Origin: Actinomycetota bacterium
GTDB taxonomy: Bacteria; Actinomycetota; Acidimicrobiia; Acidimicrobiales; CADCSY01
Length of the DNA stretch: 64,000 nt
Direction: 5' to 3'
Assembly (NCBI GenBank): GCA_016781135.1
Contig: JADDQY010000078.1
Coordinates: 79,834 to 143,833, forward strand
This document shows positions 1 to 64,000 of the stretch, piece by piece. Position 1 is the stretch's first letter. Every line of letters begins with the position of its first letter. The position numbers and the translations under genes were made by a program. The notes under the pieces are model-generated. The model did not search any database. It worked only from the letters and a program-made list of their open reading frames with translations, and was not told the DNA's origin.

Positions 1-320
1 GCCACCCACGGGAGCCTCTCCACGCTGCTGGCCGCCCTGGGGCCGGACAGCGTCGCCATCGGATCTCCCACGTCGATGCCCGACGCCCGCCCCACCTCGG
101 CGGGGTCGGTGCGCACCGCCCCGCGCACCACCACGCGATCGACGTCGAGCACCGGAGAGAGCACGACGACTGCACCACAGGCGGCGAGCACGCCCGCCCC
201 CGCCAGCGCGCCCAGTCGCCGCAGGCGCCGTCTCCCCTCGTGGCGACGGATCTCTCGGCGTCGTTCACGGATGCGGGGGTCGATGCCCGGCTCCCGGCGA
301 TCGGCGGAGGTCGCCGTCAC
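1..320 (-). CDS. ftsQ: Cell division protein FtsQ/DivIB (5' part; runs off the window edge)
   Basis: Not in the ORF track. A GTG at 320 overlaps the murB stop (GTGA). Manual translation gives MTATSADRREPGIDPRIRERRREIRRHEGRRRLRRLGALAGAGVLAACGAVVVLSPVLDVDRVVVRG...VERLPWV: basic N-terminus, one TM helix, start of a POTRA domain. dcw position fits. Confidence 0.85.
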   Translation of the reverse strand, partial: MTATSADRREPGIDPRIRERRREIRRHEGRRRLRRLGALAGAGVLAACGAVVVLSPVLDVDRVVVRGAVRTDPAEVGRASGIDVGDPMATLSGPRAASSVERLPWV

Positions 321-1258
321 CCCTCGTCCACCTCCGTCCCCGCCGCGCTGGGAAAGCCGACCAGCCGGAGCTCGGTGGCGAGCTCGACGCCGGTCACCGA
401 TCTCACCCGACGCCTGACCTCGGTGATCAGGGCGGCGACGTCGTCGGCGGAGCCTCCGGGTTCCGACTGGATGAAGTTGGCGTGCTTGTCCGACACCTGG
501 GCCGTGCCCAATCGCAGCCCCCGGCAGCCGGCCTCCTCCACCAGGCGCCCGGCGGCGTCGCCGGGCGGGTTGGCGAACACCGAGCCGGCGTTCTGCCCGC
601 CGGGTTGGTGCTCCCGCCGCCAGCGCACGACCTCGGCCACCTCGGCTCGGGCCGAAGCAGGATCACCGGGGTCGAGTCCGAACTCGGCGGCCACCACCAG
701 TTGGGCGGGGGCCAAGCTGGAACGGCGGTAGCCGAGATCGAGGGCGCCGGCGTCCACCACCCCATCGTGGCCGGTGCGAAGGTCCAAGACGCGGACCCTC
801 GCGAGGGTGGCGGCCATGTCGGACCCGTGCCCCCCGGCGTTCATCCGCACCCCCCCGCCCACCGATCCCGGCACCCCCACCGTCCACTCGAGCCCGCGCA
901 GTCCGGCGGCCGCGGTGCGCCGGGCCAGCACCGGGAGATCGGTGGCCCCGCCGGCGGTGGCCGTCGAAGCGCCGAGGGCAACGGTGGCGAACCCGGGGCC
1001 GAGGGCGACCGCCATCCCCGGAAAGCCGGCGTCGGCGACCAACAGGTTGGACCCCTTGCCCACGACCAGCACCTCCACCCCGGTCGCCTCGACCACCCCC
1101 GCGGCCAGGGCCAGATCGGCCTCGTCGTGGAGCGGGAAGAAGACCGCAGCCGGCCCGCCCACGCGGTAGGTCGTGCGGGGACCGAGGGGATGGTTGGTGA
1201 GCGCCCGTTCACCCAGCAGGCGAGCCGCCTCGATCGCCGCCTGCGAGCTCCGGATCAT
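317..1258 (-). CDS. murB: UDP-N-acetylenolpyruvoylglucosamine reductase
   Basis: Motifs TTYRVGGPA, GKGSNLLVAD, GVPGSVGGGVRMNAG, NAGSVFANP, VSDKHANFI; coupled to murC (ATGA overlap). Confidence 0.97.
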   Translation of the reverse strand: MIRSSQAAIEAARLLGERALTNHPLGPRTTYRVGGPAAVFFPLHDEADLALAAGVVEATGVEVLVVGKGSNLLVADAGFPGMAVALGPGFATVALGASTATAGGATDLPVLARRTAAAGLRGLEWTVGVPGSVGGGVRMNAGGHGSDMAATLARVRVLDLRTGHDGVVDAGALDLGYRRSSLAPAQLVVAAEFGLDPGDPASARAEVAEVVRWRREHQPGGQNAGSVFANPPGDAAGRLVEEAGCRGLRLGTAQVSDKHANFIQSEPGGSADDVAALITEVRRRVRSVTGVELATELRLVGFPSAAGTEVDEG

Positions 1259-2661
1259 CCCGCCGATCGGCTGGCTGCTCGGCGCCGGGCGAGCAGCTCC
1301 ATCACCTCATCGGGAACCGTGGTGAGGTCGCCGGCACCCAGGGTGAGGCAAAGATCGCCGGGGCGCAGCTCGGCCACCAGCCAGGCCAGGACGTCGCGCC
1401 GGCGAGGCAACCACGCCACTCGCCGACCGGGGGCAACGTCGAGGATGGCGTCGACCACGAGCTTGCCGGTGACGCCGGGTATCGGCGCCTGGCCGGCCGG
1501 ATAGATGTCGGTAACCGCGACCACGTCGGCGCCGTCGAAGGCGGACGCGAAGTCGCGCCACAGCGCGGCGGTGCGGGTGTAGCGGTGGGGCTGGAACACG
1601 CAGACGATCCGACGCCACCCGCCGTCACGGGCCGCCGCCACCGCCGCCGCCACCTCGCCGGGCAGGTGGTCGTAGCTGTCGACGAAGGCCACCCCGTCGA
1701 CCTCCCCTCGCCACTCGAAGCGCCGGGCGACGCCCGCGAAGCCGGCCAGGCCTCGCCCGGCTGCCTCGAACGACGCACCGAGCGCCATGGCCGCCACTGC
1801 CGCACCGGCGGCGTTGCGGGCGTTGTGGAGGCCGGGAAGGTTCACCCGAAGGCGGCCCAGCTCGACGCCGGCGTCGGCGAGGCTGAACGACACCGCCGAG
1901 CGGGCCGGCTCGACGTCACTCACCCCGTAGCGCGCCCCCGGGCCGGTGCCGTAGGACAAGTGGGGAAGCTCGGCGGCAACCCGGGCGGCACCCGGATCGT
2001 CGGTGCACACCACCCGCGGCCCCGGCGCCTCGGCGAGGAAGCGGGCGAAGGCCGAGAGCAAGGCGTCGACGCTGCCGTGATAGTCGAGGTGGTCGGGCTC
2101 CACGCTGGTGAGCACCACCGCCTCGGCGCCGAGCTCGAGGAAGGTGCCGTCGCTCTCGTCGGCCTCCACCAGGAACCACTCGCTGTCGTGCCACGCCGCG
2201 CTCTCGCCACCGCCGACGAGGTCGCCGCCGATGAGGAACGACGGACGCACGCCGGCCTCGGTGAGCACTGCCGCCAACATCGCCGTGGTGGTGGTCTTGC
2301 CGTGGGTGCCTCCCACGGCCAGCGTCCGCCGCAGGGCGCACACCGCGGCCAGGGCGGCGCTGCGCCGAACCACGGGGATCCCGGCCTGCCTGGCCCCCAC
2401 CAGCTCGGGGTTGTGCTCGGGGATGCCGGTGGAGGCCACCACCACCTCGGCCCCGGCGACGTGACGAGGGTCATGGCCGAGGTTGACGACCACGCCGAGC
2501 GCTGCCAGGCCCTCGGTGCGCGACGTCCGCGCCACGTCGCTGCCCGACACGGAGTGCCCCATGCCGGCCAGGATCCGGGCGAGCGGCGCCATCCCCGATC
2601 CGCCCACGCCCACCAGGTGGAGGCGCCGGGGACGGCCGAGATCGAGGATCGGCCCAGGCAC
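1255..2661 (-). CDS. murC: UDP-N-acetylmuramate--L-alanine ligase
   Basis: HLVGVGGSGM, GGTHGKTTTT, VEADESDGTF, DSYDHLPGE (DYAHHP-like), FQPHRYTRT. Start set at GTG 2661, 8 nt after a TATCGT -10 box; the ORF track starts at TTG 2670. Confidence 0.96.
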   Translation of the reverse strand: MPGPILDLGRPRRLHLVGVGGSGMAPLARILAGMGHSVSGSDVARTSRTEGLAALGVVVNLGHDPRHVAGAEVVVASTGIPEHNPELVGARQAGIPVVRRSAALAAVCALRRTLAVGGTHGKTTTTAMLAAVLTEAGVRPSFLIGGDLVGGGESAAWHDSEWFLVEADESDGTFLELGAEAVVLTSVEPDHLDYHGSVDALLSAFARFLAEAPGPRVVCTDDPGAARVAAELPHLSYGTGPGARYGVSDVEPARSAVSFSLADAGVELGRLRVNLPGLHNARNAAGAAVAAMALGASFEAAGRGLAGFAGVARRFEWRGEVDGVAFVDSYDHLPGEVAAAVAAARDGGWRRIVCVFQPHRYTRTAALWRDFASAFDGADVVAVTDIYPAGQAPIPGVTGKLVVDAILDVAPGRRVAWLPRRRDVLAWLVAELRPGDLCLTLGAGDLTTVPDEVMELLARRRAASRSAG

Positions 2662-2669
2662 GCTGCCCA

Positions 2670-2723
2670 ACGATACGGCGAGTCCGCTTGCGATGGAGCA
2701 CCCCGGACGAGGTCACCTATCCT
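2670..2723. promoter_or_regulatory. Putative back-to-back promoters: -10 TATCGT (minus, 2670-2675) for murC and -10 TATCCT (plus, 2718-2723) for the murG-like cassette
   Basis: Two TANNNT hexamers pointing in opposite directions in the divergent intergenic gap; no clear -35 boxes. Confidence 0.5.
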
Positions 2724-2962
2724 GCGGACGCCATGACCGGAGCCTGTCGCCCTCGCCGTGGGGCACTGCCTTTGGCCGCCGGCCACTCCCGCCCCCCCAG
2801 CCAACCTCGTCTTGGATGTCGGCCCTGCCCAGCGAAGCGAGCGCGGAGGTCGTGTGGGCCGGGGACGGCCGTGGTCGCCGGATCACCGGCGACCACGAAG
2901 CGGAGCGCCGCTCGTCGCCAGGGTGACAACGCTGGGGCGGGCGGAGCGAGTGGAGCGAGCGA

Positions 2963-4096
2963 GTGAGGCCGAACGTCGTCATCGCCGCCGGGGGGACGGG
3001 CGGGCACATCTTCCCCGGTCTGGCCGTCGCCGACGCCATCCGCCGGACCGAGCCCGCTGCCTCGGTGTCGTTCGTGGGCACCCGGAGGGGCCTGGAGACG
3101 ACGCTCATCCCCGGTGCCGGCTACGAGCTCGAGCTGATCGACATGGTCCCCTTCACGGGAAGGACAGCAGCGTTGCTCCCGGCCGCCCTGGTGCGGGCCA
3201 CGGCCCAAGCTCGGCGGATCCTGCGAGCCCGCCGAGCCGACGTCGTGGTGGGGATGGGCGCCTACCTGAGCGTCCCGGTCGTCGCCGCCGCCCGCCTGGC
3301 CGGGATCCCCTCGCTCGTGCACGAGTCGGGAGCGGTCCCCGGACGGGCCAACCTGGTCGCCGCCCGTCTGGGCGGCAACGTGGCCACGGCTTTCGCCGAG
3401 GCCGCCCCCGCCTTCGGCCACGCCGTCGTGCGGACGGTGGGCATGCCCCTCGGTCCCGAGCTCGTCGGCTTCGACCGCCAGGTGCTGCGCCCTGCGGCCC
3501 GCCACGCCCACCGGCTCGACGACGACACCCTCATGGTGCTGGTGAACGGCGGCAGCCAGGGTGCCAGCTCGCTCAACCGCCTGGCCATCGGCCTGGCCCG
3601 GCGTTGGCACGACCGCCACGACGTCCGAATCCTGTTGAAGGCCGGATCGCGTGACCACGAGCGCACCGAGGCCGAGCTGCGGGCGAGCCCCGGCGCGCAG
3701 CTGGTCGAGCTCACCCGCTTCATCGACCGCATGGACCACGCCTACGCCGCCGCCGACGTGGCCGTGTGTCGGCCGGGCGCCGGCACCGTCGCCGAGCTCG
3801 CCGTCGTCGGGCTGCCCGCCGTGCTCGTGCCCTATCCCCACGCCCCCTTCGACCACCAGGCGCGCAACGCCGCCGCCCTGGTCGCTGCCGGAGCCGCCCT
3901 CATGGTGCGTGACCACGAGGCCACTCCCGAGGTGGTCGGGCCCCTCCTCGAAGCCATCCTCGACGACCGGGAGCGCCTCGAGCAGATGTGCTCGGGGCTC
4001 GCCGGCATGGCCCACCCGCGTGCGGCCGACGAGCTGGCGGCGTGGGCCCTGAGCCTGTCCACCGAGCACCGGTGGGCAGCCGCCGACGCACCGTGA
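2963..4096 (+). CDS. murG: MurG-like GT28 glycosyltransferase (divergent; opposite strand to the dcw cluster)
   Basis: GGTGGHIFP, GGSQGA, RPGAGTVAE and DHQARNA are present, but HEQN reads HESG, GNPVR reads GMPLG and GGY reads GAY. Confidence 0.85.
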   Translation: MRPNVVIAAGGTGGHIFPGLAVADAIRRTEPAASVSFVGTRRGLETTLIPGAGYELELIDMVPFTGRTAALLPAALVRATAQARRILRARRADVVVGMGAYLSVPVVAAARLAGIPSLVHESGAVPGRANLVAARLGGNVATAFAEAAPAFGHAVVRTVGMPLGPELVGFDRQVLRPAARHAHRLDDDTLMVLVNGGSQGASSLNRLAIGLARRWHDRHDVRILLKAGSRDHERTEAELRASPGAQLVELTRFIDRMDHAYAAADVAVCRPGAGTVAELAVVGLPAVLVPYPHAPFDHQARNAAALVAAGAALMVRDHEATPEVVGPLLEAILDDRERLEQMCSGLAGMAHPRAADELAAWALSLSTEHRWAAADAP

Positions 4097-5139
4097 CCGC
4101 CGTCGTTGGCGCCGACGACGAGATCGGCCGAGTGTTCGAGCGCCTGCACGACAACGGCGTCGGCATCGCCGTGGTCGTCAGGGGTGACGTCGGCGGTGGT
4201 GGGGGCGTCGTGGGCACCATCTCCGACGGCGACATCCGCCGGGCCCACCTCCTCGGGCGGGGACTGACCACCAAGGTGTCGGAGGTCATGGGCGACGACC
4301 CGGCCATCGTGGAGCCCGAGACGCCCGACGACGAGGTGCGGGCGCTGCTCGAACGCCGCCGGCTCCCGGCCGCCGCCGTGGTGGAGGGGGGCCGGCTGGC
4401 CGGGCTGCGCCACCTCGACGAGGTCGGTGGCCACCAGCCGCCGGTGACCGCGGTGATCCTCGCCGGGGGCCGGGGACAACGCCTCCGCCCGCTCACCGAC
4501 AAGGTTCCCAAGCCGCTGCTCACGGTGGGTCGCACCACCATCGTGGAACGCCTCCTCGAGGGCCTGTGGGCGGCGGGCGTGGCCGACGTCTACCTGTCGG
4601 TCAACTACAAGGCTGAAGTGTTCGAGGAGCGCCTCGGCGACGGCGAGGGCTACGGGGTGCACCTTCGCTACCTGCGTGAGCGCACCGAGCTCAACACCGC
4701 CGGTCCCCTGTCGCTGCTGCCAGAGCGCCCCTCCGGTCCGATCCTCGTCATGAACGCCGACCAGGTCACCGCCCTGCACTTCGCCCGCTTGGTCGACTAC
4801 CACCGCCAGCAGGCGGCAGCGATCACCGTCGGCACCTTCGACTACGCCGTCAAGGTGCCCTACGGGGTGTTGCACCTCGAGGGCGACCGGATCACCGGCA
4901 TCGAGGAGAAGCCAACCCTGCACCGGCCGTGCAACGCCGGCATCTACGTCCTCGAGCCCGAGGTGGTCGGGCTCGTTCCGCCCGAGACCTTCTTCGGGAT
5001 GCCGAGCCTGGTCGAGCTGGTGCTCGCCCAGGGCGGCAAGGTGGTGTCGTTCCCGATCCTCGAGAAGTTCATCGACATCGGGACCCTGGAGGAGCTGGAA
5101 GCGGCACTCGTCCTGTTCGCCACCGGCGAGGAGGTGTGA
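4093..5139 (+). CDS. CBS-domain sugar-1-phosphate nucleotidyltransferase (PtmE/LegX-like)
   Basis: GTG overlaps the murG stop (GTGA). N-terminal CBS pair (GTISDGDIRR), then ILAGGRGQRLRPLTDKVPKPLL, VPYGVL, EEKP, NAGIYVL, DIG. Confidence 0.9.
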   Translation: MTAVVGADDEIGRVFERLHDNGVGIAVVVRGDVGGGGGVVGTISDGDIRRAHLLGRGLTTKVSEVMGDDPAIVEPETPDDEVRALLERRRLPAAAVVEGGRLAGLRHLDEVGGHQPPVTAVILAGGRGQRLRPLTDKVPKPLLTVGRTTIVERLLEGLWAAGVADVYLSVNYKAEVFEERLGDGEGYGVHLRYLRERTELNTAGPLSLLPERPSGPILVMNADQVTALHFARLVDYHRQQAAAITVGTFDYAVKVPYGVLHLEGDRITGIEEKPTLHRPCNAGIYVLEPEVVGLVPPETFFGMPSLVELVLAQGGKVVSFPILEKFIDIGTLEELEAALVLFATGEEV

Positions 5140-5141
5140 GC

Positions 5142-6128
5142 ATGGGCGGCTGGCACGGGCGCAAGGTCGTGGTGACCGGAGGTGAGGGCTTCATCGGCAG
5201 CACCCTCGTCGAGCGCCTGGTGCGTGAGGGGGCCGACGTGCGGGCCTTGGTCCACTACAACCCGTTCGGGAAGGCGGGCTGGCTCGATCCCGAGGTGCAC
5301 GCCGACGTCGAGGTCGTCCCCGGCGACGTGCGGGACGCCGAGCGGGTCTTCACCGCCGTCGACGGCCGCGAGGTCGTGTTCCACCTGGCGGCACTGATCG
5401 GCATCCCCTACAGCTATGCCGCCCCCGAGAGCTACGTGCAGGTGAACGTCACCGGGACCCACCACGTGGCCCGGGCGTGCCTGCGGGCCGGCGTCGAGCG
5501 CCTGGTGCACACCTCGACGAGCGAGACCTACGGCACCGCCCGCCGGGTACCCATCGCCGAGGACCACCCGCTCCAGCCCCAGTCGCCGTACTCGGCGTCG
5601 AAGATCGGCGCCGACATGATGGCCCTGTCGTTCTTCCATGCCTTCGCCCTGCCGGTGGCGGTGGTGCGCCCCTTCAACACCTACGGGCCCCGCCAGTCGA
5701 CCCGGGCGGTGATCCCCACCATTTTGGCCCAGCTCCACGGCGGCGCCAGCCGCATCGAGCTCGGCGCCACCTCCCCCACCCGTGACTTCAACTACGTCGA
5801 CGACACCGTGTCCGGCTTCCTCGCCGTCGCCGGCTGCGAGCGGGCGGTGGGCGAGGTCGTCAACATCGGTTCGGGCCGGGAGATCTCCATCGGTGACCTG
5901 GTGGCGCTGCTCATCGCCATCACCGGCAGCGAGGCGACCGTGGTGACCGATCCCGAGCGGCTGCGACCGGCCGGCAGCGAGGTGGAGCGGCTGGTGTGCG
6001 ACAACCGCCGGGCTCGGGAGTGGGCCGGATGGGAGCCGGCGGTCACCCTCGAGGAGGGCCTGGCCCGCACCTCGGCGTGGGTGGCCGAGCACCGCGGTGC
6101 CCTCGACACGTCGGGCTACTCGGTGTAG
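5142..6128 (+). CDS. NAD-dependent nucleotide-sugar 4,6-dehydratase (LegB-like extended SDR)
   Basis: VTGGEGFIGS, HLAALIGIPYSY, HTSTSETYG, YSASK (YxxxK), RPFNTYGPRQSTRAVIPTI, LRPAGSEVERL. ATG is 2 nt after the previous stop. Confidence 0.9.
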   Translation: MGGWHGRKVVVTGGEGFIGSTLVERLVREGADVRALVHYNPFGKAGWLDPEVHADVEVVPGDVRDAERVFTAVDGREVVFHLAALIGIPYSYAAPESYVQVNVTGTHHVARACLRAGVERLVHTSTSETYGTARRVPIAEDHPLQPQSPYSASKIGADMMALSFFHAFALPVAVVRPFNTYGPRQSTRAVIPTILAQLHGGASRIELGATSPTRDFNYVDDTVSGFLAVAGCERAVGEVVNIGSGREISIGDLVALLIAITGSEATVVTDPERLRPAGSEVERLVCDNRRAREWAGWEPAVTLEEGLARTSAWVAEHRGALDTSGYSV

Positions 6129-6135
6129 CCGCTCC

Positions 6136-7362
6136 TCAGGGCCGGAGCCGGCGACCGCCGCGGCGAGCGGCGGTGCCGGAGTGGTCAGGGGTGGCGTGGG
6201 CGGCGATGTTGAGCAGGATGCCGGTGGCGGCCATGGTGACGAGCAGGGAGGACCCGCCGAAGGAGACGAACGGCAGGGTCAGGCCGGTGATGGGCAGCAC
6301 CCCGACCACCCCACCGATGTTGACCAGGGCCTGGGCCAGGATCCAGGCGGTGATGCCCCCGGCGACGAGCATGCCGAAGCGATCAGGAGCGCCCAGGGCG
6401 GCGCGCATGCCGAGCATGCCGAAGGCGAGGAACAACGCCAGCACCAGGACGGCACCGACGAGGCCCAGCTCCTCGCCGATGATGGCGAAGATGAAGTCGG
6501 TGTGGGCGTTCGGCAGGAACCCGTACTTGGCCCGGCTCGCTCCCACCCCCACGCCAAACAGCCCGCCGGCCGCCAGGCCCGTGAGCGACTGGGTGATCTG
6601 GTAGCCGGTGTTCAGCGGGTCGGCGGTGGGGTGGAGGAACACGAGGAGCCGGTCGCGCCGGTAGCTCTCGCCCAGGGCGAGGAGCAGGGCAGCAGCCGTG
6701 CCGACGCCGACCACCCCGGACAGCCGGCCCACAGGGATCCCGGCGAGGAACAGGACCGACACCACGATGGCGCCCACCACCAGGGTGGTGCCGAGGTCGG
6801 GCTCCAACATGATCAACCCGGCGGTGAGGCCGGCCACGGCCAGCACCGGCCGCAGCGTCGACCGGCTGTCGTCGATGCGGTGGGCCCGGCGGCTGAGCAG
6901 GTCGGCGCAGAACAGCAGCAGCGCCACCTTGGCCAGCTCCGAGGGCTGCAGGCGGGCGGGGCCGAGCTCGATCCAGCTCCGGGCGCCGTTGACCTCGACG
7001 CCGATGGCCGGGTGCAGCACCACCACCAGCAGCACCGTGGCACAGCCGAGCAACAGCGGAGCCAGGCGCTGCCACCGGCGGTAATGGACCTTGGCCGTGA
7101 CCACGAGGGCGACGGTGGAGATGGCCAGCCACGTGGCCTGGCGACCGAAGTAGGTGAGGGTCGAGCCGGACTCGCGCAACGCCTGCACCGAGGAGGCGGA
7201 GAGCACCATGGCCAGCCCCACGACGTCGAGGACGATGACGACCACGGCCAACCCCACGAACGCTGCCGGGCGCCGCCGCCTGCTCCTGGGCGCGCCTCGC
7301 CTCGGGGCAGCGGCGGATGCGACAGGGGACGCCGAGGGGCCGACCGGCGGACGACCGGTCAC
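6136..7362 (-). CDS. ftsW: SEDS peptidoglycan polymerase FtsW
   Basis: MVLSASS, GARSWI, QPSELAK, EPDLGT, YQITQS, LPNAHTDFIFAIIGEELG, LPFVSFGGSS; GTG overlaps the murD stop. Confidence 0.96.
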   Translation of the reverse strand: MTGRPPVGPSASPVASAAAPRRGAPRSRRRRPAAFVGLAVVVIVLDVVGLAMVLSASSVQALRESGSTLTYFGRQATWLAISTVALVVTAKVHYRRWQRLAPLLLGCATVLLVVVLHPAIGVEVNGARSWIELGPARLQPSELAKVALLLFCADLLSRRAHRIDDSRSTLRPVLAVAGLTAGLIMLEPDLGTTLVVGAIVVSVLFLAGIPVGRLSGVVGVGTAAALLLALGESYRRDRLLVFLHPTADPLNTGYQITQSLTGLAAGGLFGVGVGASRAKYGFLPNAHTDFIFAIIGEELGLVGAVLVLALFLAFGMLGMRAALGAPDRFGMLVAGGITAWILAQALVNIGGVVGVLPITGLTLPFVSFGGSSLLVTMAATGILLNIAAHATPDHSGTAARRGGRRLRP

Positions 7363-8702
7363 GCCGGCACCGCCGCTGCCGCTCGCACCGCCCGAGCGAA
7401 GTCGTCGCCCCGCTCGGCGTAGGAGGAGTACCAGTCGTAGGAGGCGCAGCCCGGTGACAGCAGCACGGCGTCGCCCGGGTGGGCCCGGGCCCGAGCGGCG
7501 GCCACGGCGCCGTCCATGGAGGTGGCGACGGCGACGGGGACGAGCCCGGCGGCGAAGGCACGCTCCACCTCGGGGGCGGCCTCCCCGATGGCCACCACCG
7601 CCCGCAGCCGCGGGGCCAGCTCGGCCAGCACCGACAGGTCCAGGCCCTTGTTGCGCCCACCGGCGATCAACACCACCGACGGGAAGCCGGCGACGGCGGC
7701 GGCGGCGGCATGGGGATCGGTCGCCTTGGAGTCGTCGTAGTAGGCGACGCCGTCGAGCTCGCCGACGAGGCTGAGGCGATGGGGAAGGCCCGGGAACGAA
7801 CGCAGGGTCGACCGCACGGCCACGAGCGACGCACCGGCGGCGAGCGCGGTGGCCGCGGCGGCCAGGGCGTTGGTCACGTCGTGGGGCAGTCCTCGCCACA
7901 GCTCGTCGACCCCGAGCACGACCTCCCCGTCGGGCCCGGTCAGGGCGCCGTCGGCCACGCGCCAGTCACCGGCCGAGCCGAACGTCACGAGCCGCGAGGC
8001 GATCCCGGCGGCCCACGCCATGACCACGGGGTCGTCGGCGTTGGCCACCGCCACCTGGTGGGGGCTCTGGGCCGTCCAGATCCGGGCCTTGGCTGCCGCG
8101 TAGGCCTCCATGCTCGGGTGCCAGTCAAGGTGGTCCTCGGCGTGGTTCAGCCACACGGCCACGTTCGGCCGAAAGCTCGAGGTGAACTGCAGGCGGAACG
8201 AGGAGGCCTCGACCACCACCAGGTCGAGCTCGTCGTGGCGGGCGATGGCGTCGACGAGCGGCAGGTCGTTGTTGCCGGCGGCCACCGTGCGCAGGCCGCT
8301 GGCGGCGAGCATGCGCTCCACCATGGTGGTGACGGTGGTCTTGCCGTTGGTGCCGGTGACCGCCACCATCGGCAGCTGCGACCACCGGGCCGCCAGCTCG
8401 AGCTCGCTCCACACCGGCGTGCCCGAGGCGGTGGCGGCGGCGATGGCGGGGTGGGCGATCGGCACCCCCGGGCTGGGTACGACCAGATCGGCCTGGGCGA
8501 CGAGGGCCGACAGCTCCGGCGCCGAGGGGGCAGTGACGAAGGTGACCCCGCGGGCGCCGAGGCTCTCGGCCCGGGACCGGGCCGACGCCGACGGGCGGTC
8601 GTCGACCACCGTGGTCGCCCAACCCCGCTCGGCCAGGCGCCGGGCGGCCGCCTCGCCGGCAACGCCCAACCCCACCACCAGCACCCGGCCCGGGCCGCTC
8701 AT
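7359..8702 (-). CDS. murD: UDP-MurNAc-L-Ala--D-glutamate ligase
   Basis: VVGLGVAG, SPGVP, VTGTNGKTT, EASSFRL, NHAEDHLDWH, HRL, DDSKATD, LLSPGCASYD. Confidence 0.96.
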   Translation of the reverse strand: MSGPGRVLVVGLGVAGEAAARRLAERGWATTVVDDRPSASARSRAESLGARGVTFVTAPSAPELSALVAQADLVVPSPGVPIAHPAIAAATASGTPVWSELELAARWSQLPMVAVTGTNGKTTVTTMVERMLAASGLRTVAAGNNDLPLVDAIARHDELDLVVVEASSFRLQFTSSFRPNVAVWLNHAEDHLDWHPSMEAYAAAKARIWTAQSPHQVAVANADDPVVMAWAAGIASRLVTFGSAGDWRVADGALTGPDGEVVLGVDELWRGLPHDVTNALAAAATALAAGASLVAVRSTLRSFPGLPHRLSLVGELDGVAYYDDSKATDPHAAAAAVAGFPSVVLIAGGRNKGLDLSVLAELAPRLRAVVAIGEAAPEVERAFAAGLVPVAVATSMDGAVAAARARAHPGDAVLLSPGCASYDWYSSYAERGDDFARAVRAAAAVPA

Positions 8703-9733
8703 CCCGTTGCCCCTGTCGAGAGGAAGTCGGCGTAGTAGATCCCCACGGCCAGGGCGACGCTCATGCCCGCCAGGATCCAGAAGCGCACGATCACCGTCGT
8801 CTCCGGCCATCCCAGCAGCTCGAAGTGGTGGTGCACCGGCGCCATGCGCAGGACCCGGCGCCGGAAGAACCGGAAGGACGCCACCTGGACGATCACCGAG
8901 AGCGTCTCGGCGACGTAGAGCCCACCGATCACCGGGAGCAGGAGCTGGGTGTTGGTGGTGAGCGCCAGCGCGGCCAGACCGGCGCCGATGGCCAGCGAAC
9001 CGGTGTCGCCCATGAAGATCCGGGCCGGGGCGGCGTTCCACCACAAGAACCCGGCGCAGGCCCCCATCATCGCCGCTGCCACCAGGGCGAGGTCGAGTGA
9101 CTGGGGGTAGCGGTAGATGTCCTGGTGGCGGAAGGCCCAGAAGGCGATCACGACGAACGCGGAGAACGACAGGGTGGAGGAGCCCGCCGCCAGTCCGTCG
9201 AGCCCGTCGGTGAGGTTCACCGCGTTGGTCGTCCCGAGGATGAGCAGGACGGCCCACGCCGACCACAGCACCGGTCCGAGGTCGATGCCGGTCGTACCGA
9301 CCCGGGTGAAGGAGAGCTCGGTGGACACGGCGGCGAGGCGGGTGCACGAGAAGGCGAAGAGCACGGCCACCGTCAGCAACCCGGCGATCTTCGTCCGCTT
9401 GTTCAAGCCCAGGCTGCGGGCGTGCTTGACCTTGATCCAGTCGTCGAGCAGGCCGACGAAGCCGGCGCCGCAGATCACCGCGACCGTGAGGATGCCGGCC
9501 CAGGTGAAGATGGCCCCGTTCTGGAGGTGGGCGCCGAGGTACCCGAGGAGGGCACCGGCGACGATCATGATGCCGCCCATGGTCGGTGTGCCCGTCTTGG
9601 TGATGTGGCCCTGCGGGCCGTCCTCGCGTATGGGCTGGCCGATGCCCTTGGCCCGCAGCCAGCGCATCAGCACCGGCGTTCCGACGAGGGCGACGCCGAA
9701 GGCCACAGCAGCGGCGAGCAGAAGGGGGATCAC
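8699..9733 (-). CDS. mraY: Phospho-MurNAc-pentapeptide transferase
   Basis: IREDGPQGH, KTGTPTMGG, GLLDDW, NAVNLTDGLDGLA, FMGDTGS, APVHHHFE; multi-TM. Confidence 0.98.
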   Translation of the reverse strand: MIPLLLAAAVAFGVALVGTPVLMRWLRAKGIGQPIREDGPQGHITKTGTPTMGGIMIVAGALLGYLGAHLQNGAIFTWAGILTVAVICGAGFVGLLDDWIKVKHARSLGLNKRTKIAGLLTVAVLFAFSCTRLAAVSTELSFTRVGTTGIDLGPVLWSAWAVLLILGTTNAVNLTDGLDGLAAGSSTLSFSAFVVIAFWAFRHQDIYRYPQSLDLALVAAAMMGACAGFLWWNAAPARIFMGDTGSLAIGAGLAALALTTNTQLLLPVIGGLYVAETLSVIVQVASFRFFRRRVLRMAPVHHHFELLGWPETTVIVRFWILAGMSVALAVGIYYADFLSTGATG

Positions 9734-11175
9734 CGAGCCGGGGCCGCCGAGAACCCGAGCCTGGCGAGCTCCTCCCGGGCGACCGCCCGGTCGTCGAAGT
9801 CGATCGTGCGCCCACCCGTCACCTGGGTGGTCTCGTGGCCCTTTCCGGCCACCACGACGACGTCGCCGGCGCGAGCTCCCTCCAGCGCCGACCTGATGGC
9901 CAGCCGCCGGTTGGGCTCGATCCGCACCTCGCCGGGGCCCGATGCTCCGCTGATCACCTGCTCGATGATGGCACGCGGCTCCTCCGACCTCGGGTTGTCG
10001 GAGGTCACGATGGCGAGGTCGGCCAGGTTGGCGGCCACCCGTCCCATCAGCGGGCGCTTCTCCCGGTCACGGTCGCCGCCGCACCCGAAGACCACCACCA
10101 CCCGCCCGTCGCTGCCGATTGCCCGATCGGTGCCGGTGTGGGCGGCGACCAGCAGTTGCTCGAGGGCATGGGGGGTGTGGGCGTAGTCGACCACCACGGC
10201 GAACGGTTGCCCGCCGTCGATGCGCTCGTAGCGGCCGGGGACGGGAGGAGCTTCAGCCAGGCCCTGGGCCACCACGTCGAGGTCGACCCCCAGCTCCACG
10301 GCGACGGTGGCCGCGGCCAGGGCATTGGAGAGGTTGGCGGCGCCGCCGAGGGGCACCCGCAGGCGCCGCCCCCGCCAGGTGCCGGTGGACTCGCCCAGTC
10401 CGAGCTCGAGGTCGGCGACGTCGGCCAGCGAGTAGGCCCGGGTCGGCACCCGGGCGGTCTCGAGCAGCAAGCGCCCGTGGCGGTCGTCGACGTTGACCAC
10501 CGCCGCCGCCGTGCGCTGCGGATCGAACAGCCGCGCCTTGACCGCGAAGTAGTCCTCCATCGTCTCGTGGAAATCGAGGTGCTCCCGGGTGAGGTTGGTG
10601 AACACGGCCATCGAGAACCACGTCGCCTCCACCCGAGCGAGGGCCAAGGCGTGGGACGACACCTCCATGGCCACACCCCACGCACGAGCCTGCGCCAGCT
10701 CCGCCAGGGTGGCCTGCAGCTCGGTCGCCTCCGGCGTCGTGCGTGGTCCCCCAAGGGTGCCGATCATCCCCGTCGAGCGCCCTGCTGCCTCGAGCACCGC
10801 CCTCAGCAGCCACACCGTGGTGGTCTTGCCGTTGGTGCCGGTCACCCCGACGACGTGGAGCCGGCGGGACGGGTGGCCCCAGAAGGCGGCGGCGGCGCGG
10901 GCCATCTGCACTCGGGCGTCGGCGACCACCACCTGGGGGACGTGAAGGCCGAGGGGCCGTTCGCAGATCAGGGCGACCGCCCCCCGAGCCACCGCTTCCG
11001 GAGCGTGGCGGTGGCCGTCGGTGCGGGCGCCGGGCAGGCAGCAGAACAGCGCTCCGGCCTCGACCCGGCCAGAGTCGTGGGTGACCGAGGCCACCTCGAC
11101 GCCGCCGACGTCGCCGACGACGGCCTCGGCATCGAGCGCGGCGACGAGGAGATCGAGGCGCACGGTGGCCGTCAC
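9730..11175 (-). CDS. murE: UDP-MurNAc-dipeptide--meso-diaminopimelate ligase
   Basis: VTGTNGKTTT, TTPEA, MEVSSHAL, DYAHTP, FGCGGDRD; DNPR motif typical of DAP-adding MurE. Confidence 0.96.
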   Translation of the reverse strand: MTATVRLDLLVAALDAEAVVGDVGGVEVASVTHDSGRVEAGALFCCLPGARTDGHRHAPEAVARGAVALICERPLGLHVPQVVVADARVQMARAAAAFWGHPSRRLHVVGVTGTNGKTTTVWLLRAVLEAAGRSTGMIGTLGGPRTTPEATELQATLAELAQARAWGVAMEVSSHALALARVEATWFSMAVFTNLTREHLDFHETMEDYFAVKARLFDPQRTAAAVVNVDDRHGRLLLETARVPTRAYSLADVADLELGLGESTGTWRGRRLRVPLGGAANLSNALAAATVAVELGVDLDVVAQGLAEAPPVPGRYERIDGGQPFAVVVDYAHTPHALEQLLVAAHTGTDRAIGSDGRVVVVFGCGGDRDREKRPLMGRVAANLADLAIVTSDNPRSEEPRAIIEQVISGASGPGEVRIEPNRRLAIRSALEGARAGDVVVVAGKGHETTQVTGGRTIDFDDRAVAREELARLGFSAAPAR

Positions 11176-11287
11176 CCCCCGCTGCCCACACTCCCCGCCC
11201 CTTCGTGGGCACCCGTGGACCCAGCGGGGCCGACGGTGCCCACGAGGGTGGCAGGAGGCGGAAGCCAACGAGCTCGGGGCAACCCGG

Positions 11288-13294
11288 TCAGTCCCGGATG
11301 GCGGCGTCGGCCGGAGGCACCGGTGCGGGCACATGGGCCGGCGCCGGGATCCGCAACAGGCGCAGGCCGTACTCGGCGATCTCGGCGAACACGGGCGCGG
11401 CGACGACGCCGCCATAGTAGGGGTGGGGCTCGTCCAGCACCACGATGATCGACAGCTTGGGGTCCTCGACGGGAACGAAGCCGGCGAAGACCCCCATGTA
11501 CGCCCCGGATTCGTAACCGCGCACCTCGGTGGACGGTTTGCGGGCCGTCCCCGTCTTGCCCGCCACCCGGTACCCCTCGACCTGCGCCCTGGTCCCGGTG
11601 CCGTCGGCCACGGCGCGAGCCAGCATGTCCTTCATGGCGCTCGCCGTCTCCGCCGAGATCACCCGCTCCGCCTCGCCGGCGGCCATCGGATGCTCGGTGC
11701 CGTCGGCGTCGATGGTGGAGCGCACCAGCCGAGGAGCGACGTGTACACCTCCGTTGGCAACGGTGTTGAAGGCGCCGAGCATCTGCACGGCGTTCACGGC
11801 CACGCCCTGGCCGATGGCGATGGAACCGATGGAGGTGCTGGCCCAGTCGTCGTAGTCGGGGACCAGGCCGGCCGTCTCCCCCGGGAAGTCGAGCCCGGTC
11901 TGGCGCCCGAACCCGAAGCGCCGCAGGTACTCGTCCACCCGCTCTCCGCCCAGGCGCTGGGCCAGTTTGATCGTGCCCACGTTCGACGACTGGGCGAGCA
12001 CCTCGGCGACCGACATCGTCTCGGTGGGGTGGGGCGAGCTGTCGGAGAAGCGCTTCGACGCCACCTGCAGCGAGTCGGCCACGGTGAGGGTGTCGTGGGG
12101 ACCGGCCACCCCCTCCTCCAGCACGCCCGAGAGGGTGACGACCTTGTTCGTGGAGCCCGGCTCGAACACCGAAGTCAGCGCCGCGTTGTCGGCCGTCGGC
12201 TTCGGCGCCTCGTCCCCGTCGCCACCGCTGACGCTCGCCATGGCCAGGACCTCGCCGGTGTGGGGAGCCATGACGACGGCCGTCCCCCCGTCGGCTCGGG
12301 TCTCGGTGACCTGGGCGGCGAGGGCCTGCTCGACCTCGTACTGCAGGGAGCGGTCGATGGTGAGCACGAGATCCTCACCCCGGGTGGCGGCTTTGAGCCG
12401 CTGCTCGCCGGCAACGATCGTGCGCCCGTCGGTGCCCTTCTCCACGAGCAACTTCCCGGTCTCGCCTGACAGGCGATCGTCGTACTGCCGCTCGAGCCCG
12501 GACAGACCACGGCTGTCGATGTCGACTTCCCCGAGCACCGACAGGGCGAGGTCGCCGGCAGGACGGAACCGCCGGGGCTCGTCGAGCAGCTCGACGCCGT
12601 CGAGGTCGAGGGCGGCCACCGCGGCCGCCGTCTCGCCGTCGACCTGGCGGGCCAGGTACACGAAGCGCGATCCCTTCGCGGACAGCCGCTCGCGCAGCTC
12701 GCCCGCCTCCACGTCCAGCACCGCCGCCAGCTCGGTGGCGGCGGCGGCGGGGTCGACGACGAGCAGGGGATCTGCCCACACGCTGTGGTGGCGGACGGCC
12801 AGCGCCAGCTCCTGGCCGTTGCGGTCGAAGATCGACCCGCGCAGCGCAGGCAGCTCCACGGTGCGCAGGCGCTGTGCCACCCCGCGCTCCACGTAGGCGT
12901 CGGGGGCCACCAGCTGGAGGTGGACCAGGCGTACGGCGACGCCGGTGAAGGCGAGGACGGCGCCCAGCATCAGCGCCGCGCAGCGGCGAGCGGGGTGGCC
13001 GGGACGCCGGACGCGAGACCCCCGAGGTCGCCGCCGGCGAGGCGGAGCGACGGCGACCTGCGGCTCGGCGCCACGGCTCCGAGGCTGCGCCCGGTGCCGG
13101 GGCAGGGTCCGCCCGCCGGCGGCGGCCACGGCCGGGCGGGGGGCGGGCCGGCCGTGGGCGACCCGAGGCGGAGGAGCGGAGCGACCACGCCGGGGTGGCC
13201 GGTGGGGTGGCGGTGACCCCGGTCGGGTGGTGACCGAACCTCGCCGGCGTGCCGGCGCAGTCGCCCCCCGGCGCGTCCGCGAGGTGGCGCTCAT
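11288..13294 (-). CDS. ftsI: Class B penicillin-binding protein FtsI/PbpB
   Basis: TM helix, RGSIFDRNG, FEPGSTNK (SxxK), SSN (SxN), GKTGTA (KTG). Confidence 0.95.
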   Translation of the reverse strand: MSATSRTRRGATAPARRRGSVTTRPGSPPPHRPPRRGRSAPPPRVAHGRPAPRPAVAAAGGRTLPRHRAQPRSRGAEPQVAVAPPRRRRPRGSRVRRPGHPARRCAALMLGAVLAFTGVAVRLVHLQLVAPDAYVERGVAQRLRTVELPALRGSIFDRNGQELALAVRHHSVWADPLLVVDPAAAATELAAVLDVEAGELRERLSAKGSRFVYLARQVDGETAAAVAALDLDGVELLDEPRRFRPAGDLALSVLGEVDIDSRGLSGLERQYDDRLSGETGKLLVEKGTDGRTIVAGEQRLKAATRGEDLVLTIDRSLQYEVEQALAAQVTETRADGGTAVVMAPHTGEVLAMASVSGGDGDEAPKPTADNAALTSVFEPGSTNKVVTLSGVLEEGVAGPHDTLTVADSLQVASKRFSDSSPHPTETMSVAEVLAQSSNVGTIKLAQRLGGERVDEYLRRFGFGRQTGLDFPGETAGLVPDYDDWASTSIGSIAIGQGVAVNAVQMLGAFNTVANGGVHVAPRLVRSTIDADGTEHPMAAGEAERVISAETASAMKDMLARAVADGTGTRAQVEGYRVAGKTGTARKPSTEVRGYESGAYMGVFAGFVPVEDPKLSIIVVLDEPHPYYGGVVAAPVFAEIAEYGLRLLRIPAPAHVPAPVPPADAAIRD

Positions 13295-13827
13295 GCTCCT
13301 CGCCCCAGGTAGGGCTTGACCGCACCCCACGAGGGCGCCGCTCCTTCGGGGGCTGGCGGCGCCTGGGGGTCGTCGAGGTCGGATGCCGGGGCCGGGAGCG
13401 GGCGAGCCGCAGGCCGCAGATAGGTGACCTCGTCGGGCCGGACCAACCCGAGATCGTCCTGGGCCACCGAGACGATGCGGTCGGGGGCCTCGAGGGTGGC
13501 CACCTGGAGCCGCAGCGCCTGATGGCGGGCCTGAGCCTCGTCGACTCGCTGCTGCAGCTCGTCGATGCGGACCTGGTTGGTCACCAAGAAGGCGTGGGAG
13601 CCGGCCAGCGCCATGAACACCAGCCCGGCCATCACCGCCGCCGCCACCGCCAGCCGTCGGGCTCGACGCTGCCGGGCGGCCCTCTGCAGGCGGGCGTCGT
13701 CGACCAGCCGGAGCCGGGGGCGAGGAGCGCGACGGGTGTCGGGTGCACCAACGCCGCGAGGGCGTTCACGTGACTCCGGTGCCGGTGCCGGTGCCGGCAC
13801 GGCCCGGACGCGCAGCGGCGCACTCAT
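13291..13827 (-). CDS. ftsL: Cell division protein FtsL
   Basis: Basic N-terminus, one TM helix, coiled coil ending LEAPDRI; lies between rsmH and ftsI with ATGA overlaps at both ends. Confidence 0.85.
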   Translation of the reverse strand: MSAPLRVRAVPAPAPAPESRERPRGVGAPDTRRAPRPRLRLVDDARLQRAARQRRARRLAVAAAVMAGLVFMALAGSHAFLVTNQVRIDELQQRVDEAQARHQALRLQVATLEAPDRIVSVAQDDLGLVRPDEVTYLRPAARPLPAPASDLDDPQAPPAPEGAAPSWGAVKPYLGRGA

Positions 13828-14789
13828 CCGTCCACCCCTCCCACCACCGGCTCGGGCAGCTTCTCGACCGCCCGCAACCGGGCGCTGGCGGCACGAGGAT
13901 TGGCCGACACCTCCTCGGCCGACGGCTTGGCGGCGCCGGCCCGCAGGAGGCGCACGACGGGCACCGCCCCGCAGCCGCACGGCAAGCCGGACGGACAGGT
14001 GCAGCCGCCGGTGGCCGCCCGACGGAAGTGGGACTTCACGACGCGGTCCTCACCGGAGTGGTAGGCGAGCACCGCGCATCGCCCACCAGGGGCGAGGAGG
14101 TCGATGGCCTGGTCGAGGGCGGTGGGAAGGACCTCGAGCTCGGCGTTCACGGCGATGCGCAGCGCCTGGAAGGTGCGAGTGGCGGGGTGGCGGCCCCGCC
14201 GGCGCGCCGGTGCGGGGATGGCCGCTCTCACCACCTCCGCCAGCTCGGTGGTCGTGGTGATGGGGCGGGCGGCGACGATCCCCCGAGCCACGCGTGTGGC
14301 GTAGCGCTCGTCACCCAGGCACCGCAGGAGGTCGGCGAGCTCGCCCTCGGGCGCCTCGTTGACCAGGCTGGCGGCGTCGGGACCCGGGCCGGAGGGGTCC
14401 ATGCGCATGTCGAGCGGCCCCTGCCGCCGGTGGCTGAAGCCCCGCTCGGGTCGGTCGAGCTGTGGTGAGCTCACGCCCAGGTCGAACAGCACGCCACTGG
14501 CTGCGGTGTGGCCGAGGTCGGACATCACGGTGGCGAGACGATCGAAGCGGGCGTGGACGACCTGCGCCCGAGGGCCGAACCTCGACAGCCGTGCGGCGGC
14601 TGCGGCCACGGCGTCGGGGTCCCGGTCGAGACCCACCACCGAGAGATGGGGGCAGGCTCCGAGCAGGGCTTCGGCGTGGCCGCCGCCGCCGACGGTGGCA
14701 TCGACCACGATCCCCGGGGGAACGGGACCGAACAGGTCGACGACGTCGTTGAGCAGCACCGGCAGGTGATGGAACGTGGCCTCGCTCAT
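13824..14789 (-). CDS. rsmH: 16S rRNA m4C1402 methyltransferase RsmH (MraW)
   Basis: HLPVLL, DATVGGGGHA, DLGVSSPQLD, GPLDMRMD, HPATRTFQALRIAVN, YHSGEDR, NPRAASARLR. Confidence 0.97.
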   Translation of the reverse strand: MSEATFHHLPVLLNDVVDLFGPVPPGIVVDATVGGGGHAEALLGACPHLSVVGLDRDPDAVAAAAARLSRFGPRAQVVHARFDRLATVMSDLGHTAASGVLFDLGVSSPQLDRPERGFSHRRQGPLDMRMDPSGPGPDAASLVNEAPEGELADLLRCLGDERYATRVARGIVAARPITTTTELAEVVRAAIPAPARRRGRHPATRTFQALRIAVNAELEVLPTALDQAIDLLAPGGRCAVLAYHSGEDRVVKSHFRRAATGGCTCPSGLPCGCGAVPVVRLLRAGAAKPSAEEVSANPRAASARLRAVEKLPEPVVGGVDG

Positions 14790-14825
14790 CAGCAGCCCCC
14801 CGATCGATGACGTTCGTCGGGATGT

Positions 14826-14888
14826 CTCCCCGATCGAGCTGGATGGCAGCGGGCGGAGTAGGGGCTGTCCATCTCACCGATCGGAGGG
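14826..14888 (-). ncRNA. Long hairpin in the rsmH 5' region; candidate mraW RNA motif homologue
   Basis: Nested stems CCGATCG/CGATCGG, GATGG/CCATC and CAGC/GCTG close a pyrimidine-rich loop (CCCUACUCCGCCC on the minus strand). Position matches the actinobacterial mraW motif. Confidence 0.5.
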
Positions 14889-14998
14889 CTGCAGATGAGC
14901 GACGCCGCCGTTGGCATGGTCGCCCGTGGTCACTTGGTCTCGACGTTCCCCTCTCTCTCGTGTGCGGGTCGAAGCTGTTGCCCGGCGGCGACCGGTCT

Positions 14999-15433
14999 TC
15001 AGATGGTCATGCCGGCGAGGCCGGCATCCGCATCGCGGAGCATGCGCTCCCCTTCCTGGTTGACGGCACGCCACCGGGCGGCGTCCCAGATCTCGATGCG
15101 GTTGATGGATCCGTTCACCATGACGTCGCGGGTCAGGCCGGCGAACTCCTGCAGGTTGGGAGGCACGGCGATCCGGCCCTGACGGTCCGGCGCGATCGGC
15201 CTCGAGCCAGCCGCGAAGGAGCGGGCGACGTGTCGTTCCGTCTGACCCCCCCGCCTGGCGTTCTCCTGCATGGTCGCCGCCACCTTGTCGAACTCCTCCG
15301 TGGTGTAGATGGCCAGGCACCCGTCGAGCACCTTGGTGATGAAGCCGTTGTCGCCGAGCAGGTTGCGGAACTCGGCGGGAAGGATCACCCGCCCCTTGTC
15401 GTCCAGGGAGCGCTCGTACTCCCCGTAGAACAC
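14999..15433 (-). CDS. mraZ: Division/cell-wall cluster transcriptional regulator MraZ
   Basis: MFYGEYERSLDDKGRVILPA, second DRQGRI repeat, RIEIWD. Confidence 0.97.
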   Translation of the reverse strand: MFYGEYERSLDDKGRVILPAEFRNLLGDNGFITKVLDGCLAIYTTEEFDKVAATMQENARRGGQTERHVARSFAAGSRPIAPDRQGRIAVPPNLQEFAGLTRDVMVNGSINRIEIWDAARWRAVNQEGERMLRDADAGLAGMTI

Positions 15434-15500
15434 CGGCGCAGCCTTTCGGTCGTCTCTCGTGGTGGGTGCTCACCGCCCGAGCAGGCACTGCGGTGACAGG

Positions 15501-15560
15501 AACGTACCCTACGCCTCCACTTTCCACCCGTCAATCCCACATCACTCCCTAACTCGCCAC
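15501..15560 (-). promoter_or_regulatory. dcw promoter (TTGACG-N17-TAGGGT) overlapped by 10-bp-period MraZ-type GTGG/NGGG repeats
   Basis: Minus strand reads gtggcgagtt agggagtgat gtgggattga cgggtggaaa gtggaggcgt agggtacgtt; -35 at 15534-15529, -10 at 15511-15506. Confidence 0.8.
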
Positions 15561-16255
15561 ACCTCTGCATCGGGGAGGGCGGCCACCAGGGCATCGAGGA
15601 CCTGGTGGCGGGGGCGGTCGACACCGCTCGCCACCGCACCGAGCTGGGCTATCGCCTCGGCCTTGGTGCCCGAGTCGAGGCGCAGCAGGTCGATGATTGT
15701 GGCCGGGTCCCAGCGCGGCAGCACGATGCACTGGAACCGCGTTCCGCCACGGGTGCGACGCTGGGCGATGCCCACCACCTTGCGACCCCCGGCGGTCACC
15801 TCGCCCGGTCCGAGCCCGGCGAAGCACACCATCGACGACCAGCGGCTGGGCACGAGCCCCCCGGTGTGGACGGTGGCGGCAACGCCCAGCGCGGCCAGGG
15901 CGCGGGCCCACGTCGCCCCCAGCCAGTGGGTGGCCCGGCCCACGTCGTCGTCCCAGAGCGGGTCACCCCGGGGCACCACCGCGTCGAGCCACAGGGCCTG
16001 ACCGGGCACGAGCAGCACCGCCCCTCCTCCGCTGCGCCGGCGCACCAGCTCGATGCCCGCGGCCGACAGGGCCTCGCCGTCGGCGTGGTGCTCGGGCTGG
16101 GTGCTTCCGAGCACGAGGGCGGGGTGGTCGACCTCGAGCACCGAGATCGTCCGGGTGGCCGGGTCGGGCAGGTCCCTGGAGTGGAGGGCGCCGGCCGAGC
16201 CTTCGAGGTGCTCCAGCGCCCATCGGAGCCGGTCCCCGCCTGCCCGTCCGTCCAC
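15542..16255 (-). CDS. Lipoate-protein ligase A family protein (catalytic domain only)
   Basis: PALVLGSTQ, LVRRRSGGGAVL, KVVGIAQRR. Start uncertain: GTG 16255, or ATG 16279, which overlaps the selD start. Confidence 0.8.
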   Translation of the reverse strand: MDGRAGGDRLRWALEHLEGSAGALHSRDLPDPATRTISVLEVDHPALVLGSTQPEHHADGEALSAAGIELVRRRSGGGAVLLVPGQALWLDAVVPRGDPLWDDDVGRATHWLGATWARALAALGVAATVHTGGLVPSRWSSMVCFAGLGPGEVTAGGRKVVGIAQRRTRGGTRFQCIVLPRWDPATIIDLLRLDSGTKAEAIAQLGAVASGVDRPRHQVLDALVAALPDAEVWRVRE

Positions 16256-16277
16256 CGCCTCAGTAGAGTCGAGGGGC

Positions 16278-17345
16278 ATGGCGTCTGGAACCTCCTCCCC
16301 CCGCCTGACCCAGTTCAGCCACGGCGCTGGCTGAGCGTGCAAGCTCGCCCCCGGCGAGCTGGCGCAGGTGCTGCGCCGCCTCACTCCCGTCACCCACCCC
16401 GATCTCCTGGTGGGAGCCACCACCGGCGACGACGCCGCCGTGTGGCGCCTCGACGACCACCGGGCGCTGGTGGTGACCGCCGATTTCATCACCCCCGTCG
16501 TCGACGACGCCCGTAGCTGGGGCCGCATCGCCGCCACCAACGCCGTCTCCGACGTCTACGCCATGGGCGGGCGGCCGCTGCTCGCGTTGAACCTGGTCGG
16601 GTGGAACGTCGACGAGCTCTCGACCGAGCTGCTGTCGGAGGTGCTCGCCGGGGCCGCCGAGGTGGGGGCCGACTGTGGGTTCGTCACCGTCGGGGGCCAC
16701 ACCGTCGACGACCCGGAGCCCAAGTTCGGCCTGGCGGTCGTGGGTGAGGTCCACCCGGAGCGCATCCTCACCAACGCCGGTCTGCGGCCCGGCGACGCGC
16801 TGGTGCTGACCAAGCCGCTCGGCGTCGGCATCATCGCCACCGCTGTCAAGCGCGACCTTGCCCATCCCCAGGTGGCCGAGGCGGCGGTGGCCTCGATGAC
16901 CCGGAGCAACGCCGCCGCCTGCGCCGCGGCGTTGGTGGCCGGCGCCACCGGCGCCACCGACGTCACCGGCTTCGGCCTGCTCGGTCATCTGGCCCGCATG
17001 GCGAAGGAGTCGGCGGTCGACGTCAACCTCGACCCCGACGCCGTACCGGTGCTGCCCGGGGCCCAGGCCCTGGCCGAGGGCGGGTGCATCCCCGGGGGCA
17101 GCACCCGCAACCTCGACTGGGTGGGCGAGCGCCTCGACGCCGGCGACGTCGACGAGGTGACGGTGGTCATCCTCGCCGACGCCCAGACCTCCGGCGGTTT
17201 GCTCTTCGGCGCCGAGCCCGACGCGGCCGCGGTGGCCGCGGCCGAGCTGAGGGCCAGCGGCCACGACGCCGCCGTGGTGGGCCGGGCCGGCGCCGGCACC
17301 GGCCACATCCGGCTGCGCCCTGGTTCCGCCTCCGTCTCCGGCTGA
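16278..17345 (+). CDS. selD: Selenide,water dikinase SelD, selenocysteine-containing (UGA at 16332-16334)
   Basis: MASGTSSPRLTQFSHGAG-UGA-ACKLAP continues in frame into DDAAV, TADFITPVVDD, NAVSDVYAMGG, GGHTVDD, TDVTGFGLLGH, DAQTSGGLL. Confidence 0.93.
16342..16377 (+). promoter_or_regulatory. Candidate bacterial SECIS element downstream of the selD UGA
   Basis: Hairpins AGCTCGCC-ccc-GGCGAGCT (16342-16360) and GGCGCAG-gtg-CTGCGCC (16361-16377). The second resembles the GCAGGUCUGC apical stem-loop of the E. coli fdhF SECIS, with its loop about 33 nt from the UGA. Confidence 0.65.
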
Positions 17346-17373
17346 CGGTCCTGTTCGCAGCAACGCGTGGGCG

Positions 17374-18447
17374 TCAGACGCCGTTGCCCGACGGCGGCGG
17401 AAGGCGCACCGCCCCGAGGGGGCGGACGGCCATGGTGCCGTCGGGCGCCACGTCCCAGGGCTCGGTGACATCCTCGGTGAACCACCGCCGGCTGGCCGGA
17501 AGATCTCCGGGGAGGGTGGCCCCGGGCAGGGCGGCGAGGACGACGCTGACCGCCTTGGCCACGCCCGTGTCGAGCATCCCGCCGACCCACATCGGCACGC
17601 CCCGCTCACGGGCAAGGTCATGGAGGCTCAGGGCCTCCATGATCCCCCCGACCCGACCGGGCTTGAGGTTCACGTGGTCGACCGCGCCCAGCGCCAGTGC
17701 CGTCTCCAGATCGGACACCGAGCCGATGGACTCGTCCAGGCACACCGGGGTGTCGAGGCGCCGCGCCGCCTCGGCCAGGCCGACGAGGTCGTCGGCGGGG
17801 AGGGGCTGTTCGATCTCCACCAGGCCGAGGCCGTCGAGCGCGCCGAGGGCAGCGTCGAGGTCGCGACGCCGGTAGGCGCCGTTGGCGTCCACCCCGAGGG
17901 CCAGCTCCGGCCACCTCGCACGTACCGCCGCCACCGGCTCGAGGTCCCAGCCCGGTCGCACCTTCAGCTTGACCCTCAGGTAGCCAGCGGCCAGGTGCTC
18001 GGCGACCTCCTCCACCAGAGCATCGACCGACGGGGCGATGCCCACCGCCACCCCGCACGGAACCCGGTCACGTACCGCTCCCGCCCAGGTGGACAATGAG
18101 GTGCCGGCCGCTGCCAGTCGCAGGTGCAGCACCGCCGCCTCCAGCGCCGCTGCCGCCATGGGATGGCCGACCACCCGAGGTTCTCGACCGGCGAGCAGCG
18201 CCGGGACGAGGAACCGGCGGAGCACCGCCTCGGCCCCCTCGAGCCACTCACCGGTGTAGGTCGGCTGGGCCAGAGCTCCGCACTCCCCCCAGCCCTCGGT
18301 GCCGTCGGCAGCCAGGGCCCGCACCAGCAGCACGTCCCTGGAGGTCTCGGTGCCATGGGCGGTGACGAAGGGACGGGCCAGCGCCAGCCGGACCCGCACC
18401 AGCTCCACATGGGCCACCGCCGCCTCGGGCAGCGGTGGCCGGGTCAC
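17374..18447 (-). CDS. menC: o-succinylbenzoate synthase / N-acylamino acid racemase (enolase superfamily)
   Basis: RPFVTAHG, KLK (KxK), DAN, EQP, DES, NLKPGRVGG, GGML, LPGD; GTG overlaps the HNH stop. Confidence 0.8.
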   Translation of the reverse strand: MTRPPLPEAAVAHVELVRVRLALARPFVTAHGTETSRDVLLVRALAADGTEGWGECGALAQPTYTGEWLEGAEAVLRRFLVPALLAGREPRVVGHPMAAAALEAAVLHLRLAAAGTSLSTWAGAVRDRVPCGVAVGIAPSVDALVEEVAEHLAAGYLRVKLKVRPGWDLEPVAAVRARWPELALGVDANGAYRRRDLDAALGALDGLGLVEIEQPLPADDLVGLAEAARRLDTPVCLDESIGSVSDLETALALGAVDHVNLKPGRVGGIMEALSLHDLARERGVPMWVGGMLDTGVAKAVSVVLAALPGATLPGDLPASRRWFTEDVTEPWDVAPDGTMAVRPLGAVRLPPPSGNGV

Positions 18448-18947
18448 GCCGACAGGGCTGGCTCCAGGTAGGGCTCCCAGTGGCTGGGCACGGTCCCGAC
18501 GGCCACGACGACCCAGGTCAGCTCTCGTGGGGCGCACGGCTTCCGGCGCAGCACCAGGCCGGTCTCGGCGAGGAGCCGGTCGCGCTTGCGGGCGTTGCAC
18601 GACTGGCACGCGGCCACCACGTTCTCCCAGACGTGCTGGCCGCCCCGGCTGCGGGGCACCACGTGGTCGATGCTCTCCGCCGGCGCTGCACAGTACTGGC
18701 ACCGGGAGCCGTCACGGGCGAACACCGCCCGGCGGTTGAGCGACGCCCGGCGCCGGTAGGGCACCCGCACGAAGTAGCGCAGCCGGATCACCGACGGGAT
18801 GGGGACGCTCATGCGCTCGGAGTGCATCTCGGCGCCGGTGTCGTGGAGCACGTCGGCCTTCTCGGCGAGCACGAGCACGACGGCGCGCCGCACCGGCACG
18901 ACACACAGCGGCTCGTAGCTGGCGTTGAGCACCAGGGCCCTGCTCAC
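18444..18947 (-). CDS. HNH endonuclease (conserved actinobacterial type)
   Basis: LVLNASYEPL, PSVIRL, RRAVFARD, CQYC, IDHVVPRSRGG, WENVVAACQSCNARK. Confidence 0.92.
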   Translation of the reverse strand: MSRALVLNASYEPLCVVPVRRAVVLVLAEKADVLHDTGAEMHSERMSVPIPSVIRLRYFVRVPYRRRASLNRRAVFARDGSRCQYCAAPAESIDHVVPRSRGGQHVWENVVAACQSCNARKRDRLLAETGLVLRRKPCAPRELTWVVVAVGTVPSHWEPYLEPALSA

Positions 18948-19126
18948 CGGCGGCAAGACTAACGCCGGGGCGCAAGCCGGGCGTGGCAGCTCCGACGCCC
19001 CGACCCTCGGCCGCGGCCCCCAGCGCCCGGACGTCGCCGGCTCGAGCGCGCTCGCGCTGCCAGGCGGCAACGAGCTGCGCCGGCACCGAGGGGTGGCGGC
19101 CGACGAGCACGTCGTCCCGAGGGCGG

Positions 19127-19459
19127 TCACGGCTCGCGTCGGGGGCTCTGCCCCCCCCCTCGGAGCCGCCAGCTCCGGGGAACGGTGCAGGCACGGCGAG
19201 CCCGGCAGGGAGATGCCTTCCGGCACCAGGCCAAGTAGGCGACCACGTCGGCCGGCTCGGGGTCGCGGTCGGCGTCGCCGTAGGCCGTCTGCAGGCGGAA
19301 CCGGAGGTAGTCCGGGTCGGGGCGGGGAAGGGGGGGCCAACGCCGCCACCACCCGCGGGGTGCCAACCGGACGAGCTGGGTGACCGAGGTGGACCACAGC
19401 CAGGGACGGATGGCGACCGCCCCGGCGGCACCGAGCCACCAGCGGGACGACCTGCTCAC
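19127..19459 (-). CDS. Small hypothetical protein (WWRRWPPLPRPDPDYLRFRLQTAYG...DVVAYLAWC)
   Basis: GTG overlaps the ROK stop (GTGA); aromatic-rich, protein-like core. Confidence 0.7.
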   Translation of the reverse strand: MSRSSRWWLGAAGAVAIRPWLWSTSVTQLVRLAPRGWWRRWPPLPRPDPDYLRFRLQTAYGDADRDPEPADVVAYLAWCRKASPCRARRACTVPRSWRLRGGGQSPRREP

Positions 19460-20325
19460 CGGCGACCGAGCACGTCCCGGCCGAGCCCCCGCCACCCCAC
19501 CGCGCCGGCGCCGACGAGCGGACCGGCGGCGCCGAGGCCGGCAGGGACGATCCGGGCGCCGGCGGAGAACTCGAGGAGGGCCCGGCGGTCGAGCTCGGCC
19601 TGCGCGGCAGCGAAGAACGGTGCCCCGAACCCGAGCGCCACCGACCCAGCGACCACGGCCAGGCGCAAATCGAGCAGGTTCGCCACCGACGCCACCCCCC
19701 GACCCACCATCTTCCCGACATGGTTCACCACCTCCGGGCCCGCGGCTCGCGGGTCTGCTCCCGTTGCCCGGCGGATCCCCGTGCCCGACGCCTCGGCTTC
19801 GAGGCAACCCTGCCCTCCGCAGGAGCAGGGGTTGCCGTCGGGGCGCACCACCACGTGGCCGATGTGTCCGGCATTGCCCGACGCGCCGTCGAGCAGCCGC
19901 CCGCCGGACACGACCCCCCCTCCCACGCCGGTCGACACGACCATGGCGAGGAAGTCGTCGACCCCGGCGGCCGCTCCGACCCAACCCTCTCCGAGTGCCA
20001 GCGCCTTGGCGTCGTTGTCGACGAAGGTGGGAAGCCCTGTCGCCTCGGCCAGGCGCCGGCGCAGCGGGAAGCGCCGCCACACCGGGATGTTCAGCGGTGA
20101 CACCTCCTCACCGCCGGGCGACATGGGGCCGCCCGTCCCCACCCCGCACACCGGTTCATCCCCACTGCGGACCTGTTGGATGACCCCCACGAGGGTGGCG
20201 AAGAGCTCTTCGGCGTCCCGCCCGGCGGTGGGCACCTGGGCGTGGCGCTCGACGACGCCGGCCACGGACACCAGCCCGGCGGCCACCTTGGTGCCGCCGA
20301 CGTCGACGGCGAGCGCGGTCGCCAC
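19456..20325 (-). CDS. ROK family sugar kinase (glucokinase-like)
   Basis: VDVGGTK, DNDAKALALGE, STGVGGG, GHIGH, CSCGGQGCLEA. Confidence 0.93.
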   Translation of the reverse strand: MATALAVDVGGTKVAAGLVSVAGVVERHAQVPTAGRDAEELFATLVGVIQQVRSGDEPVCGVGTGGPMSPGGEEVSPLNIPVWRRFPLRRRLAEATGLPTFVDNDAKALALGEGWVGAAAGVDDFLAMVVSTGVGGGVVSGGRLLDGASGNAGHIGHVVVRPDGNPCSCGGQGCLEAEASGTGIRRATGADPRAAGPEVVNHVGKMVGRGVASVANLLDLRLAVVAGSVALGFGAPFFAAAQAELDRRALLEFSAGARIVPAGLGAAGPLVGAGAVGWRGLGRDVLGRR

Positions 20326-20435
20326 GGCGCCGCAGGCTAACGGCGGTGGGGGTCGAGCTCGGCCCGGTATGCTTCCGCCGGTCAGCCGAGACCGGAGCCG
20401 ACGTGCGGGCGCGAGCGCGGCAGGGAGGAGAGCAC

Positions 20436-21413
<978 letters not shown>

Positions 21414-21444
21414 TGGTGATGGGGCCGCGCCGGACCCATCGGGG

Positions 21445-22673
<1,229 letters not shown>

Positions 22674-22677
<4 letters not shown>

Positions 22678-25013
22678 GCTCCGTCGGCGAGGGCCGGGGC
22701 ACCCCGGCGGCACCGCCTGCCGCCGAGGGCCGGTTCGTGGTCCTAGCCGAGCTCGCCCTCGCCGCCGTCACCGTGGCCGCGGTCATCGGCCTCGCCCGGC
22801 TCTTCGACGACGCCTCGTTCCTGGTGCCGGTGCTGGGCTTTGCCGTCGCCGCCCACGGCGTGGCCGCCGCCTGCCGTCGAGCCCGGATGGCGGGGGCGAC
22901 GACGGTGGCGGTGGCCGCCGGCGTGCTGCTCGCCGGCGTGTCGGTCTTCCTGCTCCCCGAGAGCACCCGCTTCGGCCTCCCCACCGGCGCCACCGTGAGG
23001 CTGGCTGGCGAGCAGCTCACCACCGCGCTGTCCACGTTCCGGGACGTGGTCGCCCCCGCCCCGGTGGAGCAGGGCTTCGTGCTGGCCGCCGCCGTCACCG
23101 TCTGGCTCCTGGCCTTCGTCGCCGACACGGCCGCCTTCCGGGCGCGCGCCGCCGCCGAAGCGGTGGTGCCCGGCATGACGCTGTTCGTGTTCGGCGCCGC
23201 CCTCGGCGCCCCTCGACACCGCCTCTCGACCACCGCCGCCTTCCTCCTCGCCCTCATCGGCTACTGGCTGGCCCAGCGCGTGCTCACCCACGGGCGGACG
23301 CCCAACCTCCTCACCAGCGACGGTCGCTCGGGACCGCTGGCGTTGCTGCGTACCGGTGCCCCCCTCGGGCTGGTGGCGGTGGTCGCCGCACTGGTGGTGG
23401 GCCCCAACCTGCTCGGGGCGTCGGCCAACCCGGTGGTCCCGTGGCGGACCGGCGATCGCTCCGGCGCCGACTCCCGGGTCACCATCAGCCCCCTGGTCGA
23501 CATCCGCTCACAGCTCGTCGACCAGTCCGATGTCGAGGTCTTCTCCGTCGCCAGCCCCGTGCGCAGCTACTGGCGGCTCACCTCGCTCGAGATCTTCGAC
23601 GGGCGCATCTGGTCATCGCGCGGCCAGTACCGCAGGGTCGAGGAGTCCCTCCCCAGCGCCGTCGACACCTCCGCCGCTCGGACCGACACCGTGGTGCAGG
23701 ACTTCGAGATCGACGCCCTGGCCTCCATCTGGCTGCCGGCGGCCTACGCCCCCATCGGGGTCGACGGGGTGGAGGCCCGCTGGGACGACGACTCCGGCAG
23801 CCTGCTCACCCAGGCCGAGAGCGCGTCGGGCCTTCGCTACCAGGTCACCTCCGAGCTCAAGGCCTTGACCGCTTCCGAGCTGGCCGGGGTGCCCAACGTC
23901 GCCCCGGCCGAGGTCGCCCAGACCTACACCGCCCTGCCGCCCGACTTCAGCGGGGCGGTGACCGCCGAGGCGGCCCGCATCGTGGCCGGAGCCGGCAGCC
24001 AGTACGAACGGGCCCGTCGCCTCCAGGACCACTTCCGCGCCGGTGGGTTCACCTACGACCAGTCGGTGTCTCCGGGCCACGACGGCGACGACCTCGAGCG
24101 CTTCTTGTTCGCCACCCGTCGTGGCTACTGCGAGCAGTTCGCCGGGGCCTTCGCCGCCATGGCAAGGGCGGTTGGCCTTCCCGCCCGGGTGGCGGTCGGC
24201 TTCACCCCCGGGGAGCTTGGTACCGACGGTCGGTTCGCGGTGCGAGGACTCAACGCTCACGCCTGGCCCGAGGTCTTCCTCGCCAACTTCGGGTGGGTGG
24301 CGTTCGAGCCGACGCCGGGTCGGGGGATGCCTCGAGCCGAGGACTACACCGGGGTCCCCGAACAGCAAGCGAGTACCGAGAACCCGACCACGGCGACCAC
24401 GCTGCCCGCCTCCCCACCGACCACCACGATCGCCGGTTCCGACGAGGGCGGCCCGACCACCACCGCCGCCCCCGCTCCCGCAGCCGAGAGCGGCGGGGGC
24501 GACGTCCCGATCGACGACGGCCCGATGCCCTGGCTGGTGCGCCTGACGCTGGTGGCGCTCACCGCCGTGGCCCTCGTCGGCACGTGGGTGGGCGCCCTCG
24601 CCCTGCTCGCCCGCCGCCGCCGCGCTCGCCGCCGGGCGGCAGCGACGTCGTCGAACGACCGGGTGCTGGTGGCGTGGACCGAGGTCGGCGAGGCGCTGGC
24701 CCGGGTCGGCACCCCGGCCCGACCCTCCGAGACCCCGATCGAGTACGCCCAGCGGGCCGCAGGCGCCACCAATGTCGACCACCGCCTGCTGAACGCCCTC
24801 GCCGGCGTGGCCAGCGCCGCCGGCTACGGCGCACGGAGGATCGACGACGAGGCGGTCGAGCGGACCGTCATCGCCGCCGCCGACGTGGAGCGCCGACTCC
24901 AGGAGCACCTCGACGGCAAGGCTCGTCTGGTCGCCGCCATCGACCCGCGCCCCTTGCTCCCACCCCGAGCGCCCCGGCTCGACATCCGACCGTCGCCGTC
25001 GAATTATCGGTGA
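22674..25013 (+). CDS. Membrane transglutaminase-like protein (TgpA/DUF3488-type)
   Basis: Many N-terminal TMs, YWRL, GYCEQFA, RVAVGF, HAWPEV, FEPTP, C-terminal TM; GTGA overlap with DUF58. Confidence 0.92.
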
Positions 25014-25171
25014 CCTTGGCCTCCGACCAGAGCTGTCGACAGCGAGGTGAGCTGTTCAGGACCACCGCGGAGCGGCGGTTGCTCGCCGCCACGGGCTCGG
25101 GCCGGACGAGGCCCGGATCCCCGCCCGGGTGACACCCCTCGTTGTGGGCGCAGCCCCGACCGAGGTGGGCG

Positions 25172-25546
25172 CTACTCGTCCTTCTTGGTGAAGCGCTCTC
25201 GCATTCGTTGCCCGGCGGAGCCGAAGTAGTCGCGCACGCCTGAGGCGTTCACCGACTCGGTCCACTGGCGCCATCCGGCTCGACCCATCTTGCGCAGGTT
25301 GCGCTCGAAGAGCACGGCACAGCCGAGCATGACCAGGAAGCCGGCAAAGGCGAGGAGGAGCGTCTGCACGGTCAGCACCATGAACACCAGACCGCCCAGG
25401 AACCCGAGCCCGGCCCACTTCAGGTTGCGCCCGGCGTGCCGGTAGATCGTGGTGGAACTGACCTCGCGAGCCAGGTCCGGATCGGAATCGTAAAGCTGCT
25501 GCTCGATCTCCTGGAGGATGCGCTGTTCGTTCTCGGAAAGCGGCAC
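25172..25546 (-). CDS. DUF3040 family membrane protein
   Basis: MPLSENEQRILQEIEQQLYDSDPDLA followed by two TM helices. Confidence 0.88.
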   Translation of the reverse strand: MPLSENEQRILQEIEQQLYDSDPDLAREVSSTTIYRHAGRNLKWAGLGFLGGLVFMVLTVQTLLLAFAGFLVMLGCAVLFERNLRKMGRAGWRQWTESVNASGVRDYFGSAGQRMRERFTKKDE

Positions 25547-25707
25547 GCCCTGTTGCCCCCCGTGCTCGGTCCTGAAGGTTGTTGTCCCGCCGGTCGTTGG
25601 GCCCGGCGAACGCCGACTGGGCCTCTCGGCCGAATGTACCCGCTATCTTCGCGCACGACCCCGGCCCAGAACAACGCGAGGGGCTCGCCCCGAACACCGC
25701 CTCGACC

Positions 25708-27114
25708 TCACCGCCGAGGGGCACGGCGGCGCCCCACCAGGCTGGCCGGCCCGATGGCGGCATCCCCGAAGCGGCGTCGCAACTCGTCGACGGCGGCATC
25801 CGCTCGGGCTCGATCCGCCCCGCCGGAACCGCGCTCCGGAAGGAACGTCGGCTCCTGCTCGACCCGGTCGTCCCCACCAGTCGAGCGCCGGTGGCCCATC
25901 GCCTTGGATCCGCCGCTCCGAGCACGGGCGCGCCGGTCACCGGGGCCGGTGGTGTCGTCGAGGCACAGCTGGGTGCACCCGCCGGCGCTGAGCCGGGACA
26001 CCCCGACGCCGAGCAGTCGCACCCCGGGCGCCAGATCGACCGAGCCCAGCAGCTCACGGCCCACGGAGGCAAGCACCCGGGCGTCGTCCATGGGCTGTCG
26101 GCACGTGGACGAGCGGGTGATCGTGCGGAAGTCGGCGAAGCGGATCTTCACCTGGAGGGTGCGGGCCGCCAGCCCCGCCCGCCGGAGACGGCCGGCCACG
26201 GCGTCAGCCAGGCGGAGCACCTCACGGTCGAGCACGGCGCGGCTGCGGTGGTCGACGGCAAAGGTCTCCTCGTGGCTGATCGACTTCGGCGCACGACCGA
26301 CCACGACCGGCTCGTCGCTCGCCGCCCACGACCGGGCGTGCAGGGTGCGTCCGAGCGACGCCCCGACCATCCCGACGAGGGCCGCCTCCGGGAGCCGCGC
26401 CAGCTCTCCGATCGTGCGCACACCCCGCCGCTGCAGGCGGGCGAGGGTTGCCGAACCGATCCCCCACATCGCCTCCACTGGGTGGGCGTGGAGGAACGCC
26501 AGCTCCTCGTGCGGATCCACGACCACGATCCCAGGCCCAGGATGCACGCCCTGGGAGGAGGCCGTGGGCTTGGCCGCCTCCGACGCCAGCTTCGCGGTGA
26601 GCTTGCGAGGAGCGACGCCGACCGAGCACGACAGCCCGAGGTCGCCGTGGATCCGCTCTCGCAGGGCGGCGGCGATCGACCGAGCGCCGCCGAGGCGGCG
26701 GAGGGCTCCGGTGACGTCGAGGAACGCCTCGTCCAGCGAGACCCCCTCGACCGCCGGCGTGACCTCGCCCAAGATGGCGTGGAGCTCGGCGCTCACCTCC
26801 CGGTAGCGAGCGTGCCGGGCGGCGACGAACACGGCTTCGGGGCACAGCCGGCGGGCGGTGGCCGAGGGCATGGCCGAGCGGACCCCGAAGGCCCGGGCTT
26901 GGTAGGAGGCGGCTGCTACCACCCCTCGGCGCCCGGCTCCACCGACCACCACTGGCCGACCCCGCAGGGAGGGGTCGTCACCCACCTCGACGGCCACGAA
27001 GAAGGCATCCATGTCGACGTGGACGATCGAGCGCGGGCGGGCGGGCGCTGGCTGGACGGCGGCGCCGGCCACGATGTCGGGGATGTCGGAGCTGACCGTG
27101 CCCCTCTCTACCAT
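25708..27114 (-). CDS. dinB: DNA polymerase IV (Y family)
   Basis: HVDMDAFF, VAAASYQARAFGVRSAMP, SLDEAFLD, KLASEAAKP, MWGIG; start uncertain. Confidence 0.95.
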   Translation of the reverse strand: MVERGTVSSDIPDIVAGAAVQPAPARPRSIVHVDMDAFFVAVEVGDDPSLRGRPVVVGGAGRRGVVAAASYQARAFGVRSAMPSATARRLCPEAVFVAARHARYREVSAELHAILGEVTPAVEGVSLDEAFLDVTGALRRLGGARSIAAALRERIHGDLGLSCSVGVAPRKLTAKLASEAAKPTASSQGVHPGPGIVVVDPHEELAFLHAHPVEAMWGIGSATLARLQRRGVRTIGELARLPEAALVGMVGASLGRTLHARSWAASDEPVVVGRAPKSISHEETFAVDHRSRAVLDREVLRLADAVAGRLRRAGLAARTLQVKIRFADFRTITRSSTCRQPMDDARVLASVGRELLGSVDLAPGVRLLGVGVSRLSAGGCTQLCLDDTTGPGDRRARARSGGSKAMGHRRSTGGDDRVEQEPTFLPERGSGGADRARADAAVDELRRRFGDAAIGPASLVGRRRAPRR

Positions 27115-27120
27115 GGCCCC

Positions 27121-27564
27121 GTGGCCGAACCGCGCCCCGCGCCCGCGGCCCGGGCCTACACCCCCACCGCCCTGCCCCCGGTCGGCGCTCGGCTGGCCGC
27201 CTTCGTCGCCATCATCGTCGGGGGGATCTGTGGGGGGCTCATCACCTTCGCCGTCGTCGACCTCCAGTGCGGCAGCGACGACAGGCGTGCCGGGCAGATC
27301 GTGGACGGTCCGCCCGGTGTCGCCACCTCGATGTCGACTCCTGGCACCACCCCCGCCAGCGACGGCGGGTGTGACGTCGTGGCCGGCGCCGCCGGCCTGG
27401 CCGGCGCCGTCGCCAGCGCCGCCGGCGTGTCGGTGATCTCCGTGCTCGTCCTGCGGGCGATGGCCGAATGGAGGAGGAACCTCGTCCTCGACGACCCCGG
27501 CCTGACCGCCGGCAAGCCCTCGCCTCAGCGGACCAACCGGAGCCGGCGGAAGCCCTCGGCGTAG
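27121..27564 (+). CDS. Small two-TM hypothetical protein
   Basis: Two hydrophobic helices flank a Cys-bounded loop; TACCAT -10 lies 6 nt before the GTG. Confidence 0.7.
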   Translation: MAEPRPAPAARAYTPTALPPVGARLAAFVAIIVGGICGGLITFAVVDLQCGSDDRRAGQIVDGPPGVATSMSTPGTTPASDGGCDVVAGAAGLAGAVASAAGVSVISVLVLRAMAEWRRNLVLDDPGLTAGKPSPQRTNRSRRKPSA

Positions 27565-28238
27565 CGGACGCCGGCTCGGCGCCCCTCGCCGGCAGCCCGC
27601 TGGTGCACGAAGGTCCCCAACCACGCGTCGGCATCGGGGGCCAGCTGGCTGCGATGGCAGAACATGGCGGCGACCTTGGTGTCGATCACCGCCTCCACGT
27701 CAACCCAGACGTCGGGCTCGAGGGTGCCGCTCAGCAGCACGGTGTGCACCTGGTGGGCCGGCCCCCGCTCCGGGAAGTACAGCGGTGACGAAGCCGCCGG
27801 CGCCACCGCATCGAGGGTGGCCCAGCCGATGCTGCGGTGGTCGACGTGGTTCACGTAGCCGTCACCGAAGAACACCGCGGTCGGGTCCACGCCCACCACC
27901 ACCTCGGGTCGAAGCCTGCGCACCACGCCGACCAGCTCGGCGACCAGCGACGGCTCGCCCGTCAACGCCCCGTCGAAGTGGCCGAGCATCTCCACCCCCG
28001 CCAGCCCGAGCACGCCGGCCGCCGCCGCCACCTCGGCCGCCCGCTGCTCGGCGAGGGCCTCGCCGTCGACGCTCGGGTCCTGGGACCCCTTGTCGCCGCG
28101 GGTCGCCACCACCACGTGCACCTCAGTGCCTGCCCTGGACCAGCGGGCGAGCACGCCCCCGCAGGAGACCTCCGGGTCGTCGGGATGGGCGTACACCGCC
28201 AGCGCCCGGGACGGCGCCTCACTGATCAGCTCGGCCAC
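27525..28238 (-). CDS. PIG-L/LmbE family deacetylase
   Basis: AVYAHPDD, TRGDKG, RLRPEVV, NHVDHR, CHRSQ. Confidence 0.92.
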   Translation of the reverse strand: MAELISEAPSRALAVYAHPDDPEVSCGGVLARWSRAGTEVHVVVATRGDKGSQDPSVDGEALAEQRAAEVAAAAGVLGLAGVEMLGHFDGALTGEPSLVAELVGVVRRLRPEVVVGVDPTAVFFGDGYVNHVDHRSIGWATLDAVAPAASSPLYFPERGPAHQVHTVLLSGTLEPDVWVDVEAVIDTKVAAMFCHRSQLAPDADAWLGTFVHQRAAGEGRRAGVRYAEGFRRLRLVR

Positions 28239-28355
28239 CGGGCACCTCGACGGACGACGCCGCCGGAGGCGACCACCGTTCGGGCGAGCATCGCCGGACC
28301 CTACCGGTGCTCTCCGCTCCCCGCAGCGCGCTCCACCTCGGCATAGGGTGCGGCC

Positions 28356-29156
28356 GTGCCCGAGTTCGACGTCGACGAGCTGTTGGGCCTGGGCGTGGAG
28401 CTGGCCCAGGCGGCTGGGGCGCTGCTCGTCGAGGCCATGGGACGCGTCCACGGCCAGGTGACGACCAAGACCAGCGGCACCGACATGGTCAGCGAGGTCG
28501 ACCGGGCATCGGAGCACCTCATCGTCGAGGCACTTCGGCGCGCCCGTCCCGCTGACGGCATCCTCGGCGAAGAGGGTGCCACCCAGAAGGGCACCTCCGG
28601 GGTGCGGTGGGTCATCGACCCGCTGGACGGCACCACCAACTACCTCTACGGCTTTCCGGCCTTCACCGTCTCGATCGCCGCCGAGATCGACGGTCGTAGC
28701 GAGATCGGGGTGGTGACCGACCCGCTCCGCGGTGAGACCTTCGCCGCAGCCCGCGGACTGGGGGCCACCTGCAACGGATCGACCGTCCGCTGTGCGGCCA
28801 AGGACGACCTGGCCACGGCGTTGGTGGCGACCGGCTTCTCCTACGACGCCGATCGGCGCCGGGCCCAGGCGCAGGTGCTCACCGGCGTCGTCCCCGTGGT
28901 GCGCGACATCCGGCGAGCGGGTGCGGCGTCGCTCGACCTGTGCTGGGTGGCGTCTGGACGCCTCGACGGCTACTACGAACAGGGCCTGCAGCCGTGGGAT
29001 TTCGCCGCCGGGGCGCTGATCGCGGCCGAAGCGGGAGCCACCGTGGGCGACCTCACCGCCGGGCCGCCCTCGAACGAGCTCACCTTGGCCGCCGCCCCCG
29101 GATTGTTCGTCCCGTTGCGCCAGCTCCTCGTTCGAGCCACCAGCGGCGGGAGCTGA
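28356..29156 (+). CDS. Inositol monophosphatase family protein (SuhB-like)
   Basis: DMVSEVD, ILGEE, WVIDPLDGTTNY, RRAGAASLDL, PWDFAAG. Confidence 0.95.
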   Translation: MPEFDVDELLGLGVELAQAAGALLVEAMGRVHGQVTTKTSGTDMVSEVDRASEHLIVEALRRARPADGILGEEGATQKGTSGVRWVIDPLDGTTNYLYGFPAFTVSIAAEIDGRSEIGVVTDPLRGETFAAARGLGATCNGSTVRCAAKDDLATALVATGFSYDADRRRAQAQVLTGVVPVVRDIRRAGAASLDLCWVASGRLDGYYEQGLQPWDFAAGALIAAEAGATVGDLTAGPPSNELTLAAAPGLFVPLRQLLVRATSGGS

Positions 29157-29202
29157 GCCACCCGGTGCTGATCGCCTCGTCGGGTGCCGCCGACGGCGCC
29201 GC

Positions 29203-29532
29203 TCAGGCGATCCCGGGCGACGGGAGGTGGGCAGCCAACAGCGCCTCGCGCCCCGGGCCGCGGCCGGTGCGGTAGTGGAGCCCCTCTCGCAGACGGGCGG
29301 CCGAGGGGCGGCAGGCTCGCAAGGCAAGCGCCCCCTCGTCGGTGAACGAGGCCACCTGGCGGAGGTCGATGTCGAGCCGGCGTGCGTCGTCGGCGATGGC
29401 CCGGTGGGTTGCCGCCTCCATGGCCGAGCCCATCCGGTGGTCGAGGTGGCCGCGTACGGTCAACACCATGATGCCGTCGTGGACGGTCACCTCCAAGCCG
29501 GATGAGCACGTGGCGTCGGAGAGCGGGGTCAT
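29203..29532 (-). CDS. STAS-like (anti-sigma-factor antagonist-like) protein
   Basis: MVLTVRGHLD...LDIDLRQVASFTDEGALAL follows the STAS pattern; start uncertain. Confidence 0.6.
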   Translation of the reverse strand: MTPLSDATCSSGLEVTVHDGIMVLTVRGHLDHRMGSAMEAATHRAIADDARRLDIDLRQVASFTDEGALALRACRPSAARLREGLHYRTGRGPGREALLAAHLPSPGIA

Positions 29533-29667
29533 TGCTTCATCGTCGTCGAGCGAGGCGGCGAGGCCGTGACCCTCCGTTGAAGTTTGGATGACGATCCCGG
29601 CGCGGGGAGAGGGACCGGCCGGGGCGTTGTGCACATCGCCCGGACGCGATGAGGCATCCTCGTGCGG

Positions 29668-30348
29668 GTGGGAACCTGCATCTTGTCGGTGGAGGACGAC
29701 GAGCGCATCCGCACCGCGGTGCGCATGGCGCTCGAGGACGAGGGCTGGGTGGTCGACGAGGCGGCATCGGGTGAGGATGCCCTGGCCCGCTTCGACGAGC
29801 GACCCGCCGACGTCGTGCTGATCGACCTGATGCTCCCGGGCATCGACGGCTTCGCCGTGTGCCGTGCCATCCGTCGCCTCAGCGACGTCCCCATCGTCAT
29901 GGTCACCGCCCGCGCCGACACCCACGACGTGGTCGCCGGCCTCGAAGCGGGCGCCGACGACTACGTGACCAAGCCCTTCCAGCCGAAGGAGCTGTCGGCC
30001 CGCATCCGGGCGCTCCTGCGCCGGGCTCGCCCAGCGGCGAGCGGTCGCTCCCAGGTGCAGTTCGGCGACCTGGAGATCGTGCCCGACGAGGGCGTGGTGC
30101 GGCGGGCCGGCAAGGAGATCCACCTGACCAAGACCGAGTTCCGGTTGCTGTGCGAGCTCGCATCACTGCCTGGGCGCGTCTTCAGCCGAGAGCAGCTCCT
30201 CGAGCGGGTCTGGGGCTACGACTACTTCGGCGACGGCCGCCTGGTGGACGTGCACGTCCGCCGGCTGCGGACCAAGGTCGAAGCCGACCCCGCCGCCCCC
30301 CGGCACGTGGTGACCGTCCGGGGGCTCGGCTACAAGCTCCAGGGCTGA
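29668..30348 (+). CDS. OmpR/PhoB family response regulator
   Basis: VEDD, DLMLPG (phospho-acceptor Asp), GADDYVTKPF, LTKTEF, VDVHVRRLR, TVRGLGYK; alternative start 29662. Confidence 0.96.
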   Translation: MGTCILSVEDDERIRTAVRMALEDEGWVVDEAASGEDALARFDERPADVVLIDLMLPGIDGFAVCRAIRRLSDVPIVMVTARADTHDVVAGLEAGADDYVTKPFQPKELSARIRALLRRARPAASGRSQVQFGDLEIVPDEGVVRRAGKEIHLTKTEFRLLCELASLPGRVFSREQLLERVWGYDYFGDGRLVDVHVRRLRTKVEADPAAPRHVVTVRGLGYKLQG

Positions 30349-30354
30349 GGAAGC

Positions 30355-31839
30355 GTGGCCGACGACGGGGGCGGGACGGCCCCACGCCCGCTGCCCGGTC
30401 GACGTCGGCGGGCCTGGACGCTCGGGTTGCGGGCCCGGGTGCTCACCGCCTTCGCCATGGGTGCGCTGGTGCTGTCGGCGCTCCTCGCCGCCGTCACGTA
30501 CGGCCTGGTCCGGGAGAACCTGGTGCGCCAGCGCGAGTCGGTCGCCGTCAACCAGGCCTACCTCAACGCCCGCTCCCTGCGCGACAGCCTGCGCTCCACC
30601 GGCGTCGACGTGAGCAGCGTGCTCGACTCGTTGACCCCCGCCGGCGGCGGGAGCCCCGTGCTCGTGCGCCAAGGGGTGGTGTTCGCCCCGCTGGGGATCG
30701 GCCTGGAGGAGCTGCCTCCCGAGCTGAGGAGCATCGTCGCCAGCGGTCAGCCGGCCCGCATGCGATTCTCCCTCGACGGCGAGTCCCAGCTCGGTGTCGG
30801 GCTGCCCCTGCCCTCGGTGCAGGCGGCCTACTTCGAGGTCACCTCGTTCCGGGAGCTCGAAGGGGCCCTCCGCTCGCTGGGACTGTCGCTGCTCGCTGCT
30901 GCCCTGGTCACCACCATCGCCGGAGCGGCCCTCGGGGCGAGCGTCAGCCGGCGCGTGCTGCGGCCGCTCGCCGACGTGAGCGCCGCTGCCGTCGCCATCG
31001 CCGGGGGCCGTCTGGACACCCGGATGGCGACCACTGACGACGCCGACCTCGGCACCCTGGTCACCTCGTTCAACGAGATGGCCAGCGCCCTGCAGGAACG
31101 CATCGAGCGCGACGCCCGCTTCGCGTCCGACGTCAGCCACGAGCTGCGCTCGCCCCTGACCACGCTGTCGGCTTCCATCCACGTCCTCGAGGCCCGCCGC
31201 GAGGACATGCCCGAGAGGGCCCAGGCCGCCCTCGACCTGCTCGTTGCCGACGTGGCCCGATTCTCGGCGATGGTCGAGGACCTGCTGGAGATCTCCCGGT
31301 TCGACGCCGGCGCTGCCCACCTCGACCTCGAGGAGGTCCGCATCGGCGAGCTGGTGATGCACGCGGTGGATGCCTCTACCGACGCCGACGTGCCCGTCGC
31401 CGTTGCCGGCGACACCGTCGACTGCGTCGTCCAGGCCGACAAGCGCCGGGTGGTACGGGTGATCGCCAACCTCATCGGCAACGCCGAGTCCCACGGGGGC
31501 GGGGTTGTCGGCGTGTCCATCGCCCTGCTCGACGACCACGTCCACATCGCCGTGGACGACGCTGGACCCGGCGTCGACGAGGTCGACCGGGACCGGATCT
31601 TCGAGCGCTTCTCCCGAGGGTCGGCCGCTGGTAGCCGGGGCTCGGGGGCAGGGGTCGGCCTCGGGCTGGCCCTGGTGCGCGAGCACGTCGAGCTCCACGG
31701 TGGACGGGTCTGGGTCGAGGCCCGTGGCACCGGCGAACCGGGGTCCCGCTTCGTCGTCGAGCTCCCGGTGGCAGGCGAGGCCCCCGCCGCCCCTGATACC
31801 GGACCGGCCGGGGTCCCGGTGGGCCAGGCCAGCCCATGA
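30355..31839 (+). CDS. Membrane sensor histidine kinase with HAMP domain
   Basis: Two TMs, HAMP, SHELRSPL H-box, NLIGNA, DDAGPGV, IFERF, GVGLGL. Confidence 0.96.
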   Translation: MADDGGGTAPRPLPGRRRRAWTLGLRARVLTAFAMGALVLSALLAAVTYGLVRENLVRQRESVAVNQAYLNARSLRDSLRSTGVDVSSVLDSLTPAGGGSPVLVRQGVVFAPLGIGLEELPPELRSIVASGQPARMRFSLDGESQLGVGLPLPSVQAAYFEVTSFRELEGALRSLGLSLLAAALVTTIAGAALGASVSRRVLRPLADVSAAAVAIAGGRLDTRMATTDDADLGTLVTSFNEMASALQERIERDARFASDVSHELRSPLTTLSASIHVLEARREDMPERAQAALDLLVADVARFSAMVEDLLEISRFDAGAAHLDLEEVRIGELVMHAVDASTDADVPVAVAGDTVDCVVQADKRRVVRVIANLIGNAESHGGGVVGVSIALLDDHVHIAVDDAGPGVDEVDRDRIFERFSRGSAAGSRGSGAGVGLGLALVREHVELHGGRVWVEARGTGEPGSRFVVELPVAGEAPAAPDTGPAGVPVGQASP

Positions 31840-32597
31840 GCGGGAGCGCAGGACCCGTCGCCGTGCGCTCGTCGGCATCGAGCGAAACAACAGGGGGGCC
31901 GGCTCCCGTTCTCGGCCACGCCAGCGGCTGGTCGGCCCGGCCACGGCCACGCCCGATGCCGCCGCCCCTGACGCCCCTTCGCTGGCGACGCGCCTTTCTT
32001 GTCATCGCCTCACTGCTGGCCACGGGTGGGTGCGGGGTGCCCGACGACGCCGAACCGCGGGCGCTCGCTCCCGAGAGCGTGCCCTTCAGCCTGCTGGCCA
32101 CCAGCACGACCACCACCAACGAGCCCATGACACCGCCGGCGGTGGACGAGTCGGTCGCGGTGTACCTGGTCGACAACGAAACTGGCCAGCTCGTCGAGGT
32201 ACGGCGTTCGGTGCCTGCTCCGGCCTCGGTGGGCGAGGTCTTGGAGGAGCTGCTGCAGGGCCCGACCGAGGCGGAGCTGGCGGCTGGGTTGAGCAGCAGC
32301 ATTCCCAGCAGCACGCAGCTGCTCGGCCTGGAGGGACCGGTGGCGGGCATCGTCACCGTCGACCTGAGCGATCTCAGCGGCATCTCCGGACCGGGGCAGC
32401 GGATGGCCCTGGCTCAGGTGGTGTTCACAGCGACCGGTGCGGCCGAGGTCGAGTCGGTGCTGTTCGAGTTCGAGGGGGAGCTCAGCCAGGCTCCGAACGC
32501 TGAGGGCGAGTCGACCTCGGAACCCCTCAGCCGTGAGGACTTCGCCGCCTTCGACCAGTCGACAGCCGGCACCACCGACGAGGCTCCTGCGGGGTGA
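31836..32597 (+). CDS. GerMN-domain lipoprotein (accessory component of the two-component system)
   Basis: ATGA overlap with the kinase; lipobox-like LATGGC; LEELLQGPT, GLSSSIP, LAQVVFTAT. Confidence 0.85.
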   Translation: MSGSAGPVAVRSSASSETTGGPAPVLGHASGWSARPRPRPMPPPLTPLRWRRAFLVIASLLATGGCGVPDDAEPRALAPESVPFSLLATSTTTTNEPMTPPAVDESVAVYLVDNETGQLVEVRRSVPAPASVGEVLEELLQGPTEAELAAGLSSSIPSSTQLLGLEGPVAGIVTVDLSDLSGISGPGQRMALAQVVFTATGAAEVESVLFEFEGELSQAPNAEGESTSEPLSREDFAAFDQSTAGTTDEAPAG

Positions 32598-32611
32598 GCG
32601 GACCGGTCGCG

Positions 32612-32638
32612 TCATCCAGATGCCATCGCGGTGTCGAA
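32612..32638 (+). promoter_or_regulatory. Candidate ECF (SigK-type) promoter TCATCC-N16-TCGAA
   Basis: Close to the mycobacterial SigK consensus CCATCC-N15-CCGAA; about 80 nt upstream of the ferritin-like operon. Confidence 0.5.
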
Positions 32639-32717
32639 GGGGGTGCGGTAGCCAGCGGCGTGACGCTTCCCGCCCGGGCGTGCCTGCCCAGCATTTCATC
32701 GAAAGGGGAACCGAGCC

Positions 32718-33599
32718 TTGAAGATCGACGACAGGAAACTCACGGAGTTGATCGTCGAATCGCAGGACCTGCAGGCAGACGCCCTGCGCGACGTCAAGTC
32801 GACCTTGCCCGCACTGGTCGAAGTCCGTGAGTCCCGGCGGGGCCGGCCGATCGACCTCGACCGGGTCCGGGCCTTCAACGAGAGGCGCCGCCGGCTGCTG
32901 CGTAACGGCGGTCTCGGCATCGGTGCGCTCGGCGCCCGGGGCCTGATCGGCAGTGGCCTCGGCGCCGCCGTCATGGGCATCGTCGCCCGTCCGGCGCACG
33001 CCCAGGCCGAGCTCGACACTCAGATCCTCGAGACGGCGGCGTCGCTCGAGAACCTGGCCGTATCCACCTACAAAGCTGCGCTGGGCCTTCCCGGCTTCGA
33101 TGCCAACGACACCGTCGTTGCCTTCGCCCAGACGACCATGATGCAGCACAGCGAGCACGGCCAGGCCTTCAACGCCCAGGCGGTCAACCTCGGCGGCCAG
33201 CGCCAGGACGGGGTCAACCAGCAGGGCAAGGCGGTGGTCGACGCTGCCAGGCTCACCGACGCCTCGGGCAAGGCGGACTACCCGGGCATCGTCGAGCTGG
33301 CCGGCACGTTGGAGCAGGTCGCTACCCAGACCTACGTCCAGAACGTGATGATGCTCGAGGACGGCACCGCCAAGGAGCTCATGGCCAGCATCATGGGCGT
33401 CGAGGCCCAGCACCTCGCCACCCTGCGCGCCGTCGGCGCCCTGCTCCAGGCCAACAAGCCCAGGCTCATCACCGTCCCCCCGGCGGGCAACGCTGTCGAC
33501 GTGGCCGCCTTGCCCGGGCCAGCCGGAAGCGTCGCCTTCCCCGAGCCCTTCGAGGGCACCGACAACGCCTTCCAGCCGGACTCAGGAGACGTCCAATGA
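32718..33599 (+). CDS. Ferritin-like domain protein with an internal twin-arginine (Tat-like) signal
   Basis: SD AAAGGGG before TTG; RRRRLLRNGG...AHA; ligand pattern LENLA..Y / HSEH / LEQVA..Y / EAQH. Confidence 0.85.
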   Translation: MKIDDRKLTELIVESQDLQADALRDVKSTLPALVEVRESRRGRPIDLDRVRAFNERRRRLLRNGGLGIGALGARGLIGSGLGAAVMGIVARPAHAQAELDTQILETAASLENLAVSTYKAALGLPGFDANDTVVAFAQTTMMQHSEHGQAFNAQAVNLGGQRQDGVNQQGKAVVDAARLTDASGKADYPGIVELAGTLEQVATQTYVQNVMMLEDGTAKELMASIMGVEAQHLATLRAVGALLQANKPRLITVPPAGNAVDVAALPGPAGSVAFPEPFEGTDNAFQPDSGDVQ

Positions 33600-34279
33600 G
33601 CGATCGCTTCGAGGACCAGAGCGAGGAGAACGCCACCCTCGTCGCCCGCCTCGCCCCGTCACCGCTGAGCCGCCGCAAGATGCTCCTCGGTGGTGGTGCC
33701 GGCGCCCTCGCCCTCGCCGCCGCCGCCTGCGGGCAGAACGCCGCCGACAAGCCAGCGGCCACCGGCGACCCGACGGCCACGACCGAAGCTGGCGGCACCG
33801 GCGGAGGCGGCGACGTGGCCACGGCCAAGCTCGCCGCCGGGCTCGAGGTCCTGGCGGTGAACACCTACGACGCCGCCCTCAAGGCCAACCTCGACTATCC
33901 CGCCGCCGTCGCCGAGTTCGCCACCACCGCCAAGGCGCACCACGAGGCCCATCGCGACGCCTGGAACGAGCTCCTCACGAGCCTCGGCGAGTCCCCCGTG
34001 GCCGAGCCCGGCCCCGCAGCGGTGGCCACGGCGGTCAACGAGAAGTTCGGCCAGGTGAGCGACGTCGCCGGCGTGGCCATGCTGGCGTTGATGCTCGAGC
34101 AGGCCGCTGCCGACACGTACTTCGGCGCCATACCCGGTCTCGCCAACGAAAAGGCGCTCGAGCTGGCGGCCACCATCCACCCCATCGACATGCAGCACGC
34201 GGCCATCCTGCGCTACGTACTCGGTGAGTACCCTGTGCCCAACACGTTCGCCAACACCGAGAACGCTGTGACCGGCTGA
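33596..34279 (+). CDS. Second ferritin-like domain protein, predicted Tat lipoprotein
   Basis: ATGA overlap; SRRKMLLGG...AAAC; LEVLA..Y / HEAH / LEQAA..Y / DMQH. Confidence 0.85.
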   Translation: MSDRFEDQSEENATLVARLAPSPLSRRKMLLGGGAGALALAAAACGQNAADKPAATGDPTATTEAGGTGGGGDVATAKLAAGLEVLAVNTYDAALKANLDYPAAVAEFATTAKAHHEAHRDAWNELLTSLGESPVAEPGPAAVATAVNEKFGQVSDVAGVAMLALMLEQAAADTYFGAIPGLANEKALELAATIHPIDMQHAAILRYVLGEYPVPNTFANTENAVTG

Positions 34280-34317
34280 TCGAACCGGCGCCTCGGGTGC
34301 CAACGGTCACGAACAGT

Positions 34318-34350
34318 CGCCACCGGCCGGGCTGTGCCCGGCCGGTGGCG
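34318..34350 (+). terminator. Perfect 15-bp GC-rich inverted repeat without U-tract (terminator or mRNA-stabilising hairpin)
   Basis: CGCCACCGGCCGGGC-tgt-GCCCGGCCGGTGGCG between the second ferritin-like gene and the cupredoxin. Confidence 0.6.
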
Positions 34351-34382
34351 CGCCAACCCGCCCACGAAGGAGAAGACGTCTC

Positions 34383-34763
34383 ATGGCACTGAGCTTGGTC
34401 CGGAGCTTTTGGCGGGTGGCTGCCGTCGGCGCGCTCGCCGTCGTCGCCTGCGGCGGGGGCGACGACGCTACGGTGAGCAAGGCACCCGAGGGTGCCGCCG
34501 GCGACGCCGGGACCGGTCCAGCGGTGGCCATCGAGCAGTTCGAGTTCCGGCCCGGCGAGGTCAAGGTGGCCGCCGGCACCACGGTCACGTGGACCAACGA
34601 GGACACCGTGGCCCACACCGTGCAAGACGAAGGTGAGTTGTTCCCCGAGAGCGACGACTTGGCCAAGGGCCAGACCTTCAGCTTCACCTATGAAACCCCA
34701 GGCTCGTACCCCTACATCTGCGGCATCCACCCCTACATGAAGGGCACCGTCACCGTCTCGTAG
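34383..34763 (+). CDS. Cupredoxin (plastocyanin/azurin-like) lipoprotein
   Basis: SD AAGGAGA; lipobox AVVAC; type-1 Cu ligands HTV and CGIHPYM. Confidence 0.92.
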   Translation: MALSLVRSFWRVAAVGALAVVACGGGDDATVSKAPEGAAGDAGTGPAVAIEQFEFRPGEVKVAAGTTVTWTNEDTVAHTVQDEGELFPESDDLAKGQTFSFTYETPGSYPYICGIHPYMKGTVTVS

Positions 34764-34813
34764 AGGCGGACACAGAGAGCGCCGCTGCTTCTTCGACGTT
34801 AGGCTCGCCTCCC

Positions 34814-35719
34814 GTGGCAGGAGACAGCCGATCGATCGTCATCGCCGCCTTTTTCGCCAACCTCGGGATCGCTGCCGCCAAGTTCGTCGGCTTCTTCCTC
34901 ACCGGCGCCGCCTCGATGCTGGCCGAGGCGGTCCACTCCCTTGCCGACACCGGCAATCAGGGATTGTTGCTGCTCGGCGGAAGCCGGGCGCGCCGCCGGG
35001 CCACCGCCCAGCACTCCTTCGGCTACGGCCGCGAGCGCTACTTCTGGGCCTTCGTGGTGGCCATGGTGCTGTTCAGCCTGGGAGGGCTGTTCGCCATCTA
35101 CGAGGGGATCGACAAGCTGCGTCACCCCCACGAGCTCGAGTCGACGGCGATCGCCGTGGCGATCCTGCTCGTGGCCATCGCCTTGGAGTCCTACGCGCTG
35201 GTCAAGGCGGTCAAGCACGCCAACGCCGTGCGCGGGAGCACGTCGTGGTGGCGCTTCATTCGCCACTCCAAGGACCCCGAGGTCTCGGTCGTGCTCCTCG
35301 AGGACACCGGCGCCGAGGTGGGCCTGTTCTTCGCCCTGTTGGGCATCGCCATGGCCCGCATCACCGGCGACCCCCGCTGGGACGCCCTCGGCAGCCTGGC
35401 CATCGGAGCCCTCCTCGTGATCATCGCCGTGGTTCTCGCCGCCGAGATGAAGAGCTTGCTCATCGGGGAGTCGGCTGGCGCCGGCGACCAGGCCGCCATC
35501 CGCTCGGCCATCGAGACTGCCCCCGAGGTCCGTCGCCTGATCCATCTGCGCACCCAGCACCTGGGCCCCGATGAGCTGCTGGTGGGGGCCAAGATCGAGC
35601 TCGACCCCGGCCTCACCTTCGCCCAAGTGGCATCGGCGATCGACGCCACCGAGCAGCTCGTGCGCGCCTCGGTGCCCGCGGCTCGCGTCGTCTACCTCGA
35701 GCCGGCGGTCAGCCGGTAG
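34814..35719 (+). CDS. Cation diffusion facilitator (CDF) transporter
   Basis: AEAVHSLADTGNQ, FGYGRERY, EDT, WDALGS, HLRTQHLGP. Confidence 0.93.
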   Translation: MAGDSRSIVIAAFFANLGIAAAKFVGFFLTGAASMLAEAVHSLADTGNQGLLLLGGSRARRRATAQHSFGYGRERYFWAFVVAMVLFSLGGLFAIYEGIDKLRHPHELESTAIAVAILLVAIALESYALVKAVKHANAVRGSTSWWRFIRHSKDPEVSVVLLEDTGAEVGLFFALLGIAMARITGDPRWDALGSLAIGALLVIIAVVLAAEMKSLLIGESAGAGDQAAIRSAIETAPEVRRLIHLRTQHLGPDELLVGAKIELDPGLTFAQVASAIDATEQLVRASVPAARVVYLEPAVSR

Positions 35720-35739
35720 CCCACCCCGAGTCTGCCTCT

Positions 35740-36774
35740 TCAGCCGAAGAACACCTCGGCGACCCCGTGGTACAGCTCGGGGTCGACCAACTTGAGCTCT
35801 CCGACCGCATCGGCCAGGGGCACCCGCACGATCCGGTCGGCCCGCACCGCCACCATCTGGCCGAAGGCGCCGTCGTGCACGGCGTCGATGGCGGCGATGC
35901 CGAACCGGGTGGACAGCACCCGATCGAAGGCGGTGGGCGTCCCGCCCCGCTGCACGTGGCCGAGGATCGTGACCCTGGTCTCGAAGCCGGTCCGGGCTTC
36001 GATCTCCTCGGCCAGGACGTTGGCGATGCCCCCGAGCTTGACGTGCCCGAACTGGTCCACCTCGGCGTCCTTGAGGGCCAGCGAGCCCTCTTTGGGCTGG
36101 GCCCCTTCGGCCACGACGACGATGGAGGCGTAGCGGCCCTTCTCGTGCCTGCGGGTGAGGGCGGCGCACACCTCGTCGATGTCGAACTCCTCCTCGGGGA
36201 CGAGGATCGCAGCCGCTCCACCGGCGATGCCGGCGTAGGTGGCGATGTGGCCGGCATGGCGGCCCATCACCTCCACCACCATGACCCGGTCGTGGGACTC
36301 GGCGGTGGTGTGGAGCCGGTCGATGGCGTCGGTGGCGATCTGTACCGCGGTGTTGAAGCCGAAGGTCACCTCGGTGGCGGACAGGTCGTTGTCGATGGTC
36401 TTGGGGACCCCGACCAGAGCCACCCCGTGCTCGGCGTGCAGGCGGTGGGCGACGCCCAGGGTGTCCTCGCCCCCCACGGCGACCAAAGCGTCGATGCCGC
36501 CGTCGGCGAGGGAGGCCAGGACCCGCTCGACTGCCCCCTCGACCTTGAACGGGTTGGTGCGCGAGGTGCCGAGCACGGTGCCGCCCTTGGGCAGGGTGCC
36601 CCGCATGGCGGCCACGTCGAGCGGGACGCTCCGGCCGTCGATCACGCCCTTCCAGCCGTCGACAAAGCCCACGAGCTCGTCCCCGTAGTGGCGCTCGCCC
36701 TTGCGTACCACGGCCCGGATGACGGCGTTGAGCCCCGGGCAGTCACCTCCACCAGTGAGGATCGCGACTCGCAT
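35740..36774 (-). CDS. pfkA: 6-phosphofructokinase
   Basis: LTGGGDCPGLNAVIR, GGTVLGTSR, GGEDT, PKTIDND, EVMGRHAG, LGHVQRGG. Confidence 0.97.
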   Translation of the reverse strand: MRVAILTGGGDCPGLNAVIRAVVRKGERHYGDELVGFVDGWKGVIDGRSVPLDVAAMRGTLPKGGTVLGTSRTNPFKVEGAVERVLASLADGGIDALVAVGGEDTLGVAHRLHAEHGVALVGVPKTIDNDLSATEVTFGFNTAVQIATDAIDRLHTTAESHDRVMVVEVMGRHAGHIATYAGIAGGAAAILVPEEEFDIDEVCAALTRRHEKGRYASIVVVAEGAQPKEGSLALKDAEVDQFGHVKLGGIANVLAEEIEARTGFETRVTILGHVQRGGTPTAFDRVLSTRFGIAAIDAVHDGAFGQMVAVRADRIVRVPLADAVGELKLVDPELYHGVAEVFFG

Positions 36775-36783
36775 CGCCTCACC

Positions 36784-37506
36784 CTATGGCCGATCGGTTG
36801 GCTCTCCCAGCTGCCTCGCCATCAGCGGGCACCGGGATGCGGGAGGCGGAGCCGGGGGCCATCGGCGTGTCTCGGCCAGCTGGCGGAGACGGGCTCCGAC
36901 GATGCGCCCGAGGGCGCACAGCTGACGGCGCTCTCGGGCCCGGAAGGGACGTCCGTGGCGACCGAGGAGGAGGTCGAGCCCCACCCCGGTCAGGGGGGCC
37001 GAGGCGACCTCGTCGGGACCGGTGTCCGCGGTCGCCGTCGGCTGGCCGGGGTCGACGAAGGCGGTCAGCCATGCCGCCGAGGGCACCGACCCGCGTGCCA
37101 CCCTGACCTCTGGCGGACCGCCGACGTCGACCACGGCGGCCCAATCACCCTCGAAGTCGGCTCGGACGTGCTCCAGCACGGCTTCGAGCACGGCGTGATC
37201 CGAGGAGAGCTCGACAAGGGTGGCAACGGTCTCCAGCGCGTCGACCCGAGGATCGCGCAACGCGGCCGGCGCCGGTCGCACGTCTTCGACGTCGACGCCG
37301 TCGACGGCCTTGACCTCGTCGATCAACAGGCCGAGCAGTGTCGGATCGGGCAGCTCCACGACCAGCTCGTCGATGGCCCGGCCCGCCCCCCGCTCGAGGA
37401 TCTCGATCCCGACGATCTCGGCCCGTACCGCCCCGATGCGGCTGGCCACCAACCCGAGCGCCCCCGGCCGGTCAGGCAGCCAGACCCGCACCACGTAGCG
37501 CTCCAC
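36784..37506 (-). CDS. ACT-domain protein with an additional C-terminal domain
   Basis: VRVWLPDRPGALGLVASRIG ACT signature. Confidence 0.8.
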   Translation of the reverse strand: MERYVVRVWLPDRPGALGLVASRIGAVRAEIVGIEILERGAGRAIDELVVELPDPTLLGLLIDEVKAVDGVDVEDVRPAPAALRDPRVDALETVATLVELSSDHAVLEAVLEHVRADFEGDWAAVVDVGGPPEVRVARGSVPSAAWLTAFVDPGQPTATADTGPDEVASAPLTGVGLDLLLGRHGRPFRARERRQLCALGRIVGARLRQLAETRRWPPAPPPASRCPLMARQLGEPTDRP

Positions 37507-37571
37507 CCGGCTCAGCCTACGGAGACGGTGCGAACAGTGGGTTCTTCGGCGAAGCCGAACCGCTCCTCGGG

Positions 37572-38747
37572 CTACAGCTTCGTCAGTCCCCGCCGCAGGT
37601 TGCGCACGGCCTGGCTTATGCGCTGCTCGTTCTCGATCAGGGCGAAGCGTACGTGACCGTCACCACCGGGCCCGAAGCCGACTCCGGGGGAGACGGCGAC
37701 GTTGGCGTCACGCACCAGGTCGCTGGCGAACTCGAGCGACCCCTTCTCCTGGTAGGCCTCGGGTATCGGCGCCCACACGAACATCGTCGCCCGGGGCCGC
37801 TCCACCGACCACCCGATGCGCGCCAGCCCGTCGCACAGCGCATCGCGTCGGGCCTGGTAGAGGTCGCGCACCTGGGCCGGGTAGTCGGGAACCTCGTTCA
37901 TCGTCACCGTGGCCGCGATCTGGATGGGCTGGAAGGTGCCGTAGTCGAGGTAGCTCTTGAGCTTTGCGAGAGCGGCCACCACCTCGGGGTTGCCGGCCAT
38001 GAACGCCACCCGCCAACCGGCCATCGAGAACGACTTGGTCATGGAGTACAGCTCGACGGCCACCTCCCGGGCCCCGTCGGCCTCGAGGATCGAGGGCGGC
38101 CGGTAGCCGTCGAAGCCGAGGTCGGCGTAGGCGAAGTCGTGGACCACGACCACCTCGCGGTCGCGGGCGAAGTCGACCACCTTCTGCATGAAGTCGAGGT
38201 CGACGCAGGTGGTGGTCGGGTTGTGGGGGAACGACAGGACGATCACCCGGGGCTTGGGCCAGGAGTACTCGTAGCGCTCGACCAGGACCTCGAAGAAGTC
38301 GGCCTCGTCACGGCCGAGGGGCATCTCTCGGACGTCGGCACCGGCGAAGAGGGGGGCGTAGATGTGGATCGGGTAGGACGGGGACGGGACCAGGGCGGCG
38401 TCGCCGGGCTGGAGCAACGCCCACATGAGGTGACTGAACCCCTCCTTGGCTCCGATGGTGTTGATGACCTCGAGCTCGGGATCGAGGGTCACCCCGAACT
38501 GCCGCTGATAGAGGGCGGCAAAGGCCTCGCGGAGCTTGGGCAGCCCCCGGCTCAGCGAGTATCGGTGGTTGCGGGGGTTGCGGGCCGCTTCGGCCAACTT
38601 CTCGACGGCGGTGCCGGGCGACGGGATGTCGGGGTTGCCGAAGGCCAGGTCGATGACGTCCTCGCCGGCGCGCCGAGCCTGCTTCTTCAGGCCGTCGATG
38701 ACCCCGAGCGCGTACGGGGGCAGGGTTGTGATGCGGCGGAACTCCAC
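37572..38747 (-). CDS. alaC: PLP-dependent class I aminotransferase, AlaC-like
   Basis: LPPY, GNPD, YSLSRG, IGAKEG, PSYPIH, NPT, HDFAY, SMTKSFSMAGWR, KSYLDYGTF, VRFALIENEQR. Confidence 0.85.
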   Translation of the reverse strand: MEFRRITTLPPYALGVIDGLKKQARRAGEDVIDLAFGNPDIPSPGTAVEKLAEAARNPRNHRYSLSRGLPKLREAFAALYQRQFGVTLDPELEVINTIGAKEGFSHLMWALLQPGDAALVPSPSYPIHIYAPLFAGADVREMPLGRDEADFFEVLVERYEYSWPKPRVIVLSFPHNPTTTCVDLDFMQKVVDFARDREVVVVHDFAYADLGFDGYRPPSILEADGAREVAVELYSMTKSFSMAGWRVAFMAGNPEVVAALAKLKSYLDYGTFQPIQIAATVTMNEVPDYPAQVRDLYQARRDALCDGLARIGWSVERPRATMFVWAPIPEAYQEKGSLEFASDLVRDANVAVSPGVGFGPGGDGHVRFALIENEQRISQAVRNLRRGLTKL

Positions 38748-38788
38748 GTCGTGACGCTACCGGTTCGGCTCGACCAGGGACCGAGGGA

Positions 38789-39904
38789 TCAGTAGCGCAC
38801 CAGGGCGCCGATGCGCCCCAGCACGTCGAGATCGGCGTTGCCCACGCACATCTCGACCTTGCACGACTGACCGAGGGCGTCCTCGATTGCTTGCTCGATG
38901 ACGTCGTCGACCTGGTCCATCTCGGTCTCGCACACCGGGCAGGTTCGGCCTATCCGGCCGATCCACCGGCACGTCCCGCACCGCCACCCGACCTGGGTGT
39001 AGCCACAGGAGACGACGAGGGTGTCCACCCGCCGCTCGACCACGGCCGCCAGCGTGGCGTCCACGCCCGCCACCCCCCGGCCGCCGGCGCGCACGGCCTG
39101 GCGGAGCCGCTCCACCACCTCCGCCTCCTTCGCCCGCCCCACCGCCGCTTCGACCTCCAGCGCCGCCAGACGGATCTCGTCGTCGCTGGCGTGCAGCGGG
39201 ATGTGGCTGCGAGCAACCAACCGCTCGCGTACGTAGGTGTGGAGCACGGCCTCGATCTCGGTGGCGAGATCATCGGAGGCGCCGAGGATCAAGTGCTCGA
39301 ACCCCTGGTCCTGGAAGACGGTGAAGGCCATGTCGGCGGCGTGGCGCAGGTGCTGCCTGGCTCGAGCGGCGGTGTGGTCGCGTGCTTGGTCCTTGGTGTA
39401 GCTGTGGTCGTCGTCGTCGCCCCGAGGCAGCTGGTCGAACACCGCGGTCGACTCGACCAACTCTCCCAGCTCGAACACGAACATCCGGGCGCGCTGGCGA
39501 TCGACGAGGAGCACGCCGAAGCGCTCGTACTGGTCGATCACCTGCTCGAGCTGGCCCACGCTCGGGGTGTGGTTGACCACCACCTGGCTGCGTACGGGCA
39601 CCGGCAGCTCGATGACCCGCCAGAAGTCGTGGGCCGAGCACGAGAACATGGCCAGTCCCCGGGTGCGCGAGCGGTCGAGACCGCCCTTGACGTGCTCCTC
39701 GATCCGGCGCAGGTCGTTGGCCACCGAGTGATCCCCGTTCTGGCGAGCACGGGCCACCCGTAGCAGCCGGTCGAGCTCTCGGACCACGTCCTGGTGGCGG
39801 ATCTGGCGGGCCCCGTCGACGTCGAGATAGCACGACGTGACCGGTGCGAGCTTCCCTCGGAAGCCAGCGAGCTCACGCACCTGCTCCTCGGTGATGGCGG
39901 CCAT
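38789..39904 (-). CDS. Bacterial homologue of archaeo-eukaryotic release factor (baeRF / eRF1-pelota-like) with Zn ribbon
   Basis: SD CAGGAGG; VTSCYLD, GLAMFSC, LLVDRQRARMF, eRF1 domain-3-like C-terminus with CGTC-x9-CPVC. Confidence 0.75.
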   Translation of the reverse strand: MAAITEEQVRELAGFRGKLAPVTSCYLDVDGARQIRHQDVVRELDRLLRVARARQNGDHSVANDLRRIEEHVKGGLDRSRTRGLAMFSCSAHDFWRVIELPVPVRSQVVVNHTPSVGQLEQVIDQYERFGVLLVDRQRARMFVFELGELVESTAVFDQLPRGDDDDHSYTKDQARDHTAARARQHLRHAADMAFTVFQDQGFEHLILGASDDLATEIEAVLHTYVRERLVARSHIPLHASDDEIRLAALEVEAAVGRAKEAEVVERLRQAVRAGGRGVAGVDATLAAVVERRVDTLVVSCGYTQVGWRCGTCRWIGRIGRTCPVCETEMDQVDDVIEQAIEDALGQSCKVEMCVGNADLDVLGRIGALVRY

Positions 39905-39998
39905 GGCACCTCCTGGTTGACCGATCGTCTGGACCGGGACCGAGACGGGGCATCGGGATGTGTCGTGTCGTCCTCGATGGTAGGCGCGGCGGTCGGTC

Positions 39999-41129
39999 CT
40001 AGGGTCCGCCGCTGATGCTGGCCAGCCTGGCCTGGAGCTGGACGGCCAGGACGTCGTAGCGGAAGTGGTCGATGACTCGGCTCCGTGCGTGTTGACCCAT
40101 CCGGCGGCGGAGCTCGGGGTCGTCGAGGAGGAGGCCGATGGCTGCCGCCACCGCACCGGCATGGTGCGGCCGATCGACGACGAAGCCGGTCTCGCCGTGG
40201 CGCACCGCCTCCGGGGTGCCGCCGCTGCGACCGGCCACGACCGGGACCCCGACCCCGGCCCCCTCGAGGAACACGATGCCGAAGCCCTCTTGCTCCAGAC
40301 CCCCCCAACGGTTGCGGCACGGGACCGCGAACACGTCCGAGGCGCCCACCAGCAGCGGCAGCGAGCCATGGGCGACCTCGCCCAGCAGGCGGACGGGGGC
40401 ACCGGTGCGGGACACCAGCCGAGCCAGAGCCGCGGCTTTGCGTCCCGCCCCGGCGATGGCCACGACGAGATCGGGACGGGTGGGGGCGAGAAGGGCGGCC
40501 GCCTTCACCAGGACGTCGAAGCCCTTGCGCGGGACCAGGCGGCTGACGCCCACGACCAGGCGACCCTCGGAGGGGAGCCCGAAGCCGGCTCGGGCCTCCG
40601 CTCGCTGGTCGGCGTCGAGAGGACGGAACCGCTCGACGTCGACCCCGGGGGGCACCACGGTGACGGGAAGGGCCGGTCCGGCGAGGCGTTCCACCTCGGC
40701 AGCCACGTAGCCACCACTGGCGATGACGTGCTCGGCGCCGACGAAGACCTCGCCCAACAGCGCTCGACCGCCGGGCAAGCGGGCGGGAACACTGACCTCG
40801 GCGCCGTGGACGGCCACCGCGTAGGGCCGCTCCAGGCGCCTTCCCAGGAGACCGAGAGGCAACGCGGGATCGAGGACGACCACCGACGCCCCCACCGCCT
40901 CCGCAAGGGCGTTGACCTGCCGAGCCAACGCCGGCGTGGGCAGGAGCACCGGCTGCGGGAGGCGCTCGATCCGAAACAGCTGGTTCCGGTCGAAGGCGGC
41001 GTCGCCGTCGTGAGAGGTCGTGACCACGGTGACGTCCCGAGGTGGCAGACGGCGCCACAGCTCCCACAGATAGGCCTGGATCCCCCCGACCTTGGGGGGG
41101 AAGTCATTGGTGACAAGGAGGTGGGCCAC
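39999..41129 (-). CDS. GT4 glycosyltransferase (PimB-like)
   Basis: LLVTNDFPPKVGGIQAY, VSRLVPRKG, EQEGFGIVFLE, GRSGGTPE. Confidence 0.92.
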   Translation of the reverse strand: MAHLLVTNDFPPKVGGIQAYLWELWRRLPPRDVTVVTTSHDGDAAFDRNQLFRIERLPQPVLLPTPALARQVNALAEAVGASVVVLDPALPLGLLGRRLERPYAVAVHGAEVSVPARLPGGRALLGEVFVGAEHVIASGGYVAAEVERLAGPALPVTVVPPGVDVERFRPLDADQRAEARAGFGLPSEGRLVVGVSRLVPRKGFDVLVKAAALLAPTRPDLVVAIAGAGRKAAALARLVSRTGAPVRLLGEVAHGSLPLLVGASDVFAVPCRNRWGGLEQEGFGIVFLEGAGVGVPVVAGRSGGTPEAVRHGETGFVVDRPHHAGAVAAAIGLLLDDPELRRRMGQHARSRVIDHFRYDVLAVQLQARLASISGGP

Positions 41130-41176
41130 CGCTCAGCCCCGGCCCTTGTCACGGGACGGCTCGGCGGCGGAGGCGG

Positions 41177-43249
41177 TCAACCCCGTCTGAGTCGGCGGCG
41201 GCGGCGCTTCGGCTCGCCGTCGGCCCCGGCGACGGACGGGGGGTAGAGCGCAGCCAGGCCCTCTACCACCGTGGCGGCGTCGTCGGGGTCGACCGGCGGG
41301 GCGGGAGGCGGCGCCTCGGCGGCCCGGGTGAGGTCGGGGCGGAACACCGCGGACGCCGATGACCGAGGCGGGTCTGGTCGTGCCAGCTCCTCGGGCTCGC
41401 CCCGAGCAGGCGCCGACGGGGACGCGCCCTCGGGCCTGCGGGCCGAGCGGGCTCGAGGTGATCGCCGGGCGCCGGGGGGTGGGGCAGGAGACTCACCGAT
41501 GGGCTCGGCGACCGCGTCTCGAACATGGTCGGGCACGGCGATCGGGGCCGGCGCAGGAAGCGGGCCATGGAGGAGCTCGCTGTCGGCAACGCCATCTTCG
41601 CCGTCGGGTGGCGCCTCCCGCCGGGGAGCAGCGCCACGGGGCGAGCTCGGCCCCGACGCTCGGCGGAAGATGCGATCCTCACCCCGGGGCGCCGGCACCG
41701 AGCTCGAGCTGGTATCGGGGGCAGCGCTGGCTTCGTCCTCGCCGTCGTCGGCGTCGCTCACCCGGGCCGGACCGGGTAGCGCGAACACCCGGTCCGGGGG
41801 ATCCGACACCGCGTCCCGGTGCGGAGGCGAACTCGGAGGCTCCGCTGCCGGCGGTGCCGATGGCTCCGCAATCGGCGGTGACGGCTCGGCGACAGACGCG
41901 GCAGGATCGGGCAGGTCCGAGGCTTCGGTGGTGCTCGCCGACGGGGCCAGTGGAGCTTTCTCTGGCGGCGGCGCCTTCTTGGCCGAGGAGCCCCGCTTGG
42001 CCGGCGCTGCCCTGGTGACCGGCGACGCCTTGGTGGTGGCGGGTGCCATCTGTGGGGTCGGGGCGATCCGCTTCGCCGGCGACGTCATTGGTGGCGCCTC
42101 TTTGGCGACCGCCCTCCGGGAGCGGGAAAGTTCACCCGCCCCAGCGGCCTTCTTGGTGGCTGGCACCTTGGTCGCGAAGGTGAGCCGCTTGGCGGGAGCA
42201 GCGTTCGCCCTTTCGGCCTTCTCCGCCTTCGTGGTCGCGCCCGCCTTCTTGGCCGCTGCGGCCTTGGCCGCTGCCGCCTTGGCCGCTGCCGCTTTCGTCG
42301 TCGCGCTCGCCTTCTTGGCTCCTGCCGCCTTGGCCGCTGCCGCCTTGGCCCCTGCCGCCTTCGTGGTCGCGCTCGCCTTCTTGGCCCCTGCCGCCTTGGC
42401 CGCCGCCGCCTTCGTGCTCACCGACACCTCGTTCGCCGCGCTGGCCTTCCTGCCCGGTGACTGCTTCTTCACGGGTGCCGGCACGCCGGTCGCCGCAGGC
42501 GCCTCCCCGGCCAGGCTCGACGCCGTGGCCGCCGCCCGTCGACGGCGCTTGCCCGACGACGGTGGGGCCACCGGGGCGACCGCCGGAGTCTCGTCGGCCA
42601 CCAGCGGCATGGCCCGGCCCTGGGCGACGTGCCCGAGCTGACCCGCCAACCGGTCGCGCGCCTGGAGGCGTCCCTTGGCCAGATCGACGATCCACTCGGC
42701 CTGCTGGGGGCGGCCGCGAGATGTGTAGGCGAAGCGGACGACCCACAGCCCGTCGGAGAGCTGGAACCCGCTCCACAACGTCTCGAGCTCGTCGTCGGGG
42801 AGTCGCAGCCCCCGTTCGAGCAGGTTGCGCTGCACGGACGCCCCGAGGGGAAGAATGGAGGGCCCGAGGCGCGCCTTGTCGAACACGAGCTCTCGCGCCC
42901 GGTTCACGACCTGGGCCTGTTCTGCCCGTACCGGAGCGGCGAAGCGGTTGACCCACGCCACGTCAGTGCCCGCTTCCTTGGCGACCTCCTCGACGGTCCA
43001 CCCCGCTCGCAACCGGTCCTGCAGCTCCCGGGGCGACAACGCGCTTCCCTGGCGTGACGCCGCTCGGCGATTGTCGGTGCCGGGCTGGCCGGCGCCAGCT
43101 GCGGATCGGATACGACCGGCGTCATTCATGACCTGCAGCAGGCGGTCGTCGAGCACCACCACGTGGGAACCTGAGGTGGAGCCCTCCCGGTCGGAGAGGA
43201 TCAAACCGTCGAGGTCGGGCGTGAACCCTACGAAGTGGAGCTTCTGCAC
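41177..43249 (-). CDS. sepH: Septation protein SepH (DUF3071) with a long Ala/Lys- and Pro-rich tail
   Basis: [25 protein letters not shown] (HTH), [15 protein letters not shown]. Confidence 0.8.
42225..42412 (-). repeat. Nested tandem repeat in sepH: 15-bp KAAAA units within a 66-bp higher-order unit
   Basis: Protein [17 protein letters not shown] / [22 protein letters not shown] / [22 protein letters not shown]; DNA unit gccttcgtggtcgcg starts near 42225, 42291 and 42357. Confidence 0.9.
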
Positions 43250-43354
43250 ACGGTCCCCCGGAAGTGTCCGGCCCGTGGGTCGGACCGGCCCTCAGCCGAC
43301 GGTAGCACCAAGGGCTCGCACATTCGCGGACCCCGACGCGACGTCACCGTGGCG

Positions 43355-44644
43355 TCACCGGTTCAGTGGTCGCTTCATGGCGGCGAGCAGCTGGGCTGCT
43401 CCCACGACGTTGGCGCCGAGGCGGCGGGCGCCATCGCGAACTCGCCGGTCATCGGAGGCGACGACGACTGGTCCCTGGCCGGGTGCCCGCGCACGCTCCA
43501 GCACGACGTCGTCGGCGTCGACCCCGGCCGGCGAGAACCGCACCTGCACCCCGGCGCGGCGGGCGAGGTCGGGGGGTGCGCTTCCTTGGTCGTCGGCCCC
43601 GTCGAACACCACCTCGAAGCGGGCACCGGTACGGGTGGCGGTCTCCATGGCCGCGTCCACCAGCCAACGCCGTTGCTCGGCCAAGGTCATCTCGGGACGG
43701 GCCAGCTTGGTGAGGTTGTAGCCGTCGACGAGGACGACCACGCCCTCGGTGCGCAGGAGATGCTCGGCCGCTTCGACGCTGTCGTCGAGGATCGCCGGCG
43801 GCAGGGCTGCGGGCTGACGTGGCCGCGCCGGCGCTGGCCCCGGTGGCGGCGAGGGCGGCACCGGAAGGGCGGAGCCGGTCTGCTCCTCGACGTCGAGCAA
43901 CGGGGCGAGCTCGCGCCCGAGGTCGGCGAGGGCGACGCTGATCCCATCGGCGGCCTGGAGCACGGCACCGTAGGTCGCCACCAGTGCCCGGGGGTCGAAG
44001 TCGAGCTCGACGCCCGCAGGCGAGCCCGCCTCCGCTGCGGGTGCCCCGACCTCCACACCGTCGCCGCCTCGTGGTTCGGCCTCGGGGGCTCCCTCGAGCG
44101 TCTCTTGGAGGCGCGCCACCAACGAGCGCAGCTCGGCGACCTCCGCCTCGAGGTCGTTCGAACGCCGGCGCGAGCGGCCCGCGTCGGTCTCGATCCGACG
44201 GCGGGCCCGACGCTCGGACGCGACCAGCTCCTTGGTCTCGACCAGCTCCGCCCCGAGGCGAGCGGCGGCCTCCTCGGCCCGCCGCCGAGCGGCGTGGGCG
44301 ACCGCCAGCCGCTTGGAGATCACCGACTCCGCTTGCCGCTGGCTTGCCTCGCCCGCCTCCTGCGAGGCGACGGCGATCAGCGCCTCGAGCTCGTTCTCCC
44401 ACCCCTCCGGCCGGTCGAGGAACAGCCAGGACGCTCGTCCCACCCGATCCTCCGAGGTCGAACGGCGCACCTGGTCCCGGAACCCCTCGTCCTCGTCGAG
44501 GACCTTCCGGACGGCGGTGACGGCCCGGTCGGGCAGCCGGGTGAAGCGCAGGAACGGGCGCAGTCCCCGGGGTGGGGGTGTACCGCTGTCGTCGTCTGCC
44601 TGCAGCCGGGCCAGCGCCACGGCTGCTTCCACCGCCGAGCGCAC
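43355..44644 (-). CDS. Coiled-coil protein with a C-terminal YacP/Rae1-like NYN ribonuclease domain
   Basis: VLVDGYN, VVFDG, ADD, VASDDR; central coiled coil. Confidence 0.85.
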   Translation of the reverse strand: MRSAVEAAVALARLQADDDSGTPPPRGLRPFLRFTRLPDRAVTAVRKVLDEDEGFRDQVRRSTSEDRVGRASWLFLDRPEGWENELEALIAVASQEAGEASQRQAESVISKRLAVAHAARRRAEEAAARLGAELVETKELVASERRARRRIETDAGRSRRRSNDLEAEVAELRSLVARLQETLEGAPEAEPRGGDGVEVGAPAAEAGSPAGVELDFDPRALVATYGAVLQAADGISVALADLGRELAPLLDVEEQTGSALPVPPSPPPGPAPARPRQPAALPPAILDDSVEAAEHLLRTEGVVVLVDGYNLTKLARPEMTLAEQRRWLVDAAMETATRTGARFEVVFDGADDQGSAPPDLARRAGVQVRFSPAGVDADDVVLERARAPGQGPVVVASDDRRVRDGARRLGANVVGAAQLLAAMKRPLNR

Positions 44645-44692
44645 CAGCTCGTCAGGAGGGTGCAGCGGAGCTCCCCTCGAGCCCGTTCGTCA

Positions 44693-45526
44693 TCACACCT
44701 GGCAGCCGGCGCAGAAGAACGTGGAGCGTTGGCCCCACTTCGCCCGCACGATCGGCTGACGGCAACGCCGGCACGCCTCCCCCTCCCGGGCGTAGACCTT
44801 GTGCTCGACCTGATAGCCACCGATGACCCCGTAGAGGTCGCGATACTGCTGGTCCGACAGCGACGAGCCCCGGAGCTTGACCGCCTCGTGCAAGGTCTCC
44901 AACAGCGCCCGGTACAGTCGCCGCACCTCCTGGGTGCTGAGCGACTCGGAGCTGCGGTCATGGCGGAGGCCGGCGGCCCAGAGGATCTCGTCGCTGTAGA
45001 TGTTGCCGATTCCGGCGACGAAGCGCTGGTCCATGAGGAGGGTCTTCAGCTTCACCTTGCGAGCCCGCAGGCGGGCACCGAAGGCGTCCCAGCTCATGAC
45101 GTCCTCGAGCGGGTCGAAGCCCAGCTCGCTGACCTCGGGGACGTCGTAGGCCAGCGACTCGGCGGCCACCGCGAACATCTCGCCGAAGGTGCGGGGGTCG
45201 ACGAAGCGCAGCTGCCCCCCTTGGGTGAAGGTGATGGTCACGTGGGTGTGGGGGGCAACGGCGTCTTTTGGCGCGACCTTGAGCAGCTGGCCGCTCATGC
45301 CGAGATGGATGACGAGGACCTCGTCGCCGAGCGACAGCAGCAGGTACTTGCCCCGGCGCGACACGCGCTCGATCTTGTGGCCCTCGACCTTGGCGATGAA
45401 GTGCTTCTTGTTCGGGTGACGGCGGATGGCTCGCATCCCGGTCACCTCCACCGCCTTGATCCTGCGCCCGACCACTTCCTTGTCGAGGTCCCGGCGCAGC
45501 GTCTCCACCTCGGGGAGCTCGGGCAT
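44693..45526 (-). CDS. mutM: Formamidopyrimidine-DNA glycosylase
   Basis: MPELPEVET, RRGKY, HLGMSG, DPRTFG, GIGNIYSDE, C-terminal Zn finger. Confidence 0.97.
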   Translation of the reverse strand: MPELPEVETLRRDLDKEVVGRRIKAVEVTGMRAIRRHPNKKHFIAKVEGHKIERVSRRGKYLLLSLGDEVLVIHLGMSGQLLKVAPKDAVAPHTHVTITFTQGGQLRFVDPRTFGEMFAVAAESLAYDVPEVSELGFDPLEDVMSWDAFGARLRARKVKLKTLLMDQRFVAGIGNIYSDEILWAAGLRHDRSSESLSTQEVRRLYRALLETLHEAVKLRGSSLSDQQYRDLYGVIGGYQVEHKVYAREGEACRRCRQPIVRAKWGQRSTFFCAGCQV

Positions 45527-46239
45527 CAGTCGCTTCCCTCGATGCCGGGCGGAGCCCCCTCCAGGACCTTCCACACCATCCGGGCCGCAGCCTGCTCGGC
45601 CTGCTTCTTCGACCGTCCCTGTCCGGTGCCCCGAGCGGTGTCGCCGACCCAGACCGTGGCGGAGAAGTGCTTGGCGTGATCGGGGCCGTGGTCGGCCACC
45701 TCGTATCGGGGCACGGTCTCGAAGCGCCGGGCAGACAGCTCCTGGAGACGTGTCTTGTAGTCCTGCCCACCGGGGCCCGAGGCGGCGTCGGCAATGCGGC
45801 CGGCTACCAGGCGCAGCACCAGCCCGGCGGCGGCATCCCAGCCACCGTCGAGGTACACCGCCCCGATGACCGCCTCGGTGGCGTCGGCGAGGATGGAGGG
45901 CTTCTCCCGGCCGCCCGAGGCGTCCTCGCCCTTTCCCAGCAGCAGCCCCTCGCCCACACCCAGCTCGAGCGCCAGCTCCGCAAGCGCCGCCGCACTCACC
46001 ACCGTGGCCCGTACCTTTGCCAGCTCGCCCTCGGGCAGCGTCGGGTAGGTGCGGTAGACGTGGTTGGTGACCACCAGGCCGAGCACGGCGTCACCGAGGA
46101 ACTCCAACCGTTCGTTCGACTCGTGGCCCGGCCATTCGGCGCACCACGACCGGTGGGTGAGGGCGCGCACCAACAGCTCCTCGTCGTCGAAGTGGTACTC
46201 GAGGCGCCCGATCAGCGCCTCTGTACGGGGCGCGGCCAA
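45526..46239 (-). CDS. rnc: Ribonuclease III
   Basis: ALTHRS, NERLEFLGDAVL, EAVIGAVYLD, dsRBD DYKTRLQE, SKKQAEQ. Confidence 0.97.
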   Translation of the reverse strand: MAAPRTEALIGRLEYHFDDEELLVRALTHRSWCAEWPGHESNERLEFLGDAVLGLVVTNHVYRTYPTLPEGELAKVRATVVSAAALAELALELGVGEGLLLGKGEDASGGREKPSILADATEAVIGAVYLDGGWDAAAGLVLRLVAGRIADAASGPGGQDYKTRLQELSARRFETVPRYEVADHGPDHAKHFSATVWVGDTARGTGQGRSKKQAEQAAARMVWKVLEGAPPGIEGSD

Positions 46240-46246
46240 GCGTGCC

Positions 46247-46537
46247 TCAGCCGAGGCGGGCGCAGACGTAATCGACGGCGTCTCGCACCGTCTTCAGGTC
46301 CTCGAGGTCTTCGTCCTCGATACGGAAACCGACGGTACGCTCGCCCACCTCCTCTTCGATGGCCTCCACCAGCTCAATGAGGGCCAGCGAGTCGGCCTCC
46401 AGGTCCTCGCTGAACGAATCGGCCTCGGCGATTCCGGAGGCGTCGATCTCCAGAATGTCGGCAAGGCGGTCGCGGATGAGCTCGAAGACCGCAGCTCGGT
46501 CCATCGGGCTGTGCTCCACATGGGTCTCAGCAGGCAC
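46247..46537 (-). CDS. acpP: Acyl carrier protein
   Basis: DLEADSLALIEL phosphopantetheine motif, TVRDAVDY; GGAG SD before GTG 46537. Confidence 0.93.
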   Translation of the reverse strand: MPAETHVEHSPMDRAAVFELIRDRLADILEIDASGIAEADSFSEDLEADSLALIELVEAIEEEVGERTVGFRIEDEDLEDLKTVRDAVDYVCARLG

Positions 46538-46654
46538 AGGGCACTCCATCTGCTTTGGACGATCAGGGCGAGGTCAGGCGGGCCGACCTTGATGGCACGG
46601 AGACGGAAGTCTACACCCCGCGCACTTGCGCGCTTGTGAACACCTCTCGCCCGC

Positions 46655-47644
46655 TCACGGCTTGACCGCCGACGCCAGGGCGGCCACCAGATCGGCCTCG
46701 ACCATCTCCCGAGCGACGCCGAGGGCGTTGACGACGGCCTTGGCCGACGACGACCCGTGGCTGATGATGCACACTCCGTCGACGCCGAGGAGCATCGCCC
46801 CCCCGTAGCTTTCGGGATCGAGCTCGGTGACGAGAGGCAGCACCGCCGGCCACAGGACCTCGAACGCTGCCCGCAGCTCCTCGGTCGCGGTCATGGCTTC
46901 CAGCAGTGCTCGCTCGATGAAGCGCATCCCTCCTTCGAGGGTCTTGAGCACGACGTTGCCGGTGAACCCGTCGGTGACCACCACCTCGACGTCGTCGCTC
47001 ATCACGTCACGACCCTCGACGTTGCCGACGAACTTCCCACCGGAACCCCTGCTCCACGCCGGATCGGCGAGCAAGGCATGGGCCTCCTTGACCAGGCCGC
47101 TGCCCTTGGTTGCCTCCTCCCCCACCGACAACAGGCCGACCCGGGGTTCGTCGACCCCGTATCGCGCTCGGGCGTACACCGCCCCCATCTGCGCGAACTG
47201 CACCAGCCAGCTGGCCTGGCACTCGGCGTTGGCACCGGCGTCGAGCAGCACCGTCGGGCGCGACCTGGGTACGGGGATGGGGGTGGCGATGGCCGGGCGG
47301 TGGACGCCTCGGATCCGGCCCATCCGCAGCAAGGCGCTGGCCATGGCCGCCCCGGTGTTGCCGGCGCTGACCATGGCCGAGGCCGCCCCGTCGCGCACGG
47401 CCTCGGCGGCACGCAGGACCGATGCATCCTTCTTGCCGCGTATCGCCCTTCCCGGGTCGTCGTGCATCTCGATGACCTCGGTGCAAGCCAGGACCTCGAG
47501 GTCTCCGGCCCCGCTGGCGGCGATGTCGTCGGGCCGGCCCACCAGGAGCACGGGGATCCCACCTTCGGCGGCGGTGCGGGCACCAGCGACGATCTCGCCC
47601 GGGGCCCGGTCCCCCCCCATGGCGTCGACCGCGACCGGCTTCAT
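46655..47644 (-). CDS. plsX: Phosphate acyltransferase PlsX
   Basis: VAVDAMGGDRAP, SAGNTGA, RPAIA, LDAGAN, GNVEG, TDGFTGNVVLK, HGSS. Confidence 0.96.
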   Translation of the reverse strand: MKPVAVDAMGGDRAPGEIVAGARTAAEGGIPVLLVGRPDDIAASGAGDLEVLACTEVIEMHDDPGRAIRGKKDASVLRAAEAVRDGAASAMVSAGNTGAAMASALLRMGRIRGVHRPAIATPIPVPRSRPTVLLDAGANAECQASWLVQFAQMGAVYARARYGVDEPRVGLLSVGEEATKGSGLVKEAHALLADPAWSRGSGGKFVGNVEGRDVMSDDVEVVVTDGFTGNVVLKTLEGGMRFIERALLEAMTATEELRAAFEVLWPAVLPLVTELDPESYGGAMLLGVDGVCIISHGSSSAKAVVNALGVAREMVEADLVAALASAVKP

Positions 47645-47713
47645 GGTGTGGCGGGACCCACGCGGTGGAGGTGGCGGCTCAGGGCCGGCAGCGGGAGGAG
47701 GTGTCGCTGGTGC

Positions 47714-47893
47714 TCACTCGACCTCGATGGCCTGGCGCCCGCCGTACCAACCGCAGGTGGAGCACACGACATGAGGCAGCTTGGCCGAGCCGCACTGCGG
47801 ACACACGCTGCGGGCGGGGACCGACAGGGTCCACGCCGACGCCCGGCGGCTCCTGGCCTTGGCCTTGCTGGTCTTCTTCTTGGGAACAGCCAT
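47714..47893 (-). CDS. rpmF: 50S ribosomal protein bL32 (Zn-binding form)
   Basis: MAVPKKKTSK...CPQC...PHVVCSTCGWY. Confidence 0.96.
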   Translation of the reverse strand: MAVPKKKTSKAKARSRRASAWTLSVPARSVCPQCGSAKLPHVVCSTCGWYGGRQAIEVE

Positions 47894-48120
47894 CGCCCGC
47901 ACTCCTCATGCTCGCCGGCCCCCGGAAGCCGAGCCAGGCTAGCCGCTGCCCTGCTCCTCACCCCCATCGACGCCGACGCGGAGCCACCGCTGCGGCCAGG
48001 GCAGCCGCGGCTACGCCGTCCCACGAGAACGCGGGCTGAGGCGCGGTCAGCGCAGCGGCACCGGAGAAGGTGACCGGCGCTGCGGACGGGTGCTCCGCCG
48101 GCGCCCTGAGCACGACGAGC

Positions 48121-48633
48121 TCACTCCTCGAAGCGCAGGCCCTCGAGGCCGGCCCACCGGGGGTCGGGATCGTCGGTCCCGCACCCGCACGGCACCTCGT
48201 TGCGATCGGCACCGCAGCGCGGGCACAAGCCGGCACAGTCGTGGCGGCACAGCGGAGCCAGGGGGAGCTCGAGCAGCACCGCCTCGCGGACGACGGGTTC
48301 GAGATCGATCTCGGTGCCCTCGAGGAGCTGGGTCTCACCCTCGGTGGGATGGGCTTCGTAGACCTCGAGGATCCCAGTGCGGAGCTTCGACTTCACCGGG
48401 CCCAGGCATCGCCGGCACTCCCCCACCCACGGTGCCTCGGCCGTGCCCTTGACCACCATCCCCTCGTTGAGCGACTCGAGGTCGACCTCGACGTGCACGG
48501 CTGCGTCTAGCGGCACCTGGGACCCGAGGACCTGCAGGCCGTCGAGCACCGCGTCGATCGACTCGTGGCGGCGCTGGCCGGGACGACGAAGGAGGTCGGC
48601 GACGCTGACGGTGAGCACGCGAGGCCGGCTCAC
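48121..48633 (-). CDS. yceD: DUF177 / YceD family protein
   Basis: ECRRCL, IDLEPVVRE, PLCRHDCAGLCPRCG, DPRW; directly upstream of rpmF. Confidence 0.92.
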   Translation of the reverse strand: MSRPRVLTVSVADLLRRPGQRRHESIDAVLDGLQVLGSQVPLDAAVHVEVDLESLNEGMVVKGTAEAPWVGECRRCLGPVKSKLRTGILEVYEAHPTEGETQLLEGTEIDLEPVVREAVLLELPLAPLCRHDCAGLCPRCGADRNEVPCGCGTDDPDPRWAGLEGLRFEE

Positions 48634-49199
48634 GACGAGTCCTGGTCGTAGAACTCGGGCTCGCGGCTGACCCCGTCGTCGAGGCCCTCCCCGGCGCTCT
48701 CGTCAGCGGGCAGCGCGGCCTGGAGGCGGGCCCGACCGGCCTGGACGGTCTTGGTGGTGCGGTCGAGCACGATCTCGAACTGCGCCAGCTTCTGGTCGCA
48801 GAAGTCCTCGGCCTCGTGGCGCAGGCGCCGCGCCTCGGCCTCGGCCTCGTCGACGGTTCGCCGGGCGCTCTGCTGGGCGGCCCGGACGACCTCGGTGCGC
48901 TGCACCATCCGCTCGGCTCGCACCCGGGCCGCCTCGAGGATCTCGTCGCCCTCCCGCCGCACCTTGGCGAGGAACTCCTGGCGCTCCCTCAGCAGCCACC
49001 TCGCCGCCCGAAGCTCCTCGGGCAGGCGGTTGAGCGCCTCGTCGACCAGCTCGAGCACCTCGTCACGGTTGACCATCACCGACGCCGACAGCGGCATGGG
49101 CCGAGCGTTGCCGATCAGGTCGGCCACCCTGCGCAGCAGGGTCTCCACGTCGGCTGCTCCGGTGGCAGCGCGGCCGTAGTCGTGCTCAGCGATGCCCAT
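48630..49199 (-). CDS. DivIVA-like coiled-coil protein (SepIVA/Rv2927c-type)
   Basis: ARPMPLSASVMVNRDE...LPEELRAARWLL; conserved coaD-to-yceD position. Confidence 0.8.
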   Translation of the reverse strand: MGIAEHDYGRAATGAADVETLLRRVADLIGNARPMPLSASVMVNRDEVLELVDEALNRLPEELRAARWLLRERQEFLAKVRREGDEILEAARVRAERMVQRTEVVRAAQQSARRTVDEAEAEARRLRHEAEDFCDQKLAQFEIVLDRTTKTVQAGRARLQAALPADESAGEGLDDGVSREPEFYDQDSS

Positions 49200-49213
49200 G
49201 ACGTCGCCTCCCT

Positions 49214-49693
49214 TCATCTCGGGAACCTTTGGTGGAGCCGCGAAGCCACGGCCGGGGGGACCATGGTGGTGACATCGCCGCCGAGACGGACGATCTCGCG
49301 GATGTACTTCGATGCAATGTAGGAGTTTGGTGAGGCGGACGGCACGAACAGGGTGTGGACCCCGGACATGGCCAGGTTCATCTGTGCCTGAGCCATCTCG
49401 CTCTCGAGGTCCGACGGTGCCCGCAGCCCACGCACGATCATGTCCGCACCCACCTCCTTGGCGAGATCGACCACCAGCGAGGCAAAACGGGTCACCGAGG
49501 CGTTGCCGACGTGGGCCAGCGACGCCTCGATGACCGCCACCCGTTCGTCGAGGGTGAGCAGGGGTACGCCCTTGGCCGGGTCGTGCCACGCCGCCACCAC
49601 CACCTCGTCGAAGAGGAAGGCCGCGGTCTCGACCAGCTCGCGATGCCCGTTGTGGAAGGGATCGAACGACCCCGGGTAGAGAACCTTGGTCAC
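49214..49693 (-). CDS. coaD: Phosphopantetheine adenylyltransferase
   Basis: YPGSFDPFHNGH, IVRGLR, SKYIRE. Confidence 0.95.
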   Translation of the reverse strand: MTKVLYPGSFDPFHNGHRELVETAAFLFDEVVVAAWHDPAKGVPLLTLDERVAVIEASLAHVGNASVTRFASLVVDLAKEVGADMIVRGLRAPSDLESEMAQAQMNLAMSGVHTLFVPSASPNSYIASKYIREIVRLGGDVTTMVPPAVASRLHQRFPR

Positions 49694-49718
49694 CCTGCCC
49701 TCCGGGTCCGTGCAGCCG

Positions 49719-50243
49719 TCAGCGCTGCCGGGCGATGGTCACCACCGTAGCCCCGTAGTTCTTGACCCGGAGAGGATCCCAGCGCGGACCGGGTTGCACG
49801 GCTCGATCGGATTCGAGCACCGCCACCTCGGCGTCGAGCGTGCCCAGCACCGCCGACCAGGCGTCGTCGTCGAAGCGGTAGGGGGGATCGACGAGGGCGA
49901 GGTCGAAGCGCCCGGGCGCTCCGGCGAGAAACCGCACGACGTCACTGCGCACCAGTCGCGCCTCGGGCTCCAAGCCGGTGCTCGCCAGGTTGGCCCGCAC
50001 CACGGTGAGGGCCCGGGCGTCGTGGTCGACGAAGGTCACGCTGGCCGCCCCCCGGGAGAGCGCCTCGACCCCCATCGCCCCCGAGCCGGCGAACAGATCG
50101 ACCACGGCCGCCCCTTCGACCACCCCCAGGCTGGTCAGCGCGTTGAACACCGCCTCGCGCACCCGGTTACTCGTGGGGCGGATCGACCGGCCGGAAGGGG
50201 CGGCCAGTCGCCGCCCCCGGGCGACCCCGGCCACCACCCGCAT
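49719..50243 (-). CDS. rsmD: 16S rRNA m2G966 methyltransferase RsmD
   Basis: MRVVAG, RPTSNRVREAVFN, DLFAGSG, EALSRGA, DPPY. Confidence 0.96.
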   Translation of the reverse strand: MRVVAGVARGRRLAAPSGRSIRPTSNRVREAVFNALTSLGVVEGAAVVDLFAGSGAMGVEALSRGAASVTFVDHDARALTVVRANLASTGLEPEARLVRSDVVRFLAGAPGRFDLALVDPPYRFDDDAWSAVLGTLDAEVAVLESDRAVQPGPRWDPLRVKNYGATVVTIARQR

Positions 50244-50335
50244 CGCCGGCACGGTAGCGCCGCCGGCATCACCCGGTGCTCGCGCTCGCAGTAGCGCTCA
50301 GAGGTACCAAGTGCCGGACTGAGGGAGGCGAACGT

Positions 50336-52471
50336 CTAGCTCTTGAACAGGAACTCGGTGCGCTCGTCGTCTGCGCTGTCGTCGGCGCCGAGGAGCAGGG
50401 CGACCTCGTCCACCAGCAGGGGGTGCCCGTCGAGCCCTCCCTCGCCGTCGACCAGCTCGAAGGCCACCTCCCGGGCCCGGCCGACCCAGACCTCGTCACG
50501 GCGCAGCGAGGCCAGGCGCAGGTCGCTGCGACCCTTCTGGTGCGCCCCCATCAGGGTGCCCTCGCCTCGCAGCCCGAGGTCGACCTCGGCCAGCTCGAAG
50601 CCGTCGCTGGTCCGCTCCAGCGCCTCCAGGCGGGCCTGGCCGTCGGCGACGACGTCTGCTGCGTCGGCCAGCAGGTAGCACCACGAGGCGGCCGAGCCCC
50701 GGCCCACCCGGCCCCGGAGCTGGTGGAGCTGGGCCAGCCCGAAGCGGTCGGCGTCGATGACCACCATGACGGTGGCGTTGGGCACGTCGACGCCGACCTC
50801 GATGACGGTGGTGGCCACGAGGACGTCGATGCGCCCGGCCCGGAACGCCTCCATGGCCACCTCCTTGTCCTTCACCCCGACCCGGCCGTGCAGCAACCCG
50901 AGGCGCAGCCCGGCCAGCTCGCCGGTGCTCAGCCGGTCGTAGGTCTCCTGGGCGGAGCGGGCCTCGAGCTTGTCGGACTCCTCGATCAGCGGGCACACCA
51001 CGTAGGCCTGGTGACCGGCCTCGACCTCGGCGGCCACGCAGGCCCACGCCTCGGCCTCCTCAGCGGCGGTGCGGGCCCACCGGGTGACGACGGGTGTACG
51101 ACCGGGCGGGAGCTCGTCGAGCACGCTCACGTCGAGGTCGCCGTAGACCGTCATCGCCGCGGTGCGGGGAATGGGCGTGGCGGTCATGACCAACACGTCG
51201 GGGATCGCTTCGCCCTTTTCCCGCAACGCCGCCCGCTGCTCCACCCCGAAACGGTGCTGCTCGTCGATGACCGCCACCCCGAGCGAGCGGAACGCCACCT
51301 TCTCCTGGATGAGGGCATGGGTGCCGACCACGATGTCGACCTCGCCCGACGCCAGCGCCCCGGCCAGGCGCGATCGTTCGGAGGGGGTGCTCCGGGAGGT
51401 GAGGCTCTCCACCCGCACCGGGCGCTCGTCGAAGAGGTTGCCGCCCTCGTCGGCCAGCGTGAGCCCCTCGAGGAGCCCGCGGATGCTCGCGTGGTGCTGC
51501 TCGGCCAGCACCTCGGTGGGAGCCATGAACGCCCCCTGGCGCCCGCCCTCGACGGCAACCAACAGGGCGCTGAGGGCGACGAGGGTCTTCCCGGCGCCCA
51601 CGTCACCCTGGAGCAAACGGTGCATCGGGACGGAGGCGGCCAGGTCGGCTTCGATCTCGGCGAGGGCTCGGCGTTGGGCGTCGGTGAGCGGGAAGGGGAG
51701 TCGCCGGTGGAAGCGCTCCACCAGCCCTCCCGCCACGTCGTGGGCAATACCCACCGCCCGCAGCTCCAGGTCACGCTTGCGCCGGACCAGGACCAGCTGG
51801 ATCCGCAACAGCTCGTCGAACACCAGCCGCAGGCGCGCGGCCCGGTGCTCGCTCGCCGAGGCGGGCAGGTGGATGCCGTGGAGGGCAGCGGTGCGGTCGA
51901 CCAACCCGTAGCGCTCGACCACCTCCACCGGCACCGGATCGGCCAGCGTCCCCGCCCGGCCCAGCGCCTCCTCGACCCAGGCGCCCAGCTCCCACGTCGT
52001 GAGGCCGGCCTTGTCCGACTGGGGGTACACGGGGACGATGCGACCAGTGCGGTCGCCGACCAGGTCGACGACCGGGTTGGTCATGCGCCGCCGCCCCTGG
52101 AACTCCTCGAGCTTTCCGAAGAAGATGGCGCTGGTCCCGGCCTTCAGCTGGTTGGCCCGCCACGCCTGGTTGAAGAAGGTGCAGCGCAGGTAGCCCGAAC
52201 CGTCGGTGACATCGACCTCCACCAGGCTGCGGCGGTTGCGGGTCCGTCGCGACTGCACCCGCCGCACCCGCCCCAGCACCATCCCCTCCTCCCCGAGCCC
52301 GAGATCGGCGATGTGGGCCTGGTTGGTGCGGTCGATGTAGCGGCGGGGGTAGTGCATCAGCAGGTCGAGGACGCTGGAGATGCCCAGAACCGCCAACCCC
52401 TCGGCCTTCTTCGGCCCCACCCCGGCCAGCTCCGTGACCGGGACCCCTGCCAACTGGCGCAGCCGCCTCAT
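50336..52471 (-). CDS. recG: ATP-dependent DNA helicase RecG
   Basis: YPRRY, RLLQGDVGAGKT, MAPTEVLA, IDEQHRFGV, MTATPIPR, QLHQLRGRVGRG, GFELAEVDL. Confidence 0.97.
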   Translation of the reverse strand: MRRLRQLAGVPVTELAGVGPKKAEGLAVLGISSVLDLLMHYPRRYIDRTNQAHIADLGLGEEGMVLGRVRRVQSRRTRNRRSLVEVDVTDGSGYLRCTFFNQAWRANQLKAGTSAIFFGKLEEFQGRRRMTNPVVDLVGDRTGRIVPVYPQSDKAGLTTWELGAWVEEALGRAGTLADPVPVEVVERYGLVDRTAALHGIHLPASASEHRAARLRLVFDELLRIQLVLVRRKRDLELRAVGIAHDVAGGLVERFHRRLPFPLTDAQRRALAEIEADLAASVPMHRLLQGDVGAGKTLVALSALLVAVEGGRQGAFMAPTEVLAEQHHASIRGLLEGLTLADEGGNLFDERPVRVESLTSRSTPSERSRLAGALASGEVDIVVGTHALIQEKVAFRSLGVAVIDEQHRFGVEQRAALREKGEAIPDVLVMTATPIPRTAAMTVYGDLDVSVLDELPPGRTPVVTRWARTAAEEAEAWACVAAEVEAGHQAYVVCPLIEESDKLEARSAQETYDRLSTGELAGLRLGLLHGRVGVKDKEVAMEAFRAGRIDVLVATTVIEVGVDVPNATVMVVIDADRFGLAQLHQLRGRVGRGSAASWCYLLADAADVVADGQARLEALERTSDGFELAEVDLGLRGEGTLMGAHQKGRSDLRLASLRRDEVWVGRAREVAFELVDGEGGLDGHPLLVDEVALLLGADDSADDERTEFLFKS

Positions 52472-52511
52472 GCCCCCTCCCCGCGCCTCGTGACCGGACC
52501 GGGGCGAACGC

Positions 52512-54146
52512 TCACTCGATGCCGAGAAGATACGGGTACAGGGGCTGGCCACCGTGGTGGACCTCGACCGCCACGTCCGGTCGGTGCTCGGCCAGCCAAC
52601 CGGTAATGCGGGACGTGTCCTCGGCCGCTGCCTCTTCCCCCTCGATGAGGGTGACCAGCTCGTGGCGGTCTTCGGCGAGCACGCCGAGCAGGGCGATGGC
52701 GGCCGCCGCCGCGTCCTCCTCCACCACCTCGATGCCCCCGGGCCCGATGCCGAGCCAGTCGCCGGCGGCGATGGGACCGGCAGCGCAGCTGGAGCTGCGC
52801 ACCGCCCTGGTGACCTCGCCGGCCACCACCGGGGCGGCCGCCGTAGCCATGGCCTTGGCGTTCTCCTCCGCCCCCGCTCGGGGGTCGAGGGCGAGCAGTG
52901 CCGCCAGCCCCTCGGCGACACCCTCACTGGGCACGACCCGCACCGTCCGGGCGGTGAGCCCGTCGAGCTGCTCGGCCACGGCCATGATGTTGCTGTTGTT
53001 CGGCAACACCACCACCTGCTCGGCGCCGGTGGCCTCGACCGCGTCGAGGAGCTCGGCGGTGGAAGGGTTCATCGACTGGCCCCCGGCCACGACCTCGGTG
53101 GCACCCAGCGACCGGAACAGACGGTGCAGCCCCTCGCCGCTGGCCACCGCCACCACCGCGGTGGTGCCGGCGACGGCCGGTCTCTCTGAGGCCGGCGCCG
53201 CCGCCCGGTCGACCCAGCCCTGTTCCTGGACCTGCCCGGCCAGGTCGGTCACTCGAATCTGGCGGGGACGGCCGGCGTCGATCCCCGCCTCCACCGCCGC
53301 CCCGATGTCATCGGTGTGGACGTGGCAGTTCCAGATGCCCTCGCCCCCGACCACGGCGATGGAGTCACCGATGGCCTCCCACGCCGTCCGCAGCGCGGGC
53401 ACGGCCTCGTCGGGAGCCTCGAGCAGGAACATCACTTCGTAGCGGGGCCCCCCGGGGGTCTCCACATCGCTCGGCGCCGGGGGATGCGCGGCGCTGCGCC
53501 CGACGGGCACCGCTGCCGGCTCGGGGAGAGGGCGGCCGTCGACCACGCTGAGGACGGCGTCGAGCAGGAGCAGGAAGCCGCTTCCCCCGGCGTCGACCAC
53601 GCCGGCCTGGCGGAGCACGTCGAGCAGCTCGGGCGTGCGACCCAGCGAGGCCGCACCCTCGGCACGGGCGGCGTCGAGCACCTCGACCAGGGCCGCGTCC
53701 GCTCGGGCGCCGGCCGCTGCCTCCGCTGCCTCCCGGACCACGGTGAGGATCGTCCCCTCGACCGGGCGCCCCACCGCCTGGTACGCCCCTTCGGCCGCTG
53801 CCTTCAGGGCCCGAGCCACCACCTCGCCGTTGGCGCGCTCGGCGTCCCGCAGCACCGAGGTCAGGCCCCGGAGGATCTGGGACAGGATCACGCCGGAGTT
53901 CCCGCGGGCGCCCATGAGCGAGCCGCGGGCGACCGCGTCGCAGACCGAGGCCATGCTCTGACCGGCCCCCTCGAGCTCAGCCACGACCGACTCGAGGGTG
54001 AGCGCCATGTTGGTACCGGTGTCGCCGTCGGGGACGGGGTAGACGTTGAGGCCGTTGATGGCCTCGCGGTGAGCCTTCAGAGCGTCGCGGTAGGCGGTCA
54101 CCACCGCCCTCAGGTCGCCCGCCCCCAGGTGCTCCAGGCGTTGCAT
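52512..54146 (-). CDS. fakA: DAK2-domain fatty acid kinase subunit FakA
   Basis: INGLNVYPVPDGDTGTNM, GARGNSGVILSQ, PVEGTILTV, VDAGG, GGQSMNPS, GGQPLY. Confidence 0.9.
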   Translation of the reverse strand: MQRLEHLGAGDLRAVVTAYRDALKAHREAINGLNVYPVPDGDTGTNMALTLESVVAELEGAGQSMASVCDAVARGSLMGARGNSGVILSQILRGLTSVLRDAERANGEVVARALKAAAEGAYQAVGRPVEGTILTVVREAAEAAAGARADAALVEVLDAARAEGAASLGRTPELLDVLRQAGVVDAGGSGFLLLLDAVLSVVDGRPLPEPAAVPVGRSAAHPPAPSDVETPGGPRYEVMFLLEAPDEAVPALRTAWEAIGDSIAVVGGEGIWNCHVHTDDIGAAVEAGIDAGRPRQIRVTDLAGQVQEQGWVDRAAAPASERPAVAGTTAVVAVASGEGLHRLFRSLGATEVVAGGQSMNPSTAELLDAVEATGAEQVVVLPNNSNIMAVAEQLDGLTARTVRVVPSEGVAEGLAALLALDPRAGAEENAKAMATAAAPVVAGEVTRAVRSSSCAAGPIAAGDWLGIGPGGIEVVEEDAAAAAIALLGVLAEDRHELVTLIEGEEAAAEDTSRITGWLAEHRPDVAVEVHHGGQPLYPYLLGIE

Positions 54147-54207
54147 GGCCGGTGATGCTACCCGCCGGCTGAGGGCCGGCCCCGGTGCACTGGTAGCATG
54201 CCCGCCC

Positions 54208-54420
54208 ATGGCAGCGGTATGTCAGCTGTGCGGCAAGCACCCCTCCTTCGGGATGACCATCAGCCACTCCCACCGGCGCACCAAGCGGCGCTGGAACCCC
54301 AACATCCAGCGCGTCCGGGCGGTGGTCGACGGGGCGCCGAGGCGCCTGCACGTGTGCACGTCGTGCATCAAGGCCGGCAGGGTCACCAAGCCCGGCCGTC
54401 CCGCGCGTGCCGAGGCCTGA
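54208..54420 (+). CDS. rpmB: 50S ribosomal protein bL28 (Zn-binding form)
   Basis: CQLCGK, SHSHRRTKRRWNPNIQ, VCTSCIK. Confidence 0.97.
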   Translation: MAAVCQLCGKHPSFGMTISHSHRRTKRRWNPNIQRVRAVVDGAPRRLHVCTSCIKAGRVTKPGRPARAEA

Positions 54421-54462
54421 CACCTTCGGGCCCCTGGTTCGAGCACGAGTCGAGGGAGTCGA

Positions 54463-54705
54463 GTGCAGGGTGTGGTGAAGGCCTACGACCCGGGGAGCGG
54501 CCAGGGCGTCGTGATGTCCGACAGCGACCTGTCCGAGTACGACCTGGCCCCCGACGCCCTCGACGGCTCGGTGTTCCGGATGCTGCGACAGGGCCAACGG
54601 GTGGTGTTCCGCCTCGACGCCGGGGGCCGGGCCACCCAGCTGCGTCTCGGCTCGGAGGTCGACATGGGTACGCCCGGCTTCGAGACCGACCGGAACGGCT
54701 CCTAG
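54463..54705 (+). CDS. Small cold-shock-like OB-fold protein
   Basis: MQGVVKAYD...LRQGQRVVF..A..LRL follows the CSD skeleton but lacks the RNP1/RNP2 aromatics. Confidence 0.7.
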   Translation: MQGVVKAYDPGSGQGVVMSDSDLSEYDLAPDALDGSVFRMLRQGQRVVFRLDAGGRATQLRLGSEVDMGTPGFETDRNGS

Positions 54706-54742
54706 GCCGCTGGGGCGGCACCGCACGACCGCCGGGCGGCTG

Positions 54743-55693
54743 CTAGGGGAGCCGGGAGAACCACACCAGCGACCCCACCCCGGCCAGCATGGCCAGGGCG
54801 AAGGCGACACCGGTGAACCAGCCTCCGATCTCGCGCTGCTCGGTGACGAAACCGATGGAGCTGCCGATGTCGCGGTAGACCGTCTCCAGCTGCTCGGTGG
54901 TGGCCGCCTCGAACGCCGACCCCCCCGTGGCGTCGGCCAGGGCCCGCAGGTCGGCCTGGTTGACGGCCACCGGCACGCTCTGGCCCTGGTAGCTGATCAC
55001 CCCCTCGGGGGTGCCGAAGGCGATGGTGGTGACCGGCACCCCCGCCTCGCTGGCAGCCTGGGCCGCCACGTCGTTCGGCGTGCCCACCTGGGTCTCGCCG
55101 TCGGAGAGCAACAGGATGTGAGCAGGGACCGGCTGACCATCGATTGCGTCGGGCACCGACTCGATGGCGTCGAGAGAGGCGAGCACGGCGTCGCCGATGG
55201 CGGTCGACTCCGAGAGCTCCAGGCGGTCGATGGCGGCGGTGACCATCGGGCGGTCCGTGGTCGGGGGCACCAGCACCCGAGCCGACCCGGCGAAGGCCAC
55301 CAGACCGAGGTTGATCTCCTCGGGGAGCAGCTCCGCGAACGAGATGGCCGCCTCCTTGGCCGATGCCAGGCGCGACGGCCGTACGTCGGTGGCGTCCATG
55401 GAGATCGACACGTCGATCGCCATGATGATGGTGGCCCGCTCGCGGGGGACCAGCTCGGCCCGGGCAGGGTGGGCGAGTGCCGCCACCATCGCCAGCAACG
55501 ATGCCAGCAGGAGCGCGGCGGGCAGATGGCGGCGCCAGCCGGGGCTGGCGGGGGCGACCGAGCCGAGCAGGGCGAGGTTCGTGAAGCGCACTGCGTAGCG
55601 CCGCCGCCCCCTCACCTGGACGATGACGTAGGCCACCGCCAGCGCCACGACGGCGACCAGCAGCGCCAACCGCTCCGGCGCCAGGAAGGTCAC
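54743..55693 (-). CDS. vWA domain membrane protein (BatA/Rv1481-like)
   Basis: N- and C-terminal TMs; MIDAS DVSIS, TAIGD, LLSDG. Confidence 0.93.
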   Translation of the reverse strand: MTFLAPERLALLVAVVALAVAYVIVQVRGRRRYAVRFTNLALLGSVAPASPGWRRHLPAALLLASLLAMVAALAHPARAELVPRERATIIMAIDVSISMDATDVRPSRLASAKEAAISFAELLPEEINLGLVAFAGSARVLVPPTTDRPMVTAAIDRLELSESTAIGDAVLASLDAIESVPDAIDGQPVPAHILLLSDGETQVGTPNDVAAQAASEAGVPVTTIAFGTPEGVISYQGQSVPVAVNQADLRALADATGGSAFEAATTEQLETVYRDIGSSIGFVTEQREIGGWFTGVAFALAMLAGVGSLVWFSRLP

Positions 55694-56637
55694 CGCTGGC
55701 GTCCCGGGATCCCCGAGGCACGCCGGCGCCGACGGCGGTAGTCGACGAAGGCCACCACGTCGGCCAGCCAGTCGCGGTCGGTGCGCAGCACCAGGTGGTC
55801 GGCACCGGCGCCCCGCACCGCCCGCCGGTGCTCTTCTCGCTGGCGCGCCGCCGCGTCCGCGTAGCGGGCCCGCAGCTTGGGATTGGCCGTCTGCACCTCG
55901 AGACGTCGTCCGGTCTCGGGGTCGACCAGGGCCAGCATTCCCACGTCGGGCAGCTCCAGCTCCCTCGGGTCGAGCACCTCGACCGCCACCACGTCGTGGC
56001 GGGCGGCGAGGTTGCGAAGCGGCCGGTCCCAGCCGGGTACCCCGACGAAGTCGCTCACCACCACCACCAGCCCCCGCCGGCGGGCCACCCGCCCGCACAT
56101 CCGCAGCGCCGCGCCCAGGTCGGTGGGCCCGCCGCCGTCGGCGCGAGGGGTGGCGGCCACCCGGTGCAGGGTGGCCAGCAGGTGCCGGCGACCGGAGCGA
56201 GCGGGCATCGACACCGTCGAGGTCCCGTGCACGAGCACGGCTCCGAAGCGGTTCCCGCCGCGAGCGGTGAGATGACCGAAGGCGGCGACCGCAGCCAGCG
56301 CCAGGTCACGCTTCTCACAGGACGAGGTCCCGAAGTCGAGGCTGGCTGACAGATCGACCACCGCCCACGTGGTCAGCTCCCGGTCGGCGATGGGCATGCG
56401 CACGTGGGCCTCGCCGGTGCGGGCAGTGACGTTCCAGTCGATCAGGCGCACGTCGTCGCCGGGCTGGTACTGCCGAGCCTCCCCCGCCTCGCTCCCGTGA
56501 CCGGGAAGCAGCCCCTGGTAGTCCCCCTGGAGGACCCCGTCGAGGCGACGGGTGACCACGAGCTCGAGGCGCCGCAGCAGCTCTTCGGTGCCCGGTCGCC
56601 CCGTCGATCCGACGGTGGGCGTGGGAGCGAGCGTCAC
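55690..56637 (-). CDS. DUF58 family protein
   Basis: RQYQPGDDVRLIDWNVTAR, ERELT, DLSASLDFG, VVSDF, RHDV. Confidence 0.93.
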   Translation of the reverse strand: MTLAPTPTVGSTGRPGTEELLRRLELVVTRRLDGVLQGDYQGLLPGHGSEAGEARQYQPGDDVRLIDWNVTARTGEAHVRMPIADRELTTWAVVDLSASLDFGTSSCEKRDLALAAVAAFGHLTARGGNRFGAVLVHGTSTVSMPARSGRRHLLATLHRVAATPRADGGGPTDLGAALRMCGRVARRRGLVVVVSDFVGVPGWDRPLRNLAARHDVVAVEVLDPRELELPDVGMLALVDPETGRRLEVQTANPKLRARYADAAARQREEHRRAVRGAGADHLVLRTDRDWLADVVAFVDYRRRRRRASGIPGRQR

Positions 56638-57662
56638 GTCGTGGCGGCCGACCCGGCTCGCCGCGACTCCACCAACGGAGCGGTCACGACCGAGAGCACC
56701 CGGGCCAGCACGGCATCGGCCTCCACGCCCTCGGCGAGCGCCTCGTAGGAGAGCACGAGGCGGTGGCGCAACACGTCGAAGGCAACATCGAACACGTCCT
56801 GGGGCACGAGGTAGTCGCGCCCCCGCAGCAGGGCGAGTGCGCGTCCGGCCGCCACCAGCCCGAGGCTGCCCCGGGGGCTGGCGCCGTAGGCGATGTAGGG
56901 GGAGAGCTCGGAGAGGCCGTGGTCGGCGGGTGCCCGGGTGGCGAGCACGAGGCGCACGGCGTAGTCGGCCACCCCGGCGTCGACGAACACCGCATCGGTT
57001 GCCTCCTGCAAGCGGAGGAGGTCGTCGACATCGATCACGCGGGCCGCAGACGGTGGCCGCACGCCCATGCGCCGCACCACCTCCATCTCCTCGGTGTGGC
57101 TGGGGTAGCCCACCACCACCTTCATCAAGAAGCGGTCTCTCTGGGCCTCGGGCAGCGGGTAGACCCCTTCGCTCTCGATCGGGTTCTGGGTGGCCAGCAC
57201 CACGAACGGCAACGGAACCTGGTGGGTCACCCCTGCGATGCTCACCTGCTTCTCCGCCATGACCTCCAGCAACGCCGACTGCACCTTGGCCGGTGCCCGA
57301 TTGATCTCGTCGGCCAGGACGAAGTTGGCGAACACCGGGCCGAGCTCGACGTCGAAGCGCTCGGCTCCGGCTCGGTAGATGCGGGTGCCGACGATGTCGG
57401 CAGGGATCAGGTCGGGGGTGAACTGGAGGCGGGAGAAGGTGCCGCCCACCGCCGTGGCCACGGTCTCGATGGCCAGGGTCTTGGCCAGGCCGGGGACTCC
57501 CTCGACCAGGCAGTGGCCCCGGGCGAGCAGGGCCACGAGCACCCGCTCCAGCAGGCGGTCCTGGCCCACGATGATCCGCTTGACCTCGAACAGCACCCGT
57601 TCGAGCAGTGCCGCCTCGGCAGTGGCGGGCGCGACACGGACGGGTTGAGGGGCGTCGCTCAC
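56634..57662 (-). CDS. MoxR family AAA+ ATPase (MoxR1-like)
   Basis: VEGVPGLAKT, QFTPDLIPAD, DEINRAPAKVQSALLE, ATQNPIESEG, GASPR. Start set at GTG 57662, 7 nt after TAGCGT; the ORF track uses 57671. Confidence 0.96.
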   Translation of the reverse strand: MSDAPQPVRVAPATAEAALLERVLFEVKRIIVGQDRLLERVLVALLARGHCLVEGVPGLAKTLAIETVATAVGGTFSRLQFTPDLIPADIVGTRIYRAGAERFDVELGPVFANFVLADEINRAPAKVQSALLEVMAEKQVSIAGVTHQVPLPFVVLATQNPIESEGVYPLPEAQRDRFLMKVVVGYPSHTEEMEVVRRMGVRPPSAARVIDVDDLLRLQEATDAVFVDAGVADYAVRLVLATRAPADHGLSELSPYIAYGASPRGSLGLVAAGRALALLRGRDYLVPQDVFDVAFDVLRHRLVLSYEALAEGVEADAVLARVLSVVTAPLVESRRAGSAATT

Positions 57663-57734
57663 CGCCGTCACGCTACCGGCGGGTGCCTTGCCGGCGGCCG
57701 CGGGAGGCCCGGACCGTCTCGATCGTCGAGCTGC

Positions 57735-58103
57735 CTACGGGCGGGCGCCGATGGTCACGGCCCGCAGGCCGAGGCCCATGAGGAACAGGCCTCCGAAGCC
57801 GTAGAGCAGGAAGCGCCAACGCTCGAGCTGCTGGCGGTAGGAGTAGATGATGCCGACGGTGACGAGAGCGACGAAGCCATAGAACATGTGGAACTGCGCC
57901 GCCGCCCGGCCTTGGCCGGCCACCATGGCGACGCCGAAACCGACCTGCACGAAGATGGCCACCTCGACCGCGGCAGTGAACCACCACAGCGCCCGGGTCC
58001 GAAGCGACGGCGCCCAATGGGCCCCGAGCGCCCACAGGCCGGTGAGGGCGTTGCCGACGATGACGATCCACGCCGAGGCGACGTGGAGGTCGAACAGGAT
58101 CAG
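57735..58103 (-). CDS. Small multi-TM hypothetical protein
   Basis: Several hydrophobic helices with HMFYGF; the best coupled start is CTG overlapping the upstream stop (CTGA), uncertain. Confidence 0.7.
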   Translation of the reverse strand: MILFDLHVASAWIVIVGNALTGLWALGAHWAPSLRTRALWWFTAAVEVAIFVQVGFGVAMVAGQGRAAAQFHMFYGFVALVTVGIIYSYRQQLERWRFLLYGFGGLFLMGLGLRAVTIGARP

Positions 58104-58423
58104 GAGGGTTCCTTGCCGGTCGCCACCTCGTAGGACCACAGCTCGCTGGTCATCGCCAGCGGCGCCTGGCTGCTCGGGCGCTGCTGGTGCTGGTCGCGGA
58201 ACGCCGACGATCCCATCCACGCCTGGAACGACGCTTCGTCGCGCCAGTGGGTGACGACCAGCCACGTCGTGCGCCCGTCGGTCGGGCGCAGGAGCTCGAA
58301 GCCCTCGAAGCCGTCCTGGCGATCGACCTCGCCCGCTCTGGCGGCAAAGCGCCGAGCCAGCTCGTCCCCGTGCTCGACCGGCACGGTGATGGCGTTGATC
58401 TTCACCACGGACCCAGCGGCCAT
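58100..58423 (-). CDS. ABM-domain monooxygenase, MhuD/IsdG-like
   Basis: VVKINAI, RRFAAR, GFEGFELLRP, VVTHW, FQAW...H; SD GGAGGAG. Confidence 0.85.
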   Translation of the reverse strand: MAAGSVVKINAITVPVEHGDELARRFAARAGEVDRQDGFEGFELLRPTDGRTTWLVVTHWRDEASFQAWMGSSAFRDQHQQRPSSQAPLAMTSELWSYEVATGKEPS

Positions 58424-58534
58424 GACCACCTCTCCTCCAGCCGTCGGTGGACCGACATTGTCGATGTGCCGGCGATGGTACCGCTCGCCCCTCCAGCCGC
58501 CGGCCACCACCCGCGACCGGCGCTGGCCTCGATC

Positions 58535-58560
58535 GTTTGGCTGGTGGTGTTGGCGGGTAA
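58535..58560 (+). promoter_or_regulatory. SigF/SigB-type stress promoter GTTT-N16-GGGTAA
   Basis: Exact match to the GTTT-N15-17-GGGTA consensus, 80 nt upstream of a small membrane protein gene. Confidence 0.7.
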
Positions 58561-58640
58561 CCCTACGAGGTTGGCGGGGTCGAAAACGAGACGACGAGCG
58601 TGGTCGACCGAAGATCGACCCGCAAGGAGGTAGCACTGCG

Positions 58641-58859
58641 ATGGGTATCGGAGTCAGCGTGTTCCTGCTTGCCGTCGGTGCCATCCTGGCCTTCGCCGTA
58701 GACGTGTCACTGCAGGGCCTCGACCTGGACACCGTCGGTGTCATCCTGATGATCGTCGGAGCCATCGGGCTGTTGCTCTCGGCGGTGTTCCTCAGCAGCT
58801 TCTCGCCCTACGGGCGGGGTGCGGGCCGCGAGACGGTGGTGCGCGAAGAGCGCTTCTAG
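58641..58859 (+). CDS. Small two-TM membrane protein (DUF6458-like)
   Basis: SD AAGGAGG; MGIGVSVFLLAVGAILAFAV...VGVILMIVG. Confidence 0.88.
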   Translation: MGIGVSVFLLAVGAILAFAVDVSLQGLDLDTVGVILMIVGAIGLLLSAVFLSSFSPYGRGAGRETVVREERF

Positions 58860-58868
58860 ACGGCGGTC

Positions 58869-59354
58869 TCACCGGCGCCCGTGGCCGGCCAACTGCCGCG
58901 AGATCTCTCGTTGCACGGCAACCGGGTCAGGGAGGCGGGCGACCGGGTGACGGTGGTCACCCCGCTCGCCACCTGACTCCACCAACAGATCGCCGTAGCC
59001 CAGCAGCCGCCCCAGCACCGACCGGCGGAAGCGCACGGCCTGGACCCGGTCGAGGGGGATCTCGACGATCTCCTTGGTCAGCACCCCGGCGCGATGGACC
59101 AGGCGCTGGTCGGTGACCACGAAGCTGGTGCTGGCCCACCTGAGGTAGCGCGCGACGAAGCGAGCCAGCGCCAACAGCGTGGCTCCGGCGGAGAGCAGCT
59201 GGAGCAGGTCGTGGGCTTCGGCGGCGGAGAGGGCGTTCAGCACGGCCAGGGCCCCCACCAACGAAAGGGCGGCGCCGGAGAACGACGTCCAGTGCGGACG
59301 GACGTCGACGACGGTCTCCTCTCCGTCGTGGAGCAGCCTCGGCGGGAAGGCCAT
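58869..59354 (-). CDS. Bacterial PH domain (bPH_2) membrane protein
   Basis: RPHW, two TMs, FVVTDQRLVHRAGVL, RLLGYGDL. Confidence 0.88.
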   Translation of the reverse strand: MAFPPRLLHDGEETVVDVRPHWTSFSGAALSLVGALAVLNALSAAEAHDLLQLLSAGATLLALARFVARYLRWASTSFVVTDQRLVHRAGVLTKEIVEIPLDRVQAVRFRRSVLGRLLGYGDLLVESGGERGDHRHPVARLPDPVAVQREISRQLAGHGRR

Positions 59355-59401
59355 CGGCCAAGAACGCTACTTCCGTCCCGCCGATGTGATGGTTGGGGAC
59401 T

Positions 59402-59911
59402 TCAGCGGTACCTGCGCCGCCGGAACACCCGCTCACCTGCCACCACCCGGTCGAGGAACAACAGCCCGTCGAGGTGATCGAGTTCGTGTTGGACGGCCCG
59501 AGCCTCGAAGGCGTCGACCTCGAGGACGAGCTCGGCACCGGTGGGCGTGATCCCCCGCACGACGAGAGCACGGGCCCGAGCGACGTCGCCGGTCAGATCG
59601 GGCACGCTCATGCAGCCCTCCCGGCCCACCTCCATCAGGGCGGGCTCGGAGGAGGCCTCGAGGACGACGGGGTCGAACAGGACCAGCTCCCCGTGGCACG
59701 AGCGGGCCTTCGGGTGCCCGGTCACGTCCATGCAGAAGGCCCTCAGCGACACCCCGATCTGGGGTGCGGCCACCCCGACGCTGTGCGACGAGGCCCGCAT
59801 GGTGTCAAGGAGGTCCTCGGCGAGGCACCGCGCCGCTTCGTCGATCTCGCCCACCGGAACGCACGGTCGGCTGAGCAAGGGGTCGGGGAGCAACACCACC
59901 GGTCGGATCAC
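59402..59911 (-). CDS. def: Peptide deformylase
   Basis: GVAAPQIG, EGCMS, QHELDHLDG. Confidence 0.93.
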   Translation of the reverse strand: MIRPVVLLPDPLLSRPCVPVGEIDEAARCLAEDLLDTMRASSHSVGVAAPQIGVSLRAFCMDVTGHPKARSCHGELVLFDPVVLEASSEPALMEVGREGCMSVPDLTGDVARARALVVRGITPTGAELVLEVDAFEARAVQHELDHLDGLLFLDRVVAGERVFRRRRYR

Positions 59912-59998
59912 CGGCCACGAAGCTAGACATCCGAGGAGGACCTGGCTCTGCTGGGCTCGGACCACAGTGGCCAGAGCCCAACCACCCGCCCGCTGGGC

Positions 59999-60535
59999 TC
60001 AGAGGATGTCGGGCTCGTCGGGGCGCAGGCGCACGTCGACTTCGAGCTCGCCGGCCAGCGCCACCAGCTCGGGGCCGAGCGAGTCGGGGTCGATCGTCGT
60101 GGGCACGACCACCGACAACCGCAGGACGTAGGCAGGAGGTTCGCCCTGCACCACTCGAGTGCTGAGGTCGACGACGTTGGCCCCACGGTCGGCGAGCAGC
60201 TGGGTCACCCGGTGGACGATGCCGGGGTGGTCGGCGCCGTGGACCGACACCGACCAGCTGGCGCCGTCGACCGGCTCGCCAGCTCCGGGGTCGGCGGCCG
60301 GGCGCACGGCCACGCTGAGGCCGAGCGGGGCGCCCCGCTCGGCGAGGCTCTGCTCCAGTTGGGTCACCGCCACGTCGTCGGTGACCTCCACGATCAACAT
60401 CATGGCGAAGTGCCCACCGAGGATCGTCATGGCGCTGTCCTCGAGGTTGCCGCCCCACTCCACCAGCACCCCGGTCACCGCGGCCACGATGCCGGGCCGG
60501 TCGGCGCCGAAGGCGGTGACGGCGAAGCGAGCCAT
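59999..60535 (-). CDS. Tandem ACT-domain protein (GcvR-like)
   Basis: GADRPGIV...GADHPGIV double ACT. Confidence 0.88.
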   Translation of the reverse strand: MARFAVTAFGADRPGIVAAVTGVLVEWGGNLEDSAMTILGGHFAMMLIVEVTDDVAVTQLEQSLAERGAPLGLSVAVRPAADPGAGEPVDGASWSVSVHGADHPGIVHRVTQLLADRGANVVDLSTRVVQGEPPAYVLRLSVVVPTTIDPDSLGPELVALAGELEVDVRLRPDEPDIL

Positions 60536-60540
60536 CGGGC

Positions 60541-60882
60541 TTACGCCCAGCCCAGCTCGTGCAGCCGCTGGTCGTCAATGCCGAAGTGGTGAGCGACCTC
60601 GTGGATCACCGTCACCCGCACCTCGGCGACGACCTCGGCTTCGCTGCCAGCCAGCGCGCAGATCGGCCGACGATAGACGGTGATGCGATCGGGCATGGCC
60701 AAGCCCCCGTACGCCTCCCGCTCGGTGAGGGGTACGCCCTCGTAGAGGCCGAGCAGGCCGGCCCGAGAGTCCTCCCGCACCTGCACCACGACGTTGTCCA
60801 TCAGCCGGCCCAGCTCCTCGGGGATCTCGTCGAGGGCGTCGGCCACCAGCTCCTCGAAACGAGGTTCGGGCACGTCGATCAC
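60541..60882 (-). CDS. Zincin-like metallopeptidase (DUF1025-like)
   Basis: LLGLYEGVPL, PDRITVYR, HEVAHHFG. Confidence 0.9.
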   Translation of the reverse strand: MIDVPEPRFEELVADALDEIPEELGRLMDNVVVQVREDSRAGLLGLYEGVPLTEREAYGGLAMPDRITVYRRPICALAGSEAEVVAEVRVTVIHEVAHHFGIDDQRLHELGWA

Positions 60883-60960
60883 GGTGGCGAAGCTAGTGGT
60901 CGCTGCACCAGCGGGGCTGGCCCCTCGGGGTCCACCTCGTTGTCGCACCGGGTCCGTAGT

Positions 60961-63033
60961 GTGCGGGGCATCGACGTGAATGCGCTCCTCGAAGGGCTCA
61001 CCGACCGCCAAGCCGAAGCGGTGACGACCACCGGTGCCCCCCTGTGCATCCTCGCCGGTGCCGGCTCGGGCAAGACCCGCGTCCTCACCCGTCGCATCGC
61101 CTACCGGGTGGCCACCGGCAGCGCCGACCCCCGTCACGTCCTCGCCCTCACCTTCACCCGCAAGGCGGCCACCGAGCTCGGTCGCCGGTTGGAGGCCCTC
61201 GGGGTGCGGACCCACGTCACCGCGGGCACCTTCCACGCCCTGGCCTACGCCCAACTGCGGCGGTGGTGGGCCGACAACGACCGGCGCCCGCCGGTGCTGC
61301 TCGAGCGCAAGGTCGGCCTCCTTGCCCGCCTGCACGCGAGCAGCGGGGCCTCCGTCAGTGGCAGGGCCAACGTCCAACCGGTCGACCTGGCCGCCGAGAT
61401 CGAATGGGCCAAGGCCCGCATGGTGGGGCCCGACGACTACGAAGCCGCAGCCGCTCGCCACCGCCGGAGTGCTCCGCTGTCCCCGGCGGCGCTGGCCTCG
61501 CTCTACCGGCGCTACGAGGTGGAGAAGCAGCGCCGCGGGCTGGTCGACTTCGACGACCTGCTCATCGGCTTGGCCCGGGCGATGGGCACCGACGCCGAGT
61601 TCGCCGCGTCCCAGCGATGGCGCTTCCGCCATCTGTTCGTCGACGAGTTCCAAGACGTCAACCCGGTGCAGGCCACCCTCTTGGCCGGTTGGCGAGGCGA
61701 GGGCAACGACCTGTGCGTGGTCGGCGACTGCAACCAGGCCATCTACTCCTGGAACGGCGCCGACCCCGCCCAGCTTCGCGACTTCAAGCGGCGGGAGCCG
61801 GGGGCCACCGTCGTGGTCCTCGACGACAACTTCCGCTCCACCCCGCAGATCCTGGCCGTGGCCGGATCGCTGATCCCGCCCGGTCCCGGTCGCAGCGGCC
61901 GTCTACGGCCGCGCCGTCCCGACGGGCCGCTGCCCTACATCCGGACCTTCGAGCGCGACGTCGACGAGGCCCGGTCGATCGCCCGGCTCGTGCGAGATCG
62001 CCACGCTCCGGGAACCCCCTGGTCCCAGATCGCCGTGCTCACCCGGACCAACGCCCAACTGGTTGCCTTCGAGGAGGCTTTCCGGGCCGGCGGCATCCCC
62101 GTGCGGGTGCGAGGCGGTGGCGCCTTCCTCGAACGACCCGAGGTCAAGGCCGCCCTCGGGGAGCTCGGACGACCCGACGGCGCGCTCGCTCCCGGACTAG
62201 CCGACATGGCCGCCGCCGTCCGTCAGGGGTCGCCCGAGCTCGGCACGGCAGCCGAGGAGCGACGGGCGGTGCTCGAAGAGCTCGTCCGCCTCGGTCACGA
62301 CTACCTGGCGCTCGAGGCCGAGGCCAGCGTGGCCGGGTTCACCGCCTGGCTCGCTGCCGGCCTTCGTAGCGAAGCACCTCATGCCGTCACCGACGCCGTC
62401 GACCTCGCCACCTTCCACGCCGCCAAGGGCCTGGAGTGGCCGGTGGTGTTCATCGCCGGGCTCGAACGGGGCCTCGTGCCGATCTCCCACGCCACCACCG
62501 ACGAGGCGCGGGACGAAGAGCGCCGGCTGCTGTACGTCGCCGTCACCCGCGCCGAACGCGAGCTGCACTGTTCGTGGGCCCGTCAGCGCACCTTCGGGGC
62601 CCGCAGCCTGCGCCGCCAGGCGTCGCCGTGGCTGGAGGAGATCCAGGTAGCCCGAGCCGCGCTCGCCGCCGGCGAGGCCCACCCAGGCTCCACAGCCTGG
62701 AGATCCCGCCTCGCCGACGAACGCGCTCGCCTCCACGGGTTACGGGGTGGGAGGGCCGCGGTCGGGGGGCGCACCGGGGTCAAGATCGGCAGCGCCGCTG
62801 ACCCCGGGCTGTTGGATGCGCTCAAGAGCTGGCGGGCCGAAGCCGCTCGCGCCGGAGGCGTCCCTGCCTACGTGGTGTTCCACGACACCACGTTGGCGGC
62901 GGTGGCCGAGGCCCGCCCCCGCACCCAGACCGCGCTGCTCGACCTCCCCGGGCTGGGCCCGGTGAAGGCCGAGCGCTACGGGGACGCCCTGCTGGCCGTC
63001 ATCGCCGCCCACAAGGGGGATGGCCGGTCTTGA
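60961..63033 (+). CDS. uvrD2: UvrD/REP family helicase with C-terminal HRDC (UvrD2-like)
   Basis: AGAGSGKT, LTFTRKAA, VDEFQD, GDCNQAIY, NFRS, TFHAAKGLEW, YVAVTRA, HRDC (PAYVVFHDTTL). Start may be 60976. Confidence 0.9.
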   Translation: MRGIDVNALLEGLTDRQAEAVTTTGAPLCILAGAGSGKTRVLTRRIAYRVATGSADPRHVLALTFTRKAATELGRRLEALGVRTHVTAGTFHALAYAQLRRWWADNDRRPPVLLERKVGLLARLHASSGASVSGRANVQPVDLAAEIEWAKARMVGPDDYEAAAARHRRSAPLSPAALASLYRRYEVEKQRRGLVDFDDLLIGLARAMGTDAEFAASQRWRFRHLFVDEFQDVNPVQATLLAGWRGEGNDLCVVGDCNQAIYSWNGADPAQLRDFKRREPGATVVVLDDNFRSTPQILAVAGSLIPPGPGRSGRLRPRRPDGPLPYIRTFERDVDEARSIARLVRDRHAPGTPWSQIAVLTRTNAQLVAFEEAFRAGGIPVRVRGGGAFLERPEVKAALGELGRPDGALAPGLADMAAAVRQGSPELGTAAEERRAVLEELVRLGHDYLALEAEASVAGFTAWLAAGLRSEAPHAVTDAVDLATFHAAKGLEWPVVFIAGLERGLVPISHATTDEARDEERRLLYVAVTRAERELHCSWARQRTFGARSLRRQASPWLEEIQVARAALAAGEAHPGSTAWRSRLADERARLHGLRGGRAAVGGRTGVKIGSAADPGLLDALKSWRAEAARAGGVPAYVVFHDTTLAAVAEARPRTQTALLDLPGLGPVKAERYGDALLAVIAAHKGDGRS

Positions 63034-63064
63034 CAGGGTGGCCTCGCGGCGCGACGACAGAGGC

Positions 63065-63376
63065 ATGACCCACTACCTCTGGCCCGGCGACCCCGGGTGG
63101 CCCTCGCCGGAGGTCGAGGCCGACCGTGCCACCGACGTCTCGGACCCTGACCGTGAGATCGACTTCGACGCCGTCTGCCTCCACGCCGCCGAACCTCACG
63201 TCTTCGACGCTCTCACCCCCACCGAGCGCACCGTGCTCGCCGCCCGTTTCGGCCTGGGCGGCGCCCCGGTGCGGACGATGAAGGAGCTCCACAGGGACCT
63301 CGGCCTCACCCGCCACGAAGTCCGCGACCGACTCGAGTCGGCCCTCGCCAAGGTCCGAGGCCGCCTCGCAGACTGA
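63065..63376 (+). CDS. Stand-alone sigma-70 region 4-like HTH protein
   Basis: LTPTERTVLAARFGL...RTMKELHRDLGLTRHEVR...ALAKVR; no sigma regions 1-3. Confidence 0.75.
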   Translation: MTHYLWPGDPGWPSPEVEADRATDVSDPDREIDFDAVCLHAAEPHVFDALTPTERTVLAARFGLGGAPVRTMKELHRDLGLTRHEVRDRLESALAKVRGRLAD

Positions 63377-63403
63377 AGCCGCAGGTCTGCCCCCCCGCTG
63401 GGC

Positions 63404-63424
63404 GCCGGCCCGGGTCGGGCCGGC
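63404..63424. terminator. GC hairpin between convergent genes
   Basis: GCCGGCCCG-ggt-CGGGCCGGC, 9-bp stem, no U-tract. Confidence 0.45.
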
Positions 63425-64000
63425 TCAGGGCGGATCAGTGGCGAACTCGGCCACCACGGGGGCGTGGTCGGACGGGAGCTTTCCCTTGCGGGCGTTGCGG
63501 TCGATGAGCACCCACGACAGGCGCCGGGCCAGCGGAGCGCTGGCGTAGAGCAAGTCGATGCGCATCCCCAGATGCCGGTGGAAGTTGCCGGCTCGGTAGT
63601 CCCACCACGAGAACAGCCCGCGCTCCTGATGGCGCTGGCGCAGCACGTCGACCAGACCCCACCCGGTGACCTCGGCGAGGGCGCGCCGCTCGGCCTCGCT
63701 GACGTGGGTGCCCCCGTGGCAGGCACCGGCGTCCCAGACGTCCCGATCGTCGGGAGCCACGTTGAAGTCACCGCACACGACGACGTCGGAGGAGGGGTCG
63801 GCGGTGATGGCGAGGTGGTGCTGGAGCCGACCGAGCCACGCCAGCTTGTGCTGGTACATCGGGTGGTCGACCGACCGGCCGTTGGGCACGTAGACGGTGA
63901 CCACTCGCACCCCGGCGCAGGTGGCGGTGAGCAACCGGGCTTCTGGATCAGGTTCGATGCCGGCGGCGAAGCCGTCGACGACATCGGTGATGGGGCCGCG
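63425..64000 (-). CDS. xth: Exodeoxyribonuclease III (3' part; start lies beyond the window)
   Basis: VYVPNG, CGDFN, FSWWDYR, MRIDL, PSDHAPV. Confidence 0.95.
   Translation of the reverse strand, partial: RGPITDVVDGFAAGIEPDPEARLLTATCAGVRVVTVYVPNGRSVDHPMYQHKLAWLGRLQHHLAITADPSSDVVVCGDFNVAPDDRDVWDAGACHGGTHVSEAERRALAEVTGWGLVDVLRQRHQERGLFSWWDYRAGNFHRHLGMRIDLLYASAPLARRLSWVLIDRNARKGKLPSDHAPVVAEFATDPP

What the first reader, a model, noticed from the sequence alone, without database searches (positions are those of the whole stretch)
2963..6128. Inverted MurG-like / GDP-sugar cassette occupying the murG slot of the dcw cluster
Seen: between ftsW and murC, where murG normally lies, three tightly coupled genes run on the opposite strand: a MurG-like GT28, a CBS-nucleotidyltransferase and a 4,6-dehydratase. 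No other murG is in the window. Known: CBS-nucleotidyltransferase (PtmE) and LegB-type dehydratase act early in the GDP-linked legionaminic/bacillosamine pathway, and MurG paralogues that can replace MurG (MglA) have been described in filamentous actinomycetes. Inference: this is either a foreign cassette that displaced the native murG, or a module that makes an activated (possibly 6-deoxy) HexNAc and transfers it to lipid I or undecaprenyl phosphate. That would be a candidate undescribed peptidoglycan- or wall-glycan-modifying system. It is the strongest candidate for a new system in this window.
Basis: partly seen in the sequence, partly recalled or inferred. Interest (0 to 1): 0.8.

Follow-up and report, generated by a model that had tools for sequence, protein, structure and literature searches.

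The report
Mobile murG module replaces native murG
The only gene this soil actinobacterium has for the last cytoplasmic step of cell-wall precursor synthesis (murG) is a foreign variant that travels as a fixed three-gene unit with two sugar-activating enzymes, which hints at an undescribed link between lipid II synthesis and a 6-deoxy amino sugar.

Summary
Between ftsW and murC, which lie on the minus strand, three tightly coupled plus-strand genes sit in the murG slot. They are a GT28 MurG (2963-4096), a CBS-nucleotidyltransferase (4093-5139) and a LegB-like SDR dehydratase (5142-6128). Independent assemblies from three studies span both junctions.

This GT28 is the only murG in a 98.8%-complete genome. 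The inverted arrangement is kept across the whole family.

- In another actinobacterial class it lies co-directionally as ftsW-murG-NTase-dehydratase-murC.
- In two further genomes it lies outside dcw, and ftsW abuts murC there.
- In Streptomyces a related GT28+dehydratase pair is an accessory locus beside a two-component system.

All trio MurGs form one clade. That clade is incongruent with the flanking MurC (AU p = 2e-13), so the native murG was displaced. Every trio MurG carries Gly in place of the otherwise invariant Asn128 (30/30 against 0/74).

The two sugar genes do not feed legionaminic acid, because NeuB is absent. The GT28 is not MglA. Whether the MurG variant itself uses the sugar the module makes is untested; I put that at about 0.3. 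I found no published description.

The parts
317..1258 (-). murB (UDP-N-acetylenolpyruvoylglucosamine reductase), downstream of murC
   Evidence: Pfam MurB_C and FAD_binding_4.
1255..2670 (-). murC. It is cut off from the upstream dcw operon by the inverted trio, so it needs its own promoter.
   Evidence: TIGR01082 420.7 bits, over the cut-off. The MurC tree places it with MurC of the same order, support 100.
2671..2962 (.). 292-bp divergent intergenic region between murC and murG. The promoters of both units are presumed to lie here.
   Evidence: Read from the sequence. No sigma-70 consensus match. All four metagenome runs carry one extra G behind position 2681.
2963..4096 (+). Trio-type MurG (GT28), the only lipid II synthase gene of the genome. 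It retains GGTGGH, GGSQG, the aligned F244/I245 positions, the E269 equivalent and DHQxxNA. It has HESG in place of HEQN (Asn128 to Gly) and GAGT in place of GA(L/T)T.
   Evidence: Trees. AU test.
4093..5139 (+). CBS-pair plus sugar-1-phosphate nucleotidyltransferase (PtmE-like architecture). Its GTG start overlaps the murG stop (GTGA).
   Evidence: Pfam CBS and NTP_transferase. Best solved relatives are GMPPB 7d72 and MurU 4y7t. The motif GGRGQRLRPLTDKVPKP was read directly.
5142..6128 (+). LegB-like NAD-dependent SDR, a presumed HexNAc 4,6-dehydratase. It has GxxGxxG, TSE and YxxxK, and is the most conserved gene of the trio (70-94% identity within the family).
   Evidence: TIGR04180 447.5 bits against a cut-off of 475; the next family scores 163.6. 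PDB best hits are Pal 6bwl, DesIV and TunA.
6136..7362 (-). ftsW, convergent with the dehydratase. The two stop codons are 7 nt apart. Its GTG start at 7362 overlaps the murD stop.
   Evidence: TIGR02614 382.7 bits. Start codons.
7359..8702 (-). murD, upstream member of the dcw operon
   Evidence: Pfam MurD-like_N, Mur_ligase_M and Mur_ligase_C. Start codon.

Best explanation
This is a three-gene module that moves horizontally: a distinct MurG lineage, a CBS-regulated sugar-1-phosphate nucleotidyltransferase and a LegB-like SDR dehydratase. In this Acidimicrobiales family it has displaced the native murG and now sits, inverted, in the dcw murG slot.

Shown: the GT28 is the only murG homologue of the genome. 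It keeps the aligned positions of the catalytic His19 G-loop and of the UDP-sugar binding residues. All trio MurGs form one clade that conflicts with the history of the neighbouring murC, ftsW and murD.

Inferred: it is the cell's lipid II synthase, transferring a HexNAc from a nucleotide sugar to the MurNAc 4-OH of lipid I.

Inferred from family membership: the nucleotidyltransferase activates GlcN-1-P or GlcNAc-1-P, probably with GTP as PtmE does. The SDR then oxidises C4 and removes water across C5-C6, giving an NDP-2-acetamido-2,6-dideoxy-hexos-4-ulose or a close derivative.

Inferred from co-inheritance: the three proteins work in one envelope pathway tied to the lipid II step. The sugar is either the MurG variant's own alternative donor, or it feeds a wall-glycan step that needs this MurG lineage.

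My odds: displacement by a foreign module whose GT28 is the sole lipid II synthase, about 0.85. Functional coupling of the trio, about 0.6. MurG itself transferring the module's sugar, about 0.3.
For: Sole copy:
- This GT28 is the only murG in G000.
- The trio-type MurG is also the only murG in G026 (f3), G036 (f13), three f60 genomes, G629 (f113) and G334. All 41 relatives hold a MurG match, nearly all exactly one.

The trio is kept as a unit in four contexts:
- Inverted between ftsW and murC in every f1 locus with enough flank.
- Co-directional as murD-ftsW-murG-NTase-dehydratase-murC-murB in f60.
- Outside dcw, among unrelated genes, in G334 and G629. In both of those genomes ftsW directly abuts murC.
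- As an accessory GT28+dehydratase+HAD locus beside a two-component system in Streptomyces genomes that keep a canonical murG.

Phylogeny:
- All trio MurGs plus the Streptomyces accessory copies form one clade (97). It is separate from the same-order canonical MurGs.
- The AU test rejects uniting the cassette MurGs with the same-order MurGs (p = 2e-13).
- MurC of the same loci groups with the same order, support 100.
- In f60, MurC, FtsW and MurD are 58-69% identical to the L072 group, but MurG is 40% identical to L072 and 58% identical to this window's MurG.

Active site:
- Asn128 is Gly in 30/30 trio MurGs and Asn in 74/74 others. Position 265 is Gly in 29/30 trio MurGs.
- Both residues line the UDP-GlcNAc site of E. 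coli MurG (PMC10966019).

Other points:
- The genes are translationally coupled (GTGA overlap, then a 2-nt gap).
- GlmU is present whether or not the trio is, so the nucleotidyltransferase is an extra enzyme.
- PtmE is GTP-specific and LegB accepts only GDP-GlcNAc (PMC5378307).
Against: - No biochemical data exist for any member.
- The trio has no 4-reductase or aminotransferase. A 4-keto sugar is a poor glycosyl donor, and its missing 4-OH would block glycan polymerisation.
- The aligned uridine-pocket positions (F244/I245, E269) are unchanged. E. coli MurG binds GDP at least 10 times less well than UDP (PMC5039524). A GDP-linked product therefore fits this MurG poorly.
- The genome has a PglC-like phosphoglycosyltransferase next to a DegT aminotransferase on contig C64, and several other sugar-nucleotide clusters. 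Any of these could consume the sugar.
- The Streptomyces accessory copies keep Asn128 and lack the nucleotidyltransferase.
- The SDR scores below the LegB equivalog cut-off.
- The AU-test group was named after the tree had been seen.
Confidence: 0.6

Rival explanations
1. The MurG is ordinary and the sugar genes are hitch-hikers. The GT28 is a conventional UDP-GlcNAc:lipid I transferase. The nucleotidyltransferase and dehydratase make the first intermediate of a separate envelope glycan, for example a bacillosamine- or QuiNAc-type sugar for a protein glycan, an S-layer glycan or a wall polymer. On this view the genes stay next to murG only for co-regulation with wall growth, or by historical accident.
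For: - The GT28 passes the MurG equivalog cut-off and keeps the UDP-sugar binding residues.
- The trio has no reductase or aminotransferase, so other loci must finish the sugar.
- The genome holds a PglC-like transferase plus DegT at a contig end, and several other SDR/NTase/GT4 clusters.
- In relatives without the trio, the closest dehydratase orthologues sit in ordinary dehydratase-NTase-SDR(-GT4) modules away from murG.
- MglA shows that divergent MurG paralogues can make normal lipid II (PMC8092295).
Against: - Hitch-hiking does not explain why the three genes move together into four unrelated contexts and replace the resident murG each time.
- It does not explain why an otherwise invariant active-site Asn is lost in exactly these MurGs.
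- DegT is missing from trio-bearing G629, G011 and G012, and NeuB is missing from nearly all trio-bearing genomes. No common downstream consumer is therefore visible.
Confidence: 0.3
2. The trio MurG has diverged vertically without any foreign origin. It is the native murG, evolved fast after two sugar genes were inserted beside it. The tree incongruence would then be a long-branch or compositional artefact.
For: - MurG evolves fast in this class. Canonical MurGs of the same order are 34-43% identical to the trio MurG, while some from other orders reach 48%.
- The canonical same-order group sits on a long stem of 0.68-0.85.
- The trio occupies the native slot in f1 and f60.
Against: - Trio MurGs from different classes are 52-59% identical to each other but about 40% identical to the canonical MurGs of their own nearest relatives. 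Their MurC, FtsW and MurD follow the organismal groupings.
- The AU test gives p = 2e-13.
- Trio copies lie outside dcw with an empty slot left behind.
- An accessory copy coexists with canonical murG in Streptomyces.
Confidence: 0.07
3. The inversion is an assembly or binning artefact.
For: The genome is a fragmented MAG of 133 contigs.
Against: Independent contigs from three studies cross both junctions. The same arrangement is found in every f1 locus with enough flank, from 24 other genomes of the family.
Confidence: 0.01

Closest known systems
Canonical MurG (E. coli MurG, PDB 1F0K/1NLM; TIGR01133)
   Same: It has the two-domain GT28 fold and aligns at about 150-170 bits to solved MurGs. 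The aligned GGTGGH loop with His19, GGSQG, F244/I245, the E269 equivalent and DHQxxNA are kept. It is the sole copy in a genome with a full mur/ftsW set, and it sits in the dcw cluster.
   Different: - Asn128 of HEQN is Gly, Gln127 is Ser or Pro, Leu133 is Arg/Lys/Gln, and position 265 is Gly.
- It belongs to a separate clade that crosses class boundaries.
- It is always followed by a CBS-nucleotidyltransferase and a LegB-like SDR.
- Here it is transcribed against the rest of dcw.
MglA, the alternative lipid II synthase of Kitasatospora viridifaciens (PMC8092295)
   Same: It is a non-canonical MurG-family protein that can be the working lipid II synthase. Streptomyces genomes carry relatives of the trio MurG as extra copies outside dcw.
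   Different: - The MglA-type sequence (L144, matched to the published mglA primers) is 30% identical and sits on a separate long branch.
- MglA coexists with MurG and has no described sugar-nucleotide partners.
- Here the variant is the only MurG and is welded to two sugar enzymes.
PtmE (Cj1329) + LegB (Cj1319), the first dedicated steps of the GDP-linked CMP-legionaminic acid pathway (PMC5378307 and the work it cites)
   Same: The nucleotidyltransferase has the CBS-pair plus NTP_transferase architecture. The SDR's best family by far is LegB (447.5 bits against 163.6 for the next). The two genes are adjacent.
   Different: - The SDR scores below the LegB cut-off.
- There is no LegI/NeuB in this genome or in 22 of the 25 f1 genomes searched.
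- The aminotransferase is patchy.
- The pair is operonic with murG instead of legC/H/G/I/F.
Ordinary NTase-dehydratase-reductase-GT4 'make and transfer' sugar modules (e.g. G236 locus L145)
   Same: It has the same logic of activating enzyme, 4,6-dehydratase and a glycosyltransferase in one unit. The G236 dehydratase is 69% identical.
   Different: The transferase here is the essential MurG rather than a GT4. No second SDR (reductase) is present. The nucleotidyltransferase carries a CBS pair.

Membership tests
MurG (lipid II synthase, GT28, TIGR01133) | Both GT28 domains are present and the equivalog HMM score is over the curated cut-off | tested here: met
   PF03033 and PF04101 both match. 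TIGR01133 scores 253.8 bits against a cut-off of 250.25.
MurG (lipid II synthase, GT28, TIGR01133) | The G-loop with catalytic His19 and the donor-binding residues (S192 loop, F244/I245, E269, Q288/Q289) are present | tested here: met
   GGTGGH, GGSQG, RFIDRM, AELA and DHQARNA align with E. coli MurG.
MurG (lipid II synthase, GT28, TIGR01133) | The invariant HEQN motif (Asn128) in the inter-domain cleft is present | tested here: not met
   The motif is HESG here. Position 128 is Gly in 30/30 trio MurGs and Asn in 74/74 other MurGs.
MurG (lipid II synthase, GT28, TIGR01133) | It is the only candidate for the step in a genome that has the rest of the pathway | tested here: met
   There is one match in the 98.8%-complete genome. 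murB, murC, murD and ftsW lie beside it.
MurG (lipid II synthase, GT28, TIGR01133) | It transfers GlcNAc from UDP-GlcNAc to lipid I | not testable with these tools
   This needs an enzyme assay or a complementation test.
MglA-type alternative lipid II synthase | The sequence groups with K. viridifaciens MglA | tested here: not met
   The MglA-like L144 (termini match the published primers) is 30% identical and lies outside the trio clade.
MglA-type alternative lipid II synthase | It is an extra copy outside dcw that coexists with canonical murG | tested here: not met
   It is the sole copy here and lies inside dcw. Only the Streptomyces relatives L066, L067 and L166 fit this feature.
LegB (TIGR04180, GDP-GlcNAc 4,6-dehydratase) | The equivalog HMM score is over the cut-off | tested here: not met
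   It scores 447.5 bits against a cut-off of 475, although the next family scores only 163.6. Some orthologues at 82-84% identity are named LegB by NCBI.
LegB (TIGR04180, GDP-GlcNAc 4,6-dehydratase) | The SDR catalytic set is present (GxxGxxG, Ser/Thr-Glu, YxxxK) | tested here: met
   GGEGFIGS, TSTSETYG and YSASK were read from the translation.
LegB (TIGR04180, GDP-GlcNAc 4,6-dehydratase) | It is part of a legionaminic acid pathway (LegI/NeuB synthase present) | tested here: not met
   PF03102 is absent from G000 and from 22 of the 25 f1 genomes searched.
PtmE (GlcN-1-P guanylyltransferase) | An N-terminal CBS pair is fused to an NTP_transferase domain | tested here: met
   Pfam CBS and PF00483 both match in the window protein and in the f60 and f113 orthologues.
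PtmE (GlcN-1-P guanylyltransferase) | It is specific for GTP and GlcN-1-P | not testable with these tools
   No PtmE-specific model or structure is available. The best solved relatives are GMPPB and MurU, with similar scores.

The most novel reading that the evidence does not exclude
The trio is a self-contained 'make and transfer' pathway. The Gly128/Gly265 MurG variant would transfer the sugar made by its two partners (a 6-deoxy, 4-keto or 5,6-ene HexNAc) to lipid I. Whole lineages of soil Actinomycetota would then build peptidoglycan, or part of their lipid-linked wall precursor pool, with a sugar other than GlcNAc. In Streptomyces the same chemistry would be an inducible envelope-remodelling response under a two-component system, comparable in logic to VanRS-controlled precursor reprogramming.
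Probability: 0.3. Interest if true: 0.95.

Novelty: new variant of a known kind. Interest (0 to 1): 0.72.

Why it matters
MurG and the GlcNAc-MurNAc backbone are among the most conserved features of bacteria, and murG's place in the dcw cluster is a textbook constant. Here an essential housekeeping gene has been replaced, at least twice and across class boundaries, by a foreign lineage. That lineage never travels without two sugar-nucleotide enzymes, and it has lost an otherwise invariant active-site residue.

If the coupling is biochemical, it would be the first natural change of the GlcNAc unit at the level of precursor synthesis. That would bear on recognition by lysozyme and by lipid II-binding antibiotics.

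If the coupling is not biochemical, this is still a clear case of xenologous displacement inside dcw. It also adds a new MurG subfamily beside MglA. The culturable Streptomyces strains that carry the accessory version make the question testable by experiment.

Tried and rejected
- **Legionaminic-acid pathway:** rejected. NeuB is absent from this genome and from 22 of the 25 f1 genomes searched, and DegT is patchy.
- **The GT28 is MglA:** rejected. The MglA-type sequence L144 is 30% identical and lies elsewhere in the tree.
- **The nucleotidyltransferase replaces GlmU:** rejected. GlmU homologues occur with and without the trio.
- **Misassembly:** rejected.
only partly upheld. Bona fide Actinomycetales MurGs also have degenerate GNPVR (Streptomyces GIPLR, Rothia GMPMK, Pseudokineococcus GLPMA), and Arg164 varies both inside and outside the clade. 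Only Asn128 to Gly is fully diagnostic, with positions 127, 133, 218 and 265 close behind.
- **Promoter and terminator scan of the divergent intergenic region:** found nothing.
- **Literature on the role of Asn128:** Hu et al. 2003 (PMC298689) is not held, and a search on the residue name gave nothing useful. The roles of residues 128, 164 and 265 therefore rest on a docking paper and on my recollection of Crouvoisier et al. 2007.
- **Homologue searches with MurG and with the dehydratase:** the best 120 hits were all clade members (at least 57% and 76% identical). They gave no contexts outside the clade.
- **Search for a conserved reductase partner:** not possible with the tools. tblastn of this genome shows only that several other SDR sugar enzymes exist.
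Full report
**1. What is there**

The window has 74% G+C. On the minus strand it carries the distal part of a dcw cluster:
- murD, 7359-8702
- ftsW, 6136-7362
- murC, 1255-2670
- murB, 317-1258

These identifications come from Pfam and NCBIfam. The start codons were checked.

Three plus-strand genes lie exactly where murG is expected:
- A GT28 with both MurG domains, at 2963-4096. It scores 253.8 bits on TIGR01133, against a cut-off of 250.25.
- A protein with a CBS pair and an NTP_transferase domain, at 4093-5139.
- An SDR at 5142-6128. Its best family by far is LegB (TIGR04180, 447.5 bits against a cut-off of 475). The next family, dTDP-glucose dehydratase, scores 163.6 bits.

The murG stop and the next start overlap as GTGA. 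The SDR start lies 3 nt after the preceding stop, behind a GGAGGAGG box. The dehydratase and the convergent ftsW end 7 nt apart.

**2. It is not an artefact and not a one-off**

Metagenome contigs from three separate studies contain this stretch. One 4957-nt contig spans 2000-6510. Shorter contigs from the other studies cross both junctions.

In 40 relatives, every locus from family f1 whose flanks reach far enough shows murC diverging from murG-NTase-dehydratase. That covers 24 other genomes in 12 genera. G036 (family f13) carries murG-NTase in the flank that was fetched. For G026 (f3) only the trio-type MurG itself was seen. MurG identity across these loci is 53-86%.

Three other families of the same order have the canonical co-directional ftsW-murG-murC. 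Their MurG is only about 40% identical to this one, although their MurC (56-58%) and FtsW (55-59%) are closer.

**3. It is the only murG**

The 98.8%-complete genome has a single MurG match. The same is true of G026 (f3), G036 (f13) and the further trio-bearing genomes named below. All 41 relatives hold a MurG match, nearly all exactly one. With murA-F-type ligases, ftsW and the rest present, this protein must be the lipid II synthase. That is an inference.

**4. The trio is a unit found well beyond this family**

A sample of the phylum with the dehydratase as query found further arrangements:
- Family f60 belongs to another class. All three of its sampled genomes have murD-ftsW-murG-NTase-dehydratase-murC-murB, all co-directional.
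- G629 (family f113, 58% G+C) has the trio among unrelated genes: an ABC-F ATPase, a PIN toxin and a histidine kinase.
- G334 also has the trio among unrelated genes.
- In G334 and G629 the dcw cluster reads murD-ftsW-murC-murB, with ftsW directly abutting murC. The murG slot is empty there.
- Streptomyces sp. BI20, Streptomyces sp. NPDC048659 and G516 keep their canonical dcw murG. They also carry an extra GT28, 48-52% identical to this one, whose stop overlaps the start of a dehydratase 68% identical to this one. In BI20 a HAD hydrolase follows, and the unit diverges from a histidine kinase/response regulator pair.

The inversion seen in this window is therefore a family-specific rearrangement of a widely kept three-gene block.

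**5. Foreign origin**

Two MurG trees were built, with 103 rows and with 36 rows. In both:
- All trio MurGs (f1, G334, f60, f113) plus the Streptomyces accessory copies form one clade, with SH-aLRT support 97-98.
- Its sister is one canonical MurG of an unplaced Actinomycetota MAG (L068).
- The canonical MurGs of this window's own order lie elsewhere.

Forcing the cassette MurGs together with the same-order MurGs costs 75 log-likelihood units (AU p = 2e-13). One caveat applies: the group was defined after the tree had been seen.

The control behaves as vertical descent predicts. MurC from the same loci groups with the same-order MurC, support 100.

The same conflict holds in f60. Its MurC, FtsW and MurD are 58-69% identical to those of the L072 group, which has a canonical HEQN MurG. 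Its MurG is 40% identical to L072 and 58% identical to this window's MurG.

The simplest reading is that the module moved between classes and displaced the resident murG at least twice.

**6. What distinguishes the MurG variant**

The donor side looks conventional. GGTGGH (with His19), GGSQG, the aligned F244/I245 pocket positions, the Glu269 equivalent and DHQxxNA are all kept.

A scan for clade-specific positions compared 30 trio MurGs with 74 other MurGs, in E. coli numbering:

| Position | Trio MurGs | Other MurGs |
|---|---|---|
| 128 | Gly, 30/30 | Asn, 74/74 |
| 127 | Ser or Pro | Gln |
| 133 | Arg, Lys or Gln | Leu |
| 218 | Lys, 30/30 | mostly Leu, Ile or Val |
| 265 | Gly, 29/30 | mostly Thr or Ser (Leu in E. 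coli) |

An earlier first-reader note (e1-5252507) also listed GNPVR to GMPLG as a deviation. That change is not diagnostic, because genuine Actinomycetales MurGs are degenerate at the same place.

Asn128, Leu265, His19 and Arg164 line the UDP-GlcNAc site in E. coli MurG (PMC10966019). The Streptomyces accessory copies keep Asn128 (HESN).

Two glycines facing the cleft suggest a roomier sugar or acceptor pocket. That is inference only.

**7. What the two sugar enzymes do and do not do**

The CBS-plus-nucleotidyltransferase architecture and the LegB-like SDR match the first two dedicated steps of the GDP-linked legionaminic acid route. In that route PtmE is GTP-specific, and LegB accepts only GDP-GlcNAc, producing GDP-2-acetamido-2,6-dideoxy-xylo-hexos-4-ulose (PMC5378307).

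The rest of that pathway is missing, however:
- The NeuB/LegI synthase is absent from this genome and from 22 of the 25 f1 genomes searched.
- DegT aminotransferases are patchy. They are absent from the nearly complete G011 and G012 and from G629.

The nucleotidyltransferase is not a substitute for GlmU, which is present with and without the trio.

Solved relatives of the SDR include Pal, DesIV and TunA at similar scores, so the exact chemistry is open. It could be a 4-keto-6-deoxy product or a 5,6-ene.

In relatives without the trio, the closest dehydratase orthologues sit in ordinary dehydratase-NTase-SDR(-GT4) modules away from murG.

This genome also has a PglC-like phosphoglycosyltransferase next to a DegT at a contig end, and several other SDR clusters. 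A separate consumer of the sugar is therefore possible here.

**8. Weighing the readings**

I consider two things well supported, at about 0.85:
- The GT28 is the sole lipid II synthase.
- It arrived as part of a foreign module.

I put functional coupling of the three genes at about 0.6. The block survives insertion, inversion and relocation. It replaces the resident murG each time. It also correlates perfectly with the loss of Asn128.

I put MurG itself transferring the module's sugar at about 0.3. The evidence against it is:
- The trio has no reductase.
- Glycan polymerisation needs a 4-OH.
- The aligned uridine-pocket positions are unchanged, while the sugar is probably GDP-linked.
- E. coli MurG binds GDP at least 10 times less well than UDP (PMC5039524).

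The main rival, at about 0.3, is an ordinary MurG whose neighbours feed another wall or surface glycan.

**9. Comparison with what is known, and novelty**

- The protein is MurG-like in fold, score and genomic role, but fails one defining invariant (Asn128).
- It is not MglA. L144, whose termini match the published mglA primers, is 30% identical and lies outside the trio clade.
- The partner enzymes resemble PtmE and LegB but are not part of a Leg pathway.
- A full-text search for murG + dcw + nucleotidyltransferase + dehydratase returned no paper. A search for murG/dcw/Acidimicrobiia returned nothing relevant.
- Public annotation names these proteins plain MurG and 'SDR family oxidoreductase'.
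- Earlier agents of this scan met the same trio in other genomes. Their notes were leads. The co-directional form, the relocated form, the foreign origin and the HE[S/P]G change were all re-derived here from new searches.

I class the finding as a new variant of a known kind. It has a realistic chance of turning out to be a new kind of peptidoglycan precursor chemistry.

Noticed in passing
The genome search: family f34 / genus g69 of the same class: More than 20 genomes of 0.9-1.1 Mb (87-94% complete) gave no MurG match at E<=1e-20 with this MurG as query. Nearly all other genomes of the class did. This could be sequence divergence or a real loss.
   Followed up: no
G000:C67:21008-22051 and the Acidimicrobiales rows: GlmU matches in this order cover only model positions 2-345 of 452. 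They lie in ORFs of about 370 aa and mostly fall below the TIGR01173 cut-off. This holds for trio-bearing and canonical genomes alike. The other-class genomes have full-length GlmU. The acetyltransferase part may be shortened in this order.
   Followed up: no
window 2681: All four metagenome runs carry one extra G behind position 2681, in the murC-murG intergenic region, relative to the window.
   Followed up: no
window 6126-6138: The stop codons of the dehydratase and of the convergent ftsW are 7 nt apart, with no room for a terminator. Transcription of the upstream dcw operon would therefore run antisense into the trio.
   Followed up: partly
L066:3637-8967 (Streptomyces sp. BI20, 2.0-Mb 'plasmid'): The accessory MurG-like gene, the dehydratase and a HAD hydrolase diverge from a histidine kinase/response regulator pair. 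This looks like an inducible envelope-remodelling locus in a culturable strain.
   Followed up: partly
G000:C64:24681-26584: A PglC-like phosphoglycosyltransferase ([22 protein letters not shown] motif) is followed by a DegT aminotransferase, cut off by the contig end. This is probably the start of a bacillosamine-type glycan cluster.
   Followed up: partly
L170 (G334:C9:772000-783000): murD, ftsW and murB of this long-read MAG come as split tblastn pieces. This suggests frameshift errors in the assembly.
   Followed up: no
It was not examined here.
   Followed up: no
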